Source of the DNA: Candidatus Aenigmatarchaeota archaeon
GTDB lineage: Archaea > Aenigmatarchaeota > Aenigmatarchaeia > CG10238-14
Direction: 5' to 3'
NCBI GenBank assembly: GCA_044343545.1
Contig: JAWBZR010000009.1
Coordinates: 1-26,333, forward strand
DNA: 26,333 bases
In this document: piece after piece, positions 1-26,333 of the stretch
Position numbering within the stretch: the stretch's first letter is position 1
Layout: the number at the start of each line of letters is the position of its first letter
Program-made: the position numbers and the translations under genes
The notes under the pieces: generated by a model
Seen by the model: only the letters and a program-made list of their open reading frames with translations
Database searches by the model: none
What the model was told of the DNA's origin: nothing

Positions 1-278
1 CAAGGAGTTGAATGCTCTTACGTGCTTAGTAGAGAGGTAATAATGGAATTCGATAAATTCCGGAAACATAAATTCATCTTACTTTCAATAATTGTAAAAT
101 ACCACAAAATTAGAGAAACTATTCTACCTTGCAAATGTCACCTACTTTAATCAAAACGTTCAACTAATTTTCTTTTTCAAATAACTCGAAATATAAATTA
201 TCAAAATCATTTTTGGTCTAAAAAATATAAATTTTTTTGGTAATGTTTCTCCAGATTGTGTGATATGTTATCCCGTAT

Positions 279-545
279 TCAGGGGAGTCGAGAACCTATA
301 TACCTATTATAAAGCCCTTCAAGAGTATTTCGTAGGTTAGGGTTTAATCCCTCCAAAAAATCATTACGAGTTTGAAATATTATGCCTGAGAGTTTAGCCA
401 AGCAATTTGGATTATGAATACATCCTCCTGAAAGTCTTTGCTGAAGATATCCAACTACTCCACCGGTTCTATTCGCATAATTAATACACGAATACGCAAA
501 ATACACTATAAGAAATCCAACTACATACCGAAATAATTTACCCAT
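279..545 (-). CDS. hypothetical small membrane protein
   Basis: 88-aa ORF with an N-terminal hydrophobic segment and a GGTGA RBS just upstream of the ATG; no recognisable family. Confidence 0.55.
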   Translation of the reverse strand: MGKLFRYVVGFLIVYFAYSCINYANRTGGVVGYLQQRLSGGCIHNPNCLAKLSGIIFQTRNDFLEGLNPNLRNTLEGLYNRYIGSRLP

Positions 546-631
546 TTTTAATCACCTAAAAGTCAATACTGTAACTATTAATAAGTGTTAAAATTTAAAT
601 TATTTTCGCTACAAAAATATATTTTTTTAAT

Positions 632-1018
632 TCATTTTTTCTCTATGAGAACTCCGTTTACAACACCATCTTGAGATGGCCTGCTTGTTATCTTTACAAG
701 CCCGAGATCAGTTTTTACAATACACCCTTTAGTTATTATACTTCTCCTTGTAAAGTGTATATTATCTTGGTGTTCAACAACTTCGAGCAGCTTTGCTTTT
801 TTACTCTTTTTTGTTTTAGGATTCATAACATTCACATAATCTATGCTCACAACTCTTTGCTTTATTATTCCCCCTCTTCTCCTGTCGCTTTTCTTTTTGT
901 ATTCTCCTATAACTGCAAGTGTTGGTGAAGAACCTCTTTGATACTTTTTCTTTTTCCTGTTTAGGTTAATTTTTCCTCCTGTAACTTTTTTCCCTCTGTC
1001 TATGTTCCAAAGCACCAT
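632..1018 (-). CDS. rps8e: 30S ribosomal protein S8e
   Basis: TGGK...RKKKKYQRG, RRRGG, RRSIITKGCIVKTDLG...TSRPSQDGVVNGVL motifs. Confidence 0.97.
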   Translation of the reverse strand: MVLWNIDRGKKVTGGKINLNRKKKKYQRGSSPTLAVIGEYKKKSDRRRGGIIKQRVVSIDYVNVMNPKTKKSKKAKLLEVVEHQDNIHFTRRSIITKGCIVKTDLGLVKITSRPSQDGVVNGVLIEKK

Positions 1019-1087
1019 AATTATCTTGTTTTGATATAATGATGCATAATATTTAAATATTTGTTAGTGTTTAATTAATCTAAATAT

Positions 1088-3683
<2,596 letters not shown>

Positions 3684-3688
3684 ATTTT

Positions 3689-4930
3689 TTATTTTATAAA
3701 ACCATCAATAGTTTTTTGTTTTTTAATAAAATTCAATAAAATGCTTTTCTCTTTCCAGAAATTACTTTTAACCAAAAATCTTTCATCAATTCTTTTAATA
3801 ATTTCATCCAAATTATTGAAGATAAGAGGTTTTTGCTTAAATGCATCCCTCAAACATTCTCTTATCTTCCAAACACCCACAGGTGCATAATATTCTGGCC
3901 TAATCTCTCTCAGCACAATTACACCGGCTTGTCTTTTTATATTAGCTAAAAATTCCAAAACAGCTATTTCAGCAGCATAGTAACCGCCAGCAACGTTGCT
4001 CGCATAATTCTTTCTACCTTCATAAAACTCGTAATCTCTTGCAATAATAGGTTTTTTTCTACCCAACATCCAATCAGCTCCTGGAACGGCTATTTCTATA
4101 ACCTCAAACATCCATTTCTCAGGTGTGAATATTATTTCAAAATAATTCCCCATATAGTTTGTCTCAAAAAGCATATATTGATCGATTTCTTGATACCGTT
4201 TCACAATGTTAAGTAAATTTTTTATTATTGTAGAATCCACGGCAGTTATTGCCCATCTTGTTGGGACAAGCTTTCTTTGAATCTTTACTCCAAGCAAGCC
4301 GACGGATAACATTTTTGCGATTTCATAAACATCATATCCTTGCCTATACAGCTCAACTACAGCCTTTTCAGCCTTTAAATCAATATCAGAAATGACACGA
4401 TCCACTTTTCTATCAATTTTAACATTCCCAGTTATTTCTATTTTTTTCGCAAAACCCGTAGGCCCAAAAGGTGGGTGATGCGGGTCAAAATGTAAAGCGA
4501 AAAATGGCTTTTTTTCAAAAAGAATTTCAGCATCTATTGGAGTAAGTGAAGCTGCAGATTCTTGTATTTCCTGAAGGCATCTATTTGGATTTAAAGCATT
4601 TCTAATGAAAAAAGTTTTTTTGGCATTGAACAAGTTGAGTCTTAACTTGAATACATCCTCTATCTCATACTTTCTTTTAAACCATTCTTTCGGCGCATCA
4701 TATATTTCTGTATTTCCTTGTTCTTGCGGTAAAAGCAATCCTACATTCACTTTAGGATAATTCCATTCGCCAACTATAACAGATGGAGGTGTAGAGCCGA
4801 ATAATTCATTTTTTATTTTAGGTTTGAATTCCTTTTGCAATAAAATTCTTTTCAATATGGGACAATTGGATTTATGCATCCACAATTGTTTTTGACAAAC
4901 TGGGCACAAGTTAGATTTTATAGGCCTCAT
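3689..4930 (-). CDS. nreA: Nre family DNA repair protein
   Basis: N-terminal Zn motif, GSTPPSVIVG..YPKV, RKLVPTRWAITAVD, GGYYAA, PVGVWKIRE and C-terminal PIP box QKTIDGF. Confidence 0.93.
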   Translation of the reverse strand: MRPIKSNLCPVCQKQLWMHKSNCPILKRILLQKEFKPKIKNELFGSTPPSVIVGEWNYPKVNVGLLLPQEQGNTEIYDAPKEWFKRKYEIEDVFKLRLNLFNAKKTFFIRNALNPNRCLQEIQESAASLTPIDAEILFEKKPFFALHFDPHHPPFGPTGFAKKIEITGNVKIDRKVDRVISDIDLKAEKAVVELYRQGYDVYEIAKMLSVGLLGVKIQRKLVPTRWAITAVDSTIIKNLLNIVKRYQEIDQYMLFETNYMGNYFEIIFTPEKWMFEVIEIAVPGADWMLGRKKPIIARDYEFYEGRKNYASNVAGGYYAAEIAVLEFLANIKRQAGVIVLREIRPEYYAPVGVWKIRECLRDAFKQKPLIFNNLDEIIKRIDERFLVKSNFWKEKSILLNFIKKQKTIDGFIK

Positions 4931-4986
4931 AATTCCAATTAATGACGATATAAATTGTTATAATTTTTTTCACAGTTATAAATAAT

Positions 4987-5895
4987 ATGATCATTGGTTT
5001 GGTTGGCACAAAAGGTGCAGGTAAAACCGCAGCTGCAAACATATTAAAAGAAAAGAATTTTTCCCAAGCTTCTCTCTCAGATTTATTGAAGGATTCAAAA
5101 ACTTTAACCAGTAATTTAGAGGCAAAGAACATTGTTATAGATGACATCAATAGCATCAGTGAAGTTCAAGAGATAAAAAAGTTGGGAGGGATTATAATAG
5201 CAATAGACGCGCCTTTGGAGGTTAGGTTTGAAAGGATTGGCGGAAAAAGTTTAGAAGAATTTAAAACATTGGACGATTTGAATAGAAAATGCATAGAAAA
5301 TGCCGATCATTTGATAATAAACAATTCTACACTTGAAAATTTGAAAAGAAAACTAGAAGAGATTTTAAAAAAAGAGCAATTAAGGTCAACAATCAATATG
5401 GGGGAAGGTATAACCAATTACAAAAGACCTACTTGGGACGAATATTTTATGGAAGTATGCAGAGCTATAGCTAAAAGGGCAACGTGTGATAGGGGAAGAA
5501 GCGGATGCGTAATAGCTAAAGACAATAGAATCCTTGTTACTGGCTATGTTGGCTCTCCAAAAGGTTTTCCTCACTGCGATGATGTCGGTCATTTGCTAAA
5601 AAAAGTTATACATGAAGATGGAAGCACATCAACTCATTGTGTGAGAACTGTTCATGCCGAGCAAAATGCTATTTGTCAGGCAGCAAAGTTGGGTGTATCC
5701 ATAGATGGTGCAACATTGTATTGTAAAATGACACCCTGCAGGACTTGTGCGATGTTAATAATAAACTGTGGAATAAAAAGGGTGGTTTGCGAAAAGAAAT
5801 ATCACTTGGCAAAGGAAAGCGAGGAAATGTTCGAGAGGGCAGGAATAGAGTTAGTTTACTTTAATGAGGATGTAGAAAGTTATGAAAATCAATAA
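4987..5895 (+). CDS. P-loop nucleotide kinase-like domain fused to dCMP deaminase
   Basis: GTKGAGKT P-loop; RPTWDEYFM, HAEQNA and PCRTC zinc deaminase motifs. Confidence 0.9.
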   Translation: MIIGLVGTKGAGKTAAANILKEKNFSQASLSDLLKDSKTLTSNLEAKNIVIDDINSISEVQEIKKLGGIIIAIDAPLEVRFERIGGKSLEEFKTLDDLNRKCIENADHLIINNSTLENLKRKLEEILKKEQLRSTINMGEGITNYKRPTWDEYFMEVCRAIAKRATCDRGRSGCVIAKDNRILVTGYVGSPKGFPHCDDVGHLLKKVIHEDGSTSTHCVRTVHAEQNAICQAAKLGVSIDGATLYCKMTPCRTCAMLIINCGIKRVVCEKKYHLAKESEEMFERAGIELVYFNEDVESYENQ

Positions 5896-7091
5896 TTCTC
5901 TGCAACATTTTTTAAGACAATCAAAAACACTAATGAGACAATTTCTGCAAGCACCAATGCAGCTATCATAAAATCAATAGATATATCATATAGATACCCT
6001 CCCACAAGGCTTCCTAAAAAAACTGCCGATCCATAAACTGTGTTAAATACACCATAAGCCCTACCCCTCTTTCTTATTGATGTTAAATCTGCCACGGCTG
6101 CTTTCATTATAGTTTCATGAGCACCCAACACGAAACCCCAAAAGAACATAGCCACATATATTGCTCTCAAATCTTGCAAAAACACGAGTAAAATTGATAA
6201 AATGCTAAAAACAGGCAATATCAAAGTAACAACTAAACCAGCTTTTTTATTTTTTCTTTTGACTTTTATTATGTCATACAATTTTCCTATAAATAATCCG
6301 CAAAGCGCATCGACAATCATGGCGAAGGCATATAAAAGCGGTATTTGCGCGTCAGAAACTATATTGTTCGTTTTCAGATGATAACCTACTATCGCAAAAT
6401 TGACAAACCCAAAGGTTGTAAAGAATATGAAAATCGAATAAAACCAAAACAACTTTTTATTTTCTAGAGGTTCATCCTCTCTTTCTTTTGGCTCAACAGT
6501 AACCTTAAATTTGAAAAAAGTGATTAGCAATATTGCTAAGAGAAGGAAGAAGGGTATCCAAAAAGCAGCGTATGCTTTTTGATAATCCGCTATTGTTTTT
6601 TCTGCATTTGAAGAAAGTAAGACAACAAATATCATCGGCCCTATTAATGCGCCAAGTTGATCCAAAAATTCTATTATACCAAAACCAAAACCAGTACCTA
6701 CTTTTTTGGTAGCATAAGAAACCAAAGTATCTCTGGCAGGACTTCTCAAACCTTTACCTATTCTTTCAACAATTATAAGCAAGGCAGCGATTTGCCAATG
6801 TCCTGTCAAGGCTAGTAATGGTATTGAGATCAAAAGGCTATAGCCAAGTATGGTAAAAAACCAATAAGCTCTTGTCTTATCAGAAAGATATCCAGACAAT
6901 AATCTAAGCGCATATCCGATTAATTCACCACTACCCACTATCAAGCCTACCATAGTAGCGTTTGCACCCAACAATTTCAAGTAAGGACCGTTTACGCTTC
7001 TTGCGCCTTCATAAATTATATCTCCAAGTAGGCTTATTATGCCAAAAAAAATTATTATTGTAATAGCCATTGAAGTGGTTTTTGAAGGCAT
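5889..7091 (-). CDS. MFS transporter
   Basis: About 12 hydrophobic segments; GYLSDKT, ERIGKGLRSPARD and RGRAYG motifs. Confidence 0.92.
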   Translation of the reverse strand: MPSKTTSMAITIIIFFGIISLLGDIIYEGARSVNGPYLKLLGANATMVGLIVGSGELIGYALRLLSGYLSDKTRAYWFFTILGYSLLISIPLLALTGHWQIAALLIIVERIGKGLRSPARDTLVSYATKKVGTGFGFGIIEFLDQLGALIGPMIFVVLLSSNAEKTIADYQKAYAAFWIPFFLLLAILLITFFKFKVTVEPKEREDEPLENKKLFWFYSIFIFFTTFGFVNFAIVGYHLKTNNIVSDAQIPLLYAFAMIVDALCGLFIGKLYDIIKVKRKNKKAGLVVTLILPVFSILSILLVFLQDLRAIYVAMFFWGFVLGAHETIMKAAVADLTSIRKRGRAYGVFNTVYGSAVFLGSLVGGYLYDISIDFMIAALVLAEIVSLVFLIVLKNVAENY

Positions 7092-7112
7092 AAATAAACA
7101 ATTTTTTTTGAG

Positions 7113-7409
7113 TTAATAAGTTTTGTATTTTGCAATATTGTAACTTAGATACAATCCAAAGACACAACCTAAATCCCCAATTAATGCTTCATAAGGTGAT
7201 TGTTTAAACAAAAAAATCTGAATTAAATCAAATATTACCGTGCATGCTAATGAATACAACCACGGGTTTATTTCAAAAAATTGACGTGTACCTCTTTCGC
7301 TTAAAAATCTAAAGAAATGATAATTTATTTGGGTTGATAAGAAGCCAACAATAGACTCTATCATGTTCATTTTTATCATCATATCATTGCTATATGGTTT
7401 CAAATGCAT
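7113..7409 (-). CDS. hypothetical membrane protein
   Basis: 98-aa ORF with a GAGGTGA RBS and two hydrophobic stretches. Confidence 0.55.
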   Translation of the reverse strand: MHLKPYSNDMMIKMNMIESIVGFLSTQINYHFFRFLSERGTRQFFEINPWLYSLACTVIFDLIQIFLFKQSPYEALIGDLGCVFGLYLSYNIAKYKTY

Positions 7410-7481
7410 TCACCTCTTTTGAAATTTTCACATTGTGTTATCAAAAAATATATAAACACCAATCAAACCTTGGCATAATAT

Positions 7482-7730
7482 CTATTCAGCTAATTTGGCG
7501 ACAAACTCTTCATCGATTTTTTCTACTTTTATTTTTACTTTGTTGAGCGGTTTTGTTGCCCCTCTCGTCCAAATGGCTTGAGAAATAGAATTATCTAGTT
7601 TTATCTTGTCAGTTTTCATTCTTTTCTTCAAAAAATTCCTCACAACTCTAATTGCATGTTTGCTTCTTTCCCATCTTGGTTTCTCCAAAATACTTTTTCT
7701 AATATTTATTGTAAAAATCATCTCGGCCAT
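7482..7730 (-). CDS. rpl31e: 50S ribosomal protein L31e
   Basis: FTINIR..PRWERSKHAIRVVRNFLKKRMK..IKLDNSISQAIWTRG; ATG 7730 preferred over GTG 7739. Confidence 0.95.
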   Translation of the reverse strand: MAEMIFTINIRKSILEKPRWERSKHAIRVVRNFLKKRMKTDKIKLDNSISQAIWTRGATKPLNKVKIKVEKIDEEFVAKLAE

Positions 7731-7753
7731 AAACATCACAATAAATGAATGAT

Positions 7754-7789
7754 ACCATCACAGGTTACTGGCTTTGGCAATTCAGGCCT
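7754..7789 (-). other. 3' arm of the pre-23S processing stem with canonical BHB
   Basis: RNA AGGCCUGAAU-UGCC-AAA-GCCAGUAACCUGUGAUGGU pairs with 10944-10979. Confidence 0.93.
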
Positions 7790-7941
7790 CTCGGGCGATT
7801 AGTAGCGGTAGGCTGAACATCTCGGGCGCACCCTTGATGCTTACACCTCCGCCCTATCAACCCCATCGTCTATGGGAGCCCTCGTCACATAACCGCTTGT
7901 TGCCAAGCAGCTATGTGAATTGCCGTCTCTTATTTGGGGAT

Positions 7942-7974
<33 letters not shown>

Positions 7975-8093
7975 ATTACGGCGTAGCTACTCGGCGATGC
8001 ATGAACAACCGATACACCAGAGGCCGCGGCCGGGCGTTCCTTTCGTACTCGCCCGACCTTCCCCTCAGACGGCAAACACCACCAATAGATACC

Positions 8094-8127
<34 letters not shown>

Positions 8128-8254
8128 AACGTCCCCTTTTAACCAGTGGACACCTGTACCCTTGGCTGCTACTGCACAGCCAGGTGAGGGGGAGCCGACA
8201 GCGACGGAGCAACACGCTTCGTCGATATGGACTCTCGGAAGCTACGACCCCATT

Positions 8255-8282
8255 TTAGGGGAGAGTATCGAAGCTACTCTCT
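8255..8282 (-). other. 28-nt BHB mini-intron B2 after U2449
   Basis: A-GAGAGUA-GCUUCGA-UACUCUC-CCCU-AA; CCCU pairs with exon GGGG; removal together with B1 restores GGGGAU|AAUGGGGUC. Confidence 0.8.
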
Positions 8283-8388
8283 TTAGGGTGCTGGATCTGC
8301 GATGCTAAAAGGTTTTTTCTCAAAAGCTAAATTCCTCTGCAGTTTGGTGGGGTGGTATCAATCGGGTTAGATCTTACACAGATCCATT
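8283..8388 (-). other. 106-nt BHB/BHL intron B1 after U2449
   Basis: 10-bp terminal stem UGGAUCUGUG/CGCAGAUCCA; ends in CCCU-AA|A like B2; no ORF. Confidence 0.8.
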
Positions 8389-8397
8389 ATCCCCGAG

Positions 8398-8430
8398 TTC
8401 GCCGTATGAGAGCAACCAGCTCATCATACT
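8398..8430 (-). other. 33-nt hairpin intron A after C2440
   Basis: Interrupts AAAAGCUAC|CUCGGGGAU; GUAUGA/UCAUAC stem; AC|A and AA|C junctions fit relaxed BHB geometry. Confidence 0.85.
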
Positions 8431-9725
8431 GTAGCTTTTCTGATACCACCGGCACCCATTGAGGGCAACCGATGTATCGCTAACCCACGCTTTCGCGGCT
8501 GGATTCCTTGTTGGCCAGAATCCAGTCAGGCCAGCTTTTGCGTTTGCACTCTACTCCCGATTTCCGACCGGGATGAGCTGACCTTTGGGCACCCTTGATC
8601 TATTGTCAAGGGTGTACCGCCCCAGCCGAGCTGTCCATCAAGCGGTGTCCCGCTGTCGCGGTTAGCATTACAATTGAGAAAGGGTGGTGTTCCAACGGCC
8701 TCTCAGTTGGACCCGGAAGCCCAACCTAATAGCGAGTCCCACCTACACTCTGCATTCTCAATCGTAATGCAACGCCAGACTACAGCAAAGCTCTACGGGG
8801 TCTTCGCTTCCCATTGGTGGTCTCTGGCCTATTCACCAGAATGGCAGGTTCACTAGGTTCCGGGTTGGGACAGCGAGGAAGTCGTTAAGCCATTCAAGCG
8901 GGCCGTCAATTAAACGGCAAGGGATTACGCTACTTTACGACGGTCAGAGTTACCGCCGCCGTTTACCGGGGCTTAGCCCGATTGGACTCGGGTTTCACAC
9001 ACCGGCACTGGGCAGGCATCAGGGACCATACACAACATTTCTGTCTAGCGGTCCCCTATGTTTTTGTTAAACAGTCGCTTCCTCCTTGTCACTGCGACCT
9101 ACACTCCCTGTGAGGAGTATAGGCACCCCTTCTACCGAAGATACGGGGCGAGATTGCCGATTTCCCTAACCCGGAGTAGCCTAGCACGTCTTCGCCTTCT
9201 CAGCGAGGGCACCTGTGGCGGTTCTCGGTACGAGTGCAAGGAATCCTTTCAAGGACCATTTTCACGGCCTCAAGGAATCGATCAAACTTGGCTTAAGCCA
9301 AGCTCATCCCATTTTCACCTGGTTCTCCTCATAACGAGACTCCCCAGGCTTGGATGGTTGACTTGCGTTGACCTATCCCCAAGGGTCTGGTCCTTGACTT
9401 GCGTCGCCGCACGTATCCTTGCAGTATCCGAATATTAACGGATTTCCCTTTCCCCAAGCTATGTTAACGCTTGCGGTTAGGATCGACTAACTGCCAGCTG
9501 ATCGACATTGCTGGCAAAACCTTGCCCTTTAGACGGCTGAGGTTCTCACTCAGCTATGCTGCTACTAGTGTCAGGATTTTCATTCCCGGACGATCCACAC
9601 GATCTTACGACCGTGCTTCTGCTCATCCGGGACGCCTCCCTACCACCTCTTTCGAGGTCCAAGGTCTCGGTAGCTGGCTTAGTGCCTTCCATTTTCAGAG
9701 CCCAAACCCTCGGTGGGTGAGCTGT

Positions 9726-9809
9726 TTTGCGGTGATGAAATTCATCAATCAATGGCTTAATCTTCACGCAATTCAGGTGACCGTCGTAATTTCATCGAAC
9801 TTCATCACT
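9726..9809 (-). other. 84-nt BHB intron C after A1095 (H44, GTPase-associated centre)
   Basis: UGCG-UA|A-GUGAUGAAG...UUUCAUCAC-CGCA-AA|A; removal restores GAGUGCGUAACAGCUC. Confidence 0.92.
9745..9798 (-). ncRNA. intron-encoded box C/D guide sRNA (predicted Cm1920, Um1971)
   Basis: C UCGAUGA 9798-9792, D' CUGA 9776-9773, C' GUGAAGA 9767-9761, D UUGA 9748-9745; 12-nt and 10-nt perfect antisense to 8935-8946 and 8885-8894. Confidence 0.85.
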
Positions 9810-10943
9810 TACGCACTCTTTAAAGGATGGCTGCTTCTAAGCCCACCTCCCCACTGTCTAAGGGTTTGGACATCTTTCGTCGTTTAGCCAGCATTTTGGC
9901 ACCTTAACCTTGGTCTGGCCTGTTTTCCTCTCGGATACCGAGCTTACCCCGATATCCTCACTATAGCCATCTACGACGACAGAGGATTCGGAGTTTGACA
10001 GGATAGCTGAGCCTTTCGGCCCTTGACTATCCAATCAGTAGCTCTACCCCCCTGTCTGTCTCCGGCTATGCTGTACTGAGGTACATTTCGGGAGGAACCC
10101 GCTATTGCCGGACTCGATTGGCTTTTCACCCCTAACCCCAGGTCACCCGAGTGGTTGGTTCCCAACACCGGTAGCAGACCTCCATCTGGCTTTCGCCAGA
10201 CTTTGTCTTGCCCAGGGTTTGATCGTCCGGCTTCGGGTCTTATCCAAGTGATTTCGGGCACTATTCGTACCCCGCCCCACGCTATCGCTAGCTACGGGCT
10301 GGTCGCTTTCGCTACGCCTTTCGGCTCACCACTTGGATAAACTCCCTGACCCATTCTTCGAAACGGACGGTGCAACCCTGCTTACGCTTAGGAGCCGCAC
10401 CTGACTATACCTACTTGGCTTCGGGCTCTTTTCACCGGCCGTTAGGCCTACTTTTCAGCTTTCTCTCATGATACTTGTTCGCTATCGGACTAGAGTTATA
10501 TTTAGGGTTGGATGTCAATGACACCCATCTTCCCGATCCAAATTCAAGGACCGGTACTCTGGATACTTGGCATCACCTTTCTTGCCTTCCTCTACGTGGC
10601 TTTAACACTCTATGGCGTGGCATTTCAGCCAACTTCGAGTCGGCAAGCGAAGGCGGACCCAAGTCCAAAACTCCACATCCGCCTTAACTTTTCGCTAAGG
10701 CGTTCGGTTTGCCCTTTGCCGCTTTCACTCGCCGTTACTCACGGCATCTCGTTTGATTTCTTTTCCTGCGGGTACTAAGATGTTTCAATTCCCCGCGTGG
10801 CCCTTCCCTGCCGGGAATGCAAAGGGGATTTCCCATTCGGAGACCTTGGGTTCAAAGGCTGCGTGCGCCTACCCCAAGCTTTTCGCAGCTTACCGCGTCC
10901 TTCATCGGTACTCTAGCCAAGCCGTCCACCAAGTAGGGTGAAT

Positions 10944-10979
10944 AGGCCTGAATTATTGCCGCCAGTAACCTGTGACGGT
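10944..10979 (-). other. 5' arm of the pre-23S processing stem with canonical BHB
   Basis: RNA ACCGUCACAGGUUACUGGC-GGCA-AUA-AUUCAGGCCU gives 19 bp / 3-nt bulge / 4 bp / 3-nt bulge / 10 bp with 7754-7789. Confidence 0.93.
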
Positions 10980-11000
10980 TTCATAATCGTGCTAATACTC

Positions 11001-11048
11001 GCAACGCTCAACCCATTCTTCACTCAACCACGTTAGGTGGAGAGTTGC
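11001..11048 (-). other. structured pre-rRNA leader element with C'/D-like (K-turn/K-loop) motifs
   Basis: GCAAC/GUUGC closing stem, CCAC/GUGG hairpin, UUGA-GUGAAGA-AUGGG-UUGA. Confidence 0.55.
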
Positions 11049-11067
11049 ATTTATTATAAACTTTATT

Positions 11068-11129
11068 AGGCTCAAAAGGTGTCCTCCTCTTCATTTATAC
11101 TCAGAGAGACAGTTCGGCTATCATCGCCT
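11068..11129 (-). ncRNA. box C/D guide sRNA in the 23S leader (predicted Um2552, Am2600)
   Basis: AGGC/GCCU termini; C GCGAUGA, D' CUGA, C' AUGAAGA, D UUGA; guides antisense to 8096-8107 and 8148-8155. Confidence 0.88.
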
Positions 11130-11156
11130 TGCAATTTAATTTTTATAGACTCTAAT

Positions 11157-11164
11157 TATTTAAA
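11157..11164 (-). promoter_or_regulatory. TATA box for the sRNA/pre-23S transcript
   Basis: TTTAAATA about 27 nt upstream of the sRNA 5' stem, with a purine-rich segment further upstream. Confidence 0.6.
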
Positions 11165-11242
11165 TAATTAAGCTTTTCTTTCCATGATGTTTTTGTTCAT
11201 TGAAAGTTAATATCGCTTTTCAAGATACAAATTTCATTATTT

Positions 11243-11497
11243 TTAGCTTTTCAACATCTCCATCATCGTCACAATATTCCATATTTGGGTTCTTGTATAA
11301 GATGGTATGTTCGGATCGTTAGTTATTTCATCCAAGATGGAAATGGCAACACTCAAGCGCACGTCCCAATCTCTTCCATTGTTTTCTGTTATATTTTTTT
11401 TCGCTTCTTCTACAGCTGTTCTTATGTTTCTTGGTACTGTTCTATCTTCTATTATTTCTGTAAGCATTTTCACTATGGGCTCTACGTTCTTTTCCAT
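11243..11497 (-). CDS. UPF0147 family protein
   Basis: IIEDRTVPRNIR...AISILDEITNDPNIPSYTRTQIWNI. Confidence 0.93.
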   Translation of the reverse strand: MEKNVEPIVKMLTEIIEDRTVPRNIRTAVEEAKKNITENNGRDWDVRLSVAISILDEITNDPNIPSYTRTQIWNIVTMMEMLKS

Positions 11498-11509
11498 AAC
11501 GCTCCCACC

Positions 11510-11848
11510 TTAATCTGAGAGCATTTTTTGTATTTTTGGCTCTAGTTCCTTCAGCTTGTCCTCTATCTTTTGTTCAGTTTTTTCAAGTGCGCTTATTCTT
11601 ACTTCTAAATCGCTCAACCTTTCTTCTATCTCTTTTTTAGCTTCTTCAACATCTTTTTTAATCATTATCTGTCCTACTATTTTATAAATTTCTTTTGTTT
11701 CACTTTTTTTTATTTCTTCTAAAGCTCTTTCATTTTCTATGAGCTCCAGTTTACTATTTTCTTTTTGGATCAACACCGCCTGCAATTGTTGCTGCAAAGC
11801 CTGATATTGATTTATGAGTTTTGTAACATCTTCATTCATTTTTTTCAC
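11510..11848 (-). CDS. pfdB: prefoldin beta subunit
   Basis: Coiled coils flanking IYKIVGQIMIK; follows pcc1; start may be ATG 11839. Confidence 0.93.
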   Translation of the reverse strand: MKKMNEDVTKLINQYQALQQQLQAVLIQKENSKLELIENERALEEIKKSETKEIYKIVGQIMIKKDVEEAKKEIEERLSDLEVRISALEKTEQKIEDKLKELEPKIQKMLSD

Positions 11849-12056
11849 CTATTTTATTTATCACATCTATTAATGTCAAATAAGAATTTATTATTCCTTT
11901 TATGTGACTTGTTTTTGTACCTTGAATTTCTATCCATAGCTTATTTTTTGTATTTTTAAATTTCACTTTCACGTTTTCGTCATTTTTGGCATCCGGCTCT
12001 AAACTCTTTCTTATCTTTTCGGCATCTACTGACTCTATTTCCAATATAACTTTCAT
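11832..12056 (-). CDS. pcc1: KEOPS complex subunit Pcc1
   Basis: AEKIRKSLEPD...LWIEI...IKGIINSYL; conserved rpoP-pcc1-pfdB context. Confidence 0.88.
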   Translation of the reverse strand: MKVILEIESVDAEKIRKSLEPDAKNDENVKVKFKNTKNKLWIEIQGTKTSHIKGIINSYLTLIDVINKIGEKNE

Positions 12057-12082
12057 TCAACTATTTTTTGCTTTTATCAGTT

Positions 12083-12211
12083 TTAAGCCTTTACTCTTTT
12101 CACAACTTTTGGTCTCATTTTTACAAATATCCTATAACCGCAGTACGGACATCTTATTTTACTTTCAATCTTTTCGATGATCTTTCCACATTGCAAGCAT
12201 TTATAGCTCAC
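12083..12211 (-). CDS. rpoP: RNA polymerase subunit P (Rpo12)
   Basis: YKCLQCG...[19 protein letters not shown] start at 12211 overlaps the rpl37ae stop, preceded by GAGGTG. Confidence 0.93.
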
Positions 12212-12438
12212 GCCACCACCTCTTTCGTAGGTACAAAGGCGCCACCAGCAAATTTCGTTCCACACTTTTTACATTTCCATATACCGGCGGCAACCCTCTT
12301 AACCGCATTTTTTTTGCAAGAAGGGCATTGATGTTTTTGTTTTTGTACCTTTTCTATTTCTCTTACAGCTTCTTTAATTTTTCCACCGTATCTTGCCCCA
12401 AACCTTCCAGTCGTTCCAACCTTTTTTGTTCTTCCCAT
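12208..12438 (-). CDS. rpl37ae: 50S ribosomal protein L37ae (eL43)
   Basis: [19 protein letters not shown]...[15 protein letters not shown]. Confidence 0.98.
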
Positions 12439-12440
12439 TT

Positions 12441-12701
12441 CTATCTCCTTATCCTAAACTCTCTTTTTTCAGATATTTGCGAAAGTATTTTTTTCATTTG
12501 CTCATCGCTAATAATACCTTTTATTTGTCCAAGTTGATAAAGCCTTATAAGATAAACCTCCAATTGAGTTGCAATATCAGGTTTTACTAACTTTAGCCTC
12601 TTTAATCTTTCATTGGCTTCTTTACTCAAAATTCTACTCAAAATTACTCTTCTAACATTTTCACTTTCCATCTTTTTTTCAACATCTTCTATTTCAACCA
12701 C
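12441..12701 (-). CDS. PDCD5/TFAR19-like DNA-binding protein
   Basis: [51 protein letters not shown]; follows rps19e. Confidence 0.92.
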
Positions 12702-13122
12702 TTTTTATCTCCTCCACTATTTTTGCTACAAATCTTCTTCCTTTTTCAGTTAATCTTCTTCCTTTTTTACCTTGCTTGTTTTGCTCAACAAGTCCTGCTT
12801 TTTCTAATTGCTGTAATATTTTTCTTATAGCATTTCCGCTTGCTTTTTTAAACTTTTCTGGTTTATGTCCCCTTTCTTTTCTACCTCCATAAAAAGTTCT
12901 AAGCCTAGAAACCCCTACAGGACCATCAAGTGCTATTCTTCTTATGAGCGAAGCAGCCCTTGTATACCACCAATCAGGTTCATGAGGAGGATATTTTCTA
13001 TGTGGGCCTGTTTTTGCATATTTAGCCCATTCAGGCATTTGAATTTCCTTTATTTTTTTTAATTCTTCCTTACATTTCTTTACAAAATCCTGACTTTTGA
13101 CTTGCATTAATAACTCTCTCAC
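12694..13122 (-). CDS. rps19e: 30S ribosomal protein S19e
   Basis: PEWAKYAKTG..PP..PDWWYTRAAS..GPVGVSRLRTFYGG..IRKILQQLE; start uncertain (13137, 13122 or 13107). Confidence 0.96.
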   Translation of the reverse strand: MRELLMQVKSQDFVKKCKEELKKIKEIQMPEWAKYAKTGPHRKYPPHEPDWWYTRAASLIRRIALDGPVGVSRLRTFYGGRKERGHKPEKFKKASGNAIRKILQQLEKAGLVEQNKQGKKGRRLTEKGRRFVAKIVEEIKSG

Positions 13123-13126
13123 CCTT

Positions 13127-13390
13127 TCACACCTCACTCTTACCTGAAAGTAATATATATGCTGTCGTTGAAACCACTATTATCAACCCACCAGCTATTA
13201 GCAATAACATCAAAATTATTACATGAAAAGTATTTATTTTGCATATATTTACGTTATCTTTTATGCACAAGATTCTAATCTTATACAAGTTATCAAAGAT
13301 ATAGGCAAGCACAAAAATTGCAACAAAAACTACGGCCAAGCCAAAAATTACAAGTTTGGTATTAATGTTTTCTGTCATTCTTATCATCAT
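13127..13390 (-). CDS. hypothetical two-TM membrane protein
   Basis: Two hydrophobic helices; packed between rnp4 and rps19e; start uncertain. Confidence 0.65.
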   Translation of the reverse strand: MMIRMTENINTKLVIFGLAVVFVAIFVLAYIFDNLYKIRILCIKDNVNICKINTFHVIILMLLLIAGGLIIVVSTTAYILLSGKSEV

Positions 13391-13697
13391 CTTTATACGG
13401 TATTCTAATAATATTACCACAACTTTTACATATAATATTTAATGTTTTTTTGCTCGAATCCAATCTATGCAAACATGTCTTTCCGGCAATCAAAGGTATG
13501 TTACAATTTTTGCAAAAAGTTCTCTTCAGCTTACCTAACCTCACGTTATATCTCAATCCTATTTTCCTTGCCAACTGTATGTATCTCTTTGCCCTTTCGG
13601 GATGTTTCTCCACTATTTTCCTTGCCAAGGATAACAATATGCCTATACGTTCTTTTGCTATTTGTATTTGCCATCTAGGTTTTTTTCCTCTTTTCAT
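13362..13697 (-). CDS. rnp4: RNase P protein component 4 (Rpp21)
   Basis: IAKERI..L...AKRYIQLARKI..KRTFCKNC...CKSCG.IIRIP. Confidence 0.95.
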   Translation of the reverse strand: MKRGKKPRWQIQIAKERIGILLSLARKIVEKHPERAKRYIQLARKIGLRYNVRLGKLKRTFCKNCNIPLIAGKTCLHRLDSSKKTLNIICKSCGNIIRIPYKDDDKNDRKH

Positions 13698-13741
13698 CAA
13701 ATTAATTTTTTAATTAATTTAATTTGAGTTTTTGCATAGAC

Positions 13742-13767
13742 ATACACTCAATACACTCATTTATAAA
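13742..13767 (+). promoter_or_regulatory. tandem 9-nt repeat plus TATA box
   Basis: ATACACTCA twice (13742-13759) directly followed by TTTATAAA. Confidence 0.45.
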
Positions 13768-13858
13768 TCTTAATCTTTCTAAATATTATTTGAAAAGAAA
13801 GAGTTTGGCTTAAAGCTATTCTCTTTCTTTTAAAACAAGAAAAAGGTGAAGGTATAAA

Positions 13859-14020
13859 ATGTCGTTTGGAAAAAGATTCGGACAAGTTGGTTTTGTGCCT
13901 AAAAAAATGTACAAAGCAACTTGCTCCGATTGCGGAAAGGAAACAAAGGTACCTTTTAAACCAAAAGAAGATAGGCCCGTCTATTGTAAGGAATGCTATC
14001 AAAAGCATAAAAAATTCTAA
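13859..14020 (+). CDS. CxxC-x17-CxxC zinc-ribbon protein (53 aa, absent from the ORF track)
   Basis: MSFGKRFGQVGFVPKKMYKATCSDCGKETKVPFKPKEDRPVYCKECYQKHKKF; AGGTGA RBS. Confidence 0.92.
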   Translation: MSFGKRFGQVGFVPKKMYKATCSDCGKETKVPFKPKEDRPVYCKECYQKHKKF

Positions 14021-14036
14021 TTTGCTTTTGATAGTC

Positions 14037-14059
14037 TTTTTTTTATTTTTTTTATTTTT
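14037..14059 (+). terminator. oligo-T terminator
   Basis: T8-A-T8-A-T5 just after the CxxC gene stop. Confidence 0.55.
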
Positions 14060-14085
14060 CAAAACCATTTAGCATTATTTTTCTA

Positions 14086-14160
14086 TGGACCCGGAGGGAT
14101 TCGAACCCTCGACCATCTGCTTAGAAGGCAGCCGCTCTATCCAAGCTGAGCTACGGGTCC
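14086..14160 (-). tRNA. tRNA-Arg(UCU), intronless, CCA not encoded
   Basis: GGACCCG/CGGGUCC acceptor stem, anticodon loop CUUCUAA, GGUUCGAAUCC T-arm. Confidence 0.96.
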
Positions 14161-14232
14161 TTTATGCTTTTAAATATTTTTGTTGATAATTTTTAAATTT
14201 TGCAATAATTAATTTTATTAAAGGCGATTCAT

Positions 14233-16887
14233 ATTGTTGACCACAAATCTATTGAGCAAAAATGGAAAAACAGGTGGTTAAAGAAAAAAATATTTGAAGC
14301 AGACCCAGATAGCAGAGAAAAATGTTTTGTAACTTTTGCATTTCCTTATGTTAATGGTCCGCTCCATCTTGGTCATAGCTTTACTGCCACAAGGATAGAT
14401 GTGTACGCACGATTCAAAAGAATGCAAGGTTTCAACGTCCTCTTTCCATTTGGTTTTCATGCAACAGGTGAACCCATACTGGGGGTTGTAGAAAGATTAA
14501 AGAAGGGTGATGAATCTCAAAAGCAAATTCTTTTAAGAGAGGGAATAAAGGAAAAGGATATAGAAAAATTCAAGGACCCTGTATTTATAGTCAGATTTTG
14601 GCAAAAAAGAATAGAAAATGACGCAAATAGTTTGGGGTTATCAGTTGATTGGAGAAGAAAATTTACCACAATAGACCCAAGCTTTAACCGTTTTATAGAA
14701 TGGCAGTATAATACTCTTAAAAACAAAGGTTATGTGATTCAAGCCACTCATCCAGTTGTTTGGTGTCCGCATTGCAAAAGCCCAACCGGAGATCATGACA
14801 GATTGGTAGGTGAAGGTGAAAGTCCAATAGAATATATAGTGATAAAGTTTAGAATGAAAGATAAAATTTTACCCGCAGCGACATTAAGACCTGAAACCGT
14901 TTTTGGTGTCACTAACATTTGGGTTAGACCAGATGGAGAGTATGTGATTGCTGAAGTTGATGGAGAGGAATGGATAGTAGTAGAATCTGCTTTAAAGAAA
15001 TTAAAAGACCAACTTCATCAGGTAAAAGAGAAAGTTAGAATAAAGGGAAAGGAGTTGGTTGGCAAGTATGCTGAAAATCCTGTCACGAATACGTCTGTGA
15101 TCATCTTACCTGCTTCTTTTGTTGATTTGAATAACGCTACAGGTATTGTAATGTCTGTTCCCGCACATGCACCTTACGATTGGATAGCTTTGGAAGATTT
15201 GAAAAATAGCGATGCTTTAGCCAAGGAGTATGGCATAGATTTAAAAGACATCAAAAAAATAAAACCAATAAAACTCATAGATACGCCTGGCCTCGGCGAT
15301 GTCCCCGCTGAGGAATTTTGCAAAAAATTCGATATAAAAAGTCAATTGGATAAAGAAAATTTAGACAAGGCTACAGCAGAGATCTACAAGAAAGAGTTTC
15401 ATCAAGGAACGTTAAACAACCTTACAGGAAAGTATTCAGGAATGCAAGTTAGCAAATGTAAAAAAGAGCTTGCGAAGGATTTCAAGCAACAAAACATAGC
15501 TTCTTCTATTTGGGAATTAACAGGTAAGGTTATATGTAGGTGCACGACTGAAGCTCACGTAAAGATATTAGAAAATCAATGGTTTTTGAAATTTTCTGAT
15601 CCTGAATGGAAAAAGTTGGCTAAAAAGTGTGTAGCACAAATGAAATTTTATCCGGAAGAGGCGAGAAAACAATTTGAAGAAATAATTGATTGGTTGGAAG
15701 ATAAGGCATGCGCACGTCGGTCTGGATTGGGAACAAGATTACCGTGGGATCCTGAATGGATTGTGGAAACACTTTCTGATAGCGTCATTTACATGGCGTT
15801 TTATACCATATCAAAGTATATTAATCAATACAAAATCGAGCCCCACTATTTAAAGGAGGAAGTTTTTGACTACATATTTCTTGGAAAAGGTGACCCAAAA
15901 AATATAGCTAATAAAGGCATAAGTAAGGATTTACTTGAAAAGATGAGAAAGGAATTTGATTATTGGTATGGTCAGGATATGAGAGCTTCTGCAAAAGAGC
16001 TTATACCAAATCACTTTACTTATTCTATATTTCATCATGTAGCAATTTGGCCTGATGAACCAAAGAGGTGGCCAAAAGCTTACACAATTAATGGCATGCA
16101 ACAAATGTATGGTCAAAAGATGTCAAAGAGTAAAGGAAATTACATCACTATACAAGAGGCGATAGAAAAATATAGCGCGGATGCCATGAGAATTACGCTT
16201 ATGGATTCGACAGAAGGTATGGATGACCCGGATTGGACAGAAAAGGCTACGATAGCTTGGCGAAACAAGCTAGATCATATCTACAAAATCGTAAAGGATA
16301 ACTATGGGAAAGGAAAGAAGGAAGTAAAGCTTGACAAGTGGTTGATTTCAAGAATGCAAGAGCATATAAAATCCATTACAGAACATTTGGAGAATGTTAG
16401 AACAAAATCTGCTGTTACAGTTTTGCATTTGATGCTTAATGACATTCAGTGGTATTTGAGAAGAACCCCAGTTGGTAAAGGTTTTGATTATGCCATAGAA
16501 GTTTTTATTAAATGTCTATCACCATTCGCACCATTCATATGCGAAGAAATGTGGGAACAAATGGGTAAAAAAGGATTTATTTCCTTGGCTGAGTGGCCAA
16601 AAGTTGATAGAGAAGTAGATAAAGAAATATTACAATTGGAGAATTTTGTGAAAACCTTGTGTGAAGACTTGAATGAAGTTATAAAGTTGGCAGGAAAAAA
16701 AGAGAAGTTGTATTTATTCGCTGCTTCACCAAAGGAGTTTGAATATTACACTGAAACCAAAGAATTTTTCAAGAAGGAGTTTGGATTTAAAGAAGTAGTT
16801 GTTGAAAAGGCTTCAGAAGCAACATATGATCCAGAAGGAAAGGCTAAAAGGGCAAAATTCGGAAAGCCAGGAATTTATTTAGAATAG
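14233..16887 (+). CDS. leuS: leucyl-tRNA synthetase (archaeal type), probable ATT start
   Basis: FPYVNGPLHLGH (upstream of the ORF-track start), ATLRPET, TGIVMSVPAHAPYD, ETLSDSVIYMA, KMSKSKGN. Confidence 0.96.
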   Translation: MVDHKSIEQKWKNRWLKKKIFEADPDSREKCFVTFAFPYVNGPLHLGHSFTATRIDVYARFKRMQGFNVLFPFGFHATGEPILGVVERLKKGDESQKQILLREGIKEKDIEKFKDPVFIVRFWQKRIENDANSLGLSVDWRRKFTTIDPSFNRFIEWQYNTLKNKGYVIQATHPVVWCPHCKSPTGDHDRLVGEGESPIEYIVIKFRMKDKILPAATLRPETVFGVTNIWVRPDGEYVIAEVDGEEWIVVESALKKLKDQLHQVKEKVRIKGKELVGKYAENPVTNTSVIILPASFVDLNNATGIVMSVPAHAPYDWIALEDLKNSDALAKEYGIDLKDIKKIKPIKLIDTPGLGDVPAEEFCKKFDIKSQLDKENLDKATAEIYKKEFHQGTLNNLTGKYSGMQVSKCKKELAKDFKQQNIASSIWELTGKVICRCTTEAHVKILENQWFLKFSDPEWKKLAKKCVAQMKFYPEEARKQFEEIIDWLEDKACARRSGLGTRLPWDPEWIVETLSDSVIYMAFYTISKYINQYKIEPHYLKEEVFDYIFLGKGDPKNIANKGISKDLLEKMRKEFDYWYGQDMRASAKELIPNHFTYSIFHHVAIWPDEPKRWPKAYTINGMQQMYGQKMSKSKGNYITIQEAIEKYSADAMRITLMDSTEGMDDPDWTEKATIAWRNKLDHIYKIVKDNYGKGKKEVKLDKWLISRMQEHIKSITEHLENVRTKSAVTVLHLMLNDIQWYLRRTPVGKGFDYAIEVFIKCLSPFAPFICEEMWEQMGKKGFISLAEWPKVDREVDKEILQLENFVKTLCEDLNEVIKLAGKKEKLYLFAASPKEFEYYTETKEFFKKEFGFKEVVVEKASEATYDPEGKAKRAKFGKPGIYLE

Positions 16888-16891
16888 AATT

Positions 16892-19800
16892 TTATTTCAT
16901 ATTTTGCAATTTTCTTTCAATTTCTTCTAACTTTTCTTGATTTCTCTTCTTTAATTCTTCGTAAGCTTCTTTTGAGATGATTCCCTCTCTCATTTCTGCA
17001 TCTAACAAAGCGATTACCTTGTTGATCTTTTCTTTTTCTTCAATTAAGGCTTGTTTTTCCGCCGACTCTTTCTTTAATGCTTCTACAACCATTTCTACTT
17101 CTGTTTTCTCTTTCTTGAAAAGTTTGCTGAAATCTATTATCTTCTTCTTTATCATAAACACTAATATCGCGCTCATCAAAATTAAAACTATCAATATCAT
17201 CAAGAAAGTGGATAAGGGCAAGCCAGGCAAGACCATAGGTTTGGCTTTGGATAATTTCGGAAACATTTCCCTCGCTCTATTTATTAAATTGCTGGCGGCT
17301 ATTATTTTTTCCAAAGCGTTATCATAATCTTTTCTTTCCATCAGCGATTGAGCATCATCAATATTTTTCTTTGCTTCGTTTAACAGCAATAAAACAGGAG
17401 AAACATCTTTTCCATCCTTTTTTGCTTGCTCAGTTTTGTTTAACACATCATCATATTCCTTTTTCACTTTCTCTATCTCATATTTAAGCAATTCTTCTCT
17501 TGATGAAAATACAAACAAAATACCAGTTTTTTCATCGCTGGTCTCATTGCTTAAGGCGATTATCTTGAAAGGATATTCTTTTGTCCTTTCATTGTAAGGT
17601 ATAGTTATTCTTAGAGAGAATATCGCAACTTCGTTGGGCTTTAAATTTGTAACATTTTCTGGGTCAATTACATACCAAGTTTTAGGTATTCCTGTAATTA
17701 AAATTTTAATATCGCTTAAAATAACATTTCCCGTATTTTTTACCTTTATTGTCGGGTACCTTGCCCAACCACTCTCAATTCCTATTTCTGTTGGATAATC
17801 TATTATGCTTATTTTGCTTACCTTTTCTTCGATTGGTGGAGGTTTTTCTGTTACAGCTGTGGCTGGCGGAGCTCCAGGCGGTCCAGAAGGGGTAGGCGGA
17901 AGAGTAGGAGCGGCCGGTACAACCATAAATGTAACGTTCTTTTTTATTGGTTGTTGCAAGAGATCATAAGTAACCTTAACGTTTAACCAATACATTCCCG
18001 GTTGTTGTGTGCTAAATATGAACGCCTTTCTTGGAAAGCTTTGGTTCGTATAAGCAGGTGTGTACAAAGCTTCGGAATTATAATAATAGATTTTACCTAA
18101 ACTATCACTAACCCAATATTCGACGTCAACATCCTGCGATGTTTCACCTTTGTTTTCTATTATCAAGTCAAAGTCTAGATAATCACCTACAGGCACTTCT
18201 GTATCTATTAATTGCAGGCGAACGTCGTAAGGTCCACCGGAAGCTACTCTGAAAGGAAATATATCTCTCGTAATCAAAGCATCTTTTCTAGCCTCCACAA
18301 CAGCTCTGAAAGCTCCTGTCGAAGTGTTTAATGGCATGGCAAAATTATAAGTATAATAACCAGTTGCTTGCTTATTCAAATTCTGTTTACTGACAGCAAA
18401 ATAAACATTATCTGCAGGATCATAAACTGTCAAGTTAATCTCGTCTGGATCAACAACATAACCATAATTATTATAGAAATTCAAAGAAAACTTCATAACA
18501 TTTTGAGGATACCAAACGACTGTTGTTGCCACATCAACGAAAAGACCATTACCCATTGGTTGATAGACATAAAAGTTTATTTGTTTGCTACCATTTATCT
18601 GTTTTTTTGTCAAGGAATCATACCAACTTGCGTTGGCATATAAAGTATACAACCCTGTTGGTGCATCAGAAGCCAAGGTGAATTGTCTCTGCTCTTCTAA
18701 TATTTCACCGTACTGATTTGTAATTTGACTTCTATTAAAAGTTATGTTGTTATTAGCATTTATCATAACGATTGATACATTACTGAAAGGCAATTCCTCT
18801 CCATAAACATCATGAACACGCAAATAATAAGTGGCTGTTTGGCCTTGATAGTGATTTCCCGTATCAAGTGTTATAGACATGTTGGGATAAACTAAAAAGT
18901 ATGTTGTCGTATTACCTTCATTGCCAACATTATCAAAACTTTTTATCAAAATGCTATAATTACCTCTTTGCAATGTAGATCCCCAAGTGGAAGGATAACT
19001 AACAACCCAACTAGAATTTTCTGAGGAATTCCAATATCTCGTCATGTTCGCTTTATATTCTATTCCTTTGGGAGTATAGACAAAAACCGTTGTAAAGTTT
19101 ATTCCTTTTCCAGATTGATCTGTGATGTTTGCATATATAGTTATATTTCCTCCCTGATGAATCGTGTTTTCACTTAAATAAGCATACACTATTGGATAAA
19201 TCAAAGGACTCAAAAATACTTTCAAAAATTCCTTATCCGGATAAGCACTTGCATTAATTGCATCTACAACATATGTGGAATTAAAGTAACCCTTATTGAT
19301 GTTGGTAACATCATACAAGACAGAGAATGCGTGTGTTTGCGTAGGTAAAACAGTAAAGTTGGTTTGATTAACCCAGGTGTAGTTTGCGGAAGGCGGAGAG
19401 ATGATAAAGTATATTGGTAAATTACCTGTGTTGTTGATAATAACTTCACAAGCAACGCCATTTTCAGGAAATTCTAGATGATAACATTCTGTTGGTGTCA
19501 TGTTCCAAGTCATGCTTGGTGGTACTTGAATATTTATAGAAATGTTTTTATAGCCATCTGAGCTATTGATAATGAGATAGCCACTATATATTCCAGGGGG
19601 ATAACCATAAGGAATAAAAACATTTACATCTATTTTACTATCAAAACCACTATAGAGTATTGTTGTGTTTGGTTCTAAACTAAAAACAAAATCATCCAAG
19701 TTATAAAACTCGTAAGTAATGTTTTCAACAGGGTCATTACCTAATGAATAAATTGTGAAATTTCCAAGATAAGTTGAATTACCATGCGTTGCCGCGACAT

Positions 19801-22657
19801 TAAGTTCATTTTCTGGAATATACATCGTGACGTTGGACGATACAGTTACTTTAATAAATGTCTTGTTTTGTCTTATTCCTATTTCAGGTTCGAACCAAAT
19901 AGAAGAAACGTTTAGGAAATATTCGCCTGATCTTGTTCTATTTGCGATTGTTATTTCAAAACTAGTGAAGCATGAATTATTTGTATCTATGTCACCACAA
20001 ACAAAATTAGTAACGTTGGCAGTCCAATTTTGAGGAAGCTCTAGTGTTATATTAGCAGCGATAGCCATGTTATTGCCTATGTTGGTTATATTTGCTTCAA
20101 AAACAAATGTTTCATTTATTTCTGAAGTAATGTTTTGAGCATAATAATTATCTATAGACGCATTTACAGTCATGTTAGTTCCCGGCACGTTTATTTTTAT
20201 ATCTATCTCGTCAAAACCATCGTTGCTTGTAGTTACGTTTATCTTTCCTGTATAATTTCCAGGTAAATATCCCGCTGGAATGCTCACATTCACTTTAACT
20301 ATCTCTATTCCTCCAGGGGATATTGATTGAAAATTGCTAGGGTCAAACTTGAATGTAAAATCATCTAAACCAATCACGTCAAACTCAACGTTTTCTAATT
20401 TTTCATTACCTACAGAATTTATAGTAAAAGTACCTATTTGCTTTTCTTGCCCGGAAGCAACTATTTCAAAAACGTAATTTTCTGTAACATCTATTATAAC
20501 ATTTGGTAACACAGTCACATTTATGGTTGAAGTGTTGGTATCAGTAGTATTATCAGGATTTTTCCATTGAATCGTCACATTAACTAAATAATTACCGGGT
20601 GGCGTGCCATTTTTTATGGTTACGTTAAAATCTTTAGAACAACTTAAACCAAAACCTATGTTGCCGCAAAAAGAAACACTCTCATTTGCTATCCAGCCAG
20701 TAGGAAGTTCTAAAGTAAAGTTGGCATCGTATGCTGTTCCATTTGCCGTGTTTGTTGCGTTTGCATTGAAATAAAAGTTTTCATCAACGAACCAGGTGAT
20801 ATTTTGAGCAGTATAATTTTTTGGCCAGACATAAATGCTCATGTTAGTTTTCAAATCTTCTACCATAAAAATTGCAGTAGCTTGCCCTGTATTATTATTT
20901 TTTTCAGCTAAACAACCTAATGTATAAAATCCAGCATTTATTGGTGCGTTAAAAGACAATAAATAAGTCCCGTTACCATAATCTAAAGTTTGATTTGGTA
21001 TTTGATTGTTGCCGATAAAACAGTTTATACTAGCACCATCTATCCAACTATCTTGTCTGAAGTTTTTCACGTAAATTAAAGCATTGACCGGATAGCCGTT
21101 AAAAACAACCGGATTTGTTATGTTTATCGAAACATTATAAATGTTAGTTACGTTTATCGTCTTTATGCTTTGGTTGAGAAGCACGCCATAGATGCTGTAC
21201 GCCTTTATTGTAACATTCCAAAGAGCTGGCTGATAAGTAGGTGAAATATGGAACGTGTTTGTAAAATAAGTATCGTTTGCTACGGTATCGTTGTGCGTAC
21301 CATCATTATATAAAATTATAGTTTCGTCATCGCTTGAAATTTCTGTACCAACATCCAAAGTTGCATTCATCGCGGCAGTGAGATTATAGGGATCAATTGT
21401 GTTGTTACCCAAAATTAATATTTTTTCTCCAAGATTATAAAAATCGAACTCTGTTAAAGCATCAATAATCACGCCATAACTTTCTCCATTACTCAAAGAA
21501 ATGTTTTCTGGATTGTACAATCTACTGGCTAACTCTTCAGCACCAGGAAAATCCGTTTCTGTTTCATTAAAGTATATTGCTGTAAGGTCTTTAATTCTTT
21601 CGTTTGGATTAATAATAGTTGAATTTAGTTGAATACCTATTCTTCCTTGAGATTCATCGATTGTTTGAAAATAATTTTGATGGCTGTTATTTAAATGTAT
21701 AAAGGCAACGATAAAGCCACTAGGTCCAGCCCAAACAACTTTGTTATTTTCAGTAATACCAGAATGATACAACCCATCAAAGGCATAATTGGCGTCAAAA
21801 GCCAATGCACCAGCTGGTGTAGAGTTTCTTATAATTGGTGAAGGACCTAAATTAATAAACTCTTGCTCAATTTTTATCCACTTGTTTCTCGAATAAAACA
21901 CATATCTTTTTATCAAATAACCTTCTGTTTGTGTTGTTTGATTCCATATAAACTCATTTCCTCTTTGTTCAAAAACTATGCGTACAGGGCCTATATGTTT
22001 TAGCGTAGCGTTTGTCAAATTAAAATTGAATATATGAGTAGAATTACTATATTGCACAAATTCGGGAGTTTTCCCCGTCTCTTTTTTGAATATATACTGT
22101 TCTGCTGTAAGACCATAAACCGCATACAAGCCAGATGTGTTTTCTTCTCGATTTATATCTAAATAGTAAGCCATATAGCTACTATTAACATTGAGTCTTT
22201 GTCCATTCCAATAATATACCAAATCTGTAAAATAATTAGGAGTTTCCTTACCCCCATTTTCTAGTGTGTCAAAATATAGATAATAAATTCTTTTTTGATT
22301 TTCTGGAGTACTTCCATTCATTATAAAGGATAATATGCCAACAGCATTGTTAGTCGCATTAAATTCGTCATATGGATCAAACTGGCTTGGAACTTCATAT
22401 TTTATTCTTCCATTTTCATCATACTCGAAAACTCTTATCGAGTTCAGGTCCAAAGTTCCGTTAAAACCGTTTTGTTCAAGAAGTTTTGTGAGATTTATTT
22501 CTTTTTCTATCGGCCAGTCCGTCCTTTCAAAACTTGTTGTGTTTATTTCTATTTTAACCCTGTAATGCCAAGTACTATTCCACCATTCATCTTCAGCCTT
22601 TACGATCTTTGCTAAAAAGAAAAGCAAAACTAACAGTAAAAAAATTCTTTTCATCAT
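16892..22657 (-). CDS. giant membrane-anchored surface glycoprotein with Ig-like repeats
   Basis: Signal peptide, WWNSTWHYRVKI start, LYNDGTHND..AND motif, repeated beta-rich units (LELP..W, I....PG.Y), many N-x-S/T sequons, Pro-rich linker, coiled coil, C-terminal TM. Confidence 0.85.
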   Translation of the reverse strand: MMKRIFLLLVLLFFLAKIVKAEDEWWNSTWHYRVKIEINTTSFERTDWPIEKEINLTKLLEQNGFNGTLDLNSIRVFEYDENGRIKYEVPSQFDPYDEFNATNNAVGILSFIMNGSTPENQKRIYYLYFDTLENGGKETPNYFTDLVYYWNGQRLNVNSSYMAYYLDINREENTSGLYAVYGLTAEQYIFKKETGKTPEFVQYSNSTHIFNFNLTNATLKHIGPVRIVFEQRGNEFIWNQTTQTEGYLIKRYVFYSRNKWIKIEQEFINLGPSPIIRNSTPAGALAFDANYAFDGLYHSGITENNKVVWAGPSGFIVAFIHLNNSHQNYFQTIDESQGRIGIQLNSTIINPNERIKDLTAIYFNETETDFPGAEELASRLYNPENISLSNGESYGVIIDALTEFDFYNLGEKILILGNNTIDPYNLTAAMNATLDVGTEISSDDETIILYNDGTHNDTVANDTYFTNTFHISPTYQPALWNVTIKAYSIYGVLLNQSIKTINVTNIYNVSINITNPVVFNGYPVNALIYVKNFRQDSWIDGASINCFIGNNQIPNQTLDYGNGTYLLSFNAPINAGFYTLGCLAEKNNNTGQATAIFMVEDLKTNMSIYVWPKNYTAQNITWFVDENFYFNANATNTANGTAYDANFTLELPTGWIANESVSFCGNIGFGLSCSKDFNVTIKNGTPPGNYLVNVTIQWKNPDNTTDTNTSTINVTVLPNVIIDVTENYVFEIVASGQEKQIGTFTINSVGNEKLENVEFDVIGLDDFTFKFDPSNFQSISPGGIEIVKVNVSIPAGYLPGNYTGKINVTTSNDGFDEIDIKINVPGTNMTVNASIDNYYAQNITSEINETFVFEANITNIGNNMAIAANITLELPQNWTANVTNFVCGDIDTNNSCFTSFEITIANRTRSGEYFLNVSSIWFEPEIGIRQNKTFIKVTVSSNVTMYIPENELNVAATHGNSTYLGNFTIYSLGNDPVENITYEFYNLDDFVFSLEPNTTILYSGFDSKIDVNVFIPYGYPPGIYSGYLIINSSDGYKNISINIQVPPSMTWNMTPTECYHLEFPENGVACEVIINNTGNLPIYFIISPPSANYTWVNQTNFTVLPTQTHAFSVLYDVTNINKGYFNSTYVVDAINASAYPDKEFLKVFLSPLIYPIVYAYLSENTIHQGGNITIYANITDQSGKGINFTTVFVYTPKGIEYKANMTRYWNSSENSSWVVSYPSTWGSTLQRGNYSILIKSFDNVGNEGNTTTYFLVYPNMSITLDTGNHYQGQTATYYLRVHDVYGEELPFSNVSIVMINANNNITFNRSQITNQYGEILEEQRQFTLASDAPTGLYTLYANASWYDSLTKKQINGSKQINFYVYQPMGNGLFVDVATTVVWYPQNVMKFSLNFYNNYGYVVDPDEINLTVYDPADNVYFAVSKQNLNKQATGYYTYNFAMPLNTSTGAFRAVVEARKDALITRDIFPFRVASGGPYDVRLQLIDTEVPVGDYLDFDLIIENKGETSQDVDVEYWVSDSLGKIYYYNSEALYTPAYTNQSFPRKAFIFSTQQPGMYWLNVKVTYDLLQQPIKKNVTFMVVPAAPTLPPTPSGPPGAPPATAVTEKPPPIEEKVSKISIIDYPTEIGIESGWARYPTIKVKNTGNVILSDIKILITGIPKTWYVIDPENVTNLKPNEVAIFSLRITIPYNERTKEYPFKIIALSNETSDEKTGILFVFSSREELLKYEIEKVKKEYDDVLNKTEQAKKDGKDVSPVLLLLNEAKKNIDDAQSLMERKDYDNALEKIIAASNLINRAREMFPKLSKAKPMVLPGLPLSTFLMILIVLILMSAILVFMIKKKIIDFSKLFKKEKTEVEMVVEALKKESAEKQALIEEKEKINKVIALLDAEMREGIISKEAYEELKKRNQEKLEEIERKLQNMK

Positions 22658-22728
22658 TTTAATATTTTATTGAAGCCAAATATTATATTTATCGAGGAGC
22701 ATACTATTTATTACTTTATGGATAAGAA

Positions 22729-23571
22729 TTAATTCATACCTCGAATCAATTCATTAATAAAGCTAAAATCACCATCACCTTCTATAATTACGTCAAAATT
22801 TTTGCTATAGCTATCTCTCAACTTGTCTTCATCGAAATTCAAAAAACCTATCTTTAATAAATTTTTATATTTAAAACCTTTCACCATGTTAACATCATTT
22901 ATGCTGTCTCCCAAAAGAATGATGTTTTTTTCTATTTCTTACCACTTCATATATTTCCGGAAAGTATCGAAGAACGGTTTCATCTTTATTGAGAGAATGA
23001 ATTATAGGTTTTTTTTACACCTATGGCTTTACCTTCAGAGTCCCATTCAATTCTATTTATAACATAAAATATGTTGGGATAGTTCTTTCCAATTTTTTCT
23101 AGCATCATAGGTATAGCTTCTCCACAACCATCAGCTGATATAATGATTAGAGGTATATTATGATTTTTTAACGTCCAGAAATTCATCCACCCCATCTCTA
23201 AATCTCATAATTCCTTTGTCAACAACATCCCTTATATCATCCTTTTTAAGTCCATACTTGATTAATAGCTTGTAATGCTCCTTCCACCATTTCATCATAA
23301 GCCTTTTCTTATCTTTCAAGTTATAGCTTTCATCAACTTCTATTGGATGATATTTTTCAAATAACATTTTTGCTTTGGCAGCATATTCTTCTGATAGATG
23401 TTTTCCATCCCTAAGCAAAGATATTATAGAAGGGATTTTTTCTCCATTAACCATAGCATATGTCAGAGTTCTGTCAAAGTCGGAAACTATGTGAAGCGAA
23501 TCGATACCATCATTTTTTATTTTGGTTATTATTTTTTCAAAAAAATTTTTGTTTGGTATCACAATTTTCAT
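22729..23571 (-). pseudogene. pyrimidine 5'-nucleotidase (NT5C3-like HAD), three frameshifts
   Basis: SDFDRTLT, IPLIIISADG, PIIHSLNK and IILLGDSIND lie in successive frames. Confidence 0.8.
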
Positions 23572-23618
23572 TATTTTTATGTTTTTATATGTTTAATTCA
23601 ATATACTATGATGAGATT

Positions 23619-24149
23619 ATGAAAAAGCAAATAATCATCTTTTCATCACTTTTGATACTAACAATTTTCATAATTTTTTTCATAAGCCAAAAAAACAAAA
23701 ATTTTTCTTTTAACGAGTTGCAAATTGAGGAGTTAAACCTAAGCACTTCAGATAATTGTAAGATGGAAAAATATGAAACCAATGAATACAATTCCCTTTC
23801 AGAATATTTTTCTTGCAATTATACTGTTAATGAATTGAAAGATACGTGGATTTTTGTTGAAATAAAAAAATTTGAAAATAGAGAGGATTTGGAAAACACT
23901 TATCAATATGAATCTTCTCATTTGTTCGGTTCAAAAGGATTATTAAGTGAGAATGAGTTAGGCGAGAAAAGCAGGTTCAGAGTTAGTAGCGATGACGATT
24001 ACGGAGCCGAATTCAATCCAAAAGGTGTATATTTTTATCATCTGTGGATCTGCAAAGGAAACTATCTCATACATATAACATCAAAAGGTGAAAAGGAAGC
24101 AGGAGAATATGTTAAAAAAATAGGACAAAAAATTATATCAAACATCTAA
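23619..24149 (+). CDS. hypothetical membrane-anchored extracellular protein
   Basis: MKKQ plus a hydrophobic anchor from ATG 23619; the longer ORF-track start overlaps the opposite gene. Confidence 0.7.
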   Translation: MKKQIIIFSSLLILTIFIIFFISQKNKNFSFNELQIEELNLSTSDNCKMEKYETNEYNSLSEYFSCNYTVNELKDTWIFVEIKKFENREDLENTYQYESSHLFGSKGLLSENELGEKSRFRVSSDDDYGAEFNPKGVYFYHLWICKGNYLIHITSKGEKEAGEYVKKIGQKIISNI

Positions 24150-24170
24150 ATTTCTCTATTTTTAACTTTA

Positions 24171-26135
24171 TCAATCTATTAGTTCAGAAACGCCATAATA
24201 TTCCAAGTGGCCATGCATTGCTGCAGAAGTATTATCGAGCAAGAAATTTTTTGGCATACCCTTTATTTTTTTGGAAGGAACATAAGTGTTGTTGAAGTAC
24301 AAATAATCTATATTAGTTGCATCTTTAACTTCAATTTCAACCATTTCTAACTCTTCCTTATTAACAAAACTTTCCAAACCACAAATTTTTTCGCATTTGT
24401 ATTTTTCTTGCAAATATAATTTTCCTTCAATTCTATCTAAGAAACTCGGACCAATTAAGCTTGGGGAATAATATCCCATCAAATAATGTTCAATTAAATT
24501 ATCGATATACCAAACAGCACCATTTTCAGCATCAACGAGTACGTTTATTTCACTATCTATACTATCTAAAGATGTACAATTTACCACTTTGTCTATTATA
24601 ACGTATGGAGAATCATTCTTTGCTATGACAGCCAAAAATTGATTTATGACATCTGGGTCAACTATGTTTATATTATCAGTCATCAAAATTTTCCGTGATT
24701 TATTTTCCAAACTGTTTATTTCGTTTGCATCGTTGCTAAAGAATATTTTTCCATATTTCCATCCACCATAACCATCACACTTCAGCAACAATCTCGTATA
24801 ATTGTTTTCAAATTTTGTTTTCTTTATTATTTTTGTTATTTTTGAATTTGTGTTGATAACATAGATTGGGTCTTCGAAGTTTTGTATAGATACTAATGTA
24901 CTCACATTCATCCTTCTTTTAATCGAAGTCATAATGGTTTCATCACTCACATTCACCCAAACAACAGATTCGACCAAAATATTAAAACTATCATAAGGTT
25001 TTATTTTCAATTCTACAAAACTTATGTTGATTTTATAGCCTTTCTCTTCACCTACATGTAACATTTTTTCAGACCAATTTTTTAAAGTGGAATTTTCTAT
25101 TATATCTTTTGTCAAACCATTCATTGTTCCAAATAGCACCAATTCTTTAATGCTACTAGCAGCATCTGAAGTAAAATTGCCTGTAGTAATAGTATCGCTT
25201 ATCAAAACTGCAATGGCCCTTCTCGTTGTTGTATCCACTGCTTTTTGAATGTCAATTTTTACGCTTTCAATCAAATTATTCATATCATCTATTCTGTTTT
25301 CGAGGTAACTTTTTTTTATGTTTTTCCTGTAAAATTCTTTTTGCAACATTAAAATTGAAAGAAGTGACAAGGAAGCAATTATAAGAATTAAACCAAAAGC
25401 TACACCTTTTTTACTCATCTTCTTCATCAATATTAATATCACAACAGTTAGAGGCATCAAGTAAATCCAATAAAAATGATGATTACAAGCATAATTATTG
25501 TTTTCCACTTTCAAAATTTCACCTTCCTTTCCCACAAAAACGTCTTTATTTATTGGGCAAGAAAAACTTACATTCCATATAACTTCAGGTTTCAATGTTT
25601 CATTTTCCTTTTTAGGTAAGATTTGTTTTTTAACTTCTTTTGGTTCAAGGATAGTATTTAAAGCTTCTTTTGCATTTTCAACAGCATCTTCTTTGCTCAC
25701 ACTTTCCGTTAAAATCTCTTCTTCAAAACTATATCTTAGATTACCAATTGCATATATCTGACCATCCATCGTCATTATAACTGTTGTATGCGTGTCTGTT
25801 ACGGGGAGGCCTTCAATTCTTTGACCTTCATACACTATTACCCAAGACTTCCTTCCTTGATGATCTTTTATTATCACCGCATCCGTATAATTTAATTCTT
25901 TTATACCAAAATATTGCGCGTTAGCCTGCAAGAATTCATTAGAAATTTTTACGGCTTCATCCTTCTCCAACTCTTTTCCAGTTTCTTTTGGCCTTTCTTT
26001 TGTTGCAGACAATATATATCCCCATTCTGCCACTTCGACTGCCCATTCATTTCCATTTTTTAATCTAAACATGTCATCAATGCTTTGTGCGACTACAACA
26101 TTCATCATTAAAAACAGTATTATGATTTTTTCCAT
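24171..26135 (-). CDS. fusion of a FTP/PepSY-like propeptide module and a class III signal (pilin-like) protein
   Basis: Signal peptide; FLQANAQYFGI..QRIEGLPV..DGQI..VSKEDAV..GEILKV; TM; KKG|VAFGLILII; DPIYVINT and GPSFLDRIEG. Confidence 0.65.
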   Translation of the reverse strand: MEKIIILFLMMNVVVAQSIDDMFRLKNGNEWAVEVAEWGYILSATKERPKETGKELEKDEAVKISNEFLQANAQYFGIKELNYTDAVIIKDHQGRKSWVIVYEGQRIEGLPVTDTHTTVIMTMDGQIYAIGNLRYSFEEEILTESVSKEDAVENAKEALNTILEPKEVKKQILPKKENETLKPEVIWNVSFSCPINKDVFVGKEGEILKVENNNYACNHHFYWIYLMPLTVVILILMKKMSKKGVAFGLILIIASLSLLSILMLQKEFYRKNIKKSYLENRIDDMNNLIESVKIDIQKAVDTTTRRAIAVLISDTITTGNFTSDAASSIKELVLFGTMNGLTKDIIENSTLKNWSEKMLHVGEEKGYKINISFVELKIKPYDSFNILVESVVWVNVSDETIMTSIKRRMNVSTLVSIQNFEDPIYVINTNSKITKIIKKTKFENNYTRLLLKCDGYGGWKYGKIFFSNDANEINSLENKSRKILMTDNINIVDPDVINQFLAVIAKNDSPYVIIDKVVNCTSLDSIDSEINVLVDAENGAVWYIDNLIEHYLMGYYSPSLIGPSFLDRIEGKLYLQEKYKCEKICGLESFVNKEELEMVEIEVKDATNIDYLYFNNTYVPSKKIKGMPKNFLLDNTSAAMHGHLEYYGVSELID

Positions 26136-26333
26136 ACAACCACCTTTATAACACTAGGACCCCATAACCATTTTATTCCGCTAATACTTTCTTGCTTCAC
26201 TTCGACATTATTTCTATCCACATCTACATAGCCTTCCACTTGCGATAACAATCTATTATATGCATCGTTTATAGCTTCTTCCGACGTGTTAAAAGCATTT
26301 CCATAACCCACCACTCCATTAATGACAGCTTCG
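26120..26333 (-). CDS. C-terminal part of a hypothetical protein, probably from a pilus/surface operon
   Basis: Open to the window edge; ends GIKWLWGPSVIKVVVWKKS; overlaps the next gene start. Confidence 0.6.
   Translation of the reverse strand, partial: EAVINGVVGYGNAFNTSEEAINDAYNRLLSQVEGYVDVDRNNVEVKQESISGIKWLWGPSVIKVVVWKKS

Follow-up and report, generated by a model that had tools for sequence, protein, structure and literature searches.

To our knowledge, archaeal BHB introns are treated as self-contained elements, each with one motif and one excision. The 23S intron of Desulfurococcus mobilis with I-DmoI is an example of a LAGLIDADG-encoding BHB intron. Stepwise removal of introns is known from twintrons, including the group II and group III twintrons of Euglena plastids and the group I twin-ribozyme introns, and from the recursive splicing of long spliceosomal introns. 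For pre-tRNAs, Tocchini-Valentini and colleagues (PNAS, 2009) reportedly described precursors in which several BHB motifs are processed in order. Passages of two papers on archaeal rRNA record both HEG-bearing and mini BHB introns (PMC4496867, PMC6125680), and the relevant part of a pre-tRNA study likewise describes precursors whose BHB motifs are processed in a defined order (Soma et al., 2013; PMC3728597). Position L2449 of the LSU is reportedly a group I intron site in myxomycete rDNA (PMC3511172 and others). Among openly accessible full texts, none was found that describes tandem or nested BHB introns in rRNA.

The window analysed here is a stretch of 26,333 nucleotides from a Candidatus Aenigmatarchaeota archaeon. 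It is contig C22 of a 651-kb genome (22 contigs, approximately 90% complete) of a tiny hot-spring archaeon, and the runs with DNA of this genome, X1 and X2, are labelled as hot-spring metagenome. The window carries the only 23S rRNA gene of the whole genome, in which two neighbouring insertions are separated by a micro-exon:

7779-10954, minus strand: 23S rRNA gene, the intron host (RF02540, 2512 bits, model positions 1-2987).
8398-8430, minus strand: intron A, a 33-nt hairpin BHB mini-intron, without counterpart in 27 of the 29 relatives' loci.
8389-8397, minus strand: micro-exon CUCGGGGAU, 9 nt, contiguous as GCUAC-CUCGGGGAU-AAUGG in intronless relatives.

The second insertion is 134 nt long and occupies 8388-8255 on the minus strand. 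It has no counterpart in three genomes of the same genus (G001, G002 and G003), which read uninterrupted as GCUAC CUCGGGGAUAAUGGG, that is, GCUAC-CUCGGGGAU-AAUGGG. The gene is colinear with that of G002 save for a single 176-nt block, which consists of intron A (33 nt, 8430-8398), the 9-nt exon (8397-8389) and the 134-nt insert (8388-8255). Local cmscan aligned model position 2545 to base 8254, and A8254 is therefore the first base of the 3' exon. The insertion site is presumably U2449/A2450 in E. coli numbering, as assigned from the conserved motif. Deletion of the two parts of the insert, B1 and B2, gives GGGGAUAAUGGGG, the same sequence as in G001, G002 and G003; the conserved sequence is restored exactly, as is expected of BHB introns and as the initial annotation had predicted. 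The exons are intact, and the exon segment 8099-8254 is 100% identical to that in G002.

Two side observations concern the mature rRNA. The sequence GAUAAUGG is present at 8250-8254 (minus strand) and in all relatives read, and the Rfam archaeal consensus is GAUAACaG, so two bases beside the catalytic A differ lineage-wide. In contigs from both DNA and RNA runs, position 7973/7974 is joined to 8087/8094, skipping approximately 113-120 nt. The contigs skipping 7974-8087 stem from other organisms, and G002 is colinear with the window over this segment; it is thus a variable 3' segment of the 23S rRNA and not an intron here.

The insert had been described as two tandem introns at one site, with the heptamer CCCUAAA occurring twice. 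A repeat search recovered both copies (8254-8260 and 8282-8288, 28 nt apart), together with the B1 closing helix (8292-8299 with 8379-8386) and the B2 stem (8261-8267 with 8275-8281). The tandem architecture, with B1 of 106 nt and B2 of 28 nt, is also present in diverged relatives, giving four versions of the composite (the window, L042, G013 and G020). The heptamer as such is not enriched in the window (3 observed, 5.4 expected). The parts of the insert and the exon strands that bear on it are as follows, with cut sites as predicted:

8431-8437, minus strand: 5' exon strand AAGCUAC (repeat I5; in the duplex with B2 in all four versions).
8283-8388, minus strand: B1, 106 nt, ORF-less, with ends that align with the ORF-bearing L042 and G013 versions.
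8377-8386, minus strand: 5' strand of the B1 closing helix, UGGAUCUGUG (repeat I3; 10 bp in the geometry script).
8292-8301, minus strand: 3' strand of the B1 closing helix, CGCAGAUCCA (geometry script and repeat search).
8289-8291, minus strand: GCA, a non-canonical spacer that sets the inner CCCU apart from the B1 helix (a 1-nt spacer in the other versions).
8288-8285 and 8284-8282, minus strand: inner CCCU and bulge AAA, with the predicted first-step 3' cut between 8283 and 8282.
8255-8282, minus strand: B2, a 28-nt hairpin mini-intron (repeat I6), laid out as GAGAGUA (8281-8275), loop (8274-8268) and UACUCUC (8267-8261), then CCCU-AA.
8271-8281, minus strand: dual-use strand GAG-A-GUAGCUU (RNAduplex; repeat I5).
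8260-8257 and 8256-8254, minus strand: outer CCCU and bulge AAA, with the predicted final 3' cut between 8255 and 8254.

The GGGG that can pair with both CCCU copies sits in the micro-exon between the two introns. Within this micro-exon, CUC (8397-8395) is an outer-helix strand and GGGG (8394-8391) is the central-helix strand for both copies; the predicted 5' cut lies after U8389. The statement that each CCCU follows its own terminal stem needs a correction: in the window, the inner copy is not directly adjacent to its stem, as three bases (GCA, 8291-8289) intervene.

The same region was requested from 60 relatives, and 29 relatives' loci were returned and read. An intron at exactly GGGG-AU/A (the slash marks the splice site) is present in six of these 29 loci, two composite and four single. 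The composites are those of G020 and G013 (874 + 29 nt). The single introns measure 124 nt (G011), 129 nt (G017), 32 nt (G042) and 54 nt (G055), that of G042 being an unrelated mini-intron at the very same site as the composite. All four single introns combine a central helix of 4 bp with the 3-nt bulge AUA, which a helix of 7-13 bp follows without a spacer, and their 3' bulge lacks an exon helix, as does that of B2.

Within rRNA, wider scans returned the composite only. The B2 pattern matched three of 370 genomes of the class, all composite, and seven metagenome stretches, namely five identical G020-type stretches, a new composite of 805 + 27 nt (L042) and L037, which is a chance match outside rRNA. 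A scan for the 16-mer at the exon/B1 junction in the genome contigs of the species-genome collection, which missed both G013 and the window's own genome, returned 113 stretches, one of them in rRNA (L063, a G020-type composite). Relatives carrying B2 alone, a possibility raised by the initial annotation, did not appear among the 370 class genomes and the metagenomes in the B2 pattern scan, and no B1-only allele appeared in the species-genome collection in the 16-mer scan; both negatives count against two-stage removal. The composite of B1 and B2 moves and is inherited as one unit.

Insertions elsewhere in the gene were also seen. G001 (locus L006) carries an insert of approximately 646 nt further 3' in its 23S gene, opposite window position ~8119/8120 (blast break at LSU 2835/2836). 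Many order-level relatives (L012, L013, L015, L018 and others) have inserts a few bases downstream of the site studied here, after GGGCCCGUG / GGGCUCGUG, and at other positions. Domain V of the 23S rRNA is an intron hot spot in the order of the window's organism.

The longer versions bear on the origin of B1. In L042, B1 contains an intact ORF of 246 aa (575-1315) with a LAGLIDADG_3 domain (PF14528, E 1.4e-7), and this ORF extends through the inner CCCC-AGA into the B2 loop. In G013 (locus L007), B1 encodes two LAGLIDADG-like motifs in a frame split by one frameshift as read, and the frame ends at a UAG overlapping the inner bulge. No LAGLIDADG ORF is present within the 106 nt of B1 in the window. 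However short, this B1 aligns at both ends with the 805-nt (L042) and 874-nt (G013) versions, which argues that it is what remains of a LAGLIDADG homing intron after loss of the ORF. The insert of the window thus reads as a decayed, ORF-less homing intron joined to the hairpin mini-intron B2. A group I intron was considered and rejected: no group I model matched, B1 is too short and its ends are of BHB type. In the insert as a whole, no Rfam family matched at the gathering score, nor at E ≤ 1 over 8245-8440. The element CUAACCCG and the CCACC-rich run that follows it are invariant in all four B1 versions (8355-8368, minus strand, in the window). The same element is present in an ORF-remnant intron of G029 (locus L015) at another 23S site, after GGGCCCGUG, and in the window it could pair with exon CGGG. 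It looks like the shared core of one intron family.

The geometry of the two sites was examined with a script anchored on exon GGGG and run on all four versions. In the AT-rich versions with an ORF, a strict BHB scan of whole precursors produced chance candidates in numbers from dozens to approximately 1,100 and is therefore useless unless anchored in this way. In the unspliced RNA, no helix adjoins the pairing of GGGG with the outer CCCU in any of the four versions (at most 3 bp in the window), and the insert taken as a whole lacks a BHB; as had been noted, no single terminal stem closes it. Pairing of GGGG with the inner CCCY is accompanied by a helix of 8-13 bp that closes B1, with a loop rather than a clean bulge on the 5' side. 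This loop is 4x3 in the window, 4x1 in L042, 3x1 in G020, and in G013 either 3x1 or, in a shifted register, a clean bulge. The 1-3 extra bases opposite the bulge are non-canonical and count against two-stage removal.

Removal of B1 in silico changes the outer site. The pairing of GGGG with the outer CCCU then acquires a 3-nt bulge, no spacer and a helix of 6-7 bp in all four versions, following the same rule as the four single introns. The intermediate has a canonical 5' half, and its 3' bulge lacks an exon helix. In each of the four versions, the canonical outer motif is absent from the precursor and present in the intermediate, which is the pattern looked for in a twintron, and the proposal that removal of B1 regenerates a new substrate is supported to this extent.

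A second pairing was found on the 3' side of the inner site. In all four versions, exon AAGCUAC-CUC-GGGG is complementary to CCCY-[3 nt]-GAG-[A]-GUAGCUU, and RNAduplex gives a duplex of 4 + 3 + 5-7 bp with a bulge of exactly 3 nt. The duplex energies are -17.1 kcal/mol in the window (reached by 1 of 500 tail shuffles), -18.8 kcal/mol in L042 (8 of 500), -15.4 kcal/mol in G013 (11 of 500) and -14.5 kcal/mol in G020 (3 of 500), although the four versions share descent, so that neither the conservation counts nor the shuffle tests are independent. The B2 loops diverge across versions with GC(U/A)U retained. Through the 5' strand and loop of B2, the inner site is thus predicted to acquire a canonical 3' half that includes a long helix between exon and intron, and this complementarity to the exon in four of four versions is new evidence for the inner site as a putative splice site.

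At the inner site, three versions have the tetranucleotide CCCU and the fourth has CCCC, the U-to-C change turning a G.U pair into G-C. The spacer (GCA/A/U/A), the middle base of the bulge (A/G/U/A) and the upstream intron sequence vary, giving bulges AAA, AGA or AUA. One pair of the B1 helix is altered on both sides between versions (U.G, C-G or A-U). The B2 stem is invariant and so offers no covariation, which counts against two-stage removal, as does the overlap of the inner motif with the end of the reading frame in the ORF-bearing versions, where a coding constraint could add to its conservation. Three other complementarities of B1, namely GAUACCACC with upstream exon GGUGGUAUC, UAGCUUUU with exon AAAAGCUA, and UACCACCCCA with the 3' exon, are specific to the window and were discarded because they are not conserved in all versions.

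Both a splicing endonuclease and an RtcB ligase, the enzymes expected of a host of BHB introns, are encoded in the genome. RtcB was identified by PF01139 (E 2.8e-162). EndA (PF02778 and PF01974) is a protein of 177 aa encoded in the region of 60068-60346 of contig C1 (G000; 1273-1806 of L032); it has one N and one C domain and can be aligned over its full length with the alpha4 enzyme of M. jannaschii. No further PF01974 match, such as a second (beta) subunit would give, was present in the genome at E ≤ 10, which counts against two-stage removal. The enzyme is therefore not the three-unit EndA (epsilon2, ARMAN-type, approximately 390 aa); the initial annotation spoke of a DPANN-type EndA, and the sole match is a single-unit protein. 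The stretch from the catalytic Tyr to the catalytic His includes a Lys-rich insert, GVKLKRGPKEA. This insert is shared with N. equitans NEQ205 and the ARMAN-2 enzyme, and the M. jannaschii and M. kandleri enzymes are without it. A loop common to Nanoarchaea and ARMAN-2, in DPANN alpha4-type EndA, is linked with relaxed substrates in the relevant passage of Kaneta (2018; PMC5829648), and the insert seen here may correspond to that loop.

From the sequences, their conservation and complementarities and the presence of EndA and RtcB, we infer every cleavage, the ligated intermediate and the order of excision. The insert would be a twin BHB intron cut by EndA and sealed by RtcB in two stages, both of which would use the exon GGGG and the 5' cut after U8389. 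At stage 1, AAGCUAC/CUC/GGGG would pair with CCCU-[AAA]-GAG-[A]-GUAGCUU, that is, with the inner CCCU and the 5' half of B2. With the 10-bp closing helix of B1 on the other side, the fold would run helix, loop, 4-bp helix, 3-nt bulge, helix. Cuts between 8389 and 8388 and between 8283 and 8282 would free B1 (106 nt), and the exon would be ligated to A8282. At stage 2, the 5' strand of B2, now adjacent to the exon, would fold onto its own 3' strand (7 bp), and GGGG would re-pair with the outer CCCU. The resulting GGGG-AU/A-stem...stem-CCCU-AA/A would have the geometry of the relatives' single introns, and its cleavage would free B2 (28 nt) and leave the product GGGGAU-AAUGGGG. Two-stage removal, at the inner and then at the outer CCCU, is the best-supported mechanism and is, on balance, probable. 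The two steps may be obligatory, as originally proposed.

Excision of the insert in a single step was considered as an alternative. EndA would cut between 8389 and 8388 and between 8255 and 8254 together, releasing one 134-nt intron; GGGG would pair with the outer CCCU, the B2 hairpin would stack below, the B1 domain would leave from the 5' bulge in a three-way junction, and the inner CCCUAAA would be a relic of the composite's origin. With respect to the cut phosphate and the first two bases of the bulge, this fold would match an ordinary BHB, but it has no canonical bulge, the 5' bulge being broken by 106 nt and the 3' bulge lacking an exon helix. Stage 1 as proposed above has a canonical 3' half and stage 2 a canonical 5' half, whereas single-step excision has neither. 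The host EndA could help here, given that enzymes with its type of Lys-rich insert are described as accepting relaxed motifs in the part of PMC5829648 that treats them, and the occurrence of the composite always as one unit, with neither a B1-only nor a B2-only allele in the scans above, agrees with removal in one piece. The versions are also related, so that shared descent, or coding at the ORF end, could account for part of the conservation of the inner motif. However, a single step leaves unexplained why a GGGG-complement lies 0-3 nt past the B1 helix and 3 nt before GAG, and why B2 can pair with the exon through its 5' strand and loop.

Shuffling and folding bear on the same question. Shuffles of the 134-nt insert seldom reproduced its arrangement (1,423 of 200,000), defined as an inner complement to GGGG that upon removal leaves behind a 3-nt bulge and, directly against the outer CCCU, a stem of at least 6 bp; all four diverged versions have it. 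Pair probabilities were calculated in the local sequence context only. In the G020 precursor, GGGG pairs with the inner site with a probability of 0.55 at 37 °C and 0.44 at 75 °C and with the outer site with a probability of ~0; in its intermediate, the probability for the outer site is 0.5 at 37 °C. The near-zero pairing with the outer site in precursors speaks against single-step excision. In the window precursor, pairing with the inner site has a probability of ~0 at 37 °C and, once intron A is taken out, of only 0.16 at 75 °C, which counts against two-stage removal; this precursor favours a rival local fold that joins UCGGG of the exon to CCCGA of the intron and encloses a GGAUCU/AGAUCU hairpin. 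In the window intermediate, the probability for the outer site is 0.07 at 37 °C and 0.3 at 75 °C. Taken together, we regard single-step excision as unlikely.

A further possibility is three cuts with one ligation. After cuts between 8389 and 8388 and between 8283 and 8282, the nicked complex would refold with GGGG paired to the outer CCCU in trans and the B2 hairpin formed, a cut between 8255 and 8254 would follow, and RtcB would join the exons once, so that no ligated intermediate would arise. The same structural evidence that supports two-stage removal supports this path, and since the first cut already makes the 5' exon end, a second cut there is not chemically required. Formation of the canonical bulge AU/A, however, needs the exon covalently joined to A8282, and the 5' exon would be held by only 4 bp. 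We rate this path as somewhat less plausible still than excision in one step; on present evidence, nothing separates it from two-stage removal.

An artefact or a non-spliced insert (a chimera of alleles, a dead rRNA gene, a retained insert, or removal without religation giving a fragmented 23S rRNA) is very improbable, given that a DNA contig from run X1, possibly the source sample, matches the window over 8107-8503 with 0 differences, that the same B1/B2 junction recurs in G020, five identical metagenome contigs, L063, G013 and L042, that the gene is the only 23S gene of a 90%-complete genome with intact exons, that RtcB is present, and that a ribosome is unlikely to tolerate 134 extra bases next to its peptidyl-transferase centre. 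The X1 contig and the shared junction likewise contradict the assembly chimera of two alleles that the initial annotation had allowed for. Besides DNA run X1, RNA runs X3, X10 and X17 were compared with the window, all as assembled contigs, a form unable to show an intermediate. The RNA contigs end exactly at 8254 and 8431 and leave 8255-8430 uncovered. As evidence of splicing, these ends were ruled out: the contigs carry the differences of intronless G001 at 8144, 8156, 8209 and 8466, and the X3 contig resembles G007, so they derive from intronless relatives and are not informative on splicing here.

The neighbouring intron A may take part in the same pathway. Its layout is AGCU-AC/A-GUAUGAUGAGC...GCUCUCAUAC-GGCG-AA/C, and it is also present in G013, G029 and L042, where the stem sequences differ and the pairing is kept. 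Its central helix, AGCU with GGCG, has one A.G mismatch; G029 has GGCU, giving the full 4 bp. Intron A lies 9 nt upstream of the 134-nt insert, opposite the single bulged A of the exon-B2 helix, and the AGCU inside exon AAGCUAC (8431-8437) doubles as a central-helix strand of intron A. Its place opposite the bulged A and its use of the exon AGCU suggest that it is excised first, and intron A, which interrupts the exon strand of the stage-1 helix, is probably removed before B1. A three-stage cascade from A to B1 to B2 beside the peptidyl-transferase centre can be put forward tentatively. Each excision would build the next substrate; the 5' strand of B2 would act as an exon-binding guide that completes the BHB of B1 and would then become half of a hairpin; and the phosphodiester after U2449 would be cut and resealed twice. 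As the same phosphodiester would be cut and resealed twice, an imprecise first 3' cut would be corrected by the second round. We consider this full scheme possible but doubtful. The exact coincidence of the junctions of both introns would also fit intron gain at the RNA level, in which an excised intron of foreign origin was ligated into a BHB splice site that stood open.

If two-stage removal holds, the ligation product of one excision would be the only substrate for the next, in an rRNA and at the catalytic core of the ribosome. If confirmed, it would represent a protein-spliced counterpart of twintrons and recursive splicing, and EndA and RtcB would act repeatedly during 50S assembly. The homing intron and the mini-intron would depend on each other, B2 giving B1 its outer helix and the removal of B1 making the bulge of B2.

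Compared with known systems, the locus resembles the LAGLIDADG BHB introns of archaeal 23S rRNA in its putatively enzyme-spliced introns at a conserved 23S site, as far as such introns are treated in the passages of PMC4496867 and PMC6125680. The two-domain ORF in L042 and G013, the patchy distribution and the ORF-less decay forms are further likenesses. Unlike them, the homing intron of the window directly adjoins, head to tail and at one and the same nucleotide, a hairpin mini-intron, with two alternative partner strands for a single exon tetranucleotide and a non-canonical 5' loop. B2 (28 nt) and intron A (33 nt) resemble the archaeal rRNA hairpin BHB mini-introns covered in part of Jay and Inskeep (2015; PMC4496867), whereas B2 was never found alone and has an additional complementarity to the exon in its 5' strand and loop. 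The group I introns at L2449 of myxomycetes (PMC3511172 and others) reportedly occupy the same rRNA position, which marks it as an intron hot spot; in contrast, the insert here is without an Rfam match and B1 is too short and has BHB-type ends. Pre-tRNAs with multiple BHB motifs also present several EndA substrates per precursor in a set order of removal, as the pertinent part of PMC3728597 describes, but here the second motif is absent until the first intron is out, the host is an rRNA, and the same 5' junction would be cut twice. Twintrons and recursive splicing share with this locus an intron in or against another intron, stepwise removal and a splice site regenerated by the first step. They differ from it in chemistry, since a protein endonuclease and the RtcB ligase would here take the place of the ribozyme or the spliceosome.

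Follow-up and report, generated by a model that had tools for sequence, protein, structure and literature searches.

Archaeal rRNA introns are usually viewed as selfish elements or neutral remnants. The 23S rRNA gene of a Candidatus Aenigmatarchaeota archaeon, whose DNA was found in hot-spring metagenome runs, raises the question of whether such an intron can instead work for its host: an 84-nt insert in this gene carries, in order, the boxes of a C/D guide RNA and two stretches complementary to the same 23S rRNA. Here we analyzed the insert within a 26,333-nt stretch of DNA (the window, to which all coordinates refer) and compared it with related genomes and metagenome contigs. We consider it likely, from sequence comparison, that the insert is an archaeal BHB intron and that a dual-guide box C/D sRNA, a methylation guide for H69 and H71, fills its entire interior.

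The insert in the 23S rRNA gene

7779..10954, minus strand: host 23S rRNA gene (Rfam RF02540, 2512.3 bits, model positions 1-2987)
9726..9809, minus strand: 84-nt BHB intron in the H44 loop (GUA/ACA), from the Rfam alignment; itself the predicted box C/D sRNA

Rfam alignment of the 23S showed 86 nt, against 2 in the model, between GUGCGUAA and GCUCACC of the H44 loop, which belongs to the GTPase-associated centre; this amounts to a net insert of 84 nt (9809..9726, minus strand), exactly where the initial annotation had located it. Its removal restores the consensus GUAACA at the H44 loop, and DNA contig X1 (record 6) contains the insert with 0 differences. The other inserts in the same 23S (33 nt and ~134 nt) displayed no C/D architecture by eye or in a genome-wide scan.

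Distribution of introns at the H44 site

With a 261-nt probe spanning the site we obtained matches in 37 of 61 related genomes, and in most of the 37 the exon halves abut. Only six of the 37 have a mini-intron at the site: this genome (G000), three congeneric species (G001-G003) and one genome each from another genus (G013) and another family (G027). Junction-pattern scans returned 14 loci in genome contigs, four of them true and ten chance matches in bacterial MAGs, and 71 in metagenome contigs, seven in rRNA context and 64 outside it. The comparison set used below comprises 13 distinct introns at the H44 site, seven of them metagenomic; nine introns of the H69/H71 guide type form what we call the main clade. 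At the identical position, genome G032 harbors an intron of 691 nt that contains a LAGLIDADG open frame (PF14528, 35.5 bits); this identifies the H44 site as a classical homing site.

BHB motif and closing stem

9812..9815, minus strand: BHB central 4-bp helix, 5' strand UGCG (exon), pairing with CGCA at 9731-9728; paired in 13/13 introns
9728..9731, minus strand: BHB central helix, 3' strand CGCA (3' end of the intron); RNAfold pairs 3 of the 4 bp
9809..9811, minus strand: 5' bulge UAA, unpaired in the MFE fold; predicted 5' splice site 9810/9809, after the second nucleotide
9725..9727, minus strand: 3' bulge AAA, from the MFE fold; predicted 3' splice site 9726/9725, after the second nucleotide
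9797..9808, minus strand: closing stem, 5' arm GUGAUGAAGUUC; 12 bp in the MFE fold
9732..9743, minus strand: closing stem, 3' arm GAAUUUCAUCAC, from the MFE fold and the 13-intron alignment

The ends of the insert fit a BHB motif, with two 3-nt bulges, a 4-bp helix and a 12-bp inner helix. Cleavage of such motifs takes place after the second nucleotide of each bulge, and cuts at these positions would therefore release exactly 9809..9726 and leave GUAACA behind. In the MFE fold 6 nt (AAAACA) are unpaired around the 3' bulge, and the outer helix beyond this bulge is weak, so that the motif is of the relaxed type. The genome encodes RtcB (PF01139, 538 bits), and a single EndA gene was found in it, at C1:60068-60346 (PF01974, 98.9 bits, open frame of 183 aa); if this EndA is of the strict homotetramer type, cleavage of a relaxed BHB motif is uncertain.

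Over the 13 introns, 95.1% of the cells of the BHB and stem are paired and 6 of 11 pairs have changed on both sides, a level of pairing reached by none of 500 shuffles and compared with 28-57% in slid controls. In the closing stem both-side changes were seen in 5 of 7 alignable pairs. The central helix has exchanged a G-C for an A-U pair in two introns (G013 and L081), the exon changing from UGCG to UACG and the intron from CGCA to CGUA. This covariation, together with the intron-less relatives, bears out the BHB-bounded intron that had been proposed initially.

Box C/D architecture

9789..9795, minus strand: box C, AUGAAAU (corrected register); UGA invariant in 13/13 introns
9777..9788, minus strand: D' spacer UACGACGGUCAC, holding 11 of the 12 guide base pairs
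9773..9776, minus strand: box D', CUGA; GA in 12/13 alignment rows
9761..9767, minus strand: box C', GUGAAGA; UGA invariant in 13/13
9749..9760, minus strand: D spacer UUAAGCCAUUGA; guide duplex at 9760-9751
9745..9748, minus strand: box D, UUGA; GA conserved, 12 nt from C' in 11/13

The initial annotation had described boxes C, D', C' and D in this order, and the order stands; its box C (UCGAUGA, 9798-9792) does not, the conserved box lying 3 nt off. The invariant UGA is located at 9794-9792, and only 5 introns of the 13 have the GA at 9796-9795; box C is therefore AUGAAAU, and with this corrected register both spacers are exactly 12 nt long.

The alignment of the 13 introns presents four islands of invariance (UGA, GA, UGA and GA) amid variable sequence, the GA of boxes D' and D being nearly invariant; box D' of L081 is CUGA, displaced by 1 nt in the alignment, and by hand parse GA is found in all rows. 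Parsed in the same way, the C-to-D' spacer measures 12 nt in 12 introns (11 in L081) and the C'-to-D spacer 12 nt in 11 (10 in L131 and L133), with D'-to-C' linkers of 2-7 nt. Judged from its sequence, the C-12-D'-linker-C'-12-D layout of the intron is that of archaeal dual-guide sRNAs. Box conservation in homologous introns and the presence of fibrillarin and Nop5 had been named beforehand as checks on the guide reading: the boxes are kept across the 13 introns, and the genome encodes fibrillarin (281 bits) and Nop5 (218 bits) in adjacent genes at C19:10899-12215, together with L7Ae (101 bits) at C1:81887-82162.

Boxes C (AUGAAAU), C' (GUGAAGA) and D (UUGA) deviate from the consensus RUGAUGA/CUGA, C and C' being off at positions 5-7; free-standing sRNAs in other families use the variant AUGAAGA for C or C'. 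No place in the genome matched a scan for sRNAs that asked for perfect RUGAUGA...CUGA boxes together with inner boxes; the lineage uses relaxed boxes. Loose C/D architecture is fitted by 25 places in the 651-kb genome, according to a whole-genome scan, and among these only the intron has both guides pairing over at least 10 bp with 23S across the fifth position. As read from the sequences, one extra U (9744) lies between box D and the closing stem in this intron and the main clade, where the terminal kink-turn is consequently offset by 1 nt; G027, L131 and L075 show the textbook geometry, with box D directly next to the closing stem and a 3-nt bulge ahead of the GA of box C.

Guides and predicted targets in the host 23S rRNA

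8935..8946, minus strand: target 1, 3' strand of H69; predicted Cm at 8943 (presumed E. coli C1920)
8885..8894, minus strand: target 2, H71 region, 51 nt from target 1; predicted Um at 8892 (presumed E. coli U1971)

The D' guide UUACGACGGUCA (9789-9778) is exactly complementary to UGACCGUCGUAA (8946-8935) over 12 bp that can be extended at neither end, and the D guide UUAAGCCAUU (9760-9751) to AAUGGCUUAA (8894-8885) over 10 bp, likewise not extendable. In archaeal C/D RNAs the methylated position is the nucleotide paired with the fifth nucleotide upstream of box D or D'; counted in this manner, the guides select C8943 (D') and U8892 (D). We take these to be C1920 and U1971 of E. coli, by hand alignment to the E. 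coli sequence. Both complements and both selected positions agree with those given in the initial annotation, the first on direct reading and the second by the fifth-position count, with methylation itself being a prediction from the sequence.

Within the main clade the guides are kept, which was a further check named beforehand. Nucleotides 3 to 11 of the D spacer are identical in 9/9 introns, the last two positions before box D being variable, and the D' core GACGGUC shows hardly any change, in contrast to the stems, which have turned over. Eight of the nine introns keep 8-11 contiguous bp with H69, always with a G at the fifth position; G002 has one mismatch and 8 bp left, and in L081 the D' complementarity is lost, with 2 bp left. 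Since the target sequences are invariant in all nine loci that reach them, guide-target covariation cannot show here.

Occurrence of the guides outside the intron

We searched 117 genomes of the order for the H69 guide core followed by D' and C' and detected this module in 10 of them, against 0 for a reversed-pattern control. Four of the carriers are intron bearers with a CUGA D' box (G013 is not among the matches because its D' box is CGGA), one has the guide in a tRNA intron (G025) and five in free-standing sRNAs, namely G030 (family f3), G028 (f7), and G159, G034 and G056 (f5). None of these five sRNAs lies within an Rfam rRNA or tRNA match; in G030 and G028 the boxes are canonical (AUGAUGA and CUGA) and the spacers 12 nt long. 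All five pair over 10-11 bp with H69 in the same register as the intron. The H69 guide is therefore a genuine C/D guide used across the order, and its place in family f1 is a 23S intron. 16S is missing from the assembly of this genome. With 16S genes of relatives used as proxies, here and below, the second guide of the G030 sRNA pairs over 12 bp with GGGAUUAGAUAC of 16S in 12/12 related genes.

In G025, which represents a fourth family and where the intron core had given a weak match, the guide is found within a 127-nt tRNA gene (Rfam, 61.7 bits) with the anticodon loop CUUGUAA by eye; its intron of ~54 nt reads AUGAAAG-CACGACGGUCAC-CUGA-linker-AUGAAGA. ARAGORN made no call for this intron-bearing tRNA, which was called by Rfam.

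Of the 370 genomes of the class that were scanned, 5 contain the H71 guide module, each of them an intron bearer, and the module was absent from the other 365. No D' module with the fixed spacing was detected in 18 other genomes of the family.

Other guide-bearing introns and a leader sRNA

Several other introns at the H44 site appear to carry guides of different specificity. The D' guide of L075 matches AAGCCAUGCG, a single 16S position, with a perfect 10 bp in 9 of 12 related loci, and the D guide of G027 pairs over 10 bp (1 G-U) with GAUCGGGAUU of 16S in 5 of 12; both are conserved 16S sites. A weak match of 11-12 bp with 2 G-U was obtained for the D' guide shared by G027, L131 and L133 in the 16S of just one relative. 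In the window, the guides of these three introns gave nothing above chance; a 9-bp match of the L133 D' guide beside H69 was rejected, as it is not kept in L131. No guide targets were found in the G027 assembly, which is without 16S and without 23S past model position 1809, and an exact 10-mer elsewhere in that genome was discarded, being outside rRNA and tRNA.

Families f2 and f5 have inserts of 84-98 nt with the same C/D architecture at 23S positions 2389 (8 loci) and 2334 (2 loci), numbered along the 23S gene of the window; larger 23S inserts (150-340 nt) are without it. For the D guide at site 2389, pairing of 9-11 bp with AAAGCUACCUCGG, which lies ~215-225 nt further downstream on its own 23S, was seen in 4 of the 8 loci; the others include several that end before AAAGCUACCUCGG. 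The guides at site 2334 pair over 10-11 bp with two 16S sites.

A second C/D sRNA was located in the 5' leader of the 23S in the window:

11124..11072, rRNA strand: second C/D sRNA, 23S 5' leader; kept upstream of 23S in 7 relatives

Its D' guide matches GAGACAGUUCGG of domain V over 12 bp; 16S-D RNA is known from pre-rRNA spacers.

The insert of this genome looks like a box C/D guide in an rRNA BHB intron targeting its host rRNA, and like one member of an apparently wider habit of its DPANN order. A broader proposition, to which we give even chances of being right, is that pre-rRNA and BHB introns are in this order a general means of delivering methylation guides (at least three 23S sites, a tRNA intron and the 23S 5' leader), that the guide moves between free genes and introns, that homing introns may have been converted, and that EndA and RtcB would yield circular sRNAs.

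Alternative readings of the insert

The guide pairing could also act mechanically, a C/D-type RNP or plain pairing forming a folding tether between H44 (domain II) and domain IV, with methylation absent or incidental. Both targets are 51 nt apart on the same transcript, and catalysis could suffer from the deviating boxes and the offset kink-turn. In Pyrobaculum, for which 110 C/D sRNA families are described, 72% of the dual rRNA guides have both targets within 100 nt, and such closely spaced dual guides are interpreted in the available text as folding chaperones; the spacing seen here fits these data (PMC6009581). All 14 carriers in which pairing with H69 persists, though, have kept the G at the fifth position opposite C1920, and free-standing sRNAs with canonical boxes are among them. 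Exact 12-nt spacers, moreover, are required for the positioning of fibrillarin and would not be needed for simple tethering. We thus regard a tether with absent or incidental methylation as improbable, and prefer the methylation guide.

It is considerably less probable that the insert is a degenerate BHB mini-intron, a remnant of a homing-endonuclease intron, in which boxes and complementarity arose by chance. The LAGLIDADG intron of G032 at the same site would suit such an origin, and a single complement of this length is not extraordinary: a longest complement to mature 23S of at least 12 nt was found in 123 of 20000 shuffled introns (~0.6%) and in 165 of 19795 random genomic 84-mers. A 12-mer together with a separate 10-mer, however, was seen in just 4 of 5000 shuffles, even though placement beside D' and D was not demanded. 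Boxes, 12-nt spacing and guides are furthermore conserved across the 13 introns while the stems vary, and the guide module is present outside the intron in 6 genomes, with 0 in the control.

Transcript data were compared over 8200-10000, using two raw metatranscriptome runs (~3% of each), one RNA contig set and one DNA set. Organism-specific read depth over this region was only 0 to ~19x; the intron bin had a depth of 0 in three RNA runs, and the flanking exon bins just 1.6-1.9x in X21. At this depth no 84-nt skip or back-joint was listed at the intron ends, and coverage is too thin for missing junction reads to be informative either way. A very large depth at 9809-9850 was set aside as conserved rRNA of other organisms, the loose ends of which continue as intron-less sequence. 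That the insert is an expansion segment retained in mature 23S rRNA, a reading in line with the lack of spliced or circular junction reads, is scarcely credible, because this lack carries no weight at such depth, the insert would split the conserved H44 loop of the GTPase-associated centre, its BHB helix covaries with the exon, and EndA and RtcB are present.

Relation to known systems

No published description of a C/D guide in an rRNA intron was found in our search of the main text of openly accessible papers; the available text of PMC7714728, PMC6125680, PMC3608112, PMC6009581 and PMC4644070 contains none. This agrees with the initial annotation, which cited the pre-tRNA-Trp intron as precedent and knew of no rRNA-intron case: in print, a self-targeting intron guide was found only for one tRNA intron. 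As far as the available text of a 2021 review goes, C/D sRNAs occur in tRNA introns (tRNA-Trp), downstream of tRNAs, in intergenic regions and overlapping genes, with rRNA introns unmentioned; their termini are usually without BHB motifs, and the circularisation route is called unclear (PMC7994747).

The pre-tRNA-Trp intron C/D sRNA, known from Haloferax volcanii and as sR50 of Pyrococcus (available text of PMC7994747 and PMC7714728), is like the present element a BHB intron with a dual-guide C/D interior and two targets in its own host transcript, and it is released by the splicing endonuclease, as we predict by analogy here. The differences lie in the host, here the H44 loop of 23S rRNA, and in the distance to the targets, which are 863 and 915 nt off, whereas those of tRNA-Trp are in the adjacent exons.

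With free-standing archaeal dual-guide sRNAs the intron shares box order, the fifth-nucleotide register, targets less than 100 nt apart and aim at H69, a predicted methylation hotspot in thermophilic archaea and hyperthermophiles in the part of PMC4644070 available. In contrast to them it has no gene or promoter of its own and its ends are set by the BHB and the 12-bp stem, so that release, and probably circularisation, would proceed via EndA and RtcB. Eukaryotic intronic C/D snoRNAs also reside in an intron and have their supply coupled to a ribosome-related host gene; they are, however, trimmed by exonucleases from spliceosomal introns of mRNA or non-coding hosts, at least in the portions of PMC7994747 at hand, while here the host would be the substrate rRNA itself and the intron is of the BHB kind.

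BHB introns in rRNA with LAGLIDADG homing endonucleases are described for Desulfurococcus, Staphylothermus and Pyrobaculum in the available text of PMC3608112. The present intron is of the same kind, and that of G032 even occupies the same insertion site; unlike them, it has no open reading frame and its interior is, as predicted, a guide RNA, so the intron would benefit the host.

In bacteria, TlyA is a protein-only 2'-O-methyltransferase for 23S C1920 and 16S C1409. The nucleotide predicted here and the chemistry at H69 would be the same, TlyA being a stand-alone enzyme and the archaeal activity a predicted RNA-guided fibrillarin RNP; as the two are unrelated, this would be a case of convergence.

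Proposed mechanism

What is directly seen is the insert with its covarying structure, the boxes, the conserved complementarity, the guide in sRNA genes elsewhere and the protein genes. The domesticated intron put forward in the initial annotation has gained support from this comparative evidence, with boxes and guides kept, the protein genes encoded and the same guide found free-standing, and we propose that it may operate as follows. The intron would be transcribed within pre-23S rRNA, where L7Ae would bind the kink-turn motifs formed by C/D and by C'/D', on which Nop5 and fibrillarin would assemble co-transcriptionally. The spacers would pair with the 3' strand of H69 and with H71, 863 and 915 nt downstream, on the same or another pre-23S molecule, and fibrillarin would 2'-O-methylate C1920 and U1971; the double tether may also aid the folding of domain IV. 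EndA would cut in the two bulges, RtcB would join the exons into the GUAACA loop of H44 and probably circularise the intron, and the circular intron could keep acting in trans.

Significance

If this proposal is true, the intron pays its way by guiding two modifications of its host rRNA, at the bridge helix H69 and its neighbour. Guide supply would be tied to substrate supply without a separate promoter, which would be useful in a 0.65-Mb genome, and the arrangement would be a prokaryotic parallel to intron-hosted snoRNAs, with guide and substrate in one transcript. The circular C/D sRNAs of thermophiles, the origin of which is called unclear in the available text of PMC7994747, would also gain a concrete pathway of formation, through cleavage at the BHB and ligation by RtcB. 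Finally, sister families have the guide in three settings (free gene, tRNA intron and rRNA intron), which makes this order a system for studying how guides move between genomic contexts.

A second box C/D sRNA in the 23S rRNA leader

Besides the sRNA carried in the 84-nt intron of the 23S rRNA gene, we located a second box C/D sRNA in the window:

11072-11124, minus strand: box C/D sRNA in the 23S 5' leader, ~120-170 nt upstream of the 23S 5' end

Its layout is AUGAUAG, 13 nt, CUGA, GUAUAA, AUGAAGA, 12 nt and UUGA; the D' guide is a perfect 12-bp complement of GAGACAGUUCGG in domain V of the 23S rRNA, and the D guide pairs over 8 bp ~48 nt upstream of that D' target. This sRNA is kept, upstream of the 23S gene, in seven loci of relatives (L004, L005, L006, L007, L010, L011 and L016).

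Guides in introns of other 23S sites and of a tRNA gene

In families f2 and f5, two further sites of the 23S gene also harbour mini-introns of 84-98 nt, which show the arrangement C, 12 nt, D', C', 12 nt, D within a closing stem:

L008, L013, L014, L019, L023, L025, L031 and L032: mini-intron loci, at positions 2389 and 2334 in the 23S numbering of the window

The guides of these mini-introns are complementary to AAAGCUACCUCGG of the 23S rRNA, or to AACUUAAGGGA and CCGUAUGCCC of the 16S rRNA.

Introns also lie within two tRNA matches of related genomes:

L150:459-585 (G025, contig C11): intron-bearing tRNA, anticodon loop CUUGUAA as read by eye
L155:840-979 (G030), minus strand: tRNA match with a 140-nt span, ~520 nt from a free-standing sRNA with the H69 guide (the guide pairing with 23S helix H69)

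The anticodon loop of the former identifies it as Thr-UGU, and its ~54-nt intron holds the same H69 guide together with boxes C, D' and C'; this guide is directed to the 23S rRNA and not to the tRNA. The span of the G030 match implies an intron of ~65 nt. In G028 (L156) a tandem second sRNA-like unit, with boxes AUGAUGA, GUGAUGA and CUGA, lies just downstream of the H69-guide sRNA, which suggests a C/D sRNA cluster.

Other inserts and a homing intron in rRNA genes

The 23S gene of the window bears two further inserts, both missing from the same-genus genomes G001-G003:

8398-8430, minus strand: 33-nt insert after GAAAAGCUAC
about 8255-8388, minus strand: ~134-nt insert inside GGGGAUAAUGG|GGUCG

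The longer one lies near the peptidyl-transferase region, with a border ambiguity of 5 nt; neither by eye nor in a genome-wide scan was C/D architecture found in either of them.

In some relatives (L128 and L016 (G011); 150 nt long in G011) the H69 loop is interrupted by an insert after GGCGGCGGUA, so that the helix targeted by the H69 guide is itself an intron site there. As for the 16S genes of the order (L163-L172), many span 1.8-2.6 kb against a model of 1478 positions, which suggests several introns per gene in many of them.

The H44-loop site of the 84-nt intron is occupied by a larger element in G032:

L021:634-1446, minus strand: 691-nt BHB-type intron

A homing endonuclease of the LAGLIDADG type (PF14528, E 1.2e-8) is encoded within it, and the intron possibly represents the ancestral state of the guide-carrying mini-introns.

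Follow-up and report, generated by a model that had tools for sequence, protein, structure and literature searches.

Archaeal box C/D sRNAs carry a C box (RUGAUGA) near the 5′ end, a D box (CUGA) near the 3′ end and internal D′ and C′ boxes, with spacers of about 12 nt and an overall length of about 50–70 nt. In the geometry of the C/D k-turn, G·A, A·G and U·U pairs followed by a G–C pair lie next to the bulged stem. Um2552, in the A-loop of 23S rRNA, is a widely conserved, near-universal modification. It is made by RlmE or MRM2, by snR52 with Nop1 in yeast (with Spb1; Um2921) and by the SPOUT enzyme RlmR (PMC12123411). All of these serve the same conserved A-loop modification as the RNA described here, but snR52 is a eukaryotic snoRNA and RlmE and RlmR need no guide (PMC12123411), whereas the RNA described here is an archaeal guide.

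Methylation of U2552 guided by C/D sRNAs has been predicted in 5 of 7 archaea (PMC4644070). Guides such as Sulfolobus acidocaldarius sR7 (PMC4644070) share with the present RNA the RNP class, the N+5 rule and the target nucleotide, but come from free-standing or ORF-overlapping genes of sRNA-rich thermophiles, whereas the present RNA is fixed in the pre-23S leader across an order. Double guides with targets less than 100 nt apart are common and have been proposed to act as chaperones that aid folding (PMC4644070). The closest of these is sR10 of Nanoarchaeum equitans, also a double-guide C/D sRNA from a DPANN archaeon with a reduced genome, with predicted targets at the first A-loop base and in helix 93 (H93), given as 23S U2826 (Escherichia coli U2552) and U2880 (C2606) in the supplement of PMC4644070. 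It differs in that its H93 site is the helix base (U2880, that is, C2606) rather than A2600, its A-loop guide occupies the D′ slot rather than the D slot, and the guide follows a different A-loop. The main text of PMC3491384 makes no mention of the genomic context of sR10. The same supplement assigns Ignicoccus hospitalis sR411 to a position next to A2600, and A2600 itself did not appear in the rows found there (PMC4644070).

A guide encoded in the precursor of the RNA that it modifies also has a precedent in the pre-tRNA-Trp intron, with its cis-acting C/D guide (Clouet d'Orval et al. 2001, cited in PMC7994747). That guide sits in a tRNA intron and pairs with the adjacent exons, whereas the present guide belongs to an rRNA leader and is separated by about 2.9 kb from its targets further downstream. 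The contexts of sRNA genes reviewed in PMC7994747 comprise ORF overlaps, clusters, tRNA fusions, tRNA introns and intergenic regions, with rRNA leaders unlisted there, and our search of the open full-text literature found no C/D sRNA in an archaeal pre-rRNA leader or spacer; an earlier description may exist in subscription papers. C/D-guided formation of Um2552 and the pairing of an A-loop guide with a guide to the base of H93 (sR10) are thus already known. What sequence comparison adds here as apparently new points is a position in the rRNA leader that relatives share and the co-evolution of a guide with a rare A-loop. We think it very probable that this archaeal box C/D guide RNA is functional and derives from the 5′ end of the pre-23S transcript in Aenigmatarchaeota (DPANN).

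A box C/D sRNA upstream of 23S rRNA

The window, the whole stretch of DNA analysed here, comprises 26,333 nt of contig JAWBZR010000009.1 in assembly GCA_044343545.1 (Candidatus Aenigmatarchaeota archaeon). This assembly, labelled G000, has 22 contigs, 651 kb and a completeness of 90%, and a search of sequencing runs finds this stretch in 6 DNA runs from 2 hot-spring metagenome studies and in no RNA run. The element at 11129–11068 on the minus strand, hereafter the leader sRNA, has the following parts.

11068–11129, minus strand: box C/D sRNA, stem to stem, 62 nt (from sequence, covariance model R1 and 12 family homologues)
11126–11129, minus strand: 5′ half of the terminal stem, AGGC (pairs with 11071–11068; double compensatory changes)
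11118–11124, minus strand: C box AUGAUAG (UGAU unchanged in 13 of 13 family sequences)
11105–11117, minus strand: D′ spacer and guide CCGAACUGUCUCU, 13 nt (12 of 12 positions complementary to 8096–8107)
11101–11104, minus strand: D′ box CUGA (unchanged in 13 of 13 family sequences)
11088–11094, minus strand: C′ box AUGAAGA (UGA.GA(G) kept across the family; 6 nt between D′ and C′)
11076–11087, minus strand: D spacer and guide GGAGGACACCUU, 12 nt (positions 2–9 complementary to 8148–8155)
11072–11075, minus strand: D box UUGA (UUUGAG unchanged in 13 of 13 family sequences)
11068–11071, minus strand: 3′ half of the terminal stem, GCCU (covariation of the stem)

Read 5′ to 3′, the minus strand gives AGGC-G-AUGAUAG-CCGAACUGUCUCU-CUGA-GUAUAA-AUGAAGA-GGAGGACACCUU-UUGA-GCCU. 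G11125 precedes the C box, and G-A-U makes up a 3-nt bulge, so that the 4-bp stem is followed by the bulge, tandem G·A pairs, a U·U pair and an A–U pair, the last formed between C-box base 6 and D-box base 1, where a G–C pair is usual. We read this geometry as a probable C/D k-turn. With C and D boxes and a stem capable of forming a k-turn, D′ and C′ boxes, spacers of 13 and 12 nt and a length of 62 nt, the element has the defining features of the class; it departs from the consensus in the C box, in the D box and in the D′ spacer of 13 instead of 12 nt. Its fold as a single strand has ordinary stability (z = −0.32), a value that is expected for C/D sRNAs and carries no evidential weight. A sequence-only reading of the window had placed a 62-nt element with 4-bp termini and four boxes at 11068–11129; the coordinates hold, on the minus strand, as do its boxes, stem, guide registers and both targets, and only the exact frame of the C box had to be moved (the best frame is AUGAUAG).

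In an Rfam scan of the window, only LSU rRNA and one tRNA reach the gathering threshold, and the leader sRNA matches no family. A strict motif scan that demands UGAUGA or UGAUAA misses it, so candidates were counted with a loosened scan of the whole genome, which returns only 3. In 2 of these, the leader sRNA and a candidate within the 23S gene, each of the two guides has a match in 23S rRNA. We judge the leader sRNA to be a genuine box C/D guide RNA, a member of a known RNA class rather than a novel type of system.

Predicted target sites in domain V

Both guides are complementary to the 23S rRNA encoded downstream on the same strand.

7779–10954, minus strand: 23S rRNA gene, target and downstream cistron (Rfam RF02540, 2512 bits)
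8148–8155, minus strand: A-loop (H92) target AGGUGUCC, predicted 2′-O-methyl site U2552 at 8152
8096–8107, minus strand: H93 target GAGACAGUUCGG, predicted 2′-O-methyl site A2600 at 8104

The D′ guide pairs at 12 of 12 positions: GAGACAGTTCGG occurs in the window only at 8096–8107 (minus strand) within the 23S gene and, as its complement, at 11106–11117, against a chance expectation of 0.03. The D guide pairs at 8 of 8 positions, and AGGTGTCC is found in the window only at 8148–8155 (minus strand) and, as its complement, at 11077–11084; its chance expectation is 0.28, so this 8-mer by itself is not significant. In Monte Carlo trials of random 12-nt guides against this 23S rRNA, a run of at least 8 through position 5 has P ~0.16–0.19 and a run of at least 11 has P ~0.001–0.002. 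The class has been defined by at least 9 bp of guide pairing with the target at the fifth base upstream of D or D′, and Dennis et al. relax the 9-bp rule for double guides (PMC4644070); the D′ duplex of 12 bp lies within the strict rule and the D duplex of 8 bp within the relaxed double-guide rule only.

Counting N+5 upstream of CUGA (11104–11101) leads to 8104, and upstream of UUGA (11075–11072) to 8152. By the Rfam structure line, 8152 is the first loop base of H92, and 8104 lies two bases 5′ of the only A that bulges from the 3′ strand of H93, which we take to be A2602. With this bulge and the helix base of H93, C2606 (PMC4644070), as numbering anchors, the targets are U2552 and A2600. The same two nucleotides, with A2600 two nt from A2602, had been named in the sequence-only reading along with both matches, and the Rfam alignment bears this out. 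The two sites are 48 nt apart and flank H92–H93.

The A-loop of this genome is unusual, ACAGGUGUCCACUGG as against the archaeal consensus cgGGcUGUUCgCCcg in the Rfam alignment, with non-canonical first and last stem pairs and a C at position 2555. In archaea, C is rare at 2554 or 2555, and such variants have been examined for their bearing on ribosome (thermo)stability (PMC9976906). The D guide fits the A-loop of this lineage and not the archaeal consensus, as the sequence-only reading had also proposed.

The 23S gene itself contains a C/D-like sRNA with a long terminal stem (9732–9808, minus strand), located in an 86-nt insertion of a 23S hairpin loop that is only 2 nt long in the Rfam model (near model position 1223). 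This 23S rRNA is matched by the D′ spacer over 11 nt (from position 2009) and by the D spacer over 10 nt (from position 2061). This element is probably the other sRNA mentioned in the sequence-only reading.

Conservation in the host family and beyond

A blastn search of 60 relatives with the 216-nt leader as query, in which the sRNA occupies positions 42–103, finds matches in 12 genomes of 5 genera. Three genomes of the same genus as G000 match the whole leader; in the remaining nine, which represent four further genera of the family, the match is limited to query positions 40–109, that is, the sRNA part. In 11 of the 12 loci, 23S starts 94–111 nt downstream of the sRNA, compared with 114 nt in this genome, and the twelfth locus ends with its contig. 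Ten family genomes lack a match, 8 of them without an assembled 23S domain V and the other two (G004 and G018) with only a fragment at a contig end.

The alignment of 13 family sequences has a mean column identity of 85%. UGAU of the C box, CGAACUGUCUCU with CUGA, UGA.GAG of C′, GGACACC of the D guide and UUUGAG are invariant in all 13. The A at the sixth position of the C box pairs with the first U of the D box in 12 of the 13, and the G of the C′ box with the C of D′ in all 13. The terminal stem, in turn, occurs as AGGC/GCCU, UUGGC/GCCAA, UCGGC/GCCGA and GGAC/GUCC, with double changes at 4 of 6 aligned pairs and 95% of cells paired; its covariation score is reached by 0 of 500 shuffles, and slid controls are 16–50% paired. 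Loss of the boxes in relatives had been named beforehand as evidence against the assignment, and what the 13 family members show is conserved boxes on a covarying stem.

We searched the 117 genomes of the host order with covariance model R1. In G000, the leader sRNA scores 77 bits and is the sole match in the genome. At E ≤ 0.01, R1 has matches in 34 of the 117 genomes, and without filters it finds extra copies upstream of 23S in nine further genomes, some with weak E-values but with the guide motif present. The sRNAs of other families retain the boxes, the stem and a D guide that reads GGACACCUU or a variant of it, and differ in the D′ spacer, whose best matches to the own 23S rRNA are mostly 6–8 nt and reach 10–11 nt in two. 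We claim no targets for the D′ guides of either the first or the second leader sRNA of these families, the latter described below. The C and D boxes covary as a pair across families (UGAUA/UUGA, UGAUG/CUGA, UGAUC/GUGA and UGAGC/GCGA).

Homologues also occur in another order of the class (L209, 1501–1568, minus strand; L211, 1501–1575, plus strand), so this type of leader sRNA is conserved over at least two orders. A scan of 185,579 species genomes for an exact 16-mer returns 64 loci, of which R1 accepts 12 as true homologues, all in Aenigmatarchaeota or 'uncultured archaeon' records; the remainder are chance or weak matches. The 16-mer, made up of the H93 guide and CUGA, also occurs in a Thorarchaeota record (L113, 190–270, plus strand), where the surrounding sequence loosely resembles a C/D sRNA and scores 20 bits with R1.

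In several relatives, the 23S gene is interrupted near the target sites: between the two, at U2584/U2585, in G001 (about 646 nt; G001:C15, 8971–9618), G024, G053, G032 and G035, and inside the H93 target, at A2598/G2599, in G040, G042, G052, G036, G046 and G029. These interruptions are likely rRNA introns.

Co-evolution of the D guide with the A-loop

Both the D guide and the A-loop are known for 32 genomes of the order, which differ at guide position 7 and its partner, 23S position 2554.

Guide A with 2554 U: 22 genomes
Guide G with 2554 C: 7 genomes, in genera g14, g26, g27, g29 and g42 of families f2 and f5
Guide A with 2554 C, mismatched: 3 genomes, G012 and G016 (genus g9) and G055

Guide position 7 thus matches the A-loop variant in 29 of the 32 genomes (Fisher p = 3.6e-5, a value that ignores shared ancestry). 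Two of the seven G:C genomes, G052 and G060, also carry a G·U wobble at G2553. A second covarying position comes from another order: in G146, the guide GAACACC, about 230 nt upstream of 23S, faces the A-loop GGUGUUC, a compensated change at 2555. All 32 genomes keep the N+5 pair between guide A and U2552, and the register between box and guide is constant in 39 of 39 sRNAs. The length of the D-guide duplex ranges from 7 to 11 bp over the genomes; it is 8 in G000 and in one of the four members of genus g10, the other three of which have 7. Taken together, these comparisons indicate that the D guide co-evolves with its A-loop target, and covariation at 2554 and 2555 offers in-vivo-like evidence for the pairing without experiment. 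The H93 guide cannot covary with its target, because that target is universally conserved.

RNP proteins and the predicted methylation of U2552

G000 encodes the proteins of a C/D RNP: the genes for fibrillarin (282 bits) and Nop5 (218 bits) are neighbours on contig 19, and that for L7Ae (101 bits) lies on contig 1. The sequence-only reading had suggested looking for rlmE/ftsJ, and no RlmE-like gene was found. The sole Pfam FtsJ match in G000 (PF01728, 28 bits) is a 311-aa methyltransferase of the RsmB/F type (PF01189, 184 bits), and across the 117 genomes of the order the best score of NCBIfam rrmJ (TIGR00438) is 29 bits, confined to the SAM-binding part. As the strict rrmJ cut-off is passed by just 2 of 14 control genomes and the assembly is 90% complete, this result means that no RlmE-like gene was found and is no proof of absence. 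The leader sRNA apparently replaces RlmE.

An RNP of this kind could instead pair with domain V mainly as a folding chaperone, with one of the two sites, most likely the A-loop, methylated poorly or never. Dennis et al. propose such a role for double guides and accept pairing without methylation (PMC4644070), the two targets lie on either side of H92–H93, and the A-loop duplex is only 7–9 bp long in most genomes and is broken in G012, G016 and G055 by the A×C mismatch, two bases from the target. The unbroken conservation of the N+5 pair and of the guide register, however, matters for catalysis only, and no RlmE-like enzyme was found that could make Um2552 in its stead. We regard a chiefly chaperoning role as improbable, and methylation of both sites by a functional guide remains our preferred reading.

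The presumed transcription unit and its probable processing

The sequence around the sRNA contains a promoter-like box on one side and, on the other, both strands of a processing helix that encloses 23S.

11157–11164, minus strand: TATA-like box TTTAAATA (its start is 34 nt upstream of the base that adjoins the sRNA stem on the 5′ side)
10954–10984, minus strand: pre-23S processing helix, 5′ strand (cofold; bulge AUA at 10956–10954 and central helix GGCA at 10960–10957 of a bulge-helix-bulge, BHB)
7749–7779, minus strand: pre-23S processing helix, 3′ strand (central helix UGCC at 7779–7776, bulge AAA at 7775–7773)

The 23S gene has a promoter-like box of its own and is accompanied by neither 16S nor 5S in the window, and 16S is absent from the whole G000 assembly too; a tRNA-Arg gene lies at 14086–14160. 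TTTAAAT occurs at an equal distance (31–34 nt before the stem) in three other members of the genus, and other genera have AT-rich boxes 33–36 nt upstream of the sRNA. In N. equitans, box A lies about 26–27 nt before the transcription start (PMC3491384), a spacing that would put the start here within a few bases of 11130–11134. The box at 11164–11157 is the presumed promoter of an sRNA–23S unit, with the sRNA at the start of the leader.

At the other end of the leader, 10984–10958 pairs with 7749–7778, with compensatory changes in seven relatives. The ends of 23S form a canonical 3-4-3 bulge-helix-bulge, as read from the sequence (AUA / GGCA:UGCC / AAA), which fits excision and circularisation of pre-23S rRNA by the splicing endonuclease. 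The leader sRNA lies 5′ of this helix at the head of the leader, so cleavage would release it. In one metatranscriptome, RNA contigs fall only on a conserved piece of 23S, at 90–95% likeness and from other organisms, with none on the leader.

The same facts might be explained by an ordinary sRNA gene that neighbours 23S and is transcribed separately, outside the pre-23S leader. The contexts of archaeal C/D sRNAs are often varied (PMC7994747), a U4 run lies at the D guide and D box, and in this genome the TATA-like sequence TTTATAATA stands between the sRNA and 23S. The TATA-like sequence is not conserved, however, and a terminator of T5 or longer is absent. In G003, G016 and G007, only 7–12 nt separate the sRNA from a conserved leader element, AUGCAA(C/U)U; the spacing to 23S is 94–114 nt in all 12 genomes whose locus reaches 23S (G000 and 11 others); and in other families two sRNAs fill the interval from conserved leader elements to the processing helix. 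The sRNA of G013 follows 16S and a tRNA encoded on the same strand, which argues against a separate gene and makes the sRNA a spacer element rather than a 5′ leader element in some relatives. A separate gene thus seems unlikely, and we continue to favour an origin in the pre-23S transcript.

A tRNA target for the D guide, as the real one or in addition to the A-loop, has less probability still. The candidate is U44 of tRNA-Ser(CGA), which in G000 and G002 reads GCAGGUGUCCUUU and would form 9 Watson–Crick and 2 G·U pairs with N+5 falling on position 44; the D guide pairs with this tRNA of the present genome at least as well as with the A-loop. Um44 of tRNA-Ser is a eukaryotic modification. Within the family, the match decays to UGGUGUCC in G001, CGGUGUCCC in G003 and G004 and AAGUGUCC in G005; in G052, complementarity is absent although the guide is unchanged; and changes in the guide track the A-loop rather than the tRNA. 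Such pairing would be at most an extra target at the level of the genus. The tRNA-Ser(CGA) gene lies on contig 18 of G000 (7040–7126, minus strand; L188/L189) and has the 9-mer CAGGUGUCC in common with the A-loop.

Chance resemblance in an AT-rich spacer would account for an 8-nt match taken by itself, but has a negligible probability given a 12-nt match with P ~0.001–0.002, conservation over at least two orders and covariation of stem, k-turn and guide–target pairing.

A second leader sRNA in other families

The H93 guide is also found outside the host family, in a different place. Among 17 loci examined in other families, 15 contain CGAACUGUCU at 100–250 nt downstream from the first sRNA, where it forms part of a second sRNA of the leader with the layout GGUU - GAUGAUU - spacer - CUGA - loop - GAUGAAGA - gCGAACUGUCUnn - NNGA - AACC. 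There the H93 guide occupies the D slot (GUCU-NN|NNGA), whereas in the host family it occupies the D′ slot (GUCUCU|CUGA) and its motif is found once per locus. The box begins two bases past GUCU in 15 of 15 second sRNAs, as it does in the host family, and this shared register means that both architectures point at A2600. The D′ spacer of the second sRNA varies, with a 23S match of at most 9 nt (in one). From this distribution, we infer that two single-use leader sRNAs were consolidated into one double guide in the host family. The direction may have been the opposite, with the double-guide form the older, since in G158, from another order, a single RNA seems to combine the H93 guide with the A-loop guide (box pair UGACG/UGGA).

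The second sRNA of the other families is complete and adjoins the 23S processing helix (L084, 1615–1734, and 14 further loci). At the corresponding position of the window (11014–10977, minus strand) lies an apparent shortened remnant, GGGUUGAGCG...AUGAAACC, with a GGUU/AACC stem, a D-box-like AUGA and no guide, whose 3′ end continues into the processing helix.

A model for guide action at the pre-23S rRNA

From the sequence, we infer the following course for transcription start, processing, RNP assembly and addition of the methyl groups. The guide would be transcribed first, just 5′ of the leader–trailer helix, and hence made 1:1 with its substrate. L7Ae would bind the C/D k-turn and the C′/D′ motif, with Nop5 and fibrillarin assembling next. 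Pairing of the D guide with the lineage-specific A-loop would then bring fibrillarin onto the ribose of U2552, and pairing of the D′ guide with the 3′ strand of H93 would bring it to A2600. As a double guide, the RNA probably also holds the H92–H93 region of the peptidyl-transferase centre in an open, ordered state while assembly proceeds, a chaperone function alongside methylation. Cutting at the bulge-helix-bulge may free the guide, or leave it to be trimmed to the core protected by the RNP.

A bolder form of this model, which we hold only tentatively and think rather doubtful, is that the guide acts in cis while tethered to pre-23S rRNA, an arrangement conserved across Aenigmatarchaeota, with the two single-use leader sRNAs merged in the host family. 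The leader–trailer helix would hold the RNP within a few hundred nucleotides of domain V, and the raised local concentration would let an A-loop duplex of 7–9 bp work before cleavage at the bulge-helix-bulge releases the guide. If this is true, methylation and folding of the peptidyl-transferase centre would be coupled 1:1 to the synthesis and processing of rRNA.

The leader sRNA offers a natural system for the minimal guide length of C/D RNPs and for their action in cis as against in trans, and the covariance model lets annotators find such unannotated RNAs in Aenigmatarchaeota assemblies. For the organisms themselves, it suggests how very small DPANN genomes without an RlmE-like enzyme can make Um2552, with the guide hard-wired into the rRNA precursor.
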